A DNA stretch of 64,000 nucleotides from the NCBI GenBank assembly GCA_963798915.1, contig CAWCVB010000006.1, positions 192,001 through 256,000 on the forward strand, written 5' to 3'. The stretch's first letter is position 1. Every line of letters begins with the position of its first letter. Shown here piece after piece: positions 1 to 64,000 of the stretch. This DNA comes from an uncultured Gemmatimonadales bacterium. GTDB lineage: Bacteria > Gemmatimonadota > Gemmatimonadetes > Gemmatimonadales > GWC2-71-9. A program made the position numbers and the translations under genes. The notes under the pieces were generated by a model that was not told the origin of the DNA, did no database searches, and saw nothing but the letters and a program-made list of their open reading frames with translations.

Positions 1-333
1 ACGGTTGGTATAGATCCCGGCAGGCTGCAGCAGCGAGACATCCACCAGGAGGAACACGACCGTGGCCGCGAGCCCGATGCCCGCTGCCCCGGCGATTCCT
101 TCGATCGTCCGGGCCCGGGTCCAGAAGCCGGGCATCACCACAACGACAGCGAGTCCCGCCAGCAGCACGAGCGCGCCCAGGATGGTCTCGATCGGAGGTG
201 CCGTGAAGCGGGTGATGAACGACATGAAGACAACCACCACGCATTCGAACAGTCCGAGAATGACCGCCTTGCTGAGCACATGCCGGAGCGGAGTTACGTC
301 AAATTCGCCATGGGGCTCGACAGCCGTTGCCAT
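1..333 (-). CDS. Hypothetical multi-pass membrane protein, runs off the window's left edge (partial)
   Basis: Not in the ORF track. Own translation from ATG 333 is open to position 1 (MATAVEPHGEFDVTPLRHVLSKAVILGLFECVVVVFMSF...), with several hydrophobic helices and an RBS-like GGGAGAG upstream. Confidence 0.75.
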   Translation of the reverse strand, partial: MATAVEPHGEFDVTPLRHVLSKAVILGLFECVVVVFMSFITRFTAPPIETILGALVLLAGLAVVVVMPGFWTRARTIEGIAGAAGIGLAATVVFLLVDVSLLQPAGIYTNR

Positions 334-366
334 GAACTCTCCCAATCGGGTATAAGGGCAGGCCTG

Positions 367-396
367 AAGATAAGACGCCAACCCCAATGCGGCCAA
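367..396 (-). promoter_or_regulatory. Putative sigma70 promoter (TTGGCC-18-TATCTT)
   Basis: Hexamers and spacing read directly upstream of the 333 start. Confidence 0.35.
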
Positions 397-485
397 GGGG
401 ATGCCGCCTGAGGCCCGGCTTCGGAGGTGGTGCCGCAGCCGGCCGCGGGAAGCGGCAACAGCGGGACGATTGTCGAAGCGTCATG

Positions 486-1418
486 TCAGGTCAGCCAACT
501 GACGCCGATCGCGACGTCGGTCAGTGCCCAGGCGCCAAGCGCCAGGTACATGCTGCGCTGGTGCTGGCGCGCCGACCATCCGCGCGCTCCGGCAAGCCAT
601 GGAAGCAGCACCAGGAGCCAGCCAGCGAACGGCACCAGGAGAAGTGTCAGTCGCCATGCGCCGACTGTCCATCCCGTGCGGAAGCCGGCGAGGCCGAACA
701 ACACAAAAGCTGCGATCGTAGCCGCCACGGCCGTCGCCAGGCTTACGCGCGCACCGAGTCGAAGTGCAAGGGTCCGGTCACCGCGCCTCCGATCTTCGTC
801 GGCCTGGTAGAGCTGGGTCAGCGGATAGAGGGCGGCGAACAGCAGGCCGAAGCCGGTGACCAGCAGCCAGGCCCACGCCGTGGGCCGAACGCCAGCGGCC
901 AACCAGCCCGCGAGCGGAGTCAGCGCGCCGAAGCCAACAAGATTGATGGCCCAGTCGGCGCCCGCCACCGCCTTGAGGCGCCATGGTGGCACCGAGTAAA
1001 GGATGGAGAGTACGAAGCAGGCGGCATAGACCACTGTGTAACCGCGTGGCATCAGGACCCAGGCCAATGCCAGACCCAGCAGCATGAGCCCGAGCCCCCA
1101 GCCAAACAAATGCGGCGGCGCGGCTGGCGGCCGCCGCAGGTAGGCGACGTCGCCTTCGTCGTGATCGAATGCCGAATTGATTGCCAGCGTGCCGCCGTTC
1201 AGCAGCACCACCCAGATCACAACCCCAAGCGCACACGCAACCCAGGGTGCGGCAGCTCCTTCCGGCCGGGCGCGGATGGCAAGCAGGCCACCGAGCGCCG
1301 TGTGTGCGGCCATGATCGGCCACTCGGCCGGTCGGAGGTGGAGCAGGTAATCAAATCCCCGGCCGAACAGGCGATAGCCAAGAACCCGGCCGCGGGAGGT
1401 TGCCTCTCGCGCGATCAC
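486..1418 (-). CDS. UbiA-family prenyltransferase
   Basis: Multi-TM protein with Asp-rich motifs NSAFDHDEGD and QLYQADEDRRRGDRT, plus YSVPPWRLK; GTG start overlaps the coaX stop (GTGA). Confidence 0.85.
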   Translation of the reverse strand: MIAREATSRGRVLGYRLFGRGFDYLLHLRPAEWPIMAAHTALGGLLAIRARPEGAAAPWVACALGVVIWVVLLNGGTLAINSAFDHDEGDVAYLRRPPAAPPHLFGWGLGLMLLGLALAWVLMPRGYTVVYAACFVLSILYSVPPWRLKAVAGADWAINLVGFGALTPLAGWLAAGVRPTAWAWLLVTGFGLLFAALYPLTQLYQADEDRRRGDRTLALRLGARVSLATAVAATIAAFVLFGLAGFRTGWTVGAWRLTLLLVPFAGWLLVLLPWLAGARGWSARQHQRSMYLALGAWALTDVAIGVSWLT

Positions 1419-2194
1419 CAGCGCTGCCCGAGCACCGCGGCGGCCAGTCGAAGGCCTTCCAGAGTGAGATTCGGCTCGACAGCCTCGATGCTGGCGCATA
1501 GCGGAGCGACCAGCCCGGCCAGACCACCGGTCGCGATGCAGCGCGGCGACCCGGCTCCTGGCCATTCGTGGCGAATTCGCGCGACCATGCCGTCGACCGC
1601 GTCCGCCGCGCCGTAGAGGACTCCGGCCTGGATGCACTCCTCGGTCCGGCGACCGATGACCCCGGCCGGCTGCGTCAGTTCCGTGGCCGGCAGCTTGGCG
1701 GCCCGGCGCGTCAATTGATCCGCCGAGGTCCGGAGCCCTGGCATGATGGCACCGCCGATGAAGCGCCCGTCAGCGGTGATGCAGTCGAAGGTCGTCGCGG
1801 TTCCGAAATCCACAACGACCACGTCCGCATGAAACCGGTCGATCGCCGCCAGGACGTTCACGATGCGATCGGCGCCTACCGTGAGCGGCTCTTCGACGTC
1901 GAGCACCACCGGAAGCCGACTGCGAGCCGACACCAGCTCCGGGCGCACACCCGTGGCGGTGGTAACTCCATCCACCACGGCGCGGGTCGCGGCCGGCGCC
2001 ACCGATGCGACGCACGCTGCACGAACCTCGTTGGGTGAGTGTCCGTAATGCAGGAGAAAGCCACTGATGGCGGCGGCCCATTCGTCGGAGGTGCGTTCGG
2101 GGCCGGTCGTCATGCGCCAGGTGGCCATGAAAATCTCTCCACGCACGAGGCCGGCGGTGATTTCGCTATTGCCGATATCCAGTACCAGGAGCAT
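1415..2194 (-). CDS. coaX: Type III pantothenate kinase
   Basis: Motifs LDIGNS, VGADRI, VDFGTATTFD, GGAIMPG, IATGG. Confidence 0.95.
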   Translation of the reverse strand: MLLVLDIGNSEITAGLVRGEIFMATWRMTTGPERTSDEWAAAISGFLLHYGHSPNEVRAACVASVAPAATRAVVDGVTTATGVRPELVSARSRLPVVLDVEEPLTVGADRIVNVLAAIDRFHADVVVVDFGTATTFDCITADGRFIGGAIMPGLRTSADQLTRRAAKLPATELTQPAGVIGRRTEECIQAGVLYGAADAVDGMVARIRHEWPGAGSPRCIATGGLAGLVAPLCASIEAVEPNLTLEGLRLAAAVLGQRW

Positions 2195-2200
2195 GGGATT

Positions 2201-2932
2201 CTACTCCGCGAGAGATACGCGGGCGGCAGCCCGCACCGGAGCGGCGCGCAGCGCCACTACCGCACCATCGTGCTGCCGGATGAGGAGAGCGCCATCGGCC
2301 GAGATCCCAACCGCCACGCCCGGTCGCGGGGCGGCCAGCTGGCGGCCGGCGAGCCAGTCGCGCTCGCCTAAGCGGACACGTTCATCGTCCGCCAGCGGTC
2401 CACGCGCAGCACCGGCAGCCACGACCGCGTCGGCCACGAGCGTGGCCAGCTGATCCAGTTCGGCGACCAGGCCGTGATCCGCCAGGCGCGCGGCCTCGCC
2501 CATCAACGCAGCCGGCAGGTCGTTGGTGACGTTCAGTCCGACGCCGACCACCACCCATGCCGGGCGATCGCCCGTCCACCGCGCCTCGCAGAGGATGCCC
2601 CCTGCCTTGCGGCCGGAGGCGAAGATGTCATTGGGCCACTTCAGCATCAGGTCCCGTGCACCGCGCGCCTCCAGGAGCTCGATGACCGCCAGGCCTACCC
2701 TGACGCTCAGCACGTCCAGCGCCGCCGACTCGCGCGGCCGAAGCAGCACGCTCAGCCACAGACCGCCAGCCCCAGCAGCCCACTCGCTTCCCCGTGCGCC
2801 ACGACCCGCTGTCTGTTCCAGCGCGGCCACGCCGGTGCCGGAGACCGCCCCCTGCTCTGCCAGGGCGTGCACCGCATCCTGGGTGGAGGGGACGGATGTC
2901 ACCCAGCGCACTGTCGAGCACCCGTGGGGCAC
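2201..2932 (-). CDS. birA: Biotin--[acetyl-CoA-carboxylase] ligase (no N-terminal HTH)
   Basis: Motifs PSTQD, QTAGRG, LKWPND, KAGGIL, GVGLNV; GTG start overlaps the uppP stop. Confidence 0.92.
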   Translation of the reverse strand: MPHGCSTVRWVTSVPSTQDAVHALAEQGAVSGTGVAALEQTAGRGARGSEWAAGAGGLWLSVLLRPRESAALDVLSVRVGLAVIELLEARGARDLMLKWPNDIFASGRKAGGILCEARWTGDRPAWVVVGVGLNVTNDLPAALMGEAARLADHGLVAELDQLATLVADAVVAAGAARGPLADDERVRLGERDWLAGRQLAAPRPGVAVGISADGALLIRQHDGAVVALRAAPVRAAARVSLAE

Positions 2933-3741
2933 TATCGCAGCACCCACAGCAGCACCAGCCCGAACGCGATTCGATACCAGGCGAAGACAGCAAAGCTTCG
3001 GTGCGACACGAACTGCAGGAACGCGCGCACCACCACGAGTGCTGCCACGAAGGAGACGACAAAGCCGATGGCAAAGATCGGCACGTCGCCTGCAAGGAGC
3101 ACCTGCCGACTGGAAACGAGGTCGAACAGCGTCGCAGCGAACATGACCGGGATGGCGAGAAAGAACGAGAACTCGGTGGCGGCACGCCGGCTCAGGCCCA
3201 GGGCATACCCACCCATGATGGTGGCACCCGAACGCGACACTCCCGGCACCAGCGCGAGCACCTGGGCCAGCCCGATCCCCAGTGCAGTGCGGGTCGGCAC
3301 CGCGAACGGGTCATCCCTTCGCACCGGCGGCGCCCAACGCTCAACGAGCAGAATGCCTACACCACCCAGGATGAGCGCCATGGCAACCACCAGCGGTGTG
3401 AAGAGCCATGCCTTGATCTGGTGATGGAACGCGACGCCGACCACTGCGGCGGGAATGAATGCGACCACCAGCGACCATACGAACTGCTGGTCAGCGCGGT
3501 TGGATGCCACATGCCGCATTACGGCGCCGAGCCGTCGCCGGTACAGCCACAGAATCGCAAGCACCGCGCCCAGCTGGATGAAGATTTCGAACGTCTCGGC
3601 GCGCGCATCGGTCCAGCCGAGCAGGTGACCACCAAGAATCAGGTGGCCGGTCGACGAGACGGGCAAGAATTCCGTGATGCCCTCCAGGACGCCCAGCAAG
3701 ACGGCCTTGAGCCAGAGCGGCAGGGCTGCAAGGAACGCCAT
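2932..3741 (-). CDS. uppP: Undecaprenyl-diphosphate phosphatase
   Basis: Motifs EGITEFLPVSSTGHL and PGVSRSGATI. Confidence 0.95.
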   Translation of the reverse strand: MAFLAALPLWLKAVLLGVLEGITEFLPVSSTGHLILGGHLLGWTDARAETFEIFIQLGAVLAILWLYRRRLGAVMRHVASNRADQQFVWSLVVAFIPAAVVGVAFHHQIKAWLFTPLVVAMALILGGVGILLVERWAPPVRRDDPFAVPTRTALGIGLAQVLALVPGVSRSGATIMGGYALGLSRRAATEFSFFLAIPVMFAATLFDLVSSRQVLLAGDVPIFAIGFVVSFVAALVVVRAFLQFVSHRSFAVFAWYRIAFGLVLLWVLR

Positions 3742-4865
3742 CAGCCCAGCGTCTCGGTATACAGGCGCTCGTACTGCGGCACCACTTCCTCGACCGAGTA
3801 CCGTTGCGCCTGCTTGATGCAGGCGGCGCGCATCGCCTCCCAACGGTGCCGATCACGCAACAGTTCCACGGCGCGGCGGCCCATCGCTTCCACACTCCCG
3901 ACCGGCTCCAGCAGTCCCGTGACACCATCCTCGACGACCTCGGGAATGCCACCAACGCTGGTCGCCACCACCGGCACGCCGCATGCCATGGCCTCCAGCG
4001 CGGCCAACCCGAAACTTTCCGTCTGGGAGGGCAGCACGAACAGGTCGGACGCCTGCAGCAGCGAAGCGACCGAGTCCAGCCGGCCCAGGAAGCGGACGTC
4101 TTCTCCCACTTCCAGCGAGCGCGCCTCGCGCTCGGCATCTTCCCGTTCCGGGCCATCACCCACCATCAGCAGGGTGGCCGGCATGGCGTGACGGATGCGC
4201 GCGAATACCCGCACGACGTCACGAACGCGCTTGACCTCGCGGAAATTGGACGTATGCATGATCACCTTGTGCCCGGCGGGCGCAACCTGGCCGCAGTTCG
4301 CTTCCGCCGCCGGGCGGTACTCCTCCAGGTTCACAAAATTCGGTATGACCCGGATGTCGCAGGAAATGCATCCGAACGCGCGGTAGGTCTCGTCGCGAAG
4401 ATGTCCCGAGACCGCCGTGACGCCGTCGGACTGCTCGATGGAGAATCGGGTAATGGCGAAGAAGCTGGCTTCCTGGCCCACCAGCGTGATGTCGGTGCCG
4501 TGCAACGTGGTGATAACCTTGACCGGCTGTTCCGCGCCCAGCATTTCCCGCGCAAGGAAGGCCGTCGTGGCATGCGGGATGGCATAGTGCACGTGCAGCA
4601 CGTCCAGCCGCTCCCGGAGCGCAACTTCATGCTGTTTGGAGGCCAGGGCCAGGGTATACGGGAAATGGTCGAACAGGGGGTACCGGCCCATGCGCGTATC
4701 CACTTCGTGGAAGTAGACCCGTTCGCTGTAGCCGTGCAGCCGGAAGGGCATGGCGTACGTGATGAAGTGGACTTCATGCCCCCTCCGAGCGAGGGCGAGC
4801 CCGAGCTCGGTCGCCAGGGCGCCGGAACCGCCGTAGGTGGGATAGCAGGTGATGCCTATCTTCAT
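3741..4865 (-). CDS. bshA: N-acetyl-alpha-D-glucosaminyl L-malate synthase (bacillithiol biosynthesis)
   Basis: Motifs KIGITCYPTYGGSG, LHVHYAIPHA, TTLHGTDITLVG, ESFGLAALEAM. Confidence 0.93.
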   Translation of the reverse strand: MKIGITCYPTYGGSGALATELGLALARRGHEVHFITYAMPFRLHGYSERVYFHEVDTRMGRYPLFDHFPYTLALASKQHEVALRERLDVLHVHYAIPHATTAFLAREMLGAEQPVKVITTLHGTDITLVGQEASFFAITRFSIEQSDGVTAVSGHLRDETYRAFGCISCDIRVIPNFVNLEEYRPAAEANCGQVAPAGHKVIMHTSNFREVKRVRDVVRVFARIRHAMPATLLMVGDGPEREDAEREARSLEVGEDVRFLGRLDSVASLLQASDLFVLPSQTESFGLAALEAMACGVPVVATSVGGIPEVVEDGVTGLLEPVGSVEAMGRRAVELLRDRHRWEAMRAACIKQAQRYSVEEVVPQYERLYTETLG

Positions 4866-5785
4866 GACTCCGTCCGGGACCAGAGGTGCGCGATCTCTGC
4901 GGCCAGCGTCTCCGGCCCGCGCGTCGCGTCAAGAGTAATGCGCTCGCCGGCAAGCTGGTTCCGGAACCAGGTTTCCTGGCGCTTGGCGTACTGGCGGGTG
5001 CTGATGACGATGTCGTCGACCAGGCCCTTCGACGGGCGTCGGCCATCCAGCACCGCGACGGCGTCCCGCACCCCGATCCCGTCCAGGCCAGGCGCATCAG
5101 GCCCCGCGCCCTCGGCCAGGACTGCGGCCACCTCGCCCATCAGTCCCCGCTGGATCATTTCGCGGGCCCTGCTCTCGATCCGCCGATGGAGGACCGACCT
5201 CGGCACTGTCAGCACGATGTACCACGGGTCGATCGCGCGCCCGGCTCGGGCGGCGCGTTGCCAATAGCTCAGCGACTGGCCGCTGAGGAGCGCCACTTCC
5301 ACGGCGCGCTGCGCGCGCTGGCGACCGCCGCCCCGAAACCCCGGGTCCAGTCGCGCCGCCCATCGCACCAGCTCGAGCGCTTCGCGCCGTGCCAGCCAGG
5401 CGTCCAGCCGACGGCGGGCGCCCGCATCGAGCGGCGGTTCGTGAAAGAGTCCCTCTGCGAGCGCACGCACGTAGAGGCCCGTGCCCCCGACCACCACCGG
5501 CATCGATCCGCGGGCCAGGATATCAGCCACGTATCCGGCCGCATCACGGGCAAAGCGTCCGGCGCTATAGCGTTCTCCCGGCGCGATGATGCCGATCCCA
5601 TGGTGCGGCACCCGGGAAAGTTCGCGTGCAGTGGGTTGGGCCGTGGCCACAGCGAGCCGGCGATAGACCTGTCGTGAGTCTGCGGAGACGACCTCGATCG
5701 GCCAGTGCTCTGCCAGTGCCAGCGCCACGGCGGTCTTTCCGATCCCCGTCGGGCCTACAAGGACAGGAATCCTAGCGACGGCCAA
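4862..5785 (-). CDS. miaA: tRNA dimethylallyltransferase
   Basis: Motifs GPTGIGKT, SADSRQVY, VGGTGLY, TRQYAKRQETWF; probable TTG start at 5785. Confidence 0.95.
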   Translation of the reverse strand: MAVARIPVLVGPTGIGKTAVALALAEHWPIEVVSADSRQVYRRLAVATAQPTARELSRVPHHGIGIIAPGERYSAGRFARDAAGYVADILARGSMPVVVGGTGLYVRALAEGLFHEPPLDAGARRRLDAWLARREALELVRWAARLDPGFRGGGRQRAQRAVEVALLSGQSLSYWQRAARAGRAIDPWYIVLTVPRSVLHRRIESRAREMIQRGLMGEVAAVLAEGAGPDAPGLDGIGVRDAVAVLDGRRPSKGLVDDIVISTRQYAKRQETWFRNQLAGERITLDATRGPETLAAEIAHLWSRTES

Positions 5786-7460
5786 ATCGGCGCTCCAGCT
5801 CCTCGCGTGGAAGCTGCACGATCGTTGCCCGTCCGTGCACGTCGTGCGGCGGCAGGGCCGTGCCGAAGAGTCGCGCGAGCAGGCCGCGCATCTCGTCCTG
5901 GCCCAGTTCCTCGCCGGCCTTGACCGCCGCGCGGCAGGCGTAGGTCGCGGCGAACCGCTCCAGGCCGCTGCTCCAGCCACCGAAGCGCCCACGCGCCAGA
6001 TCGGAGACAAGTTCCCGGAAGCAGCGCGCAGCATCGAAGCGCGGATGGGGCGCCGGTACCGCTTGCAGGATGACGCTTCGGCCGCCAAACGCGTCCACGG
6101 CAAAGCCCGCGCGCTCGAGCCACTCGCGATGCGCCTCCAGCGCATCGAGCTCCTCGTCCGTCAACTCGATCGTCATGGGAAGAAGCAATCGCTGGGAGGC
6201 CGCCCCCTGGCTGGTGAGCTGGCCCATGGCTTCTTCGTACAAGACGCGCTCGTGAGCCGAGTGCTGGTCCACGAAGACCAGCGCCTCTTCGCTCTCGTAA
6301 ACGATGTAGCTCCGGAAAAGCTGTCGTGGCAGACTTGCATTCGCACTCGCCGGACCCGCGACGTCGCCTCTCGGGTTCCGGTCCGACCCCAGCACGTCCG
6401 GCAACGCCAGCAGGGAGATCTCCGTTCCGGACGACGCGGGCATCGGCCTCCAGTCGCCGACTGGCACCGTTGCGGCGGACTGGCCAATAGCCAGCCGGAC
6501 CGCCTCTTCCACCGCACGCTCGGCGCCCAGCCGGTCGCGGAAGCGAACCTCCAGCTTGGCCGGATGAACATTCACGTCGACATCCGCAGGCGCAGTCGTG
6601 AGCTGGAGCAGCAACGAGGGTCGATCCCCCGGATGAATGGCGGCGCGATAGCCCGCCTCAGCGGCCCGCACCAGAAATGGATCGCGAAAGGGCCGGCCGT
6701 TGATGAAGAGTTGCACTCGCCGCCCGCTGGGGCGGGCGTCACCCGGCCGCTGGGCGAATCCGTCTACCCGGAAGCCGCCGACCGCATGCGCTACCGCCAC
6801 AAGCGTTCCGGCCATGTCTTCGCCCCAGACCGCCGCGAGGCGCTCTGCCGGTTCTTGCCCAGCAGGCACCGAGAGCCGACGGACGTTCTCGATCTCCAGC
6901 TCGAACCCCACGGCGGGATACGTCAGGGCGAGCGTCGCCACGACATCCGTGATGGCGCGCCCCTCGCTCGCGACCGAGCGCAGAAACTTCCGACGCGCGG
7001 GCGTGTTGAAGAAGAGTCCGCGGACAGCCACAGTCGTGCCCCGGGTGCGCGCGGCCGGTGTTGCGCCGTCCACGCGCCCGCCGGTCACCCGAACTTCGGT
7101 CGCGGCCTCGCCGTCGGAGGTCAGGAGCTCGAACCGTGAAACGGAGGCGATTGCCGGCAGGGCTTCGCCCCGGAACCCGAACGTGCTGACGCCGATCAGG
7201 TCCGCGGCGCTCTGGATCTTGCTGGTTGCGTGCCGGTCCAGCGCGAGCAGCGCGTCATCGCGATTCATGCCTTCGCCATCATCGGCCACTTCGATGAGGC
7301 TCTTGCCCCCCTGCTCCACCCGGATGCGTACCGCGCTGGCGCCGGCGTCGAGCGCATTTTCCGCCAGCTCCTTCACCACGCTGGCCGGACGCTCCACGAC
7401 CTCGCCCGCCGCGATCTGGTCGGCGACGGCGTCGGGAAGAATGCGAATCCGGCGAGTCAT
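5772..7460 (-). CDS. mutL: DNA mismatch repair endonuclease MutL
   Basis: Motifs IAAGEVVERPASVVKEL, GFRGEAL, DVNVHPAK and the endonuclease motif DQHSAHERVLYE. Confidence 0.97.
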   Translation of the reverse strand: MTRRIRILPDAVADQIAAGEVVERPASVVKELAENALDAGASAVRIRVEQGGKSLIEVADDGEGMNRDDALLALDRHATSKIQSAADLIGVSTFGFRGEALPAIASVSRFELLTSDGEAATEVRVTGGRVDGATPAARTRGTTVAVRGLFFNTPARRKFLRSVASEGRAITDVVATLALTYPAVGFELEIENVRRLSVPAGQEPAERLAAVWGEDMAGTLVAVAHAVGGFRVDGFAQRPGDARPSGRRVQLFINGRPFRDPFLVRAAEAGYRAAIHPGDRPSLLLQLTTAPADVDVNVHPAKLEVRFRDRLGAERAVEEAVRLAIGQSAATVPVGDWRPMPASSGTEISLLALPDVLGSDRNPRGDVAGPASANASLPRQLFRSYIVYESEEALVFVDQHSAHERVLYEEAMGQLTSQGAASQRLLLPMTIELTDEELDALEAHREWLERAGFAVDAFGGRSVILQAVPAPHPRFDAARCFRELVSDLARGRFGGWSSGLERFAATYACRAAVKAGEELGQDEMRGLLARLFGTALPPHDVHGRATIVQLPREELERRFGRR

Positions 7461-7469
7461 ATCCGAAAG

Positions 7470-9812
7470 CTACTCATCCACTCGTTCGACCGCGGATTCC
7501 GGCACCCAACCGGAATGACCAGCCACGTCGACCAGCCACCAGCCCGCACGCCGGCGGCGCAGTGACGCCGTCGTGCCGGGCGGCAGCATGCTCACTTCCG
7601 GGGCGCGACCGTGCGGTGATAGTCGCATCGGGCCTTCGTCCACGATGATGGCGGTTGGCCGATGGTATCTGGCAGCGACCTGCGCCGCGCCCAGGCCCGC
7701 GATAACCGCGACGCTCAACAGCATCACGGCCCGGAGGCGGAACCGGCGTCGATCGACAAAGACGAACGTCCAGCCAGTCAGCCAGGCGGCCAGGGCCAGC
7801 AGGCTCAATTCGTCTGGCGTCAGCGGCGCAACCCAGGTCATCCGTCGCGACCAGGAATCCGGCCCAGGTACAAGCGTCAGTGCCCGGCGAATGCTCGCTC
7901 GGCGCGGTCGCAACCGGGCGGCGTGCAGCCAGGCCGCGCGGGCTCGGGCGTCCGAGCCGAGCCGGTACTCGGCGGCGCCCAGTCCATACCAGTCGGCCGC
8001 GCTGGCATCCAGCGAGTGCGCCCGACGGGCAAAGCCCTCCGCCGCGGCCCGATACGCTCCGGAGGCGTACAGCGATTCTGGTCCCGGAACCTGGGGGTGC
8101 AGCGCCATCGGCGCGATCAATGCCAGTGGCACGAGCATGCCGAGCAGCCGGCGGCCCCGCCGCTCACGATGGCGCGCCTCGCCGCCCACGGCTCGCGTCA
8201 GCTCATCCATTTCCTGCGCGAGCTGTGCCTCGGTGGATCCTTCGCCTCTGTGGCCGTAGCGCACGGCAAGAAATTCATCGCGCACCGCGGCAATGCGCCG
8301 CGCGAGCGCGGCATCGAGCCCCGCCGCACGCAGCGCCGAGGTGAGGGCCGGGCCGGTGCGGACGTCCGCATCCGGTACCAGTGCCCGTAGCGCCGCGAGC
8401 AGGCGCCGGTCGGAGCGTGGCAGGTCGGGTGCGAGGTCGCTGGCCCGCCGGCGAAAACGTCCGTGGTACCAGTCGCGCGTTTCCAGCCCGCCCCAGAGCG
8501 CCAGGGGGAGCAGGGCCAGGAGCAGCCACACAGGCAGCGGCACGCCACGCCAGACGGACCGGGCAATGGGCCTGTGCCCAACCTGAAACAGCGGTGGGGG
8601 TGAGGGACGAGAAGCTTCGCTCTCGGAAGCCGGAGCGACATTGATGATCGCAGCCGGCGCGGTCAGGGTGTGGTAGGTTGCATCACCCAAGTCAAAATAC
8701 GAATACTGAAGCCCGTGCAGGCGAAGCGGTCCGGCCGAATCGGGAAGTGCCAGATACCTGAAGGTCTTGGTGCCTCCCAGCAGACCGTCGTTGCTCTCCA
8801 TGCGATCGTCGGCGCGATCCTGGTAGTGCCGCAGTGTGACCGGCCACTCGATGCCGGGCGCCGGCCACAGCGCAACATTGCCGCTCCCCGCGAGGCGGAC
8901 TTCGACCGGGACCACCTGCCCCGCGCTGCCCGTGGCGGGTACGGTGCGTTCGAGGCGAAGATGGCGTCCCACGGCGCCGGCAAAACCGGACGGGCGACCA
9001 GCGTCCGGCAACGGCCGAACCGTCAGCTGTGCGGAGTTGCTCTCGAGCGAATACCGCTCTTCCTGACTGAAGAACTGCATGGCGACCGGGACGCTGTACT
9101 GCAGGGTCGCCTTCGCGATATCCACGCTCCCCGGCACCAGCGGAAACACGATCTGGTACGACACGAACAGGTCGTACCAGGTATCGCCCACTTTTCGGCT
9201 ATCGGCGATTCCGGGCGGCGTCGGCTGGGGATAACTCCAGACCCCGGACAATGAGGGTGGCGTGAGCGTCGGTGGCCGGCGAAGCCGTGCTCGCAGGTCG
9301 CGCGGAAACCAGGCGGCGGTGACCACGTCCACTTGCTCGCCGACGTAGATACGATCGGCGGAAATGAGCAGCGTCAGTTCGGGTTGGCCGGCGTGCCGCG
9401 GTGGCGGCGCTCTGCGCAGCATGGCGAGGAGTCGTGGATTGAGGGCCGGTGCGCTACCGGACCCGGCCTGGACCTGCACCGAAACGAAGCCGGTCTTGGC
9501 CCGGCGTCCCGACTGCTCGATCTCGAACGGTCCCAGCCGGAAGGTCCCCGCCCTGAGGGCGCTGAGTTCCAGCTCCAGCGTCGTGGTACGCGCGGTCGAG
9601 TCGCTGACGGCCACGGCCGTCTGCTCGCTGCGCGCAAGCACCTGGAAGCCATCGAGGGACGGAAGAATCACCCGAATTGGTGCCGACGAGCGGCTGGTCG
9701 CGGTCACGGTCAGCGTCAGATCCTCGCCGACGGCCAGCCGCGAGCGATCAAGCGTGGCCGTCACCGTGGGCGCCTGGCCCTGGAACGCGACCAGCAACAG
9801 GAGGCCGATCAC
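7470..9812 (-). CDS. BatD-like protein with fused C-terminal BatE-like TPR and SH3-like region
   Basis: Signal peptide, Ig-like BatD repeats (VTATLDR...VGE, FAGAVG), TM segment, TPR-like segment, C-terminal GWVP; position in the MoxR/VWA cluster. Confidence 0.8.
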   Translation of the reverse strand: MIGLLLLVAFQGQAPTVTATLDRSRLAVGEDLTLTVTATSRSSAPIRVILPSLDGFQVLARSEQTAVAVSDSTARTTTLELELSALRAGTFRLGPFEIEQSGRRAKTGFVSVQVQAGSGSAPALNPRLLAMLRRAPPPRHAGQPELTLLISADRIYVGEQVDVVTAAWFPRDLRARLRRPPTLTPPSLSGVWSYPQPTPPGIADSRKVGDTWYDLFVSYQIVFPLVPGSVDIAKATLQYSVPVAMQFFSQEERYSLESNSAQLTVRPLPDAGRPSGFAGAVGRHLRLERTVPATGSAGQVVPVEVRLAGSGNVALWPAPGIEWPVTLRHYQDRADDRMESNDGLLGGTKTFRYLALPDSAGPLRLHGLQYSYFDLGDATYHTLTAPAAIINVAPASESEASRPSPPPLFQVGHRPIARSVWRGVPLPVWLLLALLPLALWGGLETRDWYHGRFRRRASDLAPDLPRSDRRLLAALRALVPDADVRTGPALTSALRAAGLDAALARRIAAVRDEFLAVRYGHRGEGSTEAQLAQEMDELTRAVGGEARHRERRGRRLLGMLVPLALIAPMALHPQVPGPESLYASGAYRAAAEGFARRAHSLDASAADWYGLGAAEYRLGSDARARAAWLHAARLRPRRASIRRALTLVPGPDSWSRRMTWVAPLTPDELSLLALAAWLTGWTFVFVDRRRFRLRAVMLLSVAVIAGLGAAQVAARYHRPTAIIVDEGPMRLSPHGRAPEVSMLPPGTTASLRRRRAGWWLVDVAGHSGWVPESAVERVDE

Positions 9813-11431
9813 CAATCCTTCACTCCCGAGGCGCTGCTTTGCATCCGGCGCTGCTGGTCGGCACGCGTCTGTCGTTCCTCGCGTGACATCGATTCGAGAA
9901 TCTGCTCCGCCTGTGCCTGCGTCATGCCGCCGCTCGAGGGAGGAGGTGGCTGCGGCGTGCCTCCGCCTCCACCACCTCCACCGCCGCCACCGCCACCGGA
10001 CTGGGGAGGCGGCTCCGGCGGACGAAGCCGCTCAGCCAGCTCGAGGTTCCACTTGGCCCGGGCCGAACCGGGCTCGAGCAGCAATGCCTGCCGCAGATTG
10101 GCGGTCGCAGACTCCAACAGCTTGGAGCGCGCGCTGCTGTCGGCCCGCGCCGCAAGCAGGTCCACCACGCCAAGATTATAGAGTGCGCGATAGCGGAGCG
10201 ACGGGTCCAGCGACCTGGCCGCTTCGCCGAGCGCCCGGCGTGCCACGTCCATCCGGCCGGCACGCAGGGCCGCCGTCCCGGCATTGTAGAACGCCGTGTC
10301 ACGCGCCACGGCCCCGGCCGCTGCGTCGAGAAACGCCTTCGCTGCCTCGTCCGGCTGGCCCTGGGCCATGGCGCGGGCGCCGGCTGAGGGACGCTGCGCC
10401 AGCAGGCTCGGGGGGCGTGCCATCAACAGGGCGAGAGCGAGCAGTGAGGCCCCACGCCGGCTTAAAGTCTGCAGCAGCAGCAGCACCGCCGCGGCGAGCA
10501 GCGGGATCCACGCGCGAGGCAGCAGGTCGCTGGCGCGGGTCTCGGTCGTGGGGCTGCGCTTGAAATTGGCCAGCAGGCCGCGTACGGCACCCGCCTGGTC
10601 GGGCGCGTCAGCAGGCACCAGCGTTCCGTCGCTTGCCTCGGCCAGCCGCTCGAGCACTTCATCGACCCGGCGAGTCTCGACCGGAACGCCACTCTGGTCG
10701 AGCTTGTATTCGACCAGTGTGCCGGCGCTGTCCCGGATCGGGATTCGCACCGGAGCGGACCCACCTTCCGCCACGAACACCACGCGGATGTGCTGTGCCC
10801 TCAATTCGGCGGCAGCCTCGACTGCCGAGGCAAGGCTGTCGTGCATCTCTCCATCGGTGAAGATCACCAGGACGCGGTCTCCCACTTCTCCTGATGCCAG
10901 CAGCAGTTGCCCGCCCTGGGAAAGCACGGCGCTGAGGTTGGTGCCGCCAGTACTGGCCAGGTCCGGGTCGAGGGCGTCCAGGTACATCCGGACCGCGCCG
11001 CCATCGACCGTCAGCGGCGTCAGGATGTAGCTGCTGCCCGCGAAGGCAATGACGCCCAGGCGGTCGCCACGGCTGTCCTGAACCAGGCGTCGTGCCTCCC
11101 GCAACGCTCGCTCGAGGCGACTGGGTGAGGCATCTTCCGCCAGCATGGAGCGGCTGATGTCCACAGCAAGCACGAGACTCAGGGCGTGCGATTCGGTGGT
11201 CACGCGAGCTTGGCCGCCCCGCGGCCCGGCCAGCGCGGTCAGCCCCAGCAGCACCACCAAGGCGAGCAGTGGCGCCGTCCATCGACTGCTGCGCCCCGTG
11301 CGCGCCGCCAGGTCGGGCGACCAGGCCCTGGCGAGCCGGATTCTTTTTCGGCGAGCCAGCAGCAGCCACACCCCGACGACGATGGCGACCAGGGGCGCGA
11401 CGAACAGCAGCGCGGGTGATTCGAAGATCAT
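9809..11431 (-). CDS. VWA domain protein, BatB-BatC-like fusion with TPR
   Basis: MIDAS motif DISRSM, PLTVD, FTDGE; TPR motifs YNAG/YNLG; NLELA; C-terminal KDW typical of BatC. Confidence 0.85.
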   Translation of the reverse strand: MIFESPALLFVAPLVAIVVGVWLLLARRKRIRLARAWSPDLAARTGRSSRWTAPLLALVVLLGLTALAGPRGGQARVTTESHALSLVLAVDISRSMLAEDASPSRLERALREARRLVQDSRGDRLGVIAFAGSSYILTPLTVDGGAVRMYLDALDPDLASTGGTNLSAVLSQGGQLLLASGEVGDRVLVIFTDGEMHDSLASAVEAAAELRAQHIRVVFVAEGGSAPVRIPIRDSAGTLVEYKLDQSGVPVETRRVDEVLERLAEASDGTLVPADAPDQAGAVRGLLANFKRSPTTETRASDLLPRAWIPLLAAAVLLLLQTLSRRGASLLALALLMARPPSLLAQRPSAGARAMAQGQPDEAAKAFLDAAAGAVARDTAFYNAGTAALRAGRMDVARRALGEAARSLDPSLRYRALYNLGVVDLLAARADSSARSKLLESATANLRQALLLEPGSARAKWNLELAERLRPPEPPPQSGGGGGGGGGGGGGTPQPPPPSSGGMTQAQAEQILESMSREERQTRADQQRRMQSSASGVKDW

Positions 11432-12399
11432 GGCAGACGCACCAGGACCGTGGTGCCCAGGAGCAGCTCCAGCAGCAGCGCGCCGAGGGCGACGAGAATG
11501 AGCGGTCGAGTGGCCTCGTCCAGCCGGGTGTAGCGAGTGATCTGGATCGGCGATTTTTCCAGCTGATCAATCTGCTGAAAGATCCGACTCAACGCCTCGC
11601 TGTCAGTGGCACGGAAGTACCGCCCGCCGGTGCTCTGTGCGATGCTCCGCATCAGCGGTTCGTCGATGCGCACCGGCAGCATCTCATAGCGGAATCCTCC
11701 CACGCCCCGGCCAGTCGGAATCGGGGCCTCCCCGATCGTGCCGACGCCAATCGTGTACACCTTGATGCCGTACGCGGCCGCTGTCTCGGCCGCGGTGCGC
11801 GGATCGATCAGGCCCCGATTGTTCTCGCCGTCTGTCAGCAACAGCACCACGCGCGACTTGTCCGGGCTGCGCCGCAGCCGGTTCACCGCAACGGCCAGCC
11901 CGCTTCCGATCGCCGTGCCATCCTCGAGCGAACCAATCTTGAGTCCCATGATGGCCTGCTCGACCACGGGGTAGTCCAGCGACAGCGGCACCTGGGTGAG
12001 CGCCTCACCGGCGAAGGCGACCAACCCAATGCGGTCTGCCTGGCGGCCCTTCACGAAACCTACGGCCTGCTGCTTCGCAACCTCGAGCCGATTGCTGGGC
12101 GCGAAGTCCTCAGCCAGCATGCTGCTCGAAATGTCGACGGCGATGACAATCGAGATGCCCTCCTGGTGCACCTCGACGGCGTCGCCGCCAAGGCGGGGAC
12201 CAGCGGCGCCGATGATCATGGCCAGAAGCGCGACCGACCGCAGCACGGGCGGCGCCTTGCTCCACCATGGCGAACGCGCGACCGCGGCCGGGAGCGACGT
12301 ATCGCTGTACGGCACGCTCTCGCCAATGCGACGCCGTTTCCATAGCCACAACGGGATCAGGGCAAGAAGCACCAGCAGCAATGGGCGCGCAAAGCTCAT
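11428..12399 (-). CDS. VWA domain protein, BatA-like
   Basis: N-terminal FARPLLL TM segment, MIDAS motif DISSSM, GTAIGSGL, LLTDGENN, TGGRYFRA. Confidence 0.9.
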   Translation of the reverse strand: MSFARPLLLVLLALIPLWLWKRRRIGESVPYSDTSLPAAVARSPWWSKAPPVLRSVALLAMIIGAAGPRLGGDAVEVHQEGISIVIAVDISSSMLAEDFAPSNRLEVAKQQAVGFVKGRQADRIGLVAFAGEALTQVPLSLDYPVVEQAIMGLKIGSLEDGTAIGSGLAVAVNRLRRSPDKSRVVLLLTDGENNRGLIDPRTAAETAAAYGIKVYTIGVGTIGEAPIPTGRGVGGFRYEMLPVRIDEPLMRSIAQSTGGRYFRATDSEALSRIFQQIDQLEKSPIQITRYTRLDEATRPLILVALGALLLELLLGTTVLVRLP

Positions 12400-13196
12400 G
12401 CGGACTCACCGCCGACCCGCTCGGCCAGCGCCATGCTGGCGTCATGCAGTTCCAGGACTTCGTCGGGCGTACCGGGGGCAAAGCGCGCTGCATCGAGCGC
12501 CGCAAGCACCCGAGCCAGGTCGGCCACCGGCCAGTCCTGCTCGCTCTGCTCGACCATCGCAATACAGGCGGCGGTGTCGAGTCCTTCGTGCGCCTCTGGC
12601 AGGCGCGCTGCGATGGCACGCCGGAGGCGCGCTGCCGCCGCCGCAAGCACCGACCGCGCCTCGCCGGCTTCCGCCCACTGCGCCGCGGGGATGACCCCGG
12701 GCGACGGAGGGATCGGCACGGGCAGGGGCTGACCCCGCCGGCGCCAGAACCAATGCAGTGGAACGAGCAGCAGGAGTGCGAGGGCCGCCAACAGCACCAG
12801 TGGCAGGAAGTCGATCGAACGGCGAGCGACGATCCCCGCCTCCGGCTGGGGCCGCAAGTTCCGGAGGGGCTTGTCCGGAAGGGTGCGCCGGACGACAAAC
12901 CGCGCCGTGGTGGGCGGGAGGGTGTCAAGCGATCCGTCGGGCGCGAGCAGTTCCGGCGCCGGCACGCGCACCTCGTGTGGGCCCGGCGTCCAGGCCACCA
13001 TCGGGGCCCGCAACACCGCACTGTCGCCCCGGACTTCGACTGTCGGCCGGGCCAGCAATTCCACGTCACCGGACAGCTCCCACTGCGGCACGCGCGTGGT
13101 GTAGCCGCTCGGCAACGGGACCGCCCTGCGGGCCCAGACCGTGTCACCGACCGTGGGACCCTGCGCGGCCTGGAGCAGCAGCAGGAGCGCAATCAT
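12396..13196 (-). CDS. Hypothetical membrane-anchored protein of the Bat/MoxR cluster
   Basis: Signal-like N-terminus and single TM; 4-bp overlaps with both neighbours. Confidence 0.7.
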   Translation of the reverse strand: MIALLLLLQAAQGPTVGDTVWARRAVPLPSGYTTRVPQWELSGDVELLARPTVEVRGDSAVLRAPMVAWTPGPHEVRVPAPELLAPDGSLDTLPPTTARFVVRRTLPDKPLRNLRPQPEAGIVARRSIDFLPLVLLAALALLLLVPLHWFWRRRGQPLPVPIPPSPGVIPAAQWAEAGEARSVLAAAAARLRRAIAARLPEAHEGLDTAACIAMVEQSEQDWPVADLARVLAALDAARFAPGTPDEVLELHDASMALAERVGGESA

Positions 13197-14080
13197 CCGC
13201 GACGAAGCCGCCGCGCCCTCAGGGCGAAGGCGCGCCGGAGCGGCAAGGCGTAATCACGGTCCGTGCTCAGCATCACCGAATCCACGCCAGTCGCGGCGAG
13301 CAGCCGGGTGCGTTCTTCACGGCGCCGATCGGTGAGCAGCTGCAGGCGTTCCCTGACCTGACGGCTGCCGGTGTCGAGCAGCACCCGCTGCCCCGTCTCC
13401 GCATCGGCGAGCTCCAGCCAGCCGGCATCCGGCAGGGTCCGCTCCCGCGGGTCCTCGACGGCGATCGCCACGACTTCGTGGCGCGCGGCCAGGCGACGCA
13501 GTGGCCGCTCCCATCCGTCCGCCAGAAAATCGGAGAGCACGACCACGATGCTTCGGTGACGCAGCAGGCGGGTGGCATAGGACAGCCCCGCCGCAAGGTT
13601 GGTGTGGCGGCCGGCGGGCGCGAAGGCGATGAGGTCACGAATGACGCGAAGCGCATGGCGGCGTCCCTTCCGGGGAGGGATGACTCGCTCAACGGCGTCC
13701 GTGAACAGCAAGGCGCCCACCCGGTCGTTCTGCGCTGCCGCCGCCAACGCCAGCACGGCGCCAACTTCGACGGCGAGCGCCGCCTTGGTCATGGGGCGGC
13801 CGAAACGGGTCGAGCCCGACTGATCCACCAGCAGCATGACCGTCAGCTCGCGTTCCTCCGTGAAGGTCTTCACGAACGGGCTCGCCAGCCGTGCCGACAC
13901 GTTCCAGTCTATCGCACGAAAATCGTCTCCCGGCTCGTAGGCGCGCACTTCGGCGAACTCCATGCCCTGGCCCCGAAACAGCGACCGGTACTCGCCCGCG
14001 AAGAGCGAGGTGACCAGACCCCGGGTGCGGAGTTCGATCGCCTTGACCTGCTGGAGGACGTCGGGGGAGACTGTGGGCAT
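13193..14080 (-). CDS. DUF58 family protein
   Basis: Motif GMEFAEVRAYEPGDDFRAIDWNVSAR, SDF; follows moxR. Confidence 0.92.
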   Translation of the reverse strand: MPTVSPDVLQQVKAIELRTRGLVTSLFAGEYRSLFRGQGMEFAEVRAYEPGDDFRAIDWNVSARLASPFVKTFTEERELTVMLLVDQSGSTRFGRPMTKAALAVEVGAVLALAAAAQNDRVGALLFTDAVERVIPPRKGRRHALRVIRDLIAFAPAGRHTNLAAGLSYATRLLRHRSIVVVLSDFLADGWERPLRRLAARHEVVAIAVEDPRERTLPDAGWLELADAETGQRVLLDTGSRQVRERLQLLTDRRREERTRLLAATGVDSVMLSTDRDYALPLRRAFALRARRLRRG

Positions 14081-14085
14081 CGAAT

Positions 14086-14156
14086 GGGGGCCGTGGGTCG
14101 CGGGTCGTGGGCCGCGAGTCGTGGGTCACGAGACCCGAGACTCGGGGCCCGGGACC
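14086..14156. repeat. 7-bp-period tandem tract (6x GYGGGYC-like, then 4x CGRGACC-like)
   Basis: GGGGGCC GTGGGTC GCGGGTC GTGGGCC GCGAGTC GTGGGTC A CGAGACC CGAGACT CGGGGCC CGGGACC fills the moxR-DUF58 gap. Confidence 0.8.
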
Positions 14157-15122
14157 TCAGGGAGCCTTGACCGCTTCCAGCAGGCGGGTCACGACGTCGT
14201 CGCTGGAGACGTTCTCCGCTTCAGCTTCAAATGTGAGGACGATCCGGTGGCGCAGTACGTCGGGCGCCAGGGCGCGCACATCTTCGGGCACCACGTAATC
14301 GCGCCCGCGGAGGAAGGCATGCGCCCGCGCGCCCGAAGCCAGCGCCAGCGAGGCGCGCGGGGAGGCGCCAAACGCAATCAGCGCCTTGAGGTCCGCCAGG
14401 CCGACGCTGGCGGGATCGCGGGTTGCGCGCACCAGATCCACGACGTAGTCCATGACTTTCTGGTCCATGTAGAGCTCGGCGATGCGACCCCGTGCCGCCA
14501 TGATAGCGTCGGGATGGAGGAGACGCTTCACGTCGATGGCGTGGCCCGAACCCATCCGCTCCAGGACCAGCCGTTCCTCATCGCGCGTGGGATAGAGCAC
14601 CCGGACCTTCAGCATGAACCGGTCGAGCTGTGCCTCGGGCAGCGGATAGGTTCCTTCGTTCTCGATCGGGTTCTGGGTGGCCAGGACGAGAAACGGCTCG
14701 ACCAGCTCGAACGTGGTGCCGCCGATGGTCACCTGCTGCTCCTGCATGGCCTCGAGCAGCGCTGCCTGCACCTTGGCGGGCGCGCGGTTGATTTCGTCGG
14801 CCAGGATGATATTGGCAAAGAGTGGTCCCTTCTTGACATAGAAGTCCTGACTCTTCTGGTCATACACCATCGTCCCGATCACATCAGCCGGCAGCAGGTC
14901 AGGCGTGAACTGGATGCGCGAAAAACTGACATTCACGATTTCCGCCAGCGTCCGCACGGCGAGCGTCTTGGCCAGGCCGGGCACACCCTCGAGCAGGATA
15001 TGCCCGCCGGTCAGGAGGCCGATCAGCAGGCGCTCGACCATCTCATCCTGGCCGACAATCCGCTTGCCGACTTCGGCGGTTATCCGCTGTATCATCCCCG
15101 CTTCCATCACCGGCTCTGCCAT
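14157..15122 (-). CDS. moxR: MoxR-family AAA+ ATPase
   Basis: Motifs LEGVPGLAKT, RIQFTPDLLPAD, LADEINRAPAKVQAALLEAM, ATQNPIE, GASPRA. Confidence 0.95.
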   Translation of the reverse strand: MAEPVMEAGMIQRITAEVGKRIVGQDEMVERLLIGLLTGGHILLEGVPGLAKTLAVRTLAEIVNVSFSRIQFTPDLLPADVIGTMVYDQKSQDFYVKKGPLFANIILADEINRAPAKVQAALLEAMQEQQVTIGGTTFELVEPFLVLATQNPIENEGTYPLPEAQLDRFMLKVRVLYPTRDEERLVLERMGSGHAIDVKRLLHPDAIMAARGRIAELYMDQKVMDYVVDLVRATRDPASVGLADLKALIAFGASPRASLALASGARAHAFLRGRDYVVPEDVRALAPDVLRHRIVLTFEAEAENVSSDDVVTRLLEAVKAP

Positions 15123-15124
15123 CG

Positions 15125-15856
15125 TCAGTCCTTGGTTGGATCCATGCGTATGGCTCGATAGAGCGCGCCCTCTTCGACGGGCGTGAGTGGCCGATACTCG
15201 CCCGGTGCGAGGTCACCGAGCCGCACCGGACCATAGCTCAGTCGCGCCAGGCGCTCGACTTTGAGTCCCATCGCCTCACACCAGCGCCGCACGATGCGGT
15301 TCCGCCCCTCGTGCAGCGTCACGTCCAGGATGCTCCGACCCTCTCGACCCGGACGCACCCTCACGTCCGAAGGTTCCACGCGGCGGCCGTCCAGTTCCAC
15401 TGGCCGTCGCGCGAGCGCCTCGATCTCCGCCGTGCCCTGGCCGTGCACGAGCGCGCTGTATCGCCGGGGAATGTGGTATCGCGGGTGGGTCAGCCGGTGG
15501 ACGGCCTCACCGTCGGTAGTCAGGAGCAGGAGCCCGGTCGTCATCACGTCCAGGCGACCGACGTAGGTGAGTCCGGCCGGATCGCGAATCAGGTCGAGCA
15601 CCGACGACCGGCCCTGTTCGTCGTTCATGGTCGTGACGACGCCAAGTGGCTTGTGCAGGGCCAGCCACCGTCGTTCCACCAGTCGCACTGTCTTTCCCGA
15701 GACGGTGATCCGCTGGTGCGACGGGTCGACCTTGCTGCCGAGTTCCGCCACCTTGCCATCGACCTTGACCTTGCCGTCCCGGATCAACTCCTCGGCCGCG
15801 CGGCGCGAGGCGACACCCGCCCGGGCCAGAGCTCGCTGCAGTCGCATTTCGCTCAT
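15125..15856 (-). CDS. rluB: rRNA pseudouridine synthase, RsuA/RluB family
   Basis: S4 domain RLQRALARAGVASRR, catalytic VGRLD, EGRNR; adjacent to scpAB. Confidence 0.85.
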   Translation of the reverse strand: MSEMRLQRALARAGVASRRAAEELIRDGKVKVDGKVAELGSKVDPSHQRITVSGKTVRLVERRWLALHKPLGVVTTMNDEQGRSSVLDLIRDPAGLTYVGRLDVMTTGLLLLTTDGEAVHRLTHPRYHIPRRYSALVHGQGTAEIEALARRPVELDGRRVEPSDVRVRPGREGRSILDVTLHEGRNRIVRRWCEAMGLKVERLARLSYGPVRLGDLAPGEYRPLTPVEEGALYRAIRMDPTKD

Positions 15857-16440
15857 GACTCGGCCGGGATCGCCACCTCCGCCTCCTCAGCATGGTCCGC
15901 GTCCTGCGGCGCGTGCGGATGCAAGGCGATGCTGAGCTCCTCGGCCCGGGGCAGGTCCGCCAGGTCGCGGAGCCCAAGCAGCTCAAGAAAGAGCGGCGTG
16001 GTGCCGTACAGCAGCGGACGCCCCAGGCCCTCGGCCCGTCCCACCACTTCGATCAGTCCGCGTTCCTGCAGCGTGCGCAATACGCCGCCAGCCGAGACCC
16101 CACGGATCTCCTCGATTTCGGCCCGCCCGACCGGCTGCCGGTAGGAGATCACCGCCAGTGTCTCCAGCGTAGCAGCCGAAAGCCGCGGAGCGCGCTGCGA
16201 GAACTGGGCCCGCTCGATCGCCGCGGCATGGACGGGGCGACTGAGGATCTGGTAGCCACCGGCGAGCTCCACCAGCTCGACACCATGTTGGCCGAAGTCG
16301 TAGAGCTCGCGCAACTGCTCCAGCGCGGCCCGGACGTCCGCCAGCGACGCTTCCGCGTCCAGCAGGCAGAGTTCCTCGGCCGCCAGCGGTCGATTGGACG
16401 AAAACAGGGCGGCTTCAAGCAGCTGAGCGAGAGGAGTCAC
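15853..16440 (-). CDS. scpB: SMC-Scp complex subunit ScpB
   Basis: Motifs LEAALF, LETLAVISYRQPV, IRGV, GRPLLYGTT; GTG start at 16440. Confidence 0.95.
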   Translation of the reverse strand: MTPLAQLLEAALFSSNRPLAAEELCLLDAEASLADVRAALEQLRELYDFGQHGVELVELAGGYQILSRPVHAAAIERAQFSQRAPRLSAATLETLAVISYRQPVGRAEIEEIRGVSAGGVLRTLQERGLIEVVGRAEGLGRPLLYGTTPLFLELLGLRDLADLPRAEELSIALHPHAPQDADHAEEAEVAIPAES

Positions 16441-17167
16441 GGGCAATCCACAGAGGCGCAAACGGCGCCGGTTGTGAGAGGTTCAAGGCGCCACGGCGTG
16501 CCAGTTCCAGCAGCGCCAGCAACGTGGACAGGACGTCAACAATGCCTGGCTCGGGGCCCAGGGCCTCACGCCAGGTGCACCCCTCCTGCGCATCGAGGAG
16601 CGCCTCGATCCTTCGCGTGGCGCCTTCGACGTCGAGTGGCCGGGCGACGACCTTGTGCAGCACTGGCGACGGAATCGCCATGATCACGCGCTCCACCGCC
16701 TCGAGCAGCTGCAGCAGGTCCAGCGTCAGCGGCGGCGGTGGCAGCACCGGTGGCGGAGGGAGGTAGCCACGCGCGTGACTCAGCGACCGTCGTTCCGCCG
16801 AACGGGCCATCCAGAGCGCGATCTCCTTGATCTGCTGATACTCCAGCAGGCGGCGGACCAGCTCGGCGCGCGGATCCTCCCAACCCTCCTCATCCGAGTG
16901 GCGCGGCAGCAGCAGCTGCGCCTTGAGCCTCACCAGGCGGCTCGCCATATCGAGATAATCTGCGGCCTGGTTGAGCCCGAGGACATGGATGACGCGCAGG
17001 AACTGGTCGGCGATTCGCGCGATCGGGATATCAGCGATTTCCAGCTGCTCTTCGCGCAGGAGGTGGAGCAGCAGGTCCAGCGGCCCCGTGAACTGGTCAA
17101 GTTCCACCACGAAGGCCGTCAGGTCGGCACCGTGCGCCGGCGCGCTGGTCAGAGCGGGACTGGTCAT
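16415..17167 (-). CDS. scpA: Segregation and condensation protein A
   Basis: Motifs FTGPLDLLLHL, ELVRRLLEY, LLALLEL; ATG overlaps the upstream stop. Confidence 0.93.
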   Translation of the reverse strand: MTSPALTSAPAHGADLTAFVVELDQFTGPLDLLLHLLREEQLEIADIPIARIADQFLRVIHVLGLNQAADYLDMASRLVRLKAQLLLPRHSDEEGWEDPRAELVRRLLEYQQIKEIALWMARSAERRSLSHARGYLPPPPVLPPPPLTLDLLQLLEAVERVIMAIPSPVLHKVVARPLDVEGATRRIEALLDAQEGCTWREALGPEPGIVDVLSTLLALLELARRGALNLSQPAPFAPLWIARDSSRSAA

Positions 17168-17862
17168 GAGAAGATGTGCAACCCGGTGCCGAGCTGATAC
17201 GGGGCCATGAGCCCGAAGAGCAGTCGCAACCCGAGAAACGCTGGCGTCAGGAGAAAGGTCACCGCGCCGCGAAAGACAAACAACAGGACCAGCAACGGCA
17301 GAAGGCCGAACCGCTGGAGACTGCGATATCTTGCGCCGAGACCCGGCGGAAGCAGATGGTAGAAAATGTGAGAGCCATCCAGCGGCGGCACGGGAATGAG
17401 GTTGAAGAAGCAGAGCAGCAAGTTCAACCAGACGCCCCACGCCAGCATCCGTTGCAGCGCGTTGAGCGCCGCGGCCGCGCCCGCTGCGTGGGCTCCCGCC
17501 AGGCCAGCCAGGATGAAGAGCACGGCGCACGCCAGTGCGAGTCCCAGGTTCGTCACCACGCCGGCCGCGCTCACGATGATGTCACCCCGGCGGAACTTGC
17601 GATATTTGCGTGGATTGACCGGCACCGGCCGGGCTCCACCGAAGGTGAAACGGCCCTGACTCCCAAACCAGAGCACGGCCGGCACCAGCAGGCTCATGAA
17701 CGGATCGATGTGCGGTAGCGGATTCAGCGTCAACCGGCCAAGCATGTAGGCGGTGTCATCGCCCTGCGCGAAGGCCGCGGCCGCATGCGCATACTCATGG
17801 GCCACCATGGCGAATACAAGCATCGGGAGCGCAAGTATGAAATTGCCGAGCTGGGCTTCCAG
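17164..17862 (-). CDS. Site-2 (M50) membrane metalloprotease; start uncertain (ATG 17823 or CTG 17862)
   Basis: Motifs HEYAH, GRLTLNPLPHID, NLIPVPPLDG. Confidence 0.88.
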   Translation of the reverse strand: MEAQLGNFILALPMLVFAMVAHEYAHAAAAFAQGDDTAYMLGRLTLNPLPHIDPFMSLLVPAVLWFGSQGRFTFGGARPVPVNPRKYRKFRRGDIIVSAAGVVTNLGLALACAVLFILAGLAGAHAAGAAAALNALQRMLAWGVWLNLLLCFFNLIPVPPLDGSHIFYHLLPPGLGARYRSLQRFGLLPLLVLLFVFRGAVTFLLTPAFLGLRLLFGLMAPYQLGTGLHIFS

Positions 17863-17890
17863 AGTCCGTCCTCGCTGTCCGGGCGGTGGG

Positions 17891-17920
17891 AGTTTACACG
17901 GGCTTGCCCCTGCAAGTCAA
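17891..17920 (-). promoter_or_regulatory. Putative sigma70 promoter for the S2P-scpAB operon (TTGACT-18-TAAACT)
   Basis: Hexamers read directly in the divergent intergenic region. Confidence 0.5.
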
Positions 17921-17933
17921 AAGTTGACCCCGC

Positions 17934-17962
17934 TTGACCTTAGACGCACTTGCGGCTATTCT
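17934..17962 (+). promoter_or_regulatory. Putative sigma70 promoter for rpsT (TTGACC-17-TATTCT)
   Basis: Near-consensus hexamers with a 17-bp spacer. Confidence 0.6.
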
Positions 17963-18015
17963 TTCCGACTGTTTCGGAACAGTCCGTGTTCCGCGATCAC
18001 CCCAGTGAGGTAGCC

Positions 18016-18273
18016 GTGCCCCGAATCAGGTCATCCAAGAAGCGCATGCGTCAGAACCGCACCACGCGCGAGCGGAATCGCACCCAGCGCAGTCAGCTGC
18101 GTTCAGCCGTCAGGCAGGCGCGTGCAGCCGGCGGCGAAAAGCCGGCCCTGATCGAAACGGCCAGCAGCCTGCTGGACCGGGCCGGCCGGAAGCGGCTGAT
18201 CCATCCCAATGCGGCGGCTCGGCAAAAGAGCCGCATGGCCAAGGCACGTAACGCCGCGACCAAAGCGTCGTAG
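18016..18273 (+). CDS. rpsT: 30S ribosomal protein S20
   Basis: Sequence PRIRSSKKRMRQ...IHPNAAARQKSR; RBS GAGG before the GTG. Confidence 0.95.
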   Translation: MPRIRSSKKRMRQNRTTRERNRTQRSQLRSAVRQARAAGGEKPALIETASSLLDRAGRKRLIHPNAAARQKSRMAKARNAATKAS

Positions 18274-18293
18274 GCGCTCGGCGCTATAATTTG

Positions 18294-18323
18294 AAAGGGC
18301 GTCCGTCATGCGGACGCCCTTTT
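18294..18323 (+). terminator. Intrinsic terminator after rpsT (possibly bidirectional)
   Basis: AAAGGGCGTCCG-TCATG-CGGACGCCCTTTT. Confidence 0.85.
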
Positions 18324-18408
18324 GAGTATCAGTAACTTGAGAAACTGCTCGAAGTAGAAATACCTATCACCCATAGCCGCTGTTTCTTACCGGATATCTG
18401 CCACGAAG

Positions 18409-19233
18409 CTACAGGGCCGCCAGCTCGGCCCCACACCGCTCGCAGTACCATTCCGTCGGTCGATTGAGGGTCCCGCATTCTCCACATTTCAGCGTCTTGG
18501 CCTGGTTGGTTCCGGAGGCCGGCGACTTGGACGCGGCCGCCGGGGCAATTGGTGCCGTCGCGGTCGGCGACGACGCGCTTCCGGCTGGCACCGATTCCTC
18601 GGCGGTCGGCTGGTCGTCGGATGCGTTCTGGGGTGAAAGCGAGGAAGACTGCTCCACGGCGACCGACTTCAGGAAATCGAGTTCGTCATCGGATGGCGCC
18701 GGTTTCCGCGGCGGGGTCGGCTTGGTGCTCGCCGCCGACGGAGCACTGGCCTGCCGTGCCGGAGCCGGCGGCGCTTCGACCACCGCCGCGGCCTTGCGCT
18801 CGTGGCCTTCGATCGATTCCTGCACCTCGGTGAGGCGATCGATCTCGACTCGGACCCGGCTCAGTTCCTTCCGGATCCCGTCGAGGGACGCGTTCTGGAC
18901 CCGGCTGATTTCGCCCCACTTGGCGTCGGTGTACTCTCCGACGGTATGGCGCAGCTCGGCCTCCGCGACCGTCTCGAGCGCTTCGCCCTCGCGCTTGGAA
19001 AGGTCCGTCTCCGACGTACGGAGCCGCTCCAGGTCGGCAATGATGGCGTCCCCATGCTCACGAAGCGCCTCCATGATCCGGCCGAGGCGCGACTCGTAAT
19101 CGGCTCGGACCCGGTGGCGCACCGCCTCAGGGGCATCCGAGGCGGCCAACTTGGAGAGCCACTCCTCGAACTGAGCGCGCTCGCCCAGGAGCGACTGGAC
19201 CGGATTGGAATTCGAGTCGGGAGCCTTGGCCAT
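18409..19233 (-). CDS. Hypothetical coiled-coil protein with low-complexity linker and C-terminal Cys4 zinc ribbon
   Basis: Heptad-rich N-terminal half, Pro/Ala/Ser linker, CGECGTLNRPTEWYCERCG; RBS GGAAGG. Confidence 0.8.
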   Translation of the reverse strand: MAKAPDSNSNPVQSLLGERAQFEEWLSKLAASDAPEAVRHRVRADYESRLGRIMEALREHGDAIIADLERLRTSETDLSKREGEALETVAEAELRHTVGEYTDAKWGEISRVQNASLDGIRKELSRVRVEIDRLTEVQESIEGHERKAAAVVEAPPAPARQASAPSAASTKPTPPRKPAPSDDELDFLKSVAVEQSSSLSPQNASDDQPTAEESVPAGSASSPTATAPIAPAAASKSPASGTNQAKTLKCGECGTLNRPTEWYCERCGAELAAL

Positions 19234-19520
19234 CGCAACTGCCTTCCTTCCATGGACTTGGTAGTGCCTTACCGGAGCCGCCAGCATGCAGCCGCTTCAA
19301 TTCCTGTGCCTGTCAGCGCAGGAGACTGCACTCCGACTTCGGGGCACGCGCAGCCGGTGAAATCCTCATCCAGATTCTCGACATGGCCACCTAAAACGAT
19401 ACCATCGAATAAGTTAACATCACATCCATCACCGGCGCCAGCGAGGGCATGGGCGGGGCCGGCCCGAGGTGATATCGCCCAATTTGAAAGCACGGCGAGC
19501 GATTCGCCAGAATGGCGGCA

Positions 19521-20804
19521 CTACGAGAGTCGGTACACCACCTGGCCGCCGACGATCGTGGCCACCGCCCGGCCCCGAACCGGCCGGCCGTCAAACGGCG
19601 TGTTGCGACTCCTGGACTTGAATGTGGCGGCATCAATGGTCCAGGCCACCTGCGGATCCAGCACGACGACGTCGGCTGGCGCGCCTTTCGCCAAGGAGCC
19701 GCCAGGCAGATGGAAGATCCTGGCCGGGAACGTGCTCATCCGTTCGACCAGCTGCGTCAGGCTCAGCACTCCCCCACCGACCAGCTCACCGCAGGCGAGC
19801 GGGAACGCCGTCTCAAGTCCAATGATGCCATTCGGCGCCTGATCAAACTCCCGCTCCTTGGCGTCGTAGTGATGCGGAGCATGATCGGTCGCAATGACGT
19901 CGATGGTGCCATCCTTCAGCGCGTCGCGGATGGCATCACGGTCTTCAGCCTCGCGCAGCGGCGGATTCATCTTGGCATTGGTGTTGTAATGCTCGCATGC
20001 CTCGTGCGTAAGGGTGAAGTGGTGCGGACATGCCTCAGCCGTCACGTGCAGTCCCTTGTCCTTGGCGCGGCGGATCAGCTCGACCGAGCCGCGGGTGGAC
20101 ATGTGGCAGAGGTGCACATGTCCCCCGGTCAACTCGGCGAGGATGATGTCTCGTGCCACCACGATCTCTTCCGCCGCCGAGGGGATGCCCTGGAGCCCCA
20201 ACCGCGTCGAGACGATTCCCTCATGCATTGCCCCGCCGGCCGCGAGCGACATCTCCTCGCAGTGGTCCGCCACCGGAATGCCGAATACTCGGGCGTACTC
20301 CAGCGCAGTCCGCATCAGGTGGCTCGACTTGACCGGGTGCCCATCATCACTCACCGCCACCGCACCCGCACCGACCAGCTCACCGAACTCCGCCATCTGC
20401 TCGCCTCGCTGCCCCAGCGAGACCGCGCCGATGGGATACACGCGCGCCTTGCCCGCCCGTTGCGCCTGGCTGACAACAAATCCCACAACACCCTGGTTGT
20501 CGCAGACCGGATCAGTGTTGGGCATGGCGCAGACGGCGGTGAATCCGCCGGCCACCGCCGACGTCGCCCCGCTCGCGATGGTCTCGAGTTCTTCCTGGCC
20601 AGGCTCTCGCAGGTGGGTATGCAGGTCGATGAAGCCTGGCGCCACCACGTGCCCGCTTGCATCGATCACCTCGGCATCGTCCGGCGTGCCAAGGCCCCGG
20701 CCGATGGCTTCGACCCGACCGTTGGCCAGCAACAGGTCCGCGACATCATCGTGCCCGCTCGCCGGATCGAGCACCCGGCCGCCCCGGAGCAGGAGCGGCC
20801 TCAT
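19521..20804 (-). CDS. pyrC: Dihydroorotase
   Basis: Motifs [29 protein letters not shown]. Confidence 0.95.
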
Positions 20805-21766
20805 CGCGCCTCGCCTTCCAGCGCCGCACGCCCGTCGGCCCGGCCACCTGCAAGCAGGTACAGCGCCGCCATCCGGACTGCCACGCCATTGGTCACCTGC
20901 GGGAGAATCACGCTGTGCTCGCCGTCAGCCACATCCGAGTCAATCTCCACTCCCCGGTTCATGGGACCCGGATGCAGGATCAGCAGATCCTTCGGGGCGC
21001 GTCGCAGGCGTTCGTTGGTGACGCCAAACACCCGGTTGTATTCCCGCAGCGAGGGAATGAAGCCGGCGGTCATGCGCTCGAGCTGCAGCCTGAGGACATT
21101 GAGTGCATCGGCCCACTGGATCGCGTCTTCCACCCGCGGCAGCACTGTGACGCCCATCCTTTCGACATGCCGTGGCAGCAACGAGCCGGGCCCACAGACG
21201 GCGACCGATGCACCCAGTTTGGTGAGTCCCCAGATGTTGCTTCGCGCCACCCGGCTGTGCAGCACGTCGCCGATGATCGCTACCTTGATGCCGTCAAGCC
21301 GGCCTAGCCGGTCACGCAGCGTGAGCATGTCGAGCAGGGCCTGGGTTGGGTGCTCGTGCTTGCCATCACCGGCGTTGATCACGTTGGAATTGATTCGATC
21401 GCCGAGAAACCGGGCCGCGCCCGAAGAGCCATGGCGGATCACCACCATGTCGATCCGCATTGCTTCGAGATTGCGGGCCGTATCGACCAGCGTCTCGCCC
21501 TTGGCGACCGAGCTGCCCAACGCTGCGACGTTGACCGTGTCGGCCGACAGGCGCTTCTCGGCGAATTCGAAGGAAATGCGGGTCCGGGTGCTGGATTCGA
21601 AGAAGAGATTGACGATGGTCTTGCCGCGGAGCGCCGGCACCTTCTTGATCTGACGCTCGCTTACTTCCTTGAAGGGCTCGGCTGTGTCGAGAATCAGGCG
21701 AATCTGGTCGGCGCTCAACGGCTCCAGGCCGACCAGATCCTTACCGAGGACGGCGGCCGCGCTCAC
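20801..21766 (-). CDS. pyrB: Aspartate carbamoyltransferase catalytic subunit
   Basis: Motifs [24 protein letters not shown]. Confidence 0.97.
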
Positions 21767-22302
21767 TCCCCGCCCCGGGCGAGCTCGACGACGTCCCTCC
21801 CGTCGAGCTCCGAGACCAGGACGTCCACCCGTTCATCGGCCGTCGGGCTGACAGTAACGCCGACAACGTCGGCCTGAATGGGCAGTTCCCGGCCGCCGCG
21901 ATCCACAAGCACGGCAAGCAGGATGCGCTTCGGCCGCCCGAAGTCGGTGCACTCGTCGAGGGCTGCCCGCACGGTCCGGCCGGTGTAGAGCACGTCATCG
22001 ACGATGATCACTGTCCGTGCATCCAGCTCCGGCAGGCTGGTCTCGCCCACCACCGGCTTGGGGCCGATGGTCTGCAGGTCGTCGCGGTAGAGGGTGATGT
22101 CGAGCTTGCCGCAGGGGATGTTGGTCCGCTCCACCTTGTCGATGAGGCGCTTGATCCGGTAGGCGAGTTCCACGCCCCGGCGCTGGATCCCGACCAGGAC
22201 CAGGCCGTCGGTTCCCCCGGAACGCTCGACCACTTCGGACGCCATGCGCGCGAGGGTGCGCGCGATAGCGCGCTCATCAAGGAGTTCGGTCCGGGTGGGC
22301 AC
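21763..22302 (-). CDS. pyrR: Bifunctional pyr regulator / uracil phosphoribosyltransferase
   Basis: Motifs [37 protein letters not shown] start at 22302. Confidence 0.95.
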
Positions 22303-22393
22303 GGCGAGGAATGTAGCACCGCCCGCCGACAGGGTACAGCGCTCGGCAGCCGAGAGTCGAACGCGACCGCTGCGTCGGGCGAATACCGCCCCT

Positions 22394-22421
22394 GACTCAA
22401 GGCCCACGACCCACGACCCAT
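22394..22421. repeat. 7-bp-period tract (4x GACCCAC-like)
   Basis: GACTCAA GGCCCAC GACCCAC GACCCAT, just 3' of tRNA-Ser(GGA). Confidence 0.55.
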
Positions 22422-22423
22422 CA

Positions 22424-22511
22424 CGGACAGGGCGGGATTCGAACCCGCGAAACGGGGTTGCCGCTTACGCGCTTTCCAGGCGCGCCTCTTCAACCACTCG
22501 AGCACCTGTCC
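22424..22511 (-). tRNA. tRNA-Ser(GGA), no encoded CCA
   Basis: GGACAGG/CCTGTCC acceptor stem, anticodon arm CGCGC-CTGGAAA-GCGCG, long variable arm, GGTTCGAATC T-loop, G discriminator. Confidence 0.97.
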
Positions 22512-22562
22512 CGGTGGCCCCTGACAGGGCGGCGGCAACATAGCGGGCGCAGGACAGAGACG

Positions 22563-22901
22563 TCAACCGGCTGCCGCGCTTCGGCGGGCAGCCGCCACAC
22601 GTCCTGCCCGCTCCAGCACCGCACTGGACGAGCCATCGGCCTCGGCGCTCGCCAGGAGCCCCGCCAAACCGTAGCCAAGACCCTTCATCGGATTGCGCCA
22701 GAGAATGGAGCCCGTCACCGGCGCGAGGGCAAAGATCTCTCCGCGCGCGCTCGCGTAGAGCATGGCGCCATCCGTCACGACATGGACAAATTCACTTCCC
22801 TTGAGCCGGGTCCGCCAGCGCTCATGTCCAGTAGCCTTGTCGAGCCCGACGACGTGCCCCCGGATTCCAGCGAACAACATGTCCTTTGGCAGACCAGCCA
22901 T
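22563..22901 (-). CDS. Small protein with two PQQ-type beta-propeller repeats
   Basis: Repeats VVGLDKATGHERW and IFALAPVTGSILW match the AxDxxTGxxxW blade motif. Confidence 0.75.
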   Translation of the reverse strand: MAGLPKDMLFAGIRGHVVGLDKATGHERWRTRLKGSEFVHVVTDGAMLYASARGEIFALAPVTGSILWRNPMKGLGYGLAGLLASAEADGSSSAVLERAGRVAAARRSAAAG

Positions 22902-23143
22902 CAGAGCTCCTCAGGTCCGGTGTTGCGGGCGGTACGATCCGCGCGCCAGATGGCGACGCCAAGCCCGGTCAGGCCGACGGCGAGAAACATGAGACCTGGC
23001 GCCGGCCGGGGAAACCCATCGTCCGGCGGCGGGCAGGTGCCCGTCTCGAGACAGTAGCTCCGCTGGCCAATGTCATCCATGCCGCGCGGTGCGTTGGGGA
23101 CGACTGCCTGCAAGAGTACGGCTGAAAGCATCACGCTGATCAT
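22901..23143 (-). CDS. Small hypothetical protein (hydrophobic N-terminus, CxxxxxC, Pro-rich linker, C-terminal TM)
   Basis: 80-aa ORF whose TGA overlaps the next ATG (TGATG); organised protein-like architecture. Confidence 0.6.
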   Translation of the reverse strand: MISVMLSAVLLQAVVPNAPRGMDDIGQRSYCLETGTCPPPDDGFPRPAPGLMFLAVGLTGLGVAIWRADRTARNTGPEEL

Positions 23144-23204
23144 GAGGAACAATTACTTGATTCTTCACGATATTGCGAGCGGCTTCCGATCATCGTTCCG
23201 GCCG

Positions 23205-24533
23205 ATGACACCTCCAGTAACCTCGGTCGGGGCCCGGCGCGCGCTGCCGCAGCAGGGCGCCGCGCCCTCGCCGCCGCCATTCTCGTTGCTTGTTGCTCAC
23301 TTCGGACTGCTGGTTTCCAGCCTGCTCCTCGGAAGCCTGGGCCTGGTGCGCGTGGCCCCACTGCTTGCGACAGGAAACTTCCTGGCGCCTCGCGTCCTCG
23401 CTGTCGTGCACCTGTTCACACTCGGGGTGATACTGACCGCGATCGCGGGGGTGCTCCAGCAATTCTATCCGATGGCGCTCGGCTGGGGCCTCCGCAGTGT
23501 CCGAGTAGCGTTCCTCGGTGTCGGTCTGCTGATGCTCGGTGTCACGTCAGTTGCATCAGGGTTCTGGTTCTGGCATCCGGTGCTGCTCGGCACGGGCTGG
23601 ATCCTCCTGGTTGGTGCGGTGGGGTGCGTGTCCTGGAACCTGCTGCCCGCCCGGCGACGCTCACCACAGGCTCGATTTGTCGGTGGCCTCGTCAGCGCCG
23701 GTCACGTGGCGCTGGGTTTTGCCATGCTGTTCGCGGCCATTCGCATCGGAGACCTGCTTGGCTGGTGGACCGCAGACCGTCTCGGTACCATCGCGGCGCA
23801 CTACCACCTGGCCGGGCTGGGGTTTGGCACGCTCACCGCGCTCGGCATCGGCTCCCGCATGCTCCCGATGTTTCTGGTAGCTGAGGGAGCACCCGCCAGG
23901 CCCGTCCCATGGATTGCCGCCTTCGCGGCCATTGGACTGGCCTGCTTCTCGATCGGTGCCCCACTGCGGGTGAGATGGCTGGTGTGGCTGGGCGCCTCCT
24001 TCATGTTCGCCGCGGTGCTGACCCATGTCGCCGTCGCGCAGCGATACTTCCGCCGGCGCCTGCGCCGGCAGCTCGATCCGGCCATGCAGTTTGTCAGAAT
24101 GGCGTTCATCAATCTTCTGGCAGCGGCGCTAGCCGGCGCCGTGCTCCTGTTGGCGCCGCGCTTCCACTCGTCGCTGTGGATCGTCTATGGTCTGCTCGGC
24201 CTTCTGGGCTGGCTGGTGACCTTGATCATGGGGATCCTGCAGAAACTGGTGCCGCACCTGACCCGGATGCGGCTCTTTGTGCGGACCGGCCAGCCCATTC
24301 CGGCCGCCGACACCCTGATGGATCCCATGCTGGGGCGGATCTCGCTGATTGGCATGGAGAGCGGCCTGATCGCACTGGTGAGCGGGGTCGTCATGGTCAG
24401 CGCGAGCGTGACCACGCTTGGTGCACTGCTCTGGCTCGCCGGGATCCTCCTCGTCGTTGCGCAGTTTGTTCGCATTCCACTCATGGCCCGGGGCTGGTGC
24501 CCGCTGCCGAGTGAGGATGGAAGTGAGAAGTAG
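23205..24533 (+). CDS. Polytopic (~12 TM) membrane protein, NnrS/heme-copper-oxidase-like internal repeats
   Basis: Three repeated segments HLFTLG...QFYP, HYHLAGLG...RMLP and YGLLGLLG...KLVP; probable ATG at 23205. Confidence 0.7.
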   Translation: MTPPVTSVGARRALPQQGAAPSPPPFSLLVAHFGLLVSSLLLGSLGLVRVAPLLATGNFLAPRVLAVVHLFTLGVILTAIAGVLQQFYPMALGWGLRSVRVAFLGVGLLMLGVTSVASGFWFWHPVLLGTGWILLVGAVGCVSWNLLPARRRSPQARFVGGLVSAGHVALGFAMLFAAIRIGDLLGWWTADRLGTIAAHYHLAGLGFGTLTALGIGSRMLPMFLVAEGAPARPVPWIAAFAAIGLACFSIGAPLRVRWLVWLGASFMFAAVLTHVAVAQRYFRRRLRRQLDPAMQFVRMAFINLLAAALAGAVLLLAPRFHSSLWIVYGLLGLLGWLVTLIMGILQKLVPHLTRMRLFVRTGQPIPAADTLMDPMLGRISLIGMESGLIALVSGVVMVSASVTTLGALLWLAGILLVVAQFVRIPLMARGWCPLPSEDGSEK

Positions 24534-24589
24534 GAAGGGAGAAGTGGGAAGTAGGAAGTGGGAAGTGAGAAGTCGAAAATTGGACGTCA
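24520..24589. repeat. Purine-rich heptamer tandem repeat (GAAGTRR) x8 plus 2 degenerate units
   Basis: GAAGTGA GAAGTAG GAAGGGA GAAGTGG GAAGTAG GAAGTGG GAAGTGA GAAGTCG AAAATTG GACGTCA. Confidence 0.9.
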
Positions 24590-24631
24590 TGATGCTGGAA
24601 GTCGAATGCCACCACTTTGGAGGGCTGACGC

Positions 24632-24850
24632 ATGCACCGAGATGTTACCGCCGAGATTGGGCCGACCCTCACCCTCCGCGAGCTGGTAGCGGTCCGGCCC
24701 GAAACCCGCGCTGTCCTGACCGAGCACGGGATGGATGCCTGCTGCGGAGGTGACCTGACGATCGAGCAGGCCGCCAAGGTGCACGGCGTGGAGTTGGGAG
24801 CGTTGCTCGAGAAGTTGAAGGCGGCGCCGCGCCAAGCGCACTGCGGCTAG
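24632..24850 (+). CDS. Stand-alone DUF542/ScdA_N (Ric N-terminal-like) domain protein
   Basis: TLRELV...AVLTEHGMDACCGGDLTIEQAAKVHGV matches the GxDxCCGG motif; RBS GGAGG. Confidence 0.85.
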   Translation: MHRDVTAEIGPTLTLRELVAVRPETRAVLTEHGMDACCGGDLTIEQAAKVHGVELGALLEKLKAAPRQAHCG

Positions 24851-24864
24851 CGCACTGCCCATGG

Positions 24865-25230
24865 CGCGCAGCGGGCGGAGGCCGCCGGAGGGAGCATAGC
24901 GACCGCAGGTGAACCCTCGGCGTCCAAGCCGATCACGCACCAGACTGTTCCTGAAGGACAGCGGACAGGGAGGGATTCGAGCCGGAGCCCGCGCGGCGGG
25001 CGGAGGCCACCGGAGGGAGCATAGCGACCGCAGGTGAACCCTCGGCGTCCAAGCCGATCACGCACCAGACTGTTCCTGAAGGACAGCGGACAGGGAGGGA
25101 TTCGAGCCGGAGCCCGCGCGGCGGGCGGAGGCCACCGGAGGGAGCATAGCGACCGCAGGTGAACCCTCGGCGTCCAAGCCGATCACGCACCAGACTGTTC
25201 CTGAAGGACAGCGGACAGGGAGGGATTCGA
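24865..25230 (-). repeat. tRNA-linked tandem repeat, 125-bp period, ~2.9 copies, sharing the 3' 19 nt of tRNA-Ser(CGA)
   Basis: GCGGACAGGGAGGGATTCGA occurs at 24961, 25086 and 25211; two identical full units plus one truncated unit with 2 substitutions. Confidence 0.97.
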
Positions 25231-25298
25231 ACCCTCGATACCCTTGCGGGTATGGCGGTTTTCGAGACCGCTACCTTCAGCCACTCGGTCACCTGTCC
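25212..25298 (-). tRNA. tRNA-Ser(CGA), no encoded CCA
   Basis: GGACAGG/CCTGTCC acceptor stem, anticodon arm GCGGT-CTCGAAA-ACCGC, long variable arm, GGTTCGAATC. Confidence 0.97.
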
Positions 25299-25485
25299 AG
25301 CGCCGGCCCCAGGGCCAGCGGCGCGAATTGTATACCGGCGACGACAGGTTTTCCAGCGCTGCCTCCGCCCTCCACCCTTGGCGTCACCTGAAGCGAAGTT
25401 CACCCATCGCTCACGTGAGTTTCAGCCGTCCGAGGCTATGTAAGAGGGGCCGATACCGTCGCAACCCGCCTCAGAGGAGGTCCCC

Positions 25486-25887
25486 ATGCCGGTCTCCGCG
25501 CTGATGAAGTCACCCGCATTCACCATCGAGCAGGACGCCACCATCGCCGAAGCCATCATCACGCTGGCCGACGAACATATCTCGGCTCTGCCCGTCGTCG
25601 ACCACGCGGGCAAGCTCGTGGGAATGCTATCCACGACTGATATCCTGCAGGCAGCGTCAGAATTGAACGAGGGCGAGGGCCGGGACATGCTCTTCGACCG
25701 CACCACGGCCGGCGACCTGATGACACGGCACGTGGTCACCGTCGGCATCGACGCCTCCTTGCATGAGGCCGCGCGCCTGATGCTCTATGGCGCCGTGCAC
25801 CGCCTGGTCGTGACGGACAACGATGCGCCGCTCGGGGTGATCTCCCAGACCGACCTGGTAGCTGCATTCGCTACCGGACGGGTGTGA
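25486..25887 (+). CDS. CBS domain-pair protein
   Basis: Motifs ISALPVVD..GKLVGMLSTTDI and HRLVVTD..PLGVISQTDL; RBS GAGGAGG. Confidence 0.92.
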   Translation: MPVSALMKSPAFTIEQDATIAEAIITLADEHISALPVVDHAGKLVGMLSTTDILQAASELNEGEGRDMLFDRTTAGDLMTRHVVTVGIDASLHEAARLMLYGAVHRLVVTDNDAPLGVISQTDLVAAFATGRV

Positions 25888-26082
25888 TAGACCGAGCCCG
25901 CCTGGCATCCTGCCCTGAGGCCGAACGCCAGCCGCGGCGTTCCCGCTGGGAACGCCAACCGGGGTTTTCTCTGGCGCGCAGCAGGACCATCGTTCGAGCG
26001 TGACCGGCATGGGCGTCAGGGCGGCGCGGAGGTCTGCCATGCCTCGCCCTGCTCCCGGCGCCGGTGACGGGAGGATACGAAA

Positions 26083-26775
26083 GTGCAGATCTACAACGAT
26101 CGGAGAGAAGCAGGACGGGCACTCGCTGCTCGACTCCACGGAAGGTTTGCCGGCAAGGATCTCCTGGTCCTCGGTCTGCCGCGCGGCGGGGTGCCAGTCG
26201 CCTGGGAGGTCGCCCGGGCACTGGGCGCACCGCTGGATGTCTACCTCGTCCGCAAACTTGGCGTACCGGGACACGAAGAGCTCGCCATGGGCGCCATCGC
26301 GAGCGGCGGCGTCCGGATTCTGAATCACGATCTTATAGCGCAACTGGGCATCCCGGGGCCAATGATCGACCAGGTCACTGCGCGCGAACAGCGGGAACTG
26401 GCCCGTCGTGAGCGGCTCTTTCGGGGTGACCGGCCCGAGCCTCGCATTGCCGGACGCACTGTGGTGGTAGTCGACGACGGGCTGGCGACAGGCTCGACCA
26501 TGCTGGCTGCCGTGGAGGCGTTAAGGGCGGAGCATCCCTCGGAGATCGTGGTGGCCGTGCCGGTGGCTGCCAGCGACGCATGTTCCGCACTCACGCGCAT
26601 CGCGGATGACTGCGTGTGCGCAGCCACGCCAGTACCTTTTCATGGGGTTGGCGAGTGGTATCGCAACTTCGAGCAAACGCCCGATGATGAAGTGCGCGCC
26701 TTGCTGCGGCACGTCGCCGAGTCACCCGCGGCCGTGGGCGAGAAGCGGCGGGATGGGAGACAATCGTGGGAGTGA
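26083..26775 (+). CDS. Phosphoribosyltransferase-family protein
   Basis: Motifs DRREAGRALA, LPRGGVPVA, RKLGVPGHEELAMGA and PRPP loop VVDDGLATGST. Confidence 0.92.
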   Translation: MQIYNDRREAGRALAARLHGRFAGKDLLVLGLPRGGVPVAWEVARALGAPLDVYLVRKLGVPGHEELAMGAIASGGVRILNHDLIAQLGIPGPMIDQVTAREQRELARRERLFRGDRPEPRIAGRTVVVVDDGLATGSTMLAAVEALRAEHPSEIVVAVPVAASDACSALTRIADDCVCAATPVPFHGVGEWYRNFEQTPDDEVRALLRHVAESPAAVGEKRRDGRQSWE

Positions 26776-28112
26776 CCAGCGATCGCCAGCTCGTCCAGGC
26801 ACTTTGTGAGGCGGCACAAGAGTTTCGTGGCGAGCCCGCGGACTTTGATCCGATCATCGCGCGCGCCCGCGACGCCCAGTTCGTCCTTCTTGGCGAAGCC
26901 TCGCATGGCACCCACGAGTTCTATCATATCCGCGCGCAGCTCACCAAGCGTCTGATCACCGAAGCGGGCTTCACTTCAGTCGCCGTTGAAGCCGACTGGC
27001 CGGATGCCTACCGGGTTAACCGGTACGTCCAGGACGACTCAGCCGACGCGGACGCGGTCGAGGCGCTGGAGGACTTCCGGCGGTTTCCCCAGTGGATGTG
27101 GCGCAATGCCGACGTGCTCGACTTCGTGGGCTGGCTCAGGCAGCACAATGCCGCGCCATCCGACACAGAACGGGTCGGCTTCTACGGCCTCGACCTCTAC
27201 AGCCTGCATGGCTCGATCGGGAAAGTCCTGGAATATCTGGACCAGGTCGACCCGGACGGCGCCCGGCGCGCACGCGCCCGCTATTCGTGCTTCGATCATT
27301 TTGGCGCCGACCCGCAGGCATACGGATACGCCGCCAGCCTGGGCCTGACCCGTTCATGCGAGGACGCTGCGGTCGACCAGCTGGTCGAACTCCGGCGCGC
27401 CGCGGCCCTGCATGCCCGCCGTGACGGCCGGCAAGCGGCTGACGCGCAGTTCTTTGCCGAGCAGAACGCCCGGATCGTGACCAGCGCCGAGCAGTACTAC
27501 CGGGCCATGTTCGGCGGCCGGGTCGAATCCTGGAATCTCCGTGACCGACATATGGTGGACACGCTGGGCGCGCTCGTCACTCACCGGGAAGCGAGCCTCG
27601 GCCGGCCCGAGAAGGTGGTGGTGTGGGCCCACAATTCCCACCTCGGTGACGCGAGGGCCACCGAGCTCGGCGCGGCCGGTGAGTGGAACGTCGGCCAGCT
27701 GGTGCGGGAACAGCATGGGGCGAGCGCGCTGCTGGTCGGCTTCCTGACCCACACCGGCACGGTCACGGCTGCATCCAACTGGGACGCGCCTGCCGAGCGG
27801 AAGACTGTCCGGCCGTCACTGCCGGGCAGCTACGAGGCACTCTGCCACGAGACCGGGAAGGCGGGCTTCCTGCTCGACCTGCAGGCCCGCAACGAGGCTG
27901 TGATCGCGCTGGGTGCGGCGCGCCTGGAGCGCGCCATCGGGGTGATCTACCGGCCGGAGACCGAGCGAGCCAGCCACTATTTTCGCGCGGTCTTGCCCCG
28001 GCAGTTCGACGTGGTGCTGTACTACGACGAAACCCGTGCGGTCGAACCGCTCGAGCGAACCGGTGCCTGGGATGAAGCCGAGGCACCCGAGACGTACCCG
28101 ACCGCGCTGTAG
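26772..28112 (+). CDS. Erythromycin esterase-family (EreA/ChaN-like) protein
   Basis: Motifs LLGEASHGTHEFY, EADWPD, WMWRN, GLDLYS, WNLRD, WAHNSH; GTG overlaps the PRT stop. Confidence 0.92.
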   Translation: MTSDRQLVQALCEAAQEFRGEPADFDPIIARARDAQFVLLGEASHGTHEFYHIRAQLTKRLITEAGFTSVAVEADWPDAYRVNRYVQDDSADADAVEALEDFRRFPQWMWRNADVLDFVGWLRQHNAAPSDTERVGFYGLDLYSLHGSIGKVLEYLDQVDPDGARRARARYSCFDHFGADPQAYGYAASLGLTRSCEDAAVDQLVELRRAAALHARRDGRQAADAQFFAEQNARIVTSAEQYYRAMFGGRVESWNLRDRHMVDTLGALVTHREASLGRPEKVVVWAHNSHLGDARATELGAAGEWNVGQLVREQHGASALLVGFLTHTGTVTAASNWDAPAERKTVRPSLPGSYEALCHETGKAGFLLDLQARNEAVIALGAARLERAIGVIYRPETERASHYFRAVLPRQFDVVLYYDETRAVEPLERTGAWDEAEAPETYPTAL

Positions 28113-28147
28113 CTGCGAGTTATTGGACGGAAAGGAGTATGTAACCG

Positions 28148-28831
28148 ATGGGACAGACTGCCCATGGGGTGCGAGAACGGGCCGTCGAAATCCATATCCA
28201 TGGCGCCCTCCTGAACGGGGACCTCAACCTGCCAGACAATCCGCGAGGCGCGGTGCTCTTTGCGCATGGCAGTGGTAGCAGCCGCTTCAGTACCAGGAAC
28301 CGCGCCGTCGCCCAGGACCTGAACGACGCCGGCTTCGCCACATTGCTGCTCGACCTGCTCTCGGCGCAGGAAGAAGCGGTGGACCAGATGACCGGTGAAC
28401 TGCGATTCGACATCCCGTTCCTTGGTGCGCGGCTCACGACGGCAGCCGACTGGCTGGCCGGCGACGCAGACACGTCCCGGCTGCCGATCGGTGTCTTCGG
28501 CGCCAGCACCGGCGCCGCCGCGGCCCTCATCGCGGCGGTCGAGCGCCCTGCTTTGGTCCGCGCCGTGGTGGCGCGCGGAGGGCGGCCGGACCTTGCCGGG
28601 CCGGCGCTTGGGCGGGTTCAGGCGCCAACGCTGCTGATCGTGGGCGGCGCGGACCACACGGTGCTTCAGCTGAACCGGGCCGCATTCGACGCGCTGAAAT
28701 GCGAGAAGCGGCTCGAGGTCATTCCCGGTGCGACTCATCTTTTTCCCGAGTCGGGTGCGCTGGAGGAGGTCGCCAGGCTGGCAGTGACGTGGATGCAGCG
28801 GTATGTGGAGGTGAGCCGGAGCAAGCCGTAG
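28148..28831 (+). CDS. Alpha/beta hydrolase (dienelactone hydrolase-like)
   Basis: Motifs FAHGSGSSR, nucleophile elbow GASTG, GGRPDLA, VGGAD, GATHLF. Confidence 0.9.
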   Translation: MGQTAHGVRERAVEIHIHGALLNGDLNLPDNPRGAVLFAHGSGSSRFSTRNRAVAQDLNDAGFATLLLDLLSAQEEAVDQMTGELRFDIPFLGARLTTAADWLAGDADTSRLPIGVFGASTGAAAALIAAVERPALVRAVVARGGRPDLAGPALGRVQAPTLLIVGGADHTVLQLNRAAFDALKCEKRLEVIPGATHLFPESGALEEVARLAVTWMQRYVEVSRSKP

Positions 28832-28960
28832 GCTGAGCGGCTCGCATTTGATATCATTGCGAGCATTGCGTCGCGATGCGTAGCAAGCGCGCAGCCGATG
28901 CCGACCATGGCCGGAACGACGCACCCCGCTCTCCCCGCCTTCCCCGTCTCGCCCGTCCGG

Positions 28961-29423
28961 TCAGACCCGTCGCCCGACGAAGAAATGCTTCAACACCTCG
29001 CCGCATTCTTCGGCCATCAGCCCGCCAATCACCTCGGGACGATGGTTGAGGCGCGGATGCCGCAAGAGGTCGTACACCGACCCGGCCATGCCGGCGCGCG
29101 GATCCCAGGCGCCGAAGACCACCCGTTCCAGTTTCGACAGAATCACGGCGCCAGCACACTGGGCGCACGGCTCCATCGTGATGTAGAGCGTGACGCCCGG
29201 CAGCCGGACGTCCTCTCCCGATGCGAGGGCACGCTGGATGGCCAGCAGTTCGGCATGGGCCGTGGGATCATTCCGGTGGATGGTCTCATTGTGCGCCTCG
29301 GCGACGATTTCGCCGTCGCGCATGATCACCGCGCCCACTGGGATCTCATCCCGCACCGCCGCCGCACGGGCCAACCGCAGCGCCGCCGTCATGCCGGTCA
29401 GGTCCGAGGGCGACGGAGTCCCC

Positions 29424-29431
<8 letters not shown>
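28961..29431 (-). CDS. tadA: tRNA adenosine(34) deaminase
   Basis: Motifs EIPVGAV, DPTAHAE, EPCAQC, LNHRP; start GTG 29431 or ATG 29392. Confidence 0.93.
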
Positions 29432-32048
<2,617 letters not shown>

Positions 32049-32160
32049 GTCTGCTCCATCGCTTCGCCCCGGCCGGCTCACGTGTGGCTGAGTCCGGAAA
32101 GTGAAACCCCGCTCGCCACGGGGCAAGGCGCATACCCGACGAATCTGCCGGATTGGCAGC

Positions 32161-32195
32161 CAAGACAAAGGCCGCCCACCGGGGGCGGCCCTTGT
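32161..32195 (-). terminator. Intrinsic terminator after the 32197-32637 gene
   Basis: Minus strand reads AAGGGCCGCCC-CCGGT-GGGCGGCCTTTGTCTT. Confidence 0.7.
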
Positions 32196-32196
32196 G

Positions 32197-32637
32197 CTAC
32201 CGTTCGCTGGTCACGCGACGGGCGGCGATCATGCTGCGCACGTAGCGCGTGCCGTCCACCGTAAGCCCGTACCAGAAGACCCCGGGCGTTACCTCTCGCT
32301 TGCCATCACCAAACCGGCCGTTCCAGAAGGCTTCATGCGCACCGCATGCCATGCGCACCCGGTCCAGCGGGACCGCGGTATCGCCCACCAGGGTGGCAAT
32401 GGCAACCTCCTGAGCCAGGACGTTGTAGATCTTCACGGTGACGACGGGCCGATGTCCAGCCTTGCACATCGCTTCGTGGATCACGAAGGGTATGGTCGTG
32501 GACGGGTAGAACGGGTTGGGGTAGTTCTCCCTGAGCTCGACGCCCGGAAGGGGATCCCGGCCCTGCTGCGCTGCAGCCGGAGATACCATCCCGAGGAGCA
32601 GCCCAAGCCACCACCCCGGCCACGCAAAGCGGACCAT
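32197..32637 (-). CDS. Secreted single-domain protein, FlgD-Ig / T9SS-type-A-CTD-like
   Basis: Signal peptide (…PAAAQ) then [38 protein letters not shown]. Confidence 0.7.
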
Positions 32638-32737
32638 TGTCTTCCTCTCTGACTGGGTGTGAGGCCTGGCGGCACCTCCGGAATGCGGTTGAACTGAGTT
32701 GTCCCGGCTTGAAGATGCTGGACGCCGGGAACGCCTG

Positions 32738-34609
32738 TCAAGCTGGCTTTGCATCACGAGCAGCGTCTCCGCGGGACCCAGCGCGACGGAGATGACGCAG
32801 GTCCCCGTGGCGGTCAGTAACTCCCGCGCGATCGGCCCACTCCAGGAGTGGAATCAGGAACTTCCGCGACAGACCGGTCTTCTCCCGGACGGCGCCCACA
32901 CTGATCGGACCGGTTGCACCCAGGTCTCGCAAGGCGTCCGAAAACCGGGCAAGCGCAACGGGCACACAGAACCGGTCCGGCGCCACAGCCACCACCAGCC
33001 CCAAACGCGACGCGACGCGAAGTGCCTCGAGCACCTCTGGCAGCGGGCGCCCAATTCGCTGCGCCAGCTCGTCAGGCATCGCGGGCGCCAGGCCGCCTTC
33101 CTTCAGGACCGCGATGAGAGCAGCAATGGCCTCCATGGCCGCGGGCAGAGCTGGCTCAAACCCGGCGAGGTGCGCCAGACCGGACATGATCTGGACCTCC
33201 CCGCTCGTCACGAGGCTTTGGAGCGCCGCCTCCACCAGAATCGACTGGCCAGGCGCGCCGTGGCGCAAGGTTGCCAAGGAGATGCCTGGCGTGTCCGGCC
33301 GGTCGCGATGCCAATCGGCCAGCCGCGACCTGAGCCCGGAAGCGCACGTCTCAACGGCATGGCGGCTGCAGAGCGATCCGCCGAATCCAATCAGGCGCTC
33401 GTCTCCGGCCAACTGGTGCGCAAGGCGGGCAGGAGGCAACCCGGTCAGGACAGGAAGATCATTGCGGTCAATGACGCCGCGGCGCCGGAGCAGGAGCGCG
33501 TGGAGGAAATCCGGATCCATCCGACTGGGCTTCAGGCTCCCCCTCTGGCGGCCGGGAAACGGATCGAGGACCTGGCCGCCACCCAGCGTCTCGGATGGAC
33601 TCAGGCGTCGGAGCACAAAGCGGTCGCCGCCCCGAGCGACAACGGGTCGGTCCAGCGTGAGATGCGCGGTCATCGCAGCCGACGCCGGCGCAAGGTCCTT
33701 TCGCATCGAGAGCCAGCCCGGCACCGCCGCGGTGGCGTGCAGCAGGAGCACACGAAGCCGCCTGGCGGGCGCGGGACAGGTGAGCTGGACCAGCACGTCG
33801 AGCTGGCGGGAGCTGCGCCAACCGGCCCCAGGTTCGACCACAACCGAGCCGCGCGCGATCTCTGCCGGCCGGATACCTCGCAGGGCGAGCGCCGTGCGCC
33901 GGCCCGGAGTCGTGCGGGCCTGGCGGGCGCCGAATTCCTCGATGGAACGCACGACGCCCGTCATGCCTTGAGGCAGGACCACCACGTCATCACCCTCGGC
34001 GATCGTTCCCGTCCAGCTGCTTCCGGTGACGACGGTCCCCACGCCTGGGGCGCTGAATACCCTGTCGATTGGCAACCGGAAAAGATCCTGCCGGGACTCA
34101 TCCGAGGCGCCGGCCGGAAGACTCGCCAGGGCCTGGCGCAATGCATCCAGGCCCTGGCGGCGCACGACGGAGGTACGTACCGGTGCTCCAAAGCAGACGG
34201 CGGATGCGGCGAGGCGGCGGACAATTTCTGCACTGACGCGCGTGCTGTCCGCAGCCGAGACGCGATCCATCTTGCTCACCGCCACGACGCCGTGACGCAC
34301 GCCGAGCTGCTCAAGAATGAGGAGATGTTCCTCGGTCTGCGGCATGATGCCTTCATCCGCCGCAACGACCAGGAGCGCGGCGCTCGAACCGCTCACGCCC
34401 GCGGCCATCGTCCGGACCAGGTCCTCATGCCCGGGCACGTCCACCAACCCGATGACCCGTCCGTCGGGAAGCGTCAATGGCGCAAAGCCCAGCGAGATGG
34501 TAAGCCCTCGACGCTGCTCCTCGGCCAGACGATCGACCGCGCTGCCGGTGAGTGCCTCAACCAGCGACGACTTACCGTGGTCAACGTGACCAGCGGTGGC
34601 GACGATCAA
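32738..34609 (-). CDS. selB: Selenocysteine-specific translation elongation factor
   Basis: Motifs ATAGHVDHGKS, DVPGHE, PQTEEH, RLPIDRVF and C-terminal winged-helix SRKFLIPLLE; TTG start overlaps the recO stop. Confidence 0.92.
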   Translation of the reverse strand: MIVATAGHVDHGKSSLVEALTGSAVDRLAEEQRRGLTISLGFAPLTLPDGRVIGLVDVPGHEDLVRTMAAGVSGSSAALLVVAADEGIMPQTEEHLLILEQLGVRHGVVAVSKMDRVSAADSTRVSAEIVRRLAASAVCFGAPVRTSVVRRQGLDALRQALASLPAGASDESRQDLFRLPIDRVFSAPGVGTVVTGSSWTGTIAEGDDVVVLPQGMTGVVRSIEEFGARQARTTPGRRTALALRGIRPAEIARGSVVVEPGAGWRSSRQLDVLVQLTCPAPARRLRVLLLHATAAVPGWLSMRKDLAPASAAMTAHLTLDRPVVARGGDRFVLRRLSPSETLGGGQVLDPFPGRQRGSLKPSRMDPDFLHALLLRRRGVIDRNDLPVLTGLPPARLAHQLAGDERLIGFGGSLCSRHAVETCASGLRSRLADWHRDRPDTPGISLATLRHGAPGQSILVEAALQSLVTSGEVQIMSGLAHLAGFEPALPAAMEAIAALIAVLKEGGLAPAMPDELAQRIGRPLPEVLEALRVASRLGLVVAVAPDRFCVPVALARFSDALRDLGATGPISVGAVREKTGLSRKFLIPLLEWADRAGVTDRHGDLRHLRRAGSRGDAARDAKPA

Positions 34610-35364
34610 CCCGGCCCCCGCGAGAGGCCTTCCCAGAAAGCAAGCGCGGGGAGCTCGGCACCGTCGCCGAGGTGGTACGTGATGAACCGCGAAAGGAGAC
34701 GCCGGTGTGCGGCCGCGTTGGGACCGTCCAGACTGGGGAGCGGCCTGTGTGCATCCACGAGTGACTCGAGCGCGGCCCGTGCATCCGGAGGCAGCCGGGA
34801 GGCCGTGAATCGGGTGGCGCACGCAGTGCACAGCGCCCCGCCCTCGTGAGTGCTGAAGACAAGCTCGCCCGCGGGTGGCACCAGAATGCCATCGTGGACG
34901 CAAGCGCGGAGTGAGGGTGAGAATCCGAGCGACGACACCAGGAGCCAGACCAGCCGGAGACCGAGCGCCTCGACTTCGTCGACCGGCGCTTCCTCCAGAA
35001 CGCCCAGTGCACTCACCAGGAGGTCGAAGATGGCCGGATCAGCGTCCGGCGGCGCAAACCGCAGCATCACTTCCGCCAGGACGTTCGCAGCAGCATACCG
35101 AGACAGGTCGCCCGCGAGGCCAAGATGCACGCGACCGACATCGAATGCGGTCAGCAACTGCAGCTCGCGCCGCTGAAGAATGATGAGATGCGCCGTCCCC
35201 TCGCTCAGCACCTGCAGGGCTGCCCCGAACCGGCTCCGCGGGCGCAGGGCGCCCTTGGCAATGGCGCTCTGCACACCGTGTTCGCGGGTCGCGAGGCGCA
35301 CGATCTTGGAGCTCTCGCTATAGCGGATGGTGGAAAGGATGACAGCGGGCGTGATGACGAGCAT
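34606..35364 (-). CDS. recO: DNA repair protein RecO
   Basis: Motifs YSESSKIV, AKGALRPRSRFG, GFSPSLRACVHD...GGALCTAC. Confidence 0.93.
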   Translation of the reverse strand: MLVITPAVILSTIRYSESSKIVRLATREHGVQSAIAKGALRPRSRFGAALQVLSEGTAHLIILQRRELQLLTAFDVGRVHLGLAGDLSRYAAANVLAEVMLRFAPPDADPAIFDLLVSALGVLEEAPVDEVEALGLRLVWLLVSSLGFSPSLRACVHDGILVPPAGELVFSTHEGGALCTACATRFTASRLPPDARAALESLVDAHRPLPSLDGPNAAAHRRLLSRFITYHLGDGAELPALAFWEGLSRGPG

Positions 35365-35397
35365 GCCCGCAAGTTAAGCCGTCCCCTGCCCGGCCCT

Positions 35398-37374
35398 CTA
35401 CCACTCGAGGCGTGCACCAGCCTTGAGGGTCCTGCTGCGTCCCGGAAAACCGGTGACGGCCTCGTAGTCCGTGTCGAACAGGTTCTCGGCCCGGGCGAGA
35501 ACCGTGAGCCCGGGTCGGCCCCGCCGCGCGGACATGAGGTCGGCCGAGCATGACAGATTGGCCACCGAATAGCCGGGCAACGTTACGCGACCAGCAGGAA
35601 AGGTTCCGAAGTCAAGATCATCCCGGCTCCCGGTGTAGCGGACTTCCGCGGCGAGGTGGACGCCGCTCGCCGGCGAGGCATCCCCGAACCACCGGAGCAC
35701 ATGGCTCGGACGGCGCAGCAATCGCCGATCATTGGCAAAGCCGGGCGACGTACTTGCGCCTGCGTCAGTCACCCGTGTCTGCAGCCACGTCCAGGACGCG
35801 CCCATCGAGGCTCGGCGGCCCAGGGGAACGCTCACCGAGGCCTCGATACCGCGCGCAAGCGCCGCGCCCAGGTTTTCATAGGTCGGCTCCCCGGGCGCCG
35901 CACCCACGTACTGGATCAAGTTGCGAAACCGCTGATCATACCAGGTCACGCCCGAGCGAACGCCGCGCGCAAACTCGTGCTCCAGCCCGATTTCCCAACT
36001 GCGCGACCGTTCCGGCTCCAAGGCCCGGTTGCCGACTTCGAAAGGCGAATTGGCAAAATTTTCTGCGAAGGTCGGCGCCTTGAATCCGGTTCCTGCAGCA
36101 CCGCGCAGACTGAACCCAGCGGGGAGTGCCAGCCGTGCGCCGGCCCGCCAGGTGGCATAGGTACCGAAGGCCTCGTCATCATCGAGGCGCGCGCCCGACG
36201 TAACCACGAGACCAGCGAGCGGTGCGGCCCGGGCCTCGACGTATAGCGCCGCATCATTTCTCGCATGGTCGAACGGGACCTCAGGCTCGGTCGTCGGACC
36301 TCCCCCGAAATTGGAGGTGTACGAGGCGGCGGTCTTCACCAGTTGCCGCTCGAACTGCATTCCCAGCGAGACCAGCGCGTCCTGCCGCGGCCGGAAGAGA
36401 ATGCGCCCGTCGAGACTCCAGCGACCAGAGGTCCCGTGCCGATCCGACGCAAAGGCGAATCCGGTAGTGTCGCCCGGCCCGTCGGACGCGTCTTCGAACG
36501 AGCGGTCATTGTGATCGAAGGCGCCCGCCAGGCGCACTTCCAGCGTACGGTTGAGCTGACGTCCGCCGTCCATCCCCAGCACCAGCGAGTGGCCGCGGGA
36601 GAACTGGTTGCTGTCGGCAGGGATGCCGGCGCCATCGGTGGGAAAGTGGAATTCATTCCAGCCGTATCGAACGCTGGCGGCCAGGTCGGTGCGCGAGTCC
36701 GGTCGCACCACGGCGCGCGCGGTACCCGCCGCATTGCTGAAATCGCTGTTGAAGTCGTAGGTGCCGTCCGAGAGGGAACGCGAGCCGCCGACCGACCATG
36801 CCAGCGCTCCGGTGGCTCCCGATGCCTGCGCACGGCCGGCGACGCTGCCGTAGTTGCCCGCCTCCACCTCCAGGTCGCCGGTCGGCGACCCCCGCCCCTG
36901 CCTGGTCACGATGCGCACCACCCCGGTCATCGCATCGGATCCGTACGTTACGCTGGCCGGGCCCCGCATGATCTCGATCCGGTCCACATCGTCAAGCGTG
37001 AGCGTCGCAAAGTCGTACGCGCCGCCGGGCTCGTTCACCGGCACCCCATCAACGAGCACTTTCACATAGTCGCTCTCCCCACCGCGGGCAAAGAGCGACG
37101 TCACCGCGCCAAAGGACCCAGCTTCGACGACTGAGAGGCCCGGAACCTCGCGCAGGGCGTCCTTCACCAGCGTCACACCGCGGGCTCGAAGTTCCTGGCC
37201 GGAGAGGACGGTCACCGCCGACGTCACGGCGGTGGCCGAGAGCGGGACCCTGCCCTCGGACACGACGATGTCAGGCAGTTCCACTGCGGCGGTGTCCTGC
37301 TGGGCTGGCAGCCAGCGGGGCCACAGCAGAGTCCAGGCAATGAAGGCGACGGCGGTACCGAAGGACATTGTCAT
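35398..37374 (-). CDS. btuB: TonB-dependent receptor, likely cobalamin (BtuB-like)
   Basis: Signal peptide, plug motifs VLVDGVP and RIEIMRGPAS..YG, ENLFD, C-terminal aromatic residue; last gene of a riboswitch-controlled operon. Confidence 0.8.
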   Translation of the reverse strand: MTMSFGTAVAFIAWTLLWPRWLPAQQDTAAVELPDIVVSEGRVPLSATAVTSAVTVLSGQELRARGVTLVKDALREVPGLSVVEAGSFGAVTSLFARGGESDYVKVLVDGVPVNEPGGAYDFATLTLDDVDRIEIMRGPASVTYGSDAMTGVVRIVTRQGRGSPTGDLEVEAGNYGSVAGRAQASGATGALAWSVGGSRSLSDGTYDFNSDFSNAAGTARAVVRPDSRTDLAASVRYGWNEFHFPTDGAGIPADSNQFSRGHSLVLGMDGGRQLNRTLEVRLAGAFDHNDRSFEDASDGPGDTTGFAFASDRHGTSGRWSLDGRILFRPRQDALVSLGMQFERQLVKTAASYTSNFGGGPTTEPEVPFDHARNDAALYVEARAAPLAGLVVTSGARLDDDEAFGTYATWRAGARLALPAGFSLRGAAGTGFKAPTFAENFANSPFEVGNRALEPERSRSWEIGLEHEFARGVRSGVTWYDQRFRNLIQYVGAAPGEPTYENLGAALARGIEASVSVPLGRRASMGASWTWLQTRVTDAGASTSPGFANDRRLLRRPSHVLRWFGDASPASGVHLAAEVRYTGSRDDLDFGTFPAGRVTLPGYSVANLSCSADLMSARRGRPGLTVLARAENLFDTDYEAVTGFPGRSRTLKAGARLEW

Positions 37375-38189
37375 GATTCGCTCGAGATGGGACTGGCAAC
37401 GCCGGATTCCGCCTCGGAACGTCGAAGCGGGACAATCTGGGGGGAGCCATCGCGCCACCGCGTCACCGCGACGGGCCAGGCGAAGACCTCGGACACGACC
37501 TCCTGTGTGAGCACCACCGATGGCGGCCCTGCGACGACCGGCCGGCCACGATCGAGCAGGAGGACTTGATCTGCGAAGCGCGCCGCGAGGTTGAGTCCGT
37601 GGGTGATCACCAACGCCGCCAGTCCATCCTCGGCCAGGCTCGCCACAAGTTCAAAGAGTTCCATCTCGTGGCGCACATCGAGGGATGTGGTCGGCTCATC
37701 CAGCAGCAGCGCCTCCGGCTCCTGGGCGAGCGCACGAGCAACGCGCACACGCTGCCATTCGCCGCCCGAGAGCTGATCTACGCGACGCGAGGCCAGTGAC
37801 CGGACGTCGCATCGCTCCAGCGCCCAATCCACGGCCGCGTGGTCCATGGGGCGCTCCGCGCCCAGCGGACCCAGTCGCGCATATCGCCCCAGCATGACCG
37901 ACTCCCGCACGCTGAGCGGGAAGGCTGAATCTTCACGCTGCGACACGACGCCGATGATGGTGGCCAGACGGGCGCGAGGCCACTCAGCCAGCGCCTTTCC
38001 CTTCACCTGCACCTGTCCGCCATCCAACGGTAGCAAGCCGACGAGTGCGCGAAGCAGCGAGGATTTGCCGCTGCCGTTCGGGCCGGCCACCGCGACCAGC
38101 CGACCTGCGGTCACGTCAATCGATACGCCGTCCACGGCCGGCTGCTGCGCGCCTGGATAGCGCACGACGAGTTCGCGTGCCTCGATCAT
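37371..38189 (-). CDS. btuD: ABC transporter ATPase (cobalamin/iron-chelate family)
   Basis: Motifs GPNGSGKS, LSGGE, LLLDEPT; operon context. Confidence 0.8.
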   Translation of the reverse strand: MIEARELVVRYPGAQQPAVDGVSIDVTAGRLVAVAGPNGSGKSSLLRALVGLLPLDGGQVQVKGKALAEWPRARLATIIGVVSQREDSAFPLSVRESVMLGRYARLGPLGAERPMDHAAVDWALERCDVRSLASRRVDQLSGGEWQRVRVARALAQEPEALLLDEPTTSLDVRHEMELFELVASLAEDGLAALVITHGLNLAARFADQVLLLDRGRPVVAGPPSVVLTQEVVSEVFAWPVAVTRWRDGSPQIVPLRRSEAESGVASPISSES

Positions 38190-39163
38190 GCGGTCAGCGT
38201 CCGGCGAAGCAGCAGGGCGAACAGGGGAACGCCAACCAGCGCTGTGACCACGCCTACCGGCAGTTCCAGAGGACGCATGACCGTGCGTGCCAGCGTGTCG
38301 GCCAGCACCAGGAAGATGCCGCCGGCCAGGAAGCTTGCCGGGATGAGAATGCGGTGCAGTGGTGTCCACGCGCGCCGAACTGCGTGCGGAATGACGAGGC
38401 CCACAAAACCGATGATCCCGCAGGTGGCAACGCTGGCCGCGGTCAGCAGGGACGCAGCGATGTAGACGGTGCGCTTGAGTCGCTCGGGATCGGCGCCGAG
38501 ATGCGCCGCGGGTTCCTCGCCCAGGGCAAGAAGGTCGAGCTGACGGGCAATGGCCCAGAGGAGAAGCAGCGGCGCCACCGAATAGGCCAGCAGCAGCAGC
38601 AGCGCCTGCCATGAGGCGGTTCCCAGCCCGCCCAGCAGCCAGATGATCGCATTGCGAAGTCGAGGCGCGTCCGAGAGCACAATGATGGCGCTCATGATGG
38701 CGGCGGCAAAGGCTCCCACCACAACGCCAGCCAGGAGCAGAACGCGCGGGTCGAGGCGGCGACCGCTCACCACCGCCAGGCGGTACACCAGCGCGACGGC
38801 GCCGAGCGCGCCCGCGAACGCCGCAATCGGGACCGCCCAGGTCGCGCCCGCATCGAGTGCGATGGCGCTCACGGCACCGAGGCCGGCGCCGCCGGACAAG
38901 CCCAGCAGGTACGGGTCCGCCAGCGGGTTGCGGACCAGCGCCTGCAACGCGGCGCCGGCAACACCGAGCCCGCCTCCGACCAGGAACGCGAGCAGGACCC
39001 GGGGCGCGCGCAACTGCCACAGGATCAGCTTGCTCGTGGCATCATGTCCCGCGATGGCGGCCCGCAGCTCGTGTGGTGAGAGCGGTACGGATCCGGCAAG
39101 CATTCCCGCCATCATGACGACGAGTGCCGCGAATGCGAGCAGAAGAAAGCGCCGGCCCGTCAC
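38186..39163 (-). CDS. btuC: ABC transporter permease (FecCD/BtuC family)
   Basis: Motifs LRAPR, RNPLADPYLLG, IGFVGLVIPH, ELPVG. Confidence 0.85.
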   Translation of the reverse strand: MTGRRFLLLAFAALVVMMAGMLAGSVPLSPHELRAAIAGHDATSKLILWQLRAPRVLLAFLVGGGLGVAGAALQALVRNPLADPYLLGLSGGAGLGAVSAIALDAGATWAVPIAAFAGALGAVALVYRLAVVSGRRLDPRVLLLAGVVVGAFAAAIMSAIIVLSDAPRLRNAIIWLLGGLGTASWQALLLLLAYSVAPLLLLWAIARQLDLLALGEEPAAHLGADPERLKRTVYIAASLLTAASVATCGIIGFVGLVIPHAVRRAWTPLHRILIPASFLAGGIFLVLADTLARTVMRPLELPVGVVTALVGVPLFALLLRRTLTA

Positions 39164-40089
39164 GGCGCGCTGTCCCGGTCGCGGAATGCGCGCAGCTGGC
39201 GGGCGAGATAACGGATGGCTGCCGGGGCCCGGGGACTGGGCTGACCAAACATGGTTCCACTGGCATGGACAAACCGCCGCTCACGAACGGCGGGCACCGT
39301 CTGCCATTCTGGGCGGCCCGCGAACGCGGGCATCGAGTCGCCCAGCACCAGCACCACGTCGGGGTCGCGCGCCACAGCGGACTCGATGCTGATCTGGCCG
39401 GAGGGTGCTGGCAGGTCGCGGTAGATGTTGCGTCCGCCGGCTCGCTCCACCAGCTCGGTCAGGTAGCTCCCGGCACCGATGGTAATGGGTGGATCCTGCC
39501 AGACCAGGATGAACACGCTGACAGCACGATTCGACGGGGAGACCGTGGCGGCCGCGAGGGAATCGGCAAATGCGCGCGCCATCGCGTCGGCCTCCGCTTC
39601 ATGGCCGGTCAGCCGGCCAAGCAGGGTGCCGACTCGCCCGACGTCGGCGAGCGCATCGGTGCGAACCTGCATCGTGGCAATGCCAAGGTCGTGCAGCTGA
39701 CGGGCCGCAAGTGCGTTCTGGCTGGACTGGTACAGGACGACGAGATCGGGCCTGCGGGCCGCAACCGCCTCAAGATTCGGGGTCATGCCATCGCCGACAG
39801 CCGGGACGGAAAGTGCGGCCGGTGGATACTTGCACCACGAGGTGCGGCCTACCACCGCATTGCCTGCCCCGACGGCAAACAGCAGTTCTGTCGTGGACGG
39901 AATGAGCGAGACCACACGAGTTGCCCGGTGTGGCAGCCGGATGGTGTCACCGGCATCGTCCACTACCTGGAGCTGCGCCCGAGATGGCGCACGCTCCACG
40001 GTCGAGCACCCGGCCGTGACGGCCGCAAGCAGGCAAACGCAGGTCCAGAAACGCAAAGTGCCCATTCCCGGAGAGCCGGCAATGGGCAT
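39160..40089 (-). CDS. btuF: Cobalamin-binding lipoprotein (helical-backbone SBP)
   Basis: Lipobox-like TAGC, RVVSLIPSTTELLFAVG, PSPR; start ATG 40089 or 40065. Confidence 0.82.
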   Translation of the reverse strand: MPIAGSPGMGTLRFWTCVCLLAAVTAGCSTVERAPSRAQLQVVDDAGDTIRLPHRATRVVSLIPSTTELLFAVGAGNAVVGRTSWCKYPPAALSVPAVGDGMTPNLEAVAARRPDLVVLYQSSQNALAARQLHDLGIATMQVRTDALADVGRVGTLLGRLTGHEAEADAMARAFADSLAAATVSPSNRAVSVFILVWQDPPITIGAGSYLTELVERAGGRNIYRDLPAPSGQISIESAVARDPDVVLVLGDSMPAFAGRPEWQTVPAVRERRFVHASGTMFGQPSPRAPAAIRYLARQLRAFRDRDSAP

Positions 40090-40161
40090 GAACAGCTCGC
40101 GTCTGGTTCTGCGAGATCCGTTCGGCCCACCCGACCCTCCCCCGAGGGTCTGACAGGTGGC

Positions 40162-40301
40162 ACGAACGGAGAGGTCTCCTGGCTCCGGGCCCTCCATCCG
40201 CCTTCCCGGTTTCCCAGTGGCTCGATGGACGGAGGCTTGCTGCCCGTTACAGTGGCGGGGCCGCGCCGGATTTGCACCGGCTTCCGAAAATCCCCGTTCG
40301 T
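40162..40301 (-). ncRNA. Cobalamin riboswitch
   Basis: GGAA-GCCGG-TGCAAAT-CCGGC, GCCACTGTAA, GCCACTGGGAAACCGGGAAGG, B12 box AGCCAGGAGACC, P1 ACGAACGG/CCGTTCGT; lies upstream of btuF. Confidence 0.93.
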
Positions 40302-40326
40302 CTGCTTCAGTTGTCGTGCTGCTAGT

Positions 40327-41457
40327 CTAGGCCCGGCCCCCTGAACGCGCAAGAGCTTCAGCCAATTCGCGCTTCAGTTCCTCGCGCCGACGCTGCAGCC
40401 TGGCCCGCTCGGCGCCGGCATCGAGGTCGAGCCTGGCAAGCTGATCGTCGAGCGCCGCAAGATCACCTACCAGCGCGGCCGCAGCGGCACCTGGCGCGTC
40501 TGGAGCCGCGACGCTGGGAGGGGCCGGAGCCCGGAACACCCGCACCAGTGTCACGATCACGGCGACCGCCAGCAGCGCAACCGGCACGACCAGCCATCCG
40601 CGTGCAAGACGGAAAGGCACCGGCACCGTGACCAGGACGACGTCGCCCGAGTCCACGACACCATTGAAGTGGCGAAATGGCCGTCCCTGAATCACCGTCA
40701 CGCTGTCAGTCGGCTGAAGGTTCCCGCCACGCACGGTCGCATCCGGCTCCTCCACCAGGACATTCACCCCGCTCACACGCTCGTCGAACGGGTAGACCAG
40801 GTGACCAGCGTTCGCGGGCAGGTGATACTGCACCGAAATCTGGCGCTCGCCCGGCGCCAACGGCGCCAGCACCAGGATGCTGTCGCGATTGCGGTCCACG
40901 GCCCCGGCCGAGAGATCGCCATCTTCGGCCGAGAACCCCGCCGCCTGCGGCGGGATCAGTGCGTGCCAGGTCGAAGATTGGCTGTCTCGAGCCACGCGGG
41001 TCCGCTCGCCGGGGTTGTCGACGACGATCAGTTCCACGACAGTCCGCGTGCCGTCCGCGCCCGGCTTGGCAATCACGATGTGGCGAGCTTCGGTGTGCAC
41101 TGGCGCCGAGGCGGACGTGTCGAAGACTTGCAAGGCAAGGCCAGTATCGGCGGTGGCCGGAGTGGTCGCGACGGGATTGGAGAAGTATTCAATGCCCTGA
41201 TAGCGTGCGGTCACGATATAGAGTGACGCGCTGTCGGGTCGGAAGCGGAAGGTGAATCGGCCACGCCGGTCGGTCGCCATCGAATCCAGCGGGCCCTGCA
41301 CGCTGCGGCCAATCCGATGCAGGACGACCATGGTGCCGGCGAGCGGCTCGGCCTGCGATCCGCGGACCACCTGGCCGGCGGCCGACGCGACCGGTTCTTG
41401 CCCTCGCGCCGAGGCGGGCCAGGCCGATAGCAGGAGCAGTGCTGCAACCAGCCGCAG
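40327..41457 (-). CDS. Exported membrane-anchored protein with N-terminal carboxypeptidase-regulatory-like Ig domain; start uncertain
   Basis: Signal-like segment, TDRRGRFTF motif, C-terminal TM plus helical tail. Confidence 0.65.
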   Translation of the reverse strand: MRLVAALLLLSAWPASARGQEPVASAAGQVVRGSQAEPLAGTMVVLHRIGRSVQGPLDSMATDRRGRFTFRFRPDSASLYIVTARYQGIEYFSNPVATTPATADTGLALQVFDTSASAPVHTEARHIVIAKPGADGTRTVVELIVVDNPGERTRVARDSQSSTWHALIPPQAAGFSAEDGDLSAGAVDRNRDSILVLAPLAPGERQISVQYHLPANAGHLVYPFDERVSGVNVLVEEPDATVRGGNLQPTDSVTVIQGRPFRHFNGVVDSGDVVLVTVPVPFRLARGWLVVPVALLAVAVIVTLVRVFRAPAPPSVAAPDAPGAAAAALVGDLAALDDQLARLDLDAGAERARLQRRREELKRELAEALARSGGRA

Positions 41458-41458
41458 G

Positions 41459-41950
41459 TCAGGGATTGAACTTGCCGAAATCTTCAGGATCCAGCTTCTC
41501 GAGATACTCGCGCAGGCGCTCGGCCTCGCGTGAGCCGGCGCCGTCACTGTCGTCGGCTTCAACCCCGCTCTGCTCGAGCAGCTGATCACTGGCGAAGATC
41601 GGCGCCTGCAGACGGAGGGCCAGCGCAATGCTGTCGCTGGGGCGCGCATCCACCTGGAAGACATGGTCCTCGCGCTGGATCAGGAGCTCGGCAAAGTAGG
41701 TGTTTTCCTTGACCGCGCTGATGAGGATGCGGCGCAGTTCGCCGCCAAGGCCGACGATGACCTGCTTGAGCAGGTCATGGGTCATGGGGCGCACCGCCTT
41801 CACGCCCTGCAACTCCATCGCGATCGCGCTCGCCTCGGCCGGACCGATCCAGATCGGCAGCACGCGCGACCCGGCCTTCTCGCGGAGGATGACGACAGGG
41901 CTCTCCGTGTTGCGATCAACACCCAGGTGCGCGACAGTCATTTCCTGCAT
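41459..41950 (-). CDS. Bifunctional nuclease domain protein (DUF151)
   Basis: Motifs LPIWIGPAEA, RPMTHDL, DARPSDSIALA. Confidence 0.92.
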   Translation of the reverse strand: MQEMTVAHLGVDRNTESPVVILREKAGSRVLPIWIGPAEASAIAMELQGVKAVRPMTHDLLKQVIVGLGGELRRILISAVKENTYFAELLIQREDHVFQVDARPSDSIALALRLQAPIFASDQLLEQSGVEADDSDGAGSREAERLREYLEKLDPEDFGKFNP

Positions 41951-41956
41951 GCAGTC

Positions 41957-43198
41957 CTAGCGCAACGCGCTGAGCAGGTCCTTAACGCGGTTGGTCTGCT
42001 CCCAGGTAAAGAAATCATACTTCCGCTTTGAGCGTCCCTCGGGCCCAACATAGCGGGCCGAGACCGGCTTCCGGCCGAAATGGCCGTACGCGGCGGTGGG
42101 CGTATAGATGGGCCGCTTGAGCTTGAGCGCCGCGATCAGCGCGCTGGGCCGGAGGTCGAAGACTTCCCGCACAGCTCGTTCAAGGCGCGAGTCCGGCATG
42201 GCGCCGGTGCCGAACGTGTCGACCATGACCGACACCGGCTCGGCCACTCCGATCGCATAGGCTACCTGGACCTCGCAGCGGCGGGCCAGCCCGGCCTCCA
42301 CAATATTCTTGGCCACCCAGCGCATGGCGTATGCGGCCGAGCGATCCACCTTGGAGGGATCCTTGCCGCTGAAGGCGCCACCACCATGCCGGGACATGCC
42401 GCCGTAGGTGTCGACGATGATCTTGCGGCCGGTGAGGCCGGCGTCGCCATGGGGTCCACCGATGACAAAGCGGCCGGTCGGATTGATGAAGAACTTGACC
42501 CGCCGGGCATCGACGCCGGCCTTGGCGAGCACCGGCTTGATCACTTCATCGACAATGGTGGCTCGCAGATGGCCGTCGCTGAGCCGACGGCTGCCGTTCC
42601 GCTCGCCGTGCTGGGTGGAGACCACGACGGCCTTCACCGCCACCGGCCGATCTCCCTCGTACTCGACGGAGACCTGGCTCTTGCCATCGGGGCGAAGCCA
42701 CTCGATCGGCCCGACACCACCACTCCCCTTGCGAACGGCAGCGAGCCGCTCGGTGATCCGATGCGCAAGCAGGATCGGCAGCGGCATTCTCTCCTTGGTT
42801 TCCCGGCAGGCATATCCGAACATCATCCCCTGGTCGCCCGCCCCCTGTTCGTGCCCGCGGGTCTCATTGACACCTTGCGCGATATCGGGCGACTGCCGGT
42901 CGATCGCCGCCATGACGGCGCAGGAGTCGGCGTCGAACCCGAACTGCGCGTCGGTGTAGCCGATGCGACGTACCGTGTCGCGCACGATGTCGGGGATATG
43001 CACGTAGGTCTTGGTCGTGATTTCGCCCGCCACGACTGCCATGCCGGTGGTCACCAGGGTCTCGCAGGCGACACGGCCATTGGGATCGCGCTCGAGGATG
43101 GCGTCGAGCACGGCATCCGAGATCTGGTCGGCGACCTTGTCGGGATGCCCCTCGGTGACGGATTCGGACGTGAAGACGTGTCGCTTGGAGGCGGCCAT
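41957..43198 (-). CDS. metK: S-adenosylmethionine synthetase
   Basis: Motifs [35 protein letters not shown]. Confidence 0.98.
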
Positions 43199-43267
43199 CA
43201 GGTGAGTTCTCGTCAGGGTGGAGGTCAGCGCACCAGGCGCCCTCGGCGCCCGTGAATGGGGAGCAAG

Positions 43268-45064
43268 CTAGCGGCGCACCAGCGGGCGAGCAACGTCGCC
43301 CTCGGGCTCCAGCAGGCGAATATCGACGTGCTGCGCCGCCGCTTCGCGCAGGATGACGCTGACATCGCTGGCCCGGCGTGCCTCGAGCGCCTCCCCGGCC
43401 GCCGCCGCTGCCTTGGCGAGCGGCACCGCGCGAAGCAGCCATTTCACCATGACAAGCGCTGGCGGCGCCACACTCAAGGTGCGGATGCCCAGGCCCACGA
43501 GGAGCATGGCGTTCAACGGCTCCGACGCCATCTCCCCGCAGACACTGACTGCGAGGTGGCGCTCATCGGCGATGGCACGGATGTGGCGCAGCTGGCGCAG
43601 CATGGCCGGGTCGTGCGGCTGGAAGCGATCTGCCAGCCTGGCGTTGCCCCGGTCCACGGCCAGCGTGTACTGCGTGAGATCATTGGTGCCGATGCTGAAG
43701 AAGGCGCTGACGTCGGCCAGCCGGTCCGCCACGATCACCGCGGCCGGTGTTTCCACCATCACGCCGACCGGGACCGTCTCCGCCGCGGGAATCCCGGCGG
43801 CCTGGAGCCGGGCTGATTCCTCAGCCAGCATTTCGCGGGACCGCTCCACTTCCTCGACCGTCGTTATCAAGGGCAGCATCAACTTGATATTGCGGCCCAG
43901 CGCGGCGCGCAACACTGCTCGGAGCTGGTCGCGAAAGAACTCGGGGTGATCCAGGCAAACCCGGATCGAGCGCCATCCGAGGAAGGGGTTGGCTTCGTGG
44001 CTGGTCTTGAACGCGGCCGGAAACTTGTCACCCCCGAGGTCGTAGCTGCGGATGATGACCTCCTGCCCGGGAAACGCCGAGGAGACCCGCCGGAAATAGT
44101 CGGTTTGCTCATCCTCACCAGGCATGGTGCTGCGGCCACCCAGCATGAACTCGGTGCGCAGCAGCCCGACCCCTTCCGCACCGTTGCGCACGGCCGCGTC
44201 AATTTCATCGGGCAGGTCCACGTTGCCCATGAGCGTGAAGCGCTCGCCGTCGGGCGCCTGGGATGGCTCCGCGACAACGGTCTCGAGCTGCATCTCGAAC
44301 CGGTGCCGACGGCTCAGCCGGGTGCGCGCGGAATCCAGCTCGGCCGCGGTGGGATCGATCAGGATGGCACCCGATTGCCCGTCGAGCAGCACCATGTCCC
44401 CGGATTGAATCCGCCGCATGGCACCTTCCACCCCCATGACGGCGGGGATGCCAAGGGAATGCGCGAGGATCGCTGCGTGAGAGGTGCGCGTGCCTTCCTC
44501 GCTCACCAGCCCGACCACGTGATCCCGATCCAGCTGCACGGTCAGTCCGGGCGAGAGCTCGTGGGCGACGATCACCACATTCTGGTCGGTTTCCACGGCC
44601 CATGGCTGCAGCTCGCGCCGCCCCGTGAGGCGGTAGAGCATGCGCATCTGGATGGCGTGAAGATCGGGGAGGCGATCGCGAAGCTGTGCGCTCGGGGAAT
44701 TCTGGAACATCTGACGCAGCTCGAGCGCCTTGAACTCGTAGGCGGTTTCAGCGCTGAAGCGGTTTTTCCGGATGACGCCCTCGACCGCGGCGAGCATGTC
44801 CGGGTCCTGGGCCATGAGAATCTGCGCGTCGAAAATGCGCGCCTCGTCCTCCCCAGCCCGATTCAGGACCCGGGTCCGTAGCTGCCCCAATTGGGACGCC
44901 ACCACCCGCACGGCCGCGTGCAGCCGGCGCACCTCATGCTCGACCTCGTCCGCCTCCACCGTGCGGTCTGGCACATCGGGGATGTCCAGCCGCACCATGA
45001 GAGCCGGTGCCCACGCCGTCCCGGGCGACACGCCAATGCCGCGAAGCAGCCGGCCATCACTCAT
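43268..45064 (-). CDS. ptsI: PTS enzyme I
   Basis: Phospho-His motif TSHAAI, GLLRTE, EANPFLGWR, GTNDLTQY, CGEMA. Confidence 0.96.
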   Translation of the reverse strand: MSDGRLLRGIGVSPGTAWAPALMVRLDIPDVPDRTVEADEVEHEVRRLHAAVRVVASQLGQLRTRVLNRAGEDEARIFDAQILMAQDPDMLAAVEGVIRKNRFSAETAYEFKALELRQMFQNSPSAQLRDRLPDLHAIQMRMLYRLTGRRELQPWAVETDQNVVIVAHELSPGLTVQLDRDHVVGLVSEEGTRTSHAAILAHSLGIPAVMGVEGAMRRIQSGDMVLLDGQSGAILIDPTAAELDSARTRLSRRHRFEMQLETVVAEPSQAPDGERFTLMGNVDLPDEIDAAVRNGAEGVGLLRTEFMLGGRSTMPGEDEQTDYFRRVSSAFPGQEVIIRSYDLGGDKFPAAFKTSHEANPFLGWRSIRVCLDHPEFFRDQLRAVLRAALGRNIKLMLPLITTVEEVERSREMLAEESARLQAAGIPAAETVPVGVMVETPAAVIVADRLADVSAFFSIGTNDLTQYTLAVDRGNARLADRFQPHDPAMLRQLRHIRAIADERHLAVSVCGEMASEPLNAMLLVGLGIRTLSVAPPALVMVKWLLRAVPLAKAAAAAGEALEARRASDVSVILREAAAQHVDIRLLEPEGDVARPLVRR

Positions 45065-45327
45065 GATTCGCCAAATCCGTCGGCAATGAGCGCGCAGATC
45101 GCGGCCACGGCTTCGGTCTCGTCGCCGCCTTCAGCACGAACCTGTACGGTACTTCCACACTCCGCTGCAAGCATCATGACCCCCATGATGCTCTTGCCGT
45201 TCACCTCCATGCCGTCCTTCTGCAGGCGAATATCCGAACGAAAGCCCGCAGCGATCCGAACCAGCTGCGCGGCGGGGCGCGCATGCAGGCCCAAGGGGTT
45301 GGTGATCAGCGCCTCACGCTCCGTCAT
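45061..45327 (-). CDS. ptsH: Phosphocarrier protein HPr
   Basis: Motifs GLHARPAA (His15) and GKSIMG (Ser46). Confidence 0.95.
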   Translation of the reverse strand: MTEREALITNPLGLHARPAAQLVRIAAGFRSDIRLQKDGMEVNGKSIMGVMMLAAECGSTVQVRAEGGDETEAVAAICALIADGFGES

Positions 45328-46058
45328 GCAAGCACCCAGCGAAGGAACACGGCACCTCCCATGGCGATGAGCGTGAACCGGGGCGCCGAGTAGCGCGGGC
45401 CGGCCAGCCGGCTGGCCGCAATACCGGTGGCCGCCAGCAGCACCGTTCCGAGGACTGCTCGCGCGCCGAAGGGGGCCAGCAGCCATTCCGCAATCAGCGG
45501 CGACGCGACGCCAATGGAAAAGCCTGCCGCCGGACCAGCCCACGCCACCACCCGCGGCAGCCACGACCCGCTGATTGCGGCGCCAACCTTCATGCCAGTC
45601 GACAAGCCAGTGGTCAACGCCCATCGCGCAACGAAAAAGCGAACCAGGTTGAACAGCACCAGGAATCCGGCCACGGCATACCACGAGGCGCCAAAGGCGA
45701 TCGCCGCCAAGGTGGCCCCAAGCAGTCCCGGAAGGATCCCGGCCCAGAACAGTTGGTCCCCAAGTGCACCGAGCGGACTGCAGAGCGCTGCACGCAGCCG
45801 GGCAATCTGCTCGCCGGGCACGCCGTCGTATTCGGCCCGCACCAGCGCACCCAAGGCCAGTCCAGCCAGGTACGGATGAGAATTGAAAAAGAGAGCCGAT
45901 CGTGTGGTCGCCTCGCGAAAGCGCGCGGGGTCGGTGTCGCGCAAGGCCACCAGCAGCGGCCCGGCGGCATAGCCCATGCCGACCCCGAGCATCCGCTCGT
46001 AATTCCACGCGCCCTGCACCGCGAGGAGCCGGCGGCTCGAGGCCCCTTGCCCCTTCAC
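45324..46058 (-). CDS. PTS mannose-family EIID
   Basis: Motifs QGAWNYERM, FFNSHPY, PLGALGDQLFW. Confidence 0.9.
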   Translation of the reverse strand: MKGQGASSRRLLAVQGAWNYERMLGVGMGYAAGPLLVALRDTDPARFREATTRSALFFNSHPYLAGLALGALVRAEYDGVPGEQIARLRAALCSPLGALGDQLFWAGILPGLLGATLAAIAFGASWYAVAGFLVLFNLVRFFVARWALTTGLSTGMKVGAAISGSWLPRVVAWAGPAAGFSIGVASPLIAEWLLAPFGARAVLGTVLLAATGIAASRLAGPRYSAPRFTLIAMGGAVFLRWVLA

Positions 46059-46735
46059 GCAGCAAGAACCAATGCAACGCCAACCAATCCCCCGGCGACC
46101 AGCCAGCGAAGGCGCGCGCCACGGCCCGTGCTGCGCAGCGCTCCTCCCACCAGCGCGGCGATGCCCGACCCGATGGCGACGACGCTCAGCAGGGCCGCCG
46201 TGCCCGGATCAAGTCGCATCCAATGCTGAACCGCCCAGCCCAGGAGCAGTGCGACCGACGTAAGAAAGAGACCGCGCGAGGCGTCGAGCGCGATCGAACC
46301 CCGCTGGAGCCGCGCCAGTGCCGCCGGGTCCCCGGCGGCGAGCGCAGGCTCGGCGCGATGCACGGCGCGGCCAATCCGGTGGCGGAGCTGTCCCAGCGAC
46401 CAGCCGCCAAGCGACGCGACCACCAGGGCCAGCGCCACGGCAACCCCGAGCGACTGCTGCCAGGGACCGGTGCGAGCGACCAGCACCGCCGCACCCACCG
46501 TCGCCGGACCGTAGTCGGGATAGCGGGCGGCGCCGACCGGCAGCACGTCGAGGGCAAAGAGTTCCATGACCACGGCCAGCCGGAAGCCGGCCGCAAGGTC
46601 ACCCGCAATCCAGCCAGCCACCGCGCCGGCAACGAGCGGCCGCGCGATCATCATCTGGGGAACACTGACCAGGTCGAGCGCCACGACCGTGCCCCACCCG
46701 AGCAGCAGCACAATGGTCCAGAGCGGCAGGTTCAC
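46055..46735 (-). CDS. PTS mannose-family EIIC
   Basis: Motifs QMMIARPLVAG and ELFALDVLPVGA. Confidence 0.88.
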   Translation of the reverse strand: MNLPLWTIVLLLGWGTVVALDLVSVPQMMIARPLVAGAVAGWIAGDLAAGFRLAVVMELFALDVLPVGAARYPDYGPATVGAAVLVARTGPWQQSLGVAVALALVVASLGGWSLGQLRHRIGRAVHRAEPALAAGDPAALARLQRGSIALDASRGLFLTSVALLLGWAVQHWMRLDPGTAALLSVVAIGSGIAALVGGALRSTGRGARLRWLVAGGLVGVALVLAA

Positions 46736-47208
46736 TTGATGGCGCTCAGCGGCAGCGGAACTGCGGTTGGCACGTCCTGCGCCGTCACCATGGCGCCGGT
46801 CGCGCCGAGGGCGCGAAGTTCCTCGAGTTCGACATCACTCAGGTAGACATACGGCAAGCGCTCAGTCCGTCCCGGCTGGTGATGGATTCCGCCAAGATTG
46901 ATCTTTGAAAAGATCTCGGGCGCTGCGGCATGCAGCAGGACCATGGTGTGCAGGTTGCCCGTGAGAATGGCTGTCCGGACCTTGGATGACTGCCAACCGG
47001 CCACCTCGGCCAGGGCCGACTCGACGGTGCGGAAGACGACCTCGATCCCTCCGGGTACCGCCACCCGATAGAGGTCCTGTTCCCATTCATTCGAGGCGAC
47101 ATCATCGTCGACGAGGACGATCCGTTCGAGGCCGAGAGGCCGGCCCCAGCCAATCACCACCTGCCCATGGATCAGGCGGTCGTCCACCCGCGACAGCAGG
47201 ATCGGCAT
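46732..47208 (-). CDS. PTS mannose-family EIIB
   Basis: Motifs RVDDRLIHGQVV and INLGG. Confidence 0.92.
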   Translation of the reverse strand: MPILLSRVDDRLIHGQVVIGWGRPLGLERIVLVDDDVASNEWEQDLYRVAVPGGIEVVFRTVESALAEVAGWQSSKVRTAILTGNLHTMVLLHAAAPEIFSKINLGGIHHQPGRTERLPYVYLSDVELEELRALGATGAMVTAQDVPTAVPLPLSAIK

Positions 47209-47588
47209 CAGGGCACCTTGATGGAGTTTGTGCCCGACTGCGCCGAGCGACGGGCTGCTTCGGCCGGCGTCAGATCCCGGTGGTAGACGAAATCGACCAG
47301 CATCGCGAGGTTCACCCCGGTCACGACCTGCACATCCTCGCGGTCATGAAGGCGACGGAGCACCGCCAGCAGGCACGAGCCCGCCGCCATGTCCACGAAC
47401 ACGACGGCCGCCCGGTCGCCGACCGCCTCGGCCACACGTTGCTCCAGCGAGCCGCGATCGCACTGGTCGTTGGAGACGGGCGCGAGGCCGTCCCGCTCCC
47501 CGGTGATCCTGGCGACCGCATCGACCAGCGCCGCGGCCACGGACCCGTGGCCCACCACCACCCCACGCAAGCTGTTATTCGTAGTCAT
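47208..47588 (-). CDS. PTS mannose-family EIIA
   Basis: Motifs VVVGHG, DMAAGS, VTGVNLAML. Confidence 0.88.
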   Translation of the reverse strand: MTTNNSLRGVVVGHGSVAAALVDAVARITGERDGLAPVSNDQCDRGSLEQRVAEAVGDRAAVVFVDMAAGSCLLAVLRRLHDREDVQVVTGVNLAMLVDFVYHRDLTPAEAARRSAQSGTNSIKVP

Positions 47589-48537
47589 TTCGCAGGTACT
47601 CGCTGACGCCGCGCTGTTCTTTCATTCGCTTGATGAGCCGCTCGTTGAAGGCCGCCGCTACGTCCACCCCCGAGTATCGCAGCAGGTGCATCATGGCCAC
47701 CACCTCGGAGATAACCGTGATGTTCTTGCCGGGGTTCAGCGCCACGACCACCTTGGGCAGGCGCACCTCGAGGATGTCGGTTTCCTGCTGCAGCAGTCCG
47801 GTGCGATCCTGGTCCTTCGCCGTCTCCCAATCCTCTAGTTGCACCACCACTTCGATGCGCTTCTGCTGGCGCACGGCACGCACGCCGAACAGCGCCGGGA
47901 TGTCCACCAGGCCGATGCCACGAATCTCCATGTGGTGGCCAGCGAGCTCATGGCCCCGGCCAATGAGCACGTCGGATCCACGACGGGTCACCTGCACCAC
48001 GTCATCGGCCACGAGACGGTGGCCCCGCTCCACCAGGTCAAGGACGCACTCGCTCTTGCCGATGCCAGAGCGGCCCACGAACAGCAGGCCAACGCCATAG
48101 ACATCGGCCAGCGAGCCATGCAGCGTGGTGCGCGCGGCGAACGCTTCCTCGAGCGTGGGCTTGATCCGGCGATAGAACTCAGCCGTCTTGAGCGTGGACC
48201 GGAGCACGGGCACGCCACGCGCGCGCGCCAGCTCGAGCATTTCGCGGGGCACGCTCTGCCCCTTCGTGACAAAGACACAGGGCAGGTCGAATGAGAAGAA
48301 GTCGTTCAGCGCCCGCTGGCGGTCCGCTTCTTCGAGCGTGGCCAGGTAGGTCAGCTCGGTCTCCCCGAAGACATGCAGGCGCCCCGGCGTGAAGCGCGCC
48401 GTATAGCCAGCCAGCGCCAGCCCGGGGCTGGCGATCTCTTCGTCCGGGAGCGGGCGATCAAGGCCCAGCTCGCCCGTCAGGGACTCGAGCTGGAGAGGAT
48501 CGCCGCGGCGAGTGAGCAGTTCCCGGAGGGTGAGCAT
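47575..48537 (-). CDS. hprK: HPr kinase/phosphorylase
   Basis: Motifs GRSGIGKSE, GHRLVADD, MEIRGIG. Confidence 0.96.
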   Translation of the reverse strand: MLTLRELLTRRGDPLQLESLTGELGLDRPLPDEEIASPGLALAGYTARFTPGRLHVFGETELTYLATLEEADRQRALNDFFSFDLPCVFVTKGQSVPREMLELARARGVPVLRSTLKTAEFYRRIKPTLEEAFAARTTLHGSLADVYGVGLLFVGRSGIGKSECVLDLVERGHRLVADDVVQVTRRGSDVLIGRGHELAGHHMEIRGIGLVDIPALFGVRAVRQQKRIEVVVQLEDWETAKDQDRTGLLQQETDILEVRLPKVVVALNPGKNITVISEVVAMMHLLRYSGVDVAAAFNERLIKRMKEQRGVSEYLRNDYE

Positions 48538-48851
48538 CAGGCCTGCGTCGGGTCGGCCCGGCGACCGGTCCGTACCCGCCCACTGCTGCGCTGGATCTGG
48601 CGGCGGAGCTTCTCCTCAGCGCGGTCCAGTGCGGTCCGGTGATCATCGGCCGCGGCGCGTGCTATGAGCGGCTCATCGCGTGCCACGCGAAACTGAAGTT
48701 CGGCCGTACAGGCCACACCTTCCTGATCAAAGATGACGGTCGCATCCATGGGATGCATGGCCACCGAGCTCAGGCGGTCGGTAACGGTCGCCGCACGCTC
48801 GCGCAGCGCGTCGCTGATTTCGCAGTGCCGAGCGGTGATCGTCGTCTTCAT
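48537..48851 (-). CDS. hpf: Ribosome hibernation promoting factor (short HPF/RaiA family)
   Basis: Motifs ITARHCEISDALR and ALDRAEEKLRRQI; upstream of hprK. Confidence 0.8.
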   Translation of the reverse strand: MKTTITARHCEISDALRERAATVTDRLSSVAMHPMDATVIFDQEGVACTAELQFRVARDEPLIARAAADDHRTALDRAEEKLRRQIQRSSGRVRTGRRADPTQA

Positions 48852-49987
48852 GAACTGCCTCCTGCCCGGCGACCGGCCGGGCGGTCAATGATCTGCAACA
48901 GATGGGCTTCAGTTTGCGTGGCCGCTGCTTCCCAGGTCAACGCAGCGGCGAACTGCCGGCCCGCCGCACCAAGCTGCTCGATGAGCCCGGGACTGCGCGC
49001 CAGTTCCACCATGCGGCCCGCGAGCGCGGTGACGTCCCCGTGGGGGACCAGATAGCCCGTCTGGCCGTGTCGCACCGAATCCCGGAGCCCGGGACTGTCC
49101 GACGCGATACTGGGGGTTCCACAGGCCGCTGCCTCAACCACGGTGATGCCCCACCCTTCCTTGGGTGAAGGAAATATGTTCGCCCATGCCGTGCGCAACA
49201 GCCGCAGCTTTTCAGCCTCCGAGACAAAACCATGAAACCGGACCGCGTCGTTCAGTCCCAGCGCCGCGGCCAGCGCCTCGAGGCCGGGACGGGCGTCCCC
49301 GTTGCCGGCAATTTCCAGCCGAAGGTCGGGCATGACCTGACGAGCGACACTCAGCGCTCGTATGGCCAAGTCAATGCCTTTGTAACGCTTAAGGCGCCCC
49401 ATGTAAAGGAACGTGGGAGGTGTTACCCGTCCGACGGCGGGGTCGGGGCAATAGTGCGTCGCGTCCACGCCGGGATGGATGACGCGAATCGCCTCGGCCG
49501 CGACGCCACGGCGTACCAGGTCATCGCGGGTACTTTCACTGATGGCGTGGAACCCTGCCCGCCGATAGATGGCCGGAATGGGCCGTTCCGCCAGCCAGAC
49601 CGCGGTTGCCATGGGCCAGGATGTCTCCCGAAAGGCGGTTTCTCCGAACAGATGAGGCACAATCGCGCAGAACGGGCCTCGGAACAGGGACGGGAGAAAG
49701 AGGGGGATCTTGTTGATGTCCTCGACGACAATGTCTGGCCGCTGCCGCCGCAGGGCCCGGCGGACCGCACCGCGTCCCCGGATCGCGAAGCTCATGCGGG
49801 TCCCGACGCGCTCCACGTCGATGCCCTCCACGACCTCGTGGGTGGGACCGCCCTCCCATCCGGAACTGATCAGGCGGACCGAATGCCCCGCACTCCGGAG
49901 ACGGCGAAAGATCTCGAAGAGGTGGATCTCGGCCCCGCCGGCCTGCGGGTTCGCACGATCCAGCCAGTTGACCAGCAGAATGTCCAT
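48848..49987 (-). CDS. Glycosyltransferase family 4
   Basis: Motifs GGAE, GRLKRYKG, EGWGITVVEA. Confidence 0.9.
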   Translation of the reverse strand: MDILLVNWLDRANPQAGGAEIHLFEIFRRLRSAGHSVRLISSGWEGGPTHEVVEGIDVERVGTRMSFAIRGRGAVRRALRRQRPDIVVEDINKIPLFLPSLFRGPFCAIVPHLFGETAFRETSWPMATAVWLAERPIPAIYRRAGFHAISESTRDDLVRRGVAAEAIRVIHPGVDATHYCPDPAVGRVTPPTFLYMGRLKRYKGIDLAIRALSVARQVMPDLRLEIAGNGDARPGLEALAAALGLNDAVRFHGFVSEAEKLRLLRTAWANIFPSPKEGWGITVVEAAACGTPSIASDSPGLRDSVRHGQTGYLVPHGDVTALAGRMVELARSPGLIEQLGAAGRQFAAALTWEAAATQTEAHLLQIIDRPAGRRAGGSS

Positions 49988-49991
49988 CGGA

Positions 49992-50414
49992 TCAGTCCAG
50001 CCGTCCGAGATCGTGCGCCACGCGATCGAGCACGCCGTTGACGAATGCTGGTGCCCGGGGCCCGGCGAACCAGTGCGCCAGCCGCACCGATTCGTCAATG
50101 ACCACCTTGGCTGGTGTGGCACCGTCTTCCAGCTCCTGGATGCCCAGGCGAAGGATGTTGCGTTCAACCGTGCCGATGCGGTCCCAGCGCCAGTTGTCCG
50201 CGGCCGCGGCCGCGCGGCGATCAAGTGTCCCGAGATTGGCTATGACCCGGGCCGCGTGGGCTTCGGCAAGATCGAGCACGCGGGGCTTGGGGCGGATCAG
50301 TCGTCCCACGCCCCCGAGCGCCCGCTCGAGCGGACCGCCGCCAGCCAGCTCCCAGGCGTAGAGCAGCTGGAGTGCGCGAGCCCTGCCACGGGTGTCAACG
50401 CGCCGTTCAGCCAC
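49992..50414 (-). CDS. nusB: Transcription antitermination factor NusB
   Basis: Motifs RARALQLLY, ERNILRLG, FVNGVLD; follows ribH. Confidence 0.93.
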   Translation of the reverse strand: MAERRVDTRGRARALQLLYAWELAGGGPLERALGGVGRLIRPKPRVLDLAEAHAARVIANLGTLDRRAAAAADNWRWDRIGTVERNILRLGIQELEDGATPAKVVIDESVRLAHWFAGPRAPAFVNGVLDRVAHDLGRLD

Positions 50415-50880
50415 GACCGGACCGCGACTGCGCGAGCGCATCGGCAGCCACGATCGCGGCCTCAGCTGCTTCCCGGCCTTTGTTGCCGGCCGCGCCGCCG
50501 GCCCGCGCCATGGCCTGCTCCATCGAGTCCACTGTCAGGACGCCGAATCCGATCGGCAGGCCATGGCGCACCGCCACCGCGTTGAGCCCGCGCGCCGCCT
50601 CGGTCGCCACGAATTCGAAGTGTGGCGTCTCGCCGCGCACGACCGCGCCAAGCGCAACGAGGCATGCGTAGCGGCCGCTCGAAGCCAGCGAACTCGCGAC
50701 GGCGGGAAGCTCGAACGCGCCCGGCACCCAGATGACATCCACATGCGCCGCCTGCATGCCGGCATCATCGCATGCGGAGCGTGCGCCCTCCAGCAGGCGT
50801 GCCGTCACGATTTCATGATACTGGCTGACGAGGATGGCCATACGGCCAGCCGCGCGCAGGCGCCCATGGATCTCAGTCAT
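50407..50880 (-). CDS. ribH: 6,7-dimethyl-8-ribityllumazine synthase
   Basis: Motifs VPGAFELP, VVRGETPHFE, FGVLT, NKG. Confidence 0.95.
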   Translation of the reverse strand: MTEIHGRLRAAGRMAILVSQYHEIVTARLLEGARSACDDAGMQAAHVDVIWVPGAFELPAVASSLASSGRYACLVALGAVVRGETPHFEFVATEAARGLNAVAVRHGLPIGFGVLTVDSMEQAMARAGGAAGNKGREAAEAAIVAADALAQSRSGRG

Positions 50881-50895
50881 GGCTTCAGGAACACG

Positions 50896-52101
50896 TCAGA
50901 AGGTGAGCAGATGGCCAAGCTTGTCTCGCTTGGCCTCGAGATAGCCACGATTCTCGATCGTCCGACTGGCGATCAGCGGCACGCGCTCGACAATTTCGAG
51001 CCCGTAGCCATCCAGTCCGACCAGCTTGCGCGGATTGTTGGTCATGATCTTGATCGAGGACAGGCCCAGATCGCGCAGGATCTGGGCGCCAATGCCGTAG
51101 TTCCGCAGGTCGGGCGCGAAGCCCAGGCGCGTGTTGGCCGTCACGGTGTCGGCGCCCGTGTCCTGCAGGGCGTAGGCACGCAGCTTGTTGAGCAATCCGA
51201 TGCCGCGGCCTTCCTGGTCCAGGTAGACAATCACGCCCTGACCCGCCTCGGCGATCTGCTGCATCGCGGCATGCAGCTGAAAACCGCAGTCGCACCGCGC
51301 CGAATGGAAGACATCGCCCGTCAGGCATTTCGAGTGCATGCGCACCAGGACATCCCGCTGGCCCGCCACCTCGCCCATGACCAGGGCCACGTGCTCCGCG
51401 CGGTCGACGTCATTGGAATAGCCCACGACGGTCCACTCGCCCGAGTCGGTCGGCAGACGCGCCTCCGCAACCCGGTGGACCAGACGCTCCGTCTGGAGGC
51501 GATGCGCCACCAATTGTGCGACGGTGACGAAGGTCAACCGGTGTTCGGCGGCGAACCGATGCAGCTCCGGCACGCGGGCCATGGTGCCATCGGGATTCAG
51601 GATCTCGCAGATGACGCCCGCCGGATACAGGCCAGCCAGGCGCGCGAGGTCCACCGCCGCCTCGGTGTGCCCGACCCGCTGGAGAACGCCGCCGGGCCGC
51701 GCCCGCAGCGGCGGGATATGCCCAGGCCGACGCAGGTCGGTGGGCTGGGTGGCCGGGTTGATCGCCACGTGGATGGTCGTGGCCCGGTCACTGGCGGAGA
51801 TACCGGTCGAGACGCCGAAGCGCCGCTCGGCGTCGATCATGACCGCGAACGCGGTGCCGTGCTCCTCGGTGTTACGGTCGACTTGCTGGGGAATGCCGAG
51901 CTCGTCGCACCGCTCCGGCGTCAAGGCAAGGCAGATGAGACCACGGCCGTGCAAGGCCATGAAATTGATGTGTTCGGGCGTGACAAGTTCTGCCGCACAG
52001 ATGAGGTCGCCCTCATTCTCGCGATCCTCGTCATCCACAACCACCACCATGCGACCGTTCCGCAGGTCGTCGATCGCCTGCTCCACCGTGCCGAATGCCA
52101 T
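50896..52101 (-). CDS. ribBA: Bifunctional DHBP synthase / GTP cyclohydrolase II
   Basis: Motifs [36 protein letters not shown]. Confidence 0.96.
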
Positions 52102-52119
52102 GCGCTCCCTCGGAAAGTG

Positions 52120-52719
52120 TTACGTCGGGCCACCGCGCGCGGTCAGGAGCGCATGCACATAGCGGCCAATGAGGTCTGCTTCCAAGTGCACCGCATCACC
52201 CGCACGGAGTCCGGCCAGCGTCGTATGCTGTAAGGTAAACGGGACGCACACGAGCCGGGCACGGTTGTGGCCTGGCATTGCGTTCACAGTCAGGCTGACC
52301 CCGTCCACCGTCAGCGAACCGCGCACGACCGAGATGGCGGCGACATCGTCGGGAAGAACGAGTTGGAGAATCCTCTCGTCCCCCTGCGTTTCGACACTGT
52401 CCACGCGTCCGACTCCGTCCACGTGCCCCTGAACCAGGTGTCCGCCGATCCGGTCGCCGATGCGAAGCGCCCGCTCGAGATTGACTCTGGTGCCGGCTTG
52501 GTAGCTCCCAATCCGTGTTCGCGCCAGCGTCGCCGGTACGGCATGCGCCTGAAACGCGTCCTCGCTGACCTGCTCCACCGTGAGGCACGCCCCGTTCACC
52601 GCGACCGACTCGCCCGCATCGAGCGCACCATACGGATGCGCAATCACCAGTACCCTGCCCCCGTCGCGATCGGTCGCCGTGATGACCGTCCCAATCGCAG
52701 TGACCAGGCCGCTGAACAT
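52120..52719 (-). CDS. ribE: Riboflavin synthase
   Basis: Motifs [26 protein letters not shown]. Confidence 0.94.
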
Positions 52720-53795
52720 CAGGCCCGATCCAGCACGACAAGCGTGTCCTGGCCAAGGGCGCGTCGCTCGACCACCGTCCATCGCGCCACCTCGTGAAGC
52801 GGGGGGTCAGCGAGACCCGGAAACGCCGGGCGGCCCAGCTCGCCGAGCCAGAGCGGGGTCAGCACGTGATAGAACCGGTCCACCGTCCCGGCGGCCATGA
52901 GCGCCGCGGCCAGCCTGCCACCCCCTTCGACCAGGAGCCGCTCGATTCCGAGCAGCCGTAGACGGTGCAGACCATCGGGCAGGTCATCCATCGGCAGGAC
53001 CTCGACCCCCTCAGACCGGAGCGTGTCTGCAGCGCTGGACAGGGCGCGATCGCCTGCAGTGAGCACGATAGTCCGGAATTCGTCGGCCGTTGTCGCCACG
53101 CGAGAAGCGGGACTGGTGCTCAGCGCGCCATCGATGATGATGCGGACTGGGGTCTGACGTGGCTGCACTGCGCCGCGAACGGTGAGGGATGGGTCATCCA
53201 GCGCGACCGTGCCAGCGCCGACGGCGAGACCATCGAAGCCCGCCCTGAGCCAGTGCACCCACTCGCGCGCCTCGGGACCGGAGATCCACTGCGAGCGACC
53301 CTCATGATCGGCGATGCGACTGTCGACCGACGTCGCGAGCTTCAGGGCCACCCACGGGCGCTCACCGTTACGGAACCGATGCAGGAAAGCCGCGTTCTGC
53401 GCAGCAGCCAAGTCGGAAGCGACGCCTCGCTCGACCTGCAGTCCCGCCGCTGCCAGCAGGTCCATTCCGCCACCCGCCTCCGGATTCGGGTCGTCGAGCG
53501 CCGAAACCACCCGCGCCACGCCGGCCTCGAGGATGGCATCGGTACAGGCTGGCTGCTTTCCGGCATGACGGCACGGCTCCAGCGAGACGACCAGGGTGCC
53601 GCCGTGCGCCGCTGCGCCCGCCCGATCCAAGGCCATGCGTTCTGCATGGACGTCCCCGAACTCGGCGTGCCAACCCTCGCCTACGACTTCTCCCTGGTTC
53701 AGGACCACCGCGCCGACCAGCGGATTGGGATGCACACGCCCCCAGCCTCGCCAGGCGAGGCTGAGGGCGGACTCCATGGCCAGCTGTTCATCCAT
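52719..53795 (-). CDS. ribD: Riboflavin biosynthesis deaminase/reductase
   Basis: Motifs PNPLVG, HAE, LEPC..C, LLVEGG. Confidence 0.95.
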   Translation of the reverse strand: MDEQLAMESALSLAWRGWGRVHPNPLVGAVVLNQGEVVGEGWHAEFGDVHAERMALDRAGAAAHGGTLVVSLEPCRHAGKQPACTDAILEAGVARVVSALDDPNPEAGGGMDLLAAAGLQVERGVASDLAAAQNAAFLHRFRNGERPWVALKLATSVDSRIADHEGRSQWISGPEAREWVHWLRAGFDGLAVGAGTVALDDPSLTVRGAVQPRQTPVRIIIDGALSTSPASRVATTADEFRTIVLTAGDRALSSAADTLRSEGVEVLPMDDLPDGLHRLRLLGIERLLVEGGGRLAAALMAAGTVDRFYHVLTPLWLGELGRPAFPGLADPPLHEVARWTVVERRALGQDTLVVLDRA

Positions 53796-53920
53796 GTGCG
53801 GTGCCAGAGGTGAGACTGATGCCGTTGCCGCCGGCCCCTGACGCGCGTCGTGCGGACAGCAAATGGCAACAGGCCGGAGCCCGGGTTGTTACGGCAGAAG
53901 GAGGTGGCATCGATCAGTCG

Positions 53921-54952
53921 TCACTCGCGGAACCGCACCGACGGCGCACCGGGTTCGATGTCGCCCATCACCCAGGCATGGACCCCGGCTCGCTCCGCTG
54001 CGCTGCGGGCACGATCCACTGCCGCCTGCGGCAACACCGCCACCATCCCGACGCCAAGATTGAACACCTCGCGCATTTCCTCGGTGCTGATGCTGCCGGC
54101 CCGTTCGATGAAGGAGAACAGCGGCGGCAGGTTCCAGGTTCTCGGGTCAATGATGGCGGCGGCACCATCGGGCAGGATCCGCACCAGATTACCGGCGAGT
54201 CCACCACCGGTGATGTGGGCCAGCCCATGCACGTCCTCCAGCACCGGCTGAATCGAGGTCCAGTAACTGCGATGCACCGCGAGCAACGCGTCGCGCACCG
54301 TGACGCCGGCACCCGGCAGCTCGGCGTCCAGCGCGAGTCCGGATTCATCAAACAGCACCCGTCGCGCGAGCGTGTACCCGTTGGTGTGCAGTCCGGTCGA
54401 GGCATAGCCGAGCAGCACGTCGCCCGGTACGATCCGGTCGCCGTGCAAGGCTTGCTCTTCTTCGACCAGACCAATGATGGTACCGGCCAGGTCAAAATGA
54501 CCTGGCTGGTACAGCCCCGGCATCTGCGCGGTCTCGCCGCCAGCGAGTGCCATGCCGTGCTGACGGCATCCGCGTGCGACACCTTCGACGATGCCGGCGA
54601 CTACATCGTCCCTGAGTCCGGCCCCGGCGACATAGTCCATGAAGGCGACCGGGCGTGCGCCGTGCACCAGGATGTCATTCACGCTGTGGTTGACGAGGTC
54701 CTCGCCCACCGTGTCGTACGACTCCGCCTCCAGCGCCACCAGGACCTTGGTGCCGACGCCGTCGGTGCTCATCACCATCACCGGCCGGCGCATGCCCTCC
54801 GGCACGCGCACCATCCCCCCAAACGCCCCCACGGCGCCAAGGGAAAGACTGGTGCGCGTCGTGGCGACCGCCCGACCAATCCGCGCCTTGGCGCGTTCCG
54901 CGCCTGCGAGGTCGACACCCGCCTCGGCGTAGCGCCGGCGGCCACCACTCAC
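53921..54952 (-). CDS. purM: Phosphoribosylformylglycinamidine cyclo-ligase (AIR synthetase)
   Basis: Motifs YAEAGVD, TDGVGTK, GGETAQMP, AHITGGG, FNLGVG. Confidence 0.96.
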   Translation of the reverse strand: MSGGRRRYAEAGVDLAGAERAKARIGRAVATTRTSLSLGAVGAFGGMVRVPEGMRRPVMVMSTDGVGTKVLVALEAESYDTVGEDLVNHSVNDILVHGARPVAFMDYVAGAGLRDDVVAGIVEGVARGCRQHGMALAGGETAQMPGLYQPGHFDLAGTIIGLVEEEQALHGDRIVPGDVLLGYASTGLHTNGYTLARRVLFDESGLALDAELPGAGVTVRDALLAVHRSYWTSIQPVLEDVHGLAHITGGGLAGNLVRILPDGAAAIIDPRTWNLPPLFSFIERAGSISTEEMREVFNLGVGMVAVLPQAAVDRARSAAERAGVHAWVMGDIEPGAPSVRFRE

Positions 54953-55869
54953 GGCGTCTCCTCCGGCAGGTCGACATGCGTCATGGCGCGGAAGGCGCGA
55001 GCCCGCGCCTCCACGTCAGCCACCGTAAGGCCGTCGAATCCGCGAATGCCGAACTGCGACACGGCGTACGATCCCATGGCCGCGCCGTAGATCATGGCGC
55101 GGCGAAGATTGTCGTCCGAGACGACGCCGTTGCGCGCGAGATACGCCATGAAGCCACCGGCGAAGGAGTCACCGGCCCCGGTGGGATCGAAGACCTCCTC
55201 GAGCGGAAAGGCTGGCGCATAGAACGTGCGATGCTCGTCCATGAGGAGTGCGCCATATTCGCCCTGCTTGATGACAACTCGCCGAGGGCCCTGCGCAAGA
55301 ATCCATCGCCCGGCGCGATGGATGTTCCAGTCGCCCGACAGTTCGCGCGCCTCGCCGTCGTTGACCATGAGCAGGTCCACCTTCTTCAGCAGCTTCATCA
55401 GCACCGGCTTCTTGCTCTGGATCCAGTAATTCATGGTATCGCAGGCCACGAGCTCGGGCTGGTTTATCTGATCCAGCACGCCCAGCTGCAGCTCGGGGTC
55501 GATATTGCCGAGAAACACGAACCGGGCGTCGCGGGAAGATTCGGGAAGTTTGGGCTGGAAGTGTGCAAAGACGCCGAGCCTGGTTTCCAGGGTTTCCCGG
55601 CTCTGCAGGTCGTACGAGTACTTGCCTTTCCATCGAAAGCTTTCGCCCTTGGCGCGTTCGACCCCGGCCCAGTCGATCCCGCGCGGCGCCAGGCGCTCGA
55701 GTTCCCCTATGGGGTAGTCGTCACCGACGACCCCGACCACCTGCACCGGGTGGAGCAGTGCCCCGGCGACGCTGAAGTAGACGGCGGAACCGCCCAGCGC
55801 GTCCGCGGTTTCGCCGAACGGGGTGTAGACGGAATCGAGGGCGACACTGCCAACGACGAGCAGGCTCAT
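54949..55869 (-). CDS. PfkB-family carbohydrate kinase
   Basis: Motifs LVVGSVALD, LGGSA, DPTGAGDSFAGG. Confidence 0.9.
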   Translation of the reverse strand: MSLLVVGSVALDSVYTPFGETADALGGSAVYFSVAGALLHPVQVVGVVGDDYPIGELERLAPRGIDWAGVERAKGESFRWKGKYSYDLQSRETLETRLGVFAHFQPKLPESSRDARFVFLGNIDPELQLGVLDQINQPELVACDTMNYWIQSKKPVLMKLLKKVDLLMVNDGEARELSGDWNIHRAGRWILAQGPRRVVIKQGEYGALLMDEHRTFYAPAFPLEEVFDPTGAGDSFAGGFMAYLARNGVVSDDNLRRAMIYGAAMGSYAVSQFGIRGFDGLTVADVEARARAFRAMTHVDLPEETP

Positions 55870-55873
55870 CACG

Positions 55874-57511
55874 TCACATCCGGTCGGGGGCGGAGAGTCC
55901 GAGGAGGGCGAGTCCGTTGGCGAGAACCACCCGGGCCGAGCGGGCGAGCAACAGGCGGTTCCGCTCGATCGCAGCGGGTTCGCCGACGGTGCGGGTATGA
56001 TGGTACCAGCCATGCACCACAGTGGCCAGCTCTTCCAGAAAGACGCAGATCCGGTGCGGCTCTGACTCCGCGGCAGCCCGCTCCACCAGTTCCGGGAAGG
56101 CGGCAAGCTTCTTGAGCAGGTCCATGTCCTGTGGCGCCGGCAAGTGCGCCACCTCGAGGGCGCCGCTCACCTCAGCGGGCTCGAGCTCAGCCGTGCGGAA
56201 GATGCCCGAGAGCCGGGCGTGCGCCATCTGGACATAGAAGACCGGATTCTCGTCGGTCTGCTTCCGCGCCAGCTCGACATCGAAAATCAGTGGCGTATCG
56301 CCCTTGCGCATGAGGAAAAAGTAGCGGGCCGCATCGGGCCCGACCTCATCGAGCAGCTCCCGGAGCGTGATGAACGTACCGGCACGCTTCGACATTTTTA
56401 CTTCCTCGCCGCCACGCACCACCTTGACCAGCTGCACCACCGCCACGTGAAAATGCTCATCCGGGTGACCAAGCGCCCGAAGGGCGGCCCGGACGCGTGG
56501 GATGTAGCCGTGATGGTCCGCCCCCCACACGTCGATCAACCGGTCAAACCCGCGCGAGAACTTGTCGGCATGATAGGCGATGTCCGGCAGGAAGTAGGTG
56601 TAGGACCCATCCTGCTTCCGGAGCACGCGATCCTGATCGTCGCCAAAGTCGCTGGTGCGAAACCAGAGGGCGCCATCCTTCTCGAATGTGAGTCCGCGCG
56701 CCTCGAGGTCCGCCAGCGCAGCGGCCACCTCGCCCCGGTCGTAAATCGCCTGCTCAGAACTGACCACGTCGAAACGGACCCCGAAGTCGGCGAGATCGCG
56801 GTCCTGTTCCTCACGCTGCATGGCGACCGCAAGCTGGCGGCAACGGGCTATCCCCTCGGTCGCGGGCAGCTCGGCGAATGCGGCGCCCTCCCGTGACAGG
56901 ATCTGCGCAGCGGCCTCGGCGAGGTACTCGCCGTGGTAACCGCCCTCGGGAATGGCAACGTCGCGCCCAGCTGCCATCTGTATCCGCGCCCACAGACTTT
57001 CAGCCAGCCGGTCAATCTGGACCCCGGCATCGTTCACGTAGAACTCGCGCACAACCGAGGCGCCGGCCCACTCCAGCAGCGAGGCAATGCCATCGCCCAG
57101 GGCGGCGCCACGGCCATGTCCAACGTGGAGCGGACCGGTTGGATTGGCAGACACGAACTCCACGTTCACGCGCCGGCCCGCATACGACGACCCTCGGCCA
57201 TAGCCGGGTCCGTCCGCGAGCATGCGGGCATGTTCCGCCACCAGATGGACGTCACTGAGCCAGAAATTGACGAAGCCCGGTCCGGCAATCTCGGTGCGCG
57301 CCACGAGGCCGGGCGGCAGCTCCAGCACGTCGATCAGTTCCTGAGCCACGCCGCGTGGATTGACTCGTCGCTCGCGAGCGACAACCATGGCGAGATTGGT
57401 CGCAAAGTCGCCATGGCCAGCATCGCGCGGGCGCTCGAGAACAAAGTCCGCGTGCGGAGCACCCAGGCGCGCTGCGGCGGACCGCAGTGCCGCCCTGAGG
57501 ACGTCCGTCAC
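55874..57511 (-). CDS. argS: Arginine--tRNA ligase
   Basis: Motifs VEFVSANPTGPLHVGHGR, WGADHHGY, KMSKR. Confidence 0.97.
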   Translation of the reverse strand: MTDVLRAALRSAAARLGAPHADFVLERPRDAGHGDFATNLAMVVARERRVNPRGVAQELIDVLELPPGLVARTEIAGPGFVNFWLSDVHLVAEHARMLADGPGYGRGSSYAGRRVNVEFVSANPTGPLHVGHGRGAALGDGIASLLEWAGASVVREFYVNDAGVQIDRLAESLWARIQMAAGRDVAIPEGGYHGEYLAEAAAQILSREGAAFAELPATEGIARCRQLAVAMQREEQDRDLADFGVRFDVVSSEQAIYDRGEVAAALADLEARGLTFEKDGALWFRTSDFGDDQDRVLRKQDGSYTYFLPDIAYHADKFSRGFDRLIDVWGADHHGYIPRVRAALRALGHPDEHFHVAVVQLVKVVRGGEEVKMSKRAGTFITLRELLDEVGPDAARYFFLMRKGDTPLIFDVELARKQTDENPVFYVQMAHARLSGIFRTAELEPAEVSGALEVAHLPAPQDMDLLKKLAAFPELVERAAAESEPHRICVFLEELATVVHGWYHHTRTVGEPAAIERNRLLLARSARVVLANGLALLGLSAPDRM

Positions 57512-57825
57512 TCCTTCGACTTTCCGCTGGAATCCTTGGCAGGCGCAGCTGAGGGGGCAGGTGTCTTGGCGGCCGGCGCCTTCTCCGCGGGCTTGGCGGG
57601 CTCCGCACCGCCCGATTCAGCTGGCGCCTTGGCCGGCCCCTTGCCGTCCTTGCCATAGTCGGTGATGTAGAAGCCGGTGCCCTTGAATACCAGCCCCGCC
57701 CCGCCGGAAATCTGGCGGCGGGCAGGTGCGCCGCATTCGGGGCATCGGGTGACCGGTCGTTCGCTGATCTTCTGGCGCCTCTCAAAGAAGTGGCCATTGG
57801 AGCAGCGATATTCGTACGTGGGCAT
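57508..57825 (-). CDS. FmdB-family zinc-ribbon protein
   Basis: Sequence MPTYEYRC..GH, CPECG, FKGTGFYITDY. Confidence 0.92.
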   Translation of the reverse strand: MPTYEYRCSNGHFFERRQKISERPVTRCPECGAPARRQISGGAGLVFKGTGFYITDYGKDGKGPAKAPAESGGAEPAKPAEKAPAAKTPAPSAAPAKDSSGKSKE

Positions 57826-57911
57826 GCTTCCCCTTTTTTACATCAGTCCGGATTGGGAACAGCCGGGAAATTTAGCCGCCGCGGGGAGCGCGCTCAAGCA
57901 GCGCAGCCCGC

Positions 57912-59450
57912 TCAGGAGGGCCGGTACTCGCCCCAGACGGAACGCAGCACGTCGCTGATCTCACCAATGGTGGCGCGGGACTTGACTGCGCCAAGGATCT
58001 GCGGCATGAGCGCCGCGTCGGGCTCCTGGGCGGCCGCCTGCAACGCCGACAGCGCGCGGCTGACTGCCGTCCCGTCACGCGACGACCGGACCTGTTGCAA
58101 CCGTGCGACCTGCTGGCGGGCCAATTCAGAGTAATCGGGCGCCTGTGGAGTCGGCGCGGCGGAGTCGTCACTGAAGCGATTGACCCCCACGACCACCTGC
58201 TCGCCCCGCTCCTGGCGTTGCTGCTGCCGCCACGCACTCTCGGCGATCGCCTTCTGGAAGTATCCCCGCTCCACCGCTGCGGCGGCCCCACCCAGGGCAT
58301 CGACCTCGATGATCAGCCGTCGTGCACCCGCCTCGAGTTCGTCCGTCATGTGCTCCACGAAATAGCTGCCCGCGAGCGGATCCACCGTTTGCCCGGTGCC
58401 ACTTTCGTAGCCCAGGATCTGCTGGGTACGCAGTGCCAGCGTGGCGGAGGCCTCGCTCGGGAGCGAAAGCGCCTCATCGTAGCCATTGGTATGCAGTGAC
58501 TGGGTGCCGCCCAGAATGGCAGCGAGGGCCTGCACGGCCACCCGCACCACGTTGTTCAATGGCTGCTGGGCCTGCAGCGTGACGCCGCCGGTCTGGGTAT
58601 GGAACCGGAGCCGGCACGCGGCGTCCCCAGCTCCAAAGCGTTCGCGCAGGAGCCGAGCCCAGAGTCGTCGAGCGGCGCGGAATTTGGCCGCCTCCTCGAA
58701 CAGATCATTATGGCTCGCAAAGAAGAAGGAAAGCCGGGGCCCGAACGTATCGATGTCGAGGCCCGCTTTGCGCGCGACGCCGACATACTCCAGCCCATTG
58801 GCCAGGGTAAATCCGATTTCCTCCACCGCGGTCGCACCCGCCTCGCGCATGTGATAGCCGCTGATCGAGATGGGATTGAAATTCATTGCTTCCTGGCTGA
58901 CGTAGCGGAACACGTCGGCGATCAGGCGAAGCGACGGACCTGCGGGATAGATATACGTGCCCCGGGCGATGTACTCCTTCAGGATATCGTTCTGGATGGT
59001 GCCTGAGAGCCGGTCGCGCGAGACCCCCTGCTCCTCCCCGACGACGATGTACATGGCGAGCAATACGGCCGCCGTGGCGTTGATCGTCATGGAGGTGGAC
59101 ACCTGGTCCAGCGCGATTCCGCGAAAAAGGTCCGCCAGGTCGTCAACCGTATCGATCGCAACGCCAACCCGACCCACCTCGCCCGCGGCCATGGCGTGGT
59201 CGGAGTCATATCCCATCTGGGTCGGGAGGTCGAAGGCGGTCGAGAGCCCGGTCTGGCCGCTGGCGAGCAGGCTTCGGAAACGCGCGTTGGTTTCCTCCGC
59301 CGTGCCGAAGCCGGCATACTGCCGCATGGTCCAGAGCCGGTCGGTGTACATGCCCGGATAAATGCCGCGGGTAAACGGAAACGCTCCCGGGGCGCCAAGT
59401 TCCTCCGCCGAATCGCCGCGCCAGTCGTCCGGCCCGAAGACCTTCTTCAC
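57912..59450 (-). CDS. Methylmalonyl-CoA mutase-type acyl-CoA mutase, substrate-binding (large) subunit lacking the B12-binding domain
   Basis: Motifs [33 protein letters not shown]; no DxHxxG motif. Confidence 0.9.
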
Positions 59451-60493
59451 AGCACCGGTGCGGCCAGCGGCCCAGCCGGCCGCGGCTCGATCCTGAGCCG
59501 GCGCAGCGTGTCCGCCACGTACCCCACGTCTTCACGCGAGCCGATCACAAGCGGGATCCGCTGGTGGAGTGCCGTCGGCACAACGTCGAGGATGCGGTTG
59601 AGGCCATCGGTGGCCGAACCCTGGGCCTGCTCCGCGATGTACGCCATCGGTGCGGCTTCGTAGAGCAGGCGCAGCTTTCCCCTCGGGTTCTTCGTGTCGG
59701 CAGGATAGAGGAAGATGCCGCCCGCGATGAGGTTCCGATGGAAGTCCGCCACCAGCGAGCCGATGTAGCGCGAGTTCTTGCCGCGAATCTCCTCGGGGCG
59801 GTCCCCGTGAAAGCCTCGCACCACGTACTGCATGGCGCGGTCCCAGCGCGCGAAATTGCTCTCGTTGACGCTGTAGTAGGTTCCCACCCGTGGAATGACG
59901 ATGCGCGGATGGCTGAGCAGGAATTCACCCACCGTCGGATCCAGGGTGAAGCCGTGCACCCCCTGGCCCGTGGTATAGACCATCATCGTGCTCGAACCGT
60001 ACATGACATAGCCGGCCGCCACCTGGTGGCACCCGGCCTGGAGAATGTCTTCCACCGTCCCGCGACCCTCCATCGAGCGCCGGCGATAGACGCTGAAGAT
60101 CGTCCCGACGGCGCCGTTCACGTCAATATTCGACGACCCGTCCAGCGGATCGAACATCACCGCGTACTTGCCCGCTTCGAACTGGGGCGGCACCTGGATG
60201 ATGTCGCCTTCTTCCTCCGAGCACATGACGCAGACCCGCCCCGTATGACTCAGGCAGTTCTTGATGATCTCGTTGGCCAGGACGTCGAGCTTCTGCTGGT
60301 CCTCGCCCTGAACATTGCCGCTCCCGGCCGCGCCCAGGATGTCCACCAGACCGGCGCGGCGAATGGCCGCCGCGATCATCTTGGCGGCCAGCGCAATGTC
60401 GTACAGGAGGTTCGACAGCTCTCCGGTCGCTTCGGGATAGCGATCTTCCTGATCGAGAATGAACCGCTCGATGGTTGTCGCGCTGGTGATCAC
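59447..60493 (-). CDS. fbp: Class 1 fructose-1,6-bisphosphatase
   Basis: Motifs [39 protein letters not shown] start at 60493. Confidence 0.95.
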
Positions 60494-62745
60494 GGCTCCA
60501 TCTCCTGCGCTGGGGGCTGGTACTCGGCGCGCCGACGTCTGCCGGCGACGCTCACGTGGTAGCCGTCGGTGGTCACCGCGATGGATCCGTCCTGGTCCGT
60601 TCGCCATACGGCGATGCCGTGCTGTGCAAGTCGTGCCAGCGCTTGCTGGCTCGGGTGACCATAGCGATTGTGGCCAACACTTACGACTGCGAGTTCTGGG
60701 TGCAACTCATCGAGCCATCGGTCGCCGCTTGCCCAGCGGCTTCCATGGTGGCCCACCTTGAGCAGGTCCACCCGGCCCACCGATCCGGCCATGCGCGTTT
60801 CGGCGGGAAATCCGGCGTCGCCGGCGAGAAGCGCGCGAAACGCCCGGTACTCCACCAGCAGCACCGCCGAGTCCTCGTTGAGATCAAGGCCCCATGCGGC
60901 CCAGGCCGTGTCTGGATGCAGCACTGTGAATCGGACGCTGTCGATCTCGAAATGCAGGCCTGAGCGGGCTGGCCGCCAGCGGGCGCCGTCCTCCGCCACC
61001 GCGGCAAGGAAGTCGGTGTAGACCGGATCGGCCACGAGTTCACCCGGCTCCACGACCACGCCGGTCCGGACCTGATCCAGCACCGCCGGCGCTCCGCCAA
61101 TGTGATCGGCATGCGCGTGAGAGATGATCATCACGTCGAGCCGGTGCACTCTGTGGCGGGCCAGGAACGGCAGTACCACGCGCCGGCCGGCGTCGGATGT
61201 GGGAGAGCGCGGGCCGGCGTCCACCAGCACCCAATGGCCGTGCGGCGTGCGAATGGCCGCGCCGTCGCCCTGTCCCACATCGAGAAAATGTAACGTGAGG
61301 CCATCGCGGCCGTCACCCGCGGGGGCCGGCAGCACGGCCAGCGCGGCGATCCACGACGCGAGCGCCAGCGTCGCTGCAACTCGCCGGGCTGCCTCCGGGA
61401 GTGTGACGAAGGGTCCGGCTGCCCACCGGACCGCCATCAGCACGACTCCGGCGCCGACGGCAGAAGCCAAGGTGGGCGGCACAAGCAGGCACCCGTGAGG
61501 TAATGCGGCACCGGCGCGCGCCAGGAGCTCGAGGGCGTGGAGCCCAAGCCCAGCGCCCGCAGCGAGCGCTCCAGCGAGACCCGGCAGCACAGGATGGACC
61601 AGGAGACTGGCGACGACCCCGGGCACCGCCAGGGCGGCCAGCGGGATGGCCGCGAGGTTGAGGACAATGCCGATCAGCGGCACGGTTCCGAAGATTCCTG
61701 CTGTGATCGGAGCGGTCGCGAGGGTGGCGCCGGTGGACGTCGCGACCAGCCGTGGGAGAGTGCGCGCACTGAGGACTCGTTCGCACCACGCCGCCGCCCA
61801 CGCGGCGCCCGCCAGGGCCGCCACCGAGAGCCAGGCTCCCACCGAAACGACGGCCCACGGGTCGCCCAGGGCCACCAGAAGGCAGGTAAGCGCGAGCAGG
61901 GGTCCGAGCGACGCGTGACGTTGGCGCTGCAGCTGGGCGGCCCCGAGCAGGCACAGCACCGCGGCGCGCGTCGCTGGCGCGGGCCAGCCCAGGAATCCGG
62001 CGTAGGCGACGCCAACCGAAGCGCCACACCACAGCGCCCGCCGCCGGTCAAAACCCAGGGCACGCACCGCGAGCACGATCCAGGCGACAATGAGCCCGAC
62101 GTGAAACCCGGAGATGCTGAGCAGATGCACCAGGCCACTGCTGGCGAAGCTCCGCTTGATCTCGGGATCGAGGCTGCCGCGTGCGCCGAGCACAAGGGCA
62201 TCCACCAGGGGCGCGCGCGCGCCGTAGAGCATACGACTCGAGCGTGCCAGCTGGCGGCGGATCCGTTCGGACGGCGTGGGATGGTCACCCAGGCCGTGGA
62301 GATCGTGCGCGACCAGGATGCCGCCGACCAGCCCCAGGGGGCCGCTTCGCGACAGCCATCGCCCCCGGACCCGGACAACCCTGCCCGCCGGAAGCGTTTT
62401 TCCCGCCGGCAGGAGCATTGTTACCCGGCCACGACAGCCGGCGGCAAGCGGCGTCGCCGATGCCTGGCCGTGGCCCTCGCCCTCATCATGCAGGCGCAGG
62501 GTCAGCTCGATGCTGCCCGATGGAAGACGTGCGGCGCAGGCCTGGGCGGCGGACCACCGGGCCGTACGGCCGGTCGCCACGCCCAGCAGCACGGCCACCC
62601 CCGCGAAGCGCAGGTGTCCCTTGCTCGTCGAGAGCAGGACGGTCAGCGCCAGCACGCAGCACAGTCCCCAAAAATGCGAAAGGCCGGTCAGCAGACCGGC
62701 CCCGAAAACCAGGATGAACATCGAGCCAGCGCGCGCCGGCCCCAT
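60490..62745 (-). CDS. comEC: ComEC/Rec2 competence protein
   Basis: Motifs [36 protein letters not shown]. Confidence 0.92.
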
Positions 62746-62755
62746 CAGCCCGAGC

Positions 62756-63043
62756 TCATGAGTCCGGTCGGGCCGCGGTGCGACCACAGCGGGGAGCCTG
62801 GTTCACTCGCTTGAAGCCCTGCATCACGATGACTTCGATCTGCGCACGGGATTGATCCTTCTCCAGGGCCAATTCCGTCATGACGCTCCCTTCCCGGGTG
62901 TTGACGTAGCGCGCCGGCAGCCGATTGAGTGCGTAAATCAGGACGTCTCCGCGGCATGTCTCGCAACCGCAGAAATCCGGAAAGTGGGTGAGCAGACCAT
63001 CGTAAGCGGCTTCCACATGCTCTTCGGCCATGTTCTTGATCAT
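62756..63043 (-). CDS. ComFB-family protein
   Basis: Motifs KNMAEE and CGCETCRGDVLIYALNRLPARY. Confidence 0.88.
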   Translation of the reverse strand: MIKNMAEEHVEAAYDGLLTHFPDFCGCETCRGDVLIYALNRLPARYVNTREGSVMTELALEKDQSRAQIEVIVMQGFKRVNQAPRCGRTAARPDS

Positions 63044-63999
63044 AGCAGTGCCAATCCCCTTTCCTGCATCATCATCCCGGTGAAAGTCGAACCAGTCGAA
63101 CCCGTCAGCCGCACGGTCACGTACCGGCCGATATCGGCTGGACCCAGGGGCAACAGCACCATCTGGTTCCCCCGGGTACGGCCCAGCATCATCCCGCCCC
63201 GACGAGCGGGTCGCTCGACCAGCACCTCATGCCCGGTGCCAACCCGGCCCAGATTTCGCTGCCGGGTCTGGGCTCGCACCAGGACAATGAGGCGGGCCAG
63301 TCGTTCCGACGACTCCTCATCGCTGACCGCCTCCTTCATGCGGGTCGCCGGGGTCCCGTCCCGGGGCGAATACTTGAACGTGTACGCGTCGTCAAAGCCC
63401 GCCTCGGTGACCAGTGACAACGTTTCGGCAAACTGCGCCTCGGTTTCGCCCGGAAAGCCGACGATGATGTCGGTCGAGAACGTGATGCCGGGAATGGCGC
63501 TCCGGAGCCGCTCGACGACGGCCAGGTATTGCTCCCGCGAATAGCGCCGCAACATCCGCCGCAGCACCGCATTGGAGCCGCTCTGGACCGGCAGGTGGAC
63601 GTGCTCACAGACCGCCGGCGTGCTGGCCATGGCTTCGATGACGCCGGATGTGAACTCTGTCGGATACGGACTGGTGAACCGAAGGCGTCGAATGCCGTCC
63701 ACCGCACCCACCTGGCGCAACAGCTCGCCAAAATCGTGAGTGCCGTCGTGATAACTGTTGACCGTCTGCCCCAGCAGGGTCACCTCGGTGGTGCCCTGAG
63801 CCGCCAGTCCGCGTACCTCGTCCACGACATCCAGGAGCTTACGACTCCGCTCCGCACCGCGCGTGTACGGAACAATGCAGAAGGTGCACCGGAAATCGCA
63901 TCCGCGCTGCACCGTGACGAACTGCGTCGGGCCTGGCTGCCGGATCGGTGGCACATCTTCGTAGTGCTCCCACGATCGAAACCCGGTGTCGACGACCCG
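63040..63999 (-). CDS. miaB: tRNA-2-methylthio-N6-dimethylallyladenosine synthase (5' part outside the window)
   Basis: Radical-SAM motif GCDFRCTFCIVPYTRG, LLGQTVNSY, IIVGFPGET, C-terminal TRAM domain. Confidence 0.92.
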   Translation of the reverse strand, partial: RVVDTGFRSWEHYEDVPPIRQPGPTQFVTVQRGCDFRCTFCIVPYTRGAERSRKLLDVVDEVRGLAAQGTTEVTLLGQTVNSYHDGTHDFGELLRQVGAVDGIRRLRFTSPYPTEFTSGVIEAMASTPAVCEHVHLPVQSGSNAVLRRMLRRYSREQYLAVVERLRSAIPGITFSTDIIVGFPGETEAQFAETLSLVTEAGFDDAYTFKYSPRDGTPATRMKEAVSDEESSERLARLIVLVRAQTRQRNLGRVGTGHEVLVERPARRGGMMLGRTRGNQMVLLPLGPADIGRYVTVRLTGSTGSTFTGMMMQERGLALL

Positions 64000-64000
64000 G

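Follow-up and report, generated by a model that had tools for sequence, protein, structure and literature searches.

A tandem array that shares the 3' end of tRNA-Ser(CGA) as a candidate tRNA-linked repeat of Gemmatimonadales

Introduction

What is a 125-nt sequence that is repeated head-to-tail directly 3' of a serine tRNA gene and that ends, in each complete copy, with the last 19 nt of that tRNA? The question is raised by a minus-strand locus in the 64,000-nt stretch of DNA from an uncultured Gemmatimonadales bacterium that was analysed here (hereafter, the window). A preliminary description of the locus compared it with the repeats at Escherichia coli tyrT and offered two readings, namely a co-transcribed array that is processed into small RNAs or a tiny nonautonomous element at a tRNA att site.

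According to a study on E. coli tRNA-linked repeats (TLRs), E. coli K-12 contains 22 TLRs at ten loci with one to five copies per locus, and the 3'-terminal 18–19 bp of a TLR repeat exactly those with which the upstream tRNA or rRNA gene ends (PMC8144298). [quoted passage not shown] As the authors propose it, the repeat of the 3' end serves as the RNase E processing signal; they also state that the claim of a stringent-response role for the tyrT TLR has been retracted and that TLRs have no known function so far (PMC8144298). Older work is cited here through that source (Egan & Landy 1978; Bosl & Kersten 1991; Rudd 1999; all in PMC8144298).

Results

Anatomy of the array

Two serine tRNA genes, both called by ARAGORN and Rfam, lie on the minus strand: tRNA-Ser(CGA) at 25298..25212 (3' end at 25212/25211; Rfam tRNA score of 56.1 bits) and tRNA-Ser(GGA) at 22511..22424. 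Directly 3' of tRNA-Ser(CGA), a 125-nt unit is repeated head-to-tail on the same strand, and Tandem Repeats Finder describes the array (24865-25230) with a period of 125, 2.9 copies, 99% matches and a score of 718. Each full unit ends in the 19-nt 3' end of the tRNA, and the array therefore starts inside tRNA-Ser(CGA), whose last 19 nt (25230-25212, minus strand) constitute the first copy of the tail. The resulting layout is (19 + 106) x 2 + 19 + 97 nt.

Unit 1 occupies 25087..25211 and unit 2 occupies 24962..25086, with its tail at 24980-24962 (both minus strand; each scores 76 bits with covariance model R1, described below). A base-by-base comparison of 25210-25086 with 25085-24961 gives 100% identity between the two units over 125 nt, and a perfect repeat of this length cannot have originated by chance. 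Unit 3 (24865..24961, minus strand; R1 score of 41.3 bits over 24837-24919) is partial. It comprises the elements that we designate hp0, CGAGGGT, hp1 and the first half of hp2 and has neither linker nor tail. Unit 3 agrees with the full units over 96 nt except for two substitutions (unit positions 77 and 91), and the similarity is gone from unit position 97, which corresponds to position 24865/24864 of the window. Given these two substitutions and a unique junction in unit 3, at least two unit-level copies are independently supported.

Both full units terminate with TCGAATCCCTCCCTGTCCG, which is identical at 19 of 19 positions to tRNA-Ser(CGA) from T55, the second base of the T-loop, to the discriminator G and deviates from tRNA-Ser(GGA) of the window by one mismatch. 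CCA is encoded neither after tRNA-Ser(CGA) nor after the tails, where the next bases are CTG. The tRNA-derived parts within the units are confined to split T-arm pieces and the acceptor 3' strand; ARAGORN and Rfam find no tRNA match inside the units, and the two genes named above are the only genuine tRNAs called. A blastn search for the 106-nt body detects no further copy within the 64-kb window. The two identical units, the partial third unit with two substitutions and the tRNA-derived ends of the preliminary description are confirmed, and the recent amplification or homogenization that it suggested is supported by the identity of units 1 and 2.

Genomic neighbourhood

The array sits between convergent genes. 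A 72-aa ScdA_N/DUF542 gene (24632..24850, plus strand; PF04405, E 3.4e-12) converges on it, with its stop codon 14 nt from the end of unit 3; this gene bounds the array and is not part of it. The neighbours are ordinary chromosomal genes, that is, pyrB, pyrR, a PQQ-like fragment and genes for a 487-aa membrane protein, a CBS-domain protein and a phosphoribosyltransferase. The window PyrB is 81–89% identical to loci from MAGs labelled Gemmatimonadales, with 89% as the best value among the fetched loci. Atlas look-alikes of the 487-aa membrane protein are commonest in Gemmatimonadota.

A promoter-like site, consisting of TGGAAA, a 17-nt spacer and TACAAT, lies ~29 nt upstream of the tRNA gene (25327..25355, minus strand). 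This site is a consensus match only, with one occurrence found versus 0.2 expected in shuffles. Between tRNA-Ser(CGA) and the array, no terminator-like site was found. The preliminary statement that the window encodes no mobilizing enzyme agrees with our scan, in which no integrase or transposase family appeared among the 47 best ORFs of the window (8 + 40 ORFs in two sets, with one ORF common to both).

Homologous units in relatives

Genomes of species representatives were scanned with a pattern that consists of the tRNA-Ser(CGA) anticodon loop, a gap and the T-arm plus acceptor strand. The scan gave at least 119 loci, with full flanks for 80 and ~655 nt for the others, and 82 of them derive from Gemmatimonadales or Gemmatimonadota MAGs; L081 is a duplicate of L074, and a single MAG supplied both L007 and L118. 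Besides the window, 6 of the 82 Gemmatimonadales loci among the matches listed carry homologous units behind tRNA-Ser(CGA) or tRNA-Ser(GGA), a proportion that describes a sample and not a census because the pattern required one exact 3' half of the tRNA. The preliminary description named a lack of homologous tRNA-linked units elsewhere among the findings that would speak against it, and such units exist behind two tRNA-Ser isoacceptors.

Copy number ranges from one to ~3 per locus (2.9 in the window). L075 contains one unit behind the CGA gene and one behind the GGA gene. L009 has at least 1.3 units behind the CGA gene, where the contig ends inside the array, and also a unit behind the GGA gene. 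At least 2.2 units follow the CGA gene of L117, whose contig starts inside the array, and 1.7 units follow the GGA gene of L035. L089 harbours a copy with a decayed tail, and L103 harbours a short form of the unit. In the window and all relatives, the units start right at the tRNA 3' end and share the orientation of tRNA-Ser, and the 19-mer recurs 121–127 nt downstream of tRNA-Ser in the unit-bearing loci. Tail identity is 19/19 in the units of L009 (CGA), L035, L075 (both units) and L117 (both units), the CGA tails being all identical by construction of the search pattern; it is 18/19 in the GGA unit of L009, which carries the variant of its own tRNA.

Covariance model R1 was built from nine units and was searched against the window and the 82 loci (83 sources, 872 kb). 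R1 returned 10 full-length matches (64–98 bits), all directly behind tRNA-Ser, and also recognized L103 and, as partial terminal units, unit 3 of the window and the second unit of L035. Five weak matches have E values of 0.09–0.97; four of them fall on tRNA-Ser genes or partial copies, and the fifth is L031 45-104. Among the matches listed from these 83 sources, there is no full-length unit away from tRNA-Ser. A generic tail test, which asked whether the last 16–19 nt of a tRNA, 5S rRNA or tmRNA are repeated no more than 400 nt downstream and not as part of another tRNA, was applied to 121 sources and covered just four non-Ser tRNAs from the scanned genomes. As far as sampled, the family is restricted to Gemmatimonadales tRNA-Ser genes.

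Several other repeats of the tRNA end were considered. In two alphaproteobacterial MAGs (L040 and L113), partial tails occur behind tRNA-Ser and are closed by an upstream complementary strand. A Eubacteriales locus (L101) was rejected as a family member, given that its tail repeats, with spacings of 121 and 146 nt, are more extensive pieces of a tRNA and of another kind. Kilobase-scale tail repeats were likewise rejected as integrase islands: most of them are the neighbouring tRNA-Ser(GGA) gene, those of L060 and L074 bound duplicated Ser/Thr-kinase-TPR genes without an integrase, and that of L078 bounds 2.2 kb without a recombinase family. Among 20 of the 25 ORFs picked in L009, L035 and L075, no integrase or transposase was found; the five ORFs left out lie in L035, >1.6 kb from the tRNA.

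Structure of the unit

The unit is arranged in the order hp0, CGAGGGT(T), hp1, CCCTCC, hp2, linker (T)CCGGG and 19-nt tail. hp0 consists of ~42 variable nt right after the tRNA end and usually forms a hairpin, which is weak in unit 1 of the window (25211-25195, minus strand, as for all elements of unit 1 below). At the same place, the unit-less relatives L036, L041, L078 and L105 have a hairpin and a T-rich stretch. CGAGGGT(T) is identical to the tRNA T-stem 5' strand and the first base of the T-loop (CGAGGGT at 25169-25163 in unit 1). The hp1 hairpin region (25168-25127) has a 4-bp outer stem, an internal loop with conserved TGC/TC and a 6-bp inner stem, two pairs of which are mismatched in the window. 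hp2 is a GC hairpin with a 3-nt loop (25126-25112) and is followed by the linker (25111-25106) and the tail (25105-25087).

hp1 and hp2 are maintained through compensatory substitutions. In eight distinct sequences, 91.4% of the stem cells are paired, and 7 of 22 pairs have changed on both sides. The covariation score is 0.32, compared with 0.138 in shuffles, none of 500 of which reaches 0.32, and slid partners give at most 0.19. In contrast to the covarying stems, the TGC on the 5' side of the hp1 internal loop never varies. The stem cells include seven G-U versus five A-C combinations, a ratio that leaves room for hairpins acting in DNA or on the opposite strand.

The thermodynamic excess is modest in the relatives. 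Seven of the eight family units fold below the shuffle mean (z of -0.26 to -2.76), with the window unit as the exception (z of +0.50, or +0.94 in a shifted register), which has no excess stability. In six of eight single-sequence folds, GAGGG pairs with the inner CCCTC and not with the tail. The pairing between the tail and the upstream strand lacks covariation support because the relevant columns never vary. An acceptor-like 5' strand was dismissed as a family feature, as GGAC is found in the window and arguably in L075 and is not found in L117, L035 or L009.

Evolutionary behaviour of the units

In L009, the GGA tRNA has a T-stem variant, and both this tRNA and the tail of its unit carry CCCTTCC. 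The shared variant, the only informative one among the tails, indicates that the tail tracks the adjacent tRNA gene.

Units within one genome resemble each other unevenly. hp1 is nearer within a genome (41/41 in L075 and 38/44 in L009) than between genomes (46–88% identical), and the within-genome identity is 70% (L075) and 48% (L009) for hp0 and 82% (L075) and 62% (L009) for hp2. This mosaic suggests concerted evolution rather than fresh whole-unit transposition.

The seven unit-bearing genomes, including that of the window, have six different tRNA-Ser(CGA) sequences. Thirteen loci form the largest group with one and the same tRNA, and L009 is alone among them in having a unit behind its CGA gene. 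Such a patchy distribution is as compatible with an element that is dispensable or selfish as with a functional RNA. A small ORF begins 1 nt past the tRNA in L085 and L077, and its L075 homologue begins 2 nt past the unit tail; the unit with its tail is thus a clean 125-nt presence/absence difference. Insertion and precise loss via recombination between tails would both yield this pattern. Terminal units tend to lose the tail, as in unit 3 of the window and the second unit of L035. Since hp1 is partly broken in the window, its array may be decaying and yet recently amplified.

Comparison with E. coli tRNA-linked repeats

We compared the window with the E. coli region NC_000913 1285800-1288300. 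Downstream of tyrV, tandem repeats of 178 nt are present in 3.1 copies. The Rfam family RtT (RF00391) has four E. coli matches of 133–138 bits, three behind tyrV and one between tyrT and tyrV, and every RtT copy ends in the last 19 nt of tRNA-Tyr, from the T-loop and with CCA included. The 3' end of the annotated rttR RNA is the end of the first tail. The E. coli analogy drawn in the preliminary description is therefore borne out by the tyrV repeats, and it agrees with PMC8144298.

The E. coli repeats at tyrT and tyrV and the array in the window resemble each other in position, tail, copy number and internal organization. Both immediately follow a tRNA gene on its 3' side and share its orientation, with the discriminator of tRNA-Ser(CGA) as the last base before unit 1 of the window. 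Both have a 19-nt tail that equals the tRNA 3' end and begins inside the T-loop, identical at 19/19 positions in both full units of the window. The copy numbers are comparable (3.1 in E. coli and 2.9 in the window, within the range of one to five copies per locus of TLRs), and the last unit is partial in both cases. RtT, like the window unit, contains GC-rich hairpins and a second, inner T-stem 5' strand that runs on into the first part of the T-loop and, in RtT, lies ~75 nt ahead of the tail, so that the T-arm is split. The Rfam consensus of RtT pairs the tail with an upstream G-rich strand, and the minimum-energy fold of the window unit also pairs the tail with an upstream strand (GGAC...GAGGG). 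The Gemmatimonadales units follow both tRNA-Ser(CGA) and tRNA-Ser(GGA) (L009, L035 and L075), with one informative tail variant, and E. coli TLRs similarly follow more than one stable-RNA gene, with a tail that matches each (PMC8144298).

The two groups also differ. The unit length is 125 nt in the window versus 178 nt in E. coli, and the tail starts at T55 in the window versus A58 in E. coli. Unlike the E. coli tail, the window tail has no CCA because CCA is not encoded by the tRNA-Ser(CGA) gene. The Gemmatimonadales family, recognized from sequence alone, is known only behind tRNA-Ser(CGA/GGA) and belongs to a phylum other than that of E. coli. RtT has no match at E<=1 in 22000-26000 of the window (gathering score of 45 bits); the Rfam matches at E<=1 in this region, other than the two tRNAs, are just weak sX4 and plastid 3'UTR matches, all on the tRNA genes. 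In view of the missing RtT match, the likeness to the E. coli TLRs is architectural, and homology is not shown.

A second E. coli arrangement is similar to several relatives. RrA, RrB and RrF lie between the dual terminators of rrnA, rrnB and rrnD in the order gene, hairpin/terminator, body, 3'-end copy and hairpin (PMC8144298). L009, L117 and L089 likewise have a strong hp0 directly after the tRNA and again after each tail. RrA, RrB and RrF follow 5S rRNA (PMC8144298), whereas the Gemmatimonadales units follow tRNA-Ser.

Discussion

We propose with moderate confidence that the array is a TLR like those at E. coli tyrT and that its family, which is specific to Gemmatimonadales tRNA-Ser genes, is unrelated to them in sequence. 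By analogy with E. coli, transcription from the tRNA promoter would continue into the units. The tail and its upstream complement GAGGG (with GGAC added in the window) would jointly provide the 3'-end maturation signal that the tRNA itself has. tRNA genes without an encoded CCA are generally served by RNase Z-type cleavage after the discriminator, and such a cut at each tail could release structured RNAs of unit length whose 3' end is tRNA-like. The 3'-end processing signal of the tail is probably borrowed from the tRNA, and we infer co-transcription and processing of the array from the comparison with the E. coli repeats. Copy number may shift through unequal recombination or slippage between units, and whole units could be lost precisely through recombination between the 19-nt tails. 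To our knowledge, 3'ETS-leuZ is not repeated, and its 3' end is no copy of the tRNA 3' end. As a functional RNA that is excisable from the 3' trailer of a tRNA precursor (PMC8144298), it nonetheless resembles the proposed unit RNA, which might be excised from such a trailer as well.

Does the array need an RNA role at all? A neutral by-product could look similar, if a tandem duplication bounded inside the tRNA were combined with terminator or insulator hairpins, vertical inheritance and gene conversion. We consider this plausible though rather unlikely, and a number of observations agree with it. L074 has two 3-kb Ser/Thr-kinase-TPR copies, each ending in a partial tRNA copy, and L060 has one, with no recombinase in either; hp0 takes the place of the hairpin and T-rich stretch of the unit-less relatives, which would suit a terminator, as would the position of the array between convergent genes. 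The damaged hp1 of the window, the lack of excess stability of its unit and the loss of tails from terminal units point in the same direction. However, two tRNA genes, in genomes with six different tRNA-Ser(CGA) sequences, are followed by one and the same linker-tail junction (at T55) and arrangement of parts, and the internal-loop bases of hp1 stay invariant while the stems covary. Moreover, the 125 nt of L075 form a clean insertion relative to L085 and L077, with a body that does not come from the local flank. A wholly different concern is that assembly has multiplied a single unit. Reads and k-mers are typically longer than the identical 125-bp units, which can be miscounted, and the L117 and L009 contigs break inside their arrays, but the substitutions and the unique junction of unit 3 and the presence of more than one unit in L117, L035 and L009 make this very improbable. 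An assembly error could alter the copy number only, and the element is real whatever the exact count.

The alternative that the array is a miniature nonautonomous integrative element or att scar, in which a 125-bp attP-like module was integrated by a tyrosine integrase encoded elsewhere and was later amplified, appears quite improbable to us. Its appeal lies in the tail, which runs from the T-loop to the tRNA end; recombination there leaves an intact tRNA and a downstream direct repeat, much as attL and attR flank an insert with a direct repeat of the tRNA 3' part from the loop. A general T-loop class of integrases is known. The occupied site of L075 versus the empty sites of L085 and L077, the patchy distribution across tRNA variants and the closer likeness of hp1 within a genome than between genomes are also expected from such an element, and L083 has an ORF fragment a few nt from the same tRNA that matches Phage_integrase (E 4e-5, 23.9 bits, below the 27.1 cutoff). 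A precedent is phage Ms6, whose attB lies in the T-loop of a tRNA-Ala gene (PMC1762012). Unlike an attL/attR pair, however, the array consists of tandem identical units with a 106-nt insert that has no cargo, and neither the 47 best ORFs of the window nor the 20 of 25 ORFs from L009, L035 and L075 include a recombinase. No full-length R1 match lies off tRNA-Ser in 872 kb, and the window has no second copy. The tail variant of L009 is that of its own tRNA, which again is unlike attL/attR: a crossover would require an element that already had the variant. Units within a genome are mosaics, with hp1 identical and hp0 and hp2 divergent, and a 125-bp circle is a poor recombination substrate. The att-site element of the preliminary description thus retains the empty/occupied pattern in its favour and loses ground on the integrase or transposase that is missing nearby and on the absence of units away from tRNA-Ser. 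Judged by the E. coli analogy, a co-transcribed and processed array would fit the known class better than an att-site element does.

Tandem tRNA pseudogenes are known from a Photobacterium operon, on which the literature searched contained nothing relevant. That literature also describes no TLR-type elements outside enterics. The findings are best filed as a new TLR-type family, found in Gemmatimonadales and unrelated in sequence to the E. coli TLRs, within the already known TLR class. A second family with the same hallmarks (19-nt tail, split T-arm, hairpins and tandem copies) and with an unrelated sequence in a distant phylum argues that the architecture derives from a general process, or is maintained by one, and is no accident of E. 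coli.

What would such a process produce? We put forward as a speculation, and a doubtful one, that TLR-type elements are a widespread and repeatedly evolved class of operon-embedded sRNAs that copy the 3' end of the upstream gene and that the Gemmatimonadales RNA is a tRNA-Ser decoy. If so, the copy would serve to borrow the 3'-end maturation of the upstream stable RNA. hp2, the degenerate T-arm and the acceptor 3' strand would then mimic the 3' third of tRNA-Ser, with its long variable arm, T-arm and acceptor strand, and the released RNA would be a decoy for an enzyme that reads this third. The partial tails of L040 and L113 would be further independent cases. Covarying stems, invariant loop bases and decaying terminal tails can help to distinguish between the tail as a processing signal, as a recombination site and as a decoy.

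The array also has consequences for assembly and annotation. Three minus-strand ORFs (24933-25403, 24847-25065 and 24587-24940) cross it, and a coding reading was considered and rejected; two of these ORFs were scanned and have no Pfam family, and no repeated peptide is encoded because the 125-nt period is not a multiple of 3 and the frame shifts between units. Arrays of this type break short-read assemblies, as in L117 and L009, whose contigs end inside them, and create spurious ORFs across the tRNA gene.

tRNA-Ser(CGA) remnants and a possible integration site

Partial copies of tRNA-Ser(CGA), each running from the anticodon loop through the 3' end, bound long DNA segments at two loci from the tRNA-Ser(CGA)-anchored genome scan, L074 (positions 4095-10055) and L060 (10001-15626). 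Each bounded segment spans 3-5.6 kb and encodes a TPR-repeat-containing Ser/Thr protein kinase; in L074 two such kinase-TPR segments are arranged in tandem. No integrase is found in the bounded segments of L074 and L060. These segments are segmental duplications with one boundary within the tRNA gene.

The tRNA gene may also serve as an integration site in the clade. At the scan locus L083, of which 655 nt is covered, an ORF fragment on the minus strand (362-655) that stops a few nucleotides from the 3' end of tRNA-Ser(CGA) weakly matches Phage_integrase (E 4e-5), with a score of 23.9 bits that falls below the cutoff of 27.1.

The tRNA-remnant array in L101, a locus from an Eubacteriales MAG, is of another, more complex kind. 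In this locus (335-620), tRNA-Ser(CGA) is followed by two more copies of its last 19 nt at spacings of 121 and 146 nt. The first copy sits within a longer partial tRNA copy that begins in the anticodon stem, and the second is preceded by the reverse complement of the T-arm from another tRNA.

Elements resembling tRNA-linked repeats

Two alphaproteobacterial loci, L040 from a Rickettsiales MAG and L113 from an Alphaproteobacteria MAG, exhibit a hairpin-rich stretch 107-164 nt downstream of tRNA-Ser(CGA). This stretch is preceded by a canonical terminator, and its end reproduces part of the tRNA tail (12-14 of 15 nt). In the minimum-energy fold, the partial tail pairs with a complementary G-rich strand upstream, and this predicted pairing resembles the closing helix of RtT, the Rfam family of the tyrT/tyrV tRNA-linked repeats (TLRs) of Escherichia coli. 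The two stretches may represent TLR-like elements in a third lineage. In E. coli K-12, the tyrT-tyrV spacer holds another RtT copy, the fourth, 34 nt upstream of tyrV (L120, 1564-1695). This copy has a 19-nt tail of its own and no annotation in the E. coli K-12 record.

Other features adjoining tRNA-Ser genes

A small ORF on the minus strand of the window (22901-23152), placed between tRNA-Ser(CGA) and tRNA-Ser(GGA), belongs to a family of ~65-85 aa with members in L085, L077, L075, L032, L033, L046, L079 and L116. Family members share a conserved Cys-rich motif followed by a C-terminus that contains PAPG and is hydrophobic and Arg-rich, and in many relatives no more than 1-2 nt separate the ORF start from the tRNA-Ser(CGA) 3' end.

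Blocks of 7-nt repeats occur in intergenic DNA adjoining tRNA-Ser genes in the window and in L014, L075, L106, L114, L035 and L009, and may constitute a clade-specific intergenic repeat family. The window contains a GGAAGTG-type block of 7.9 copies (24519-24573) and a second block of 2.6 copies directly after tRNA-Ser(GGA) (22403-22420). In L075, the heptamer block is positioned after the GGA unit, and the arrays of relatives often flank a GC hairpin in inverted orientation.
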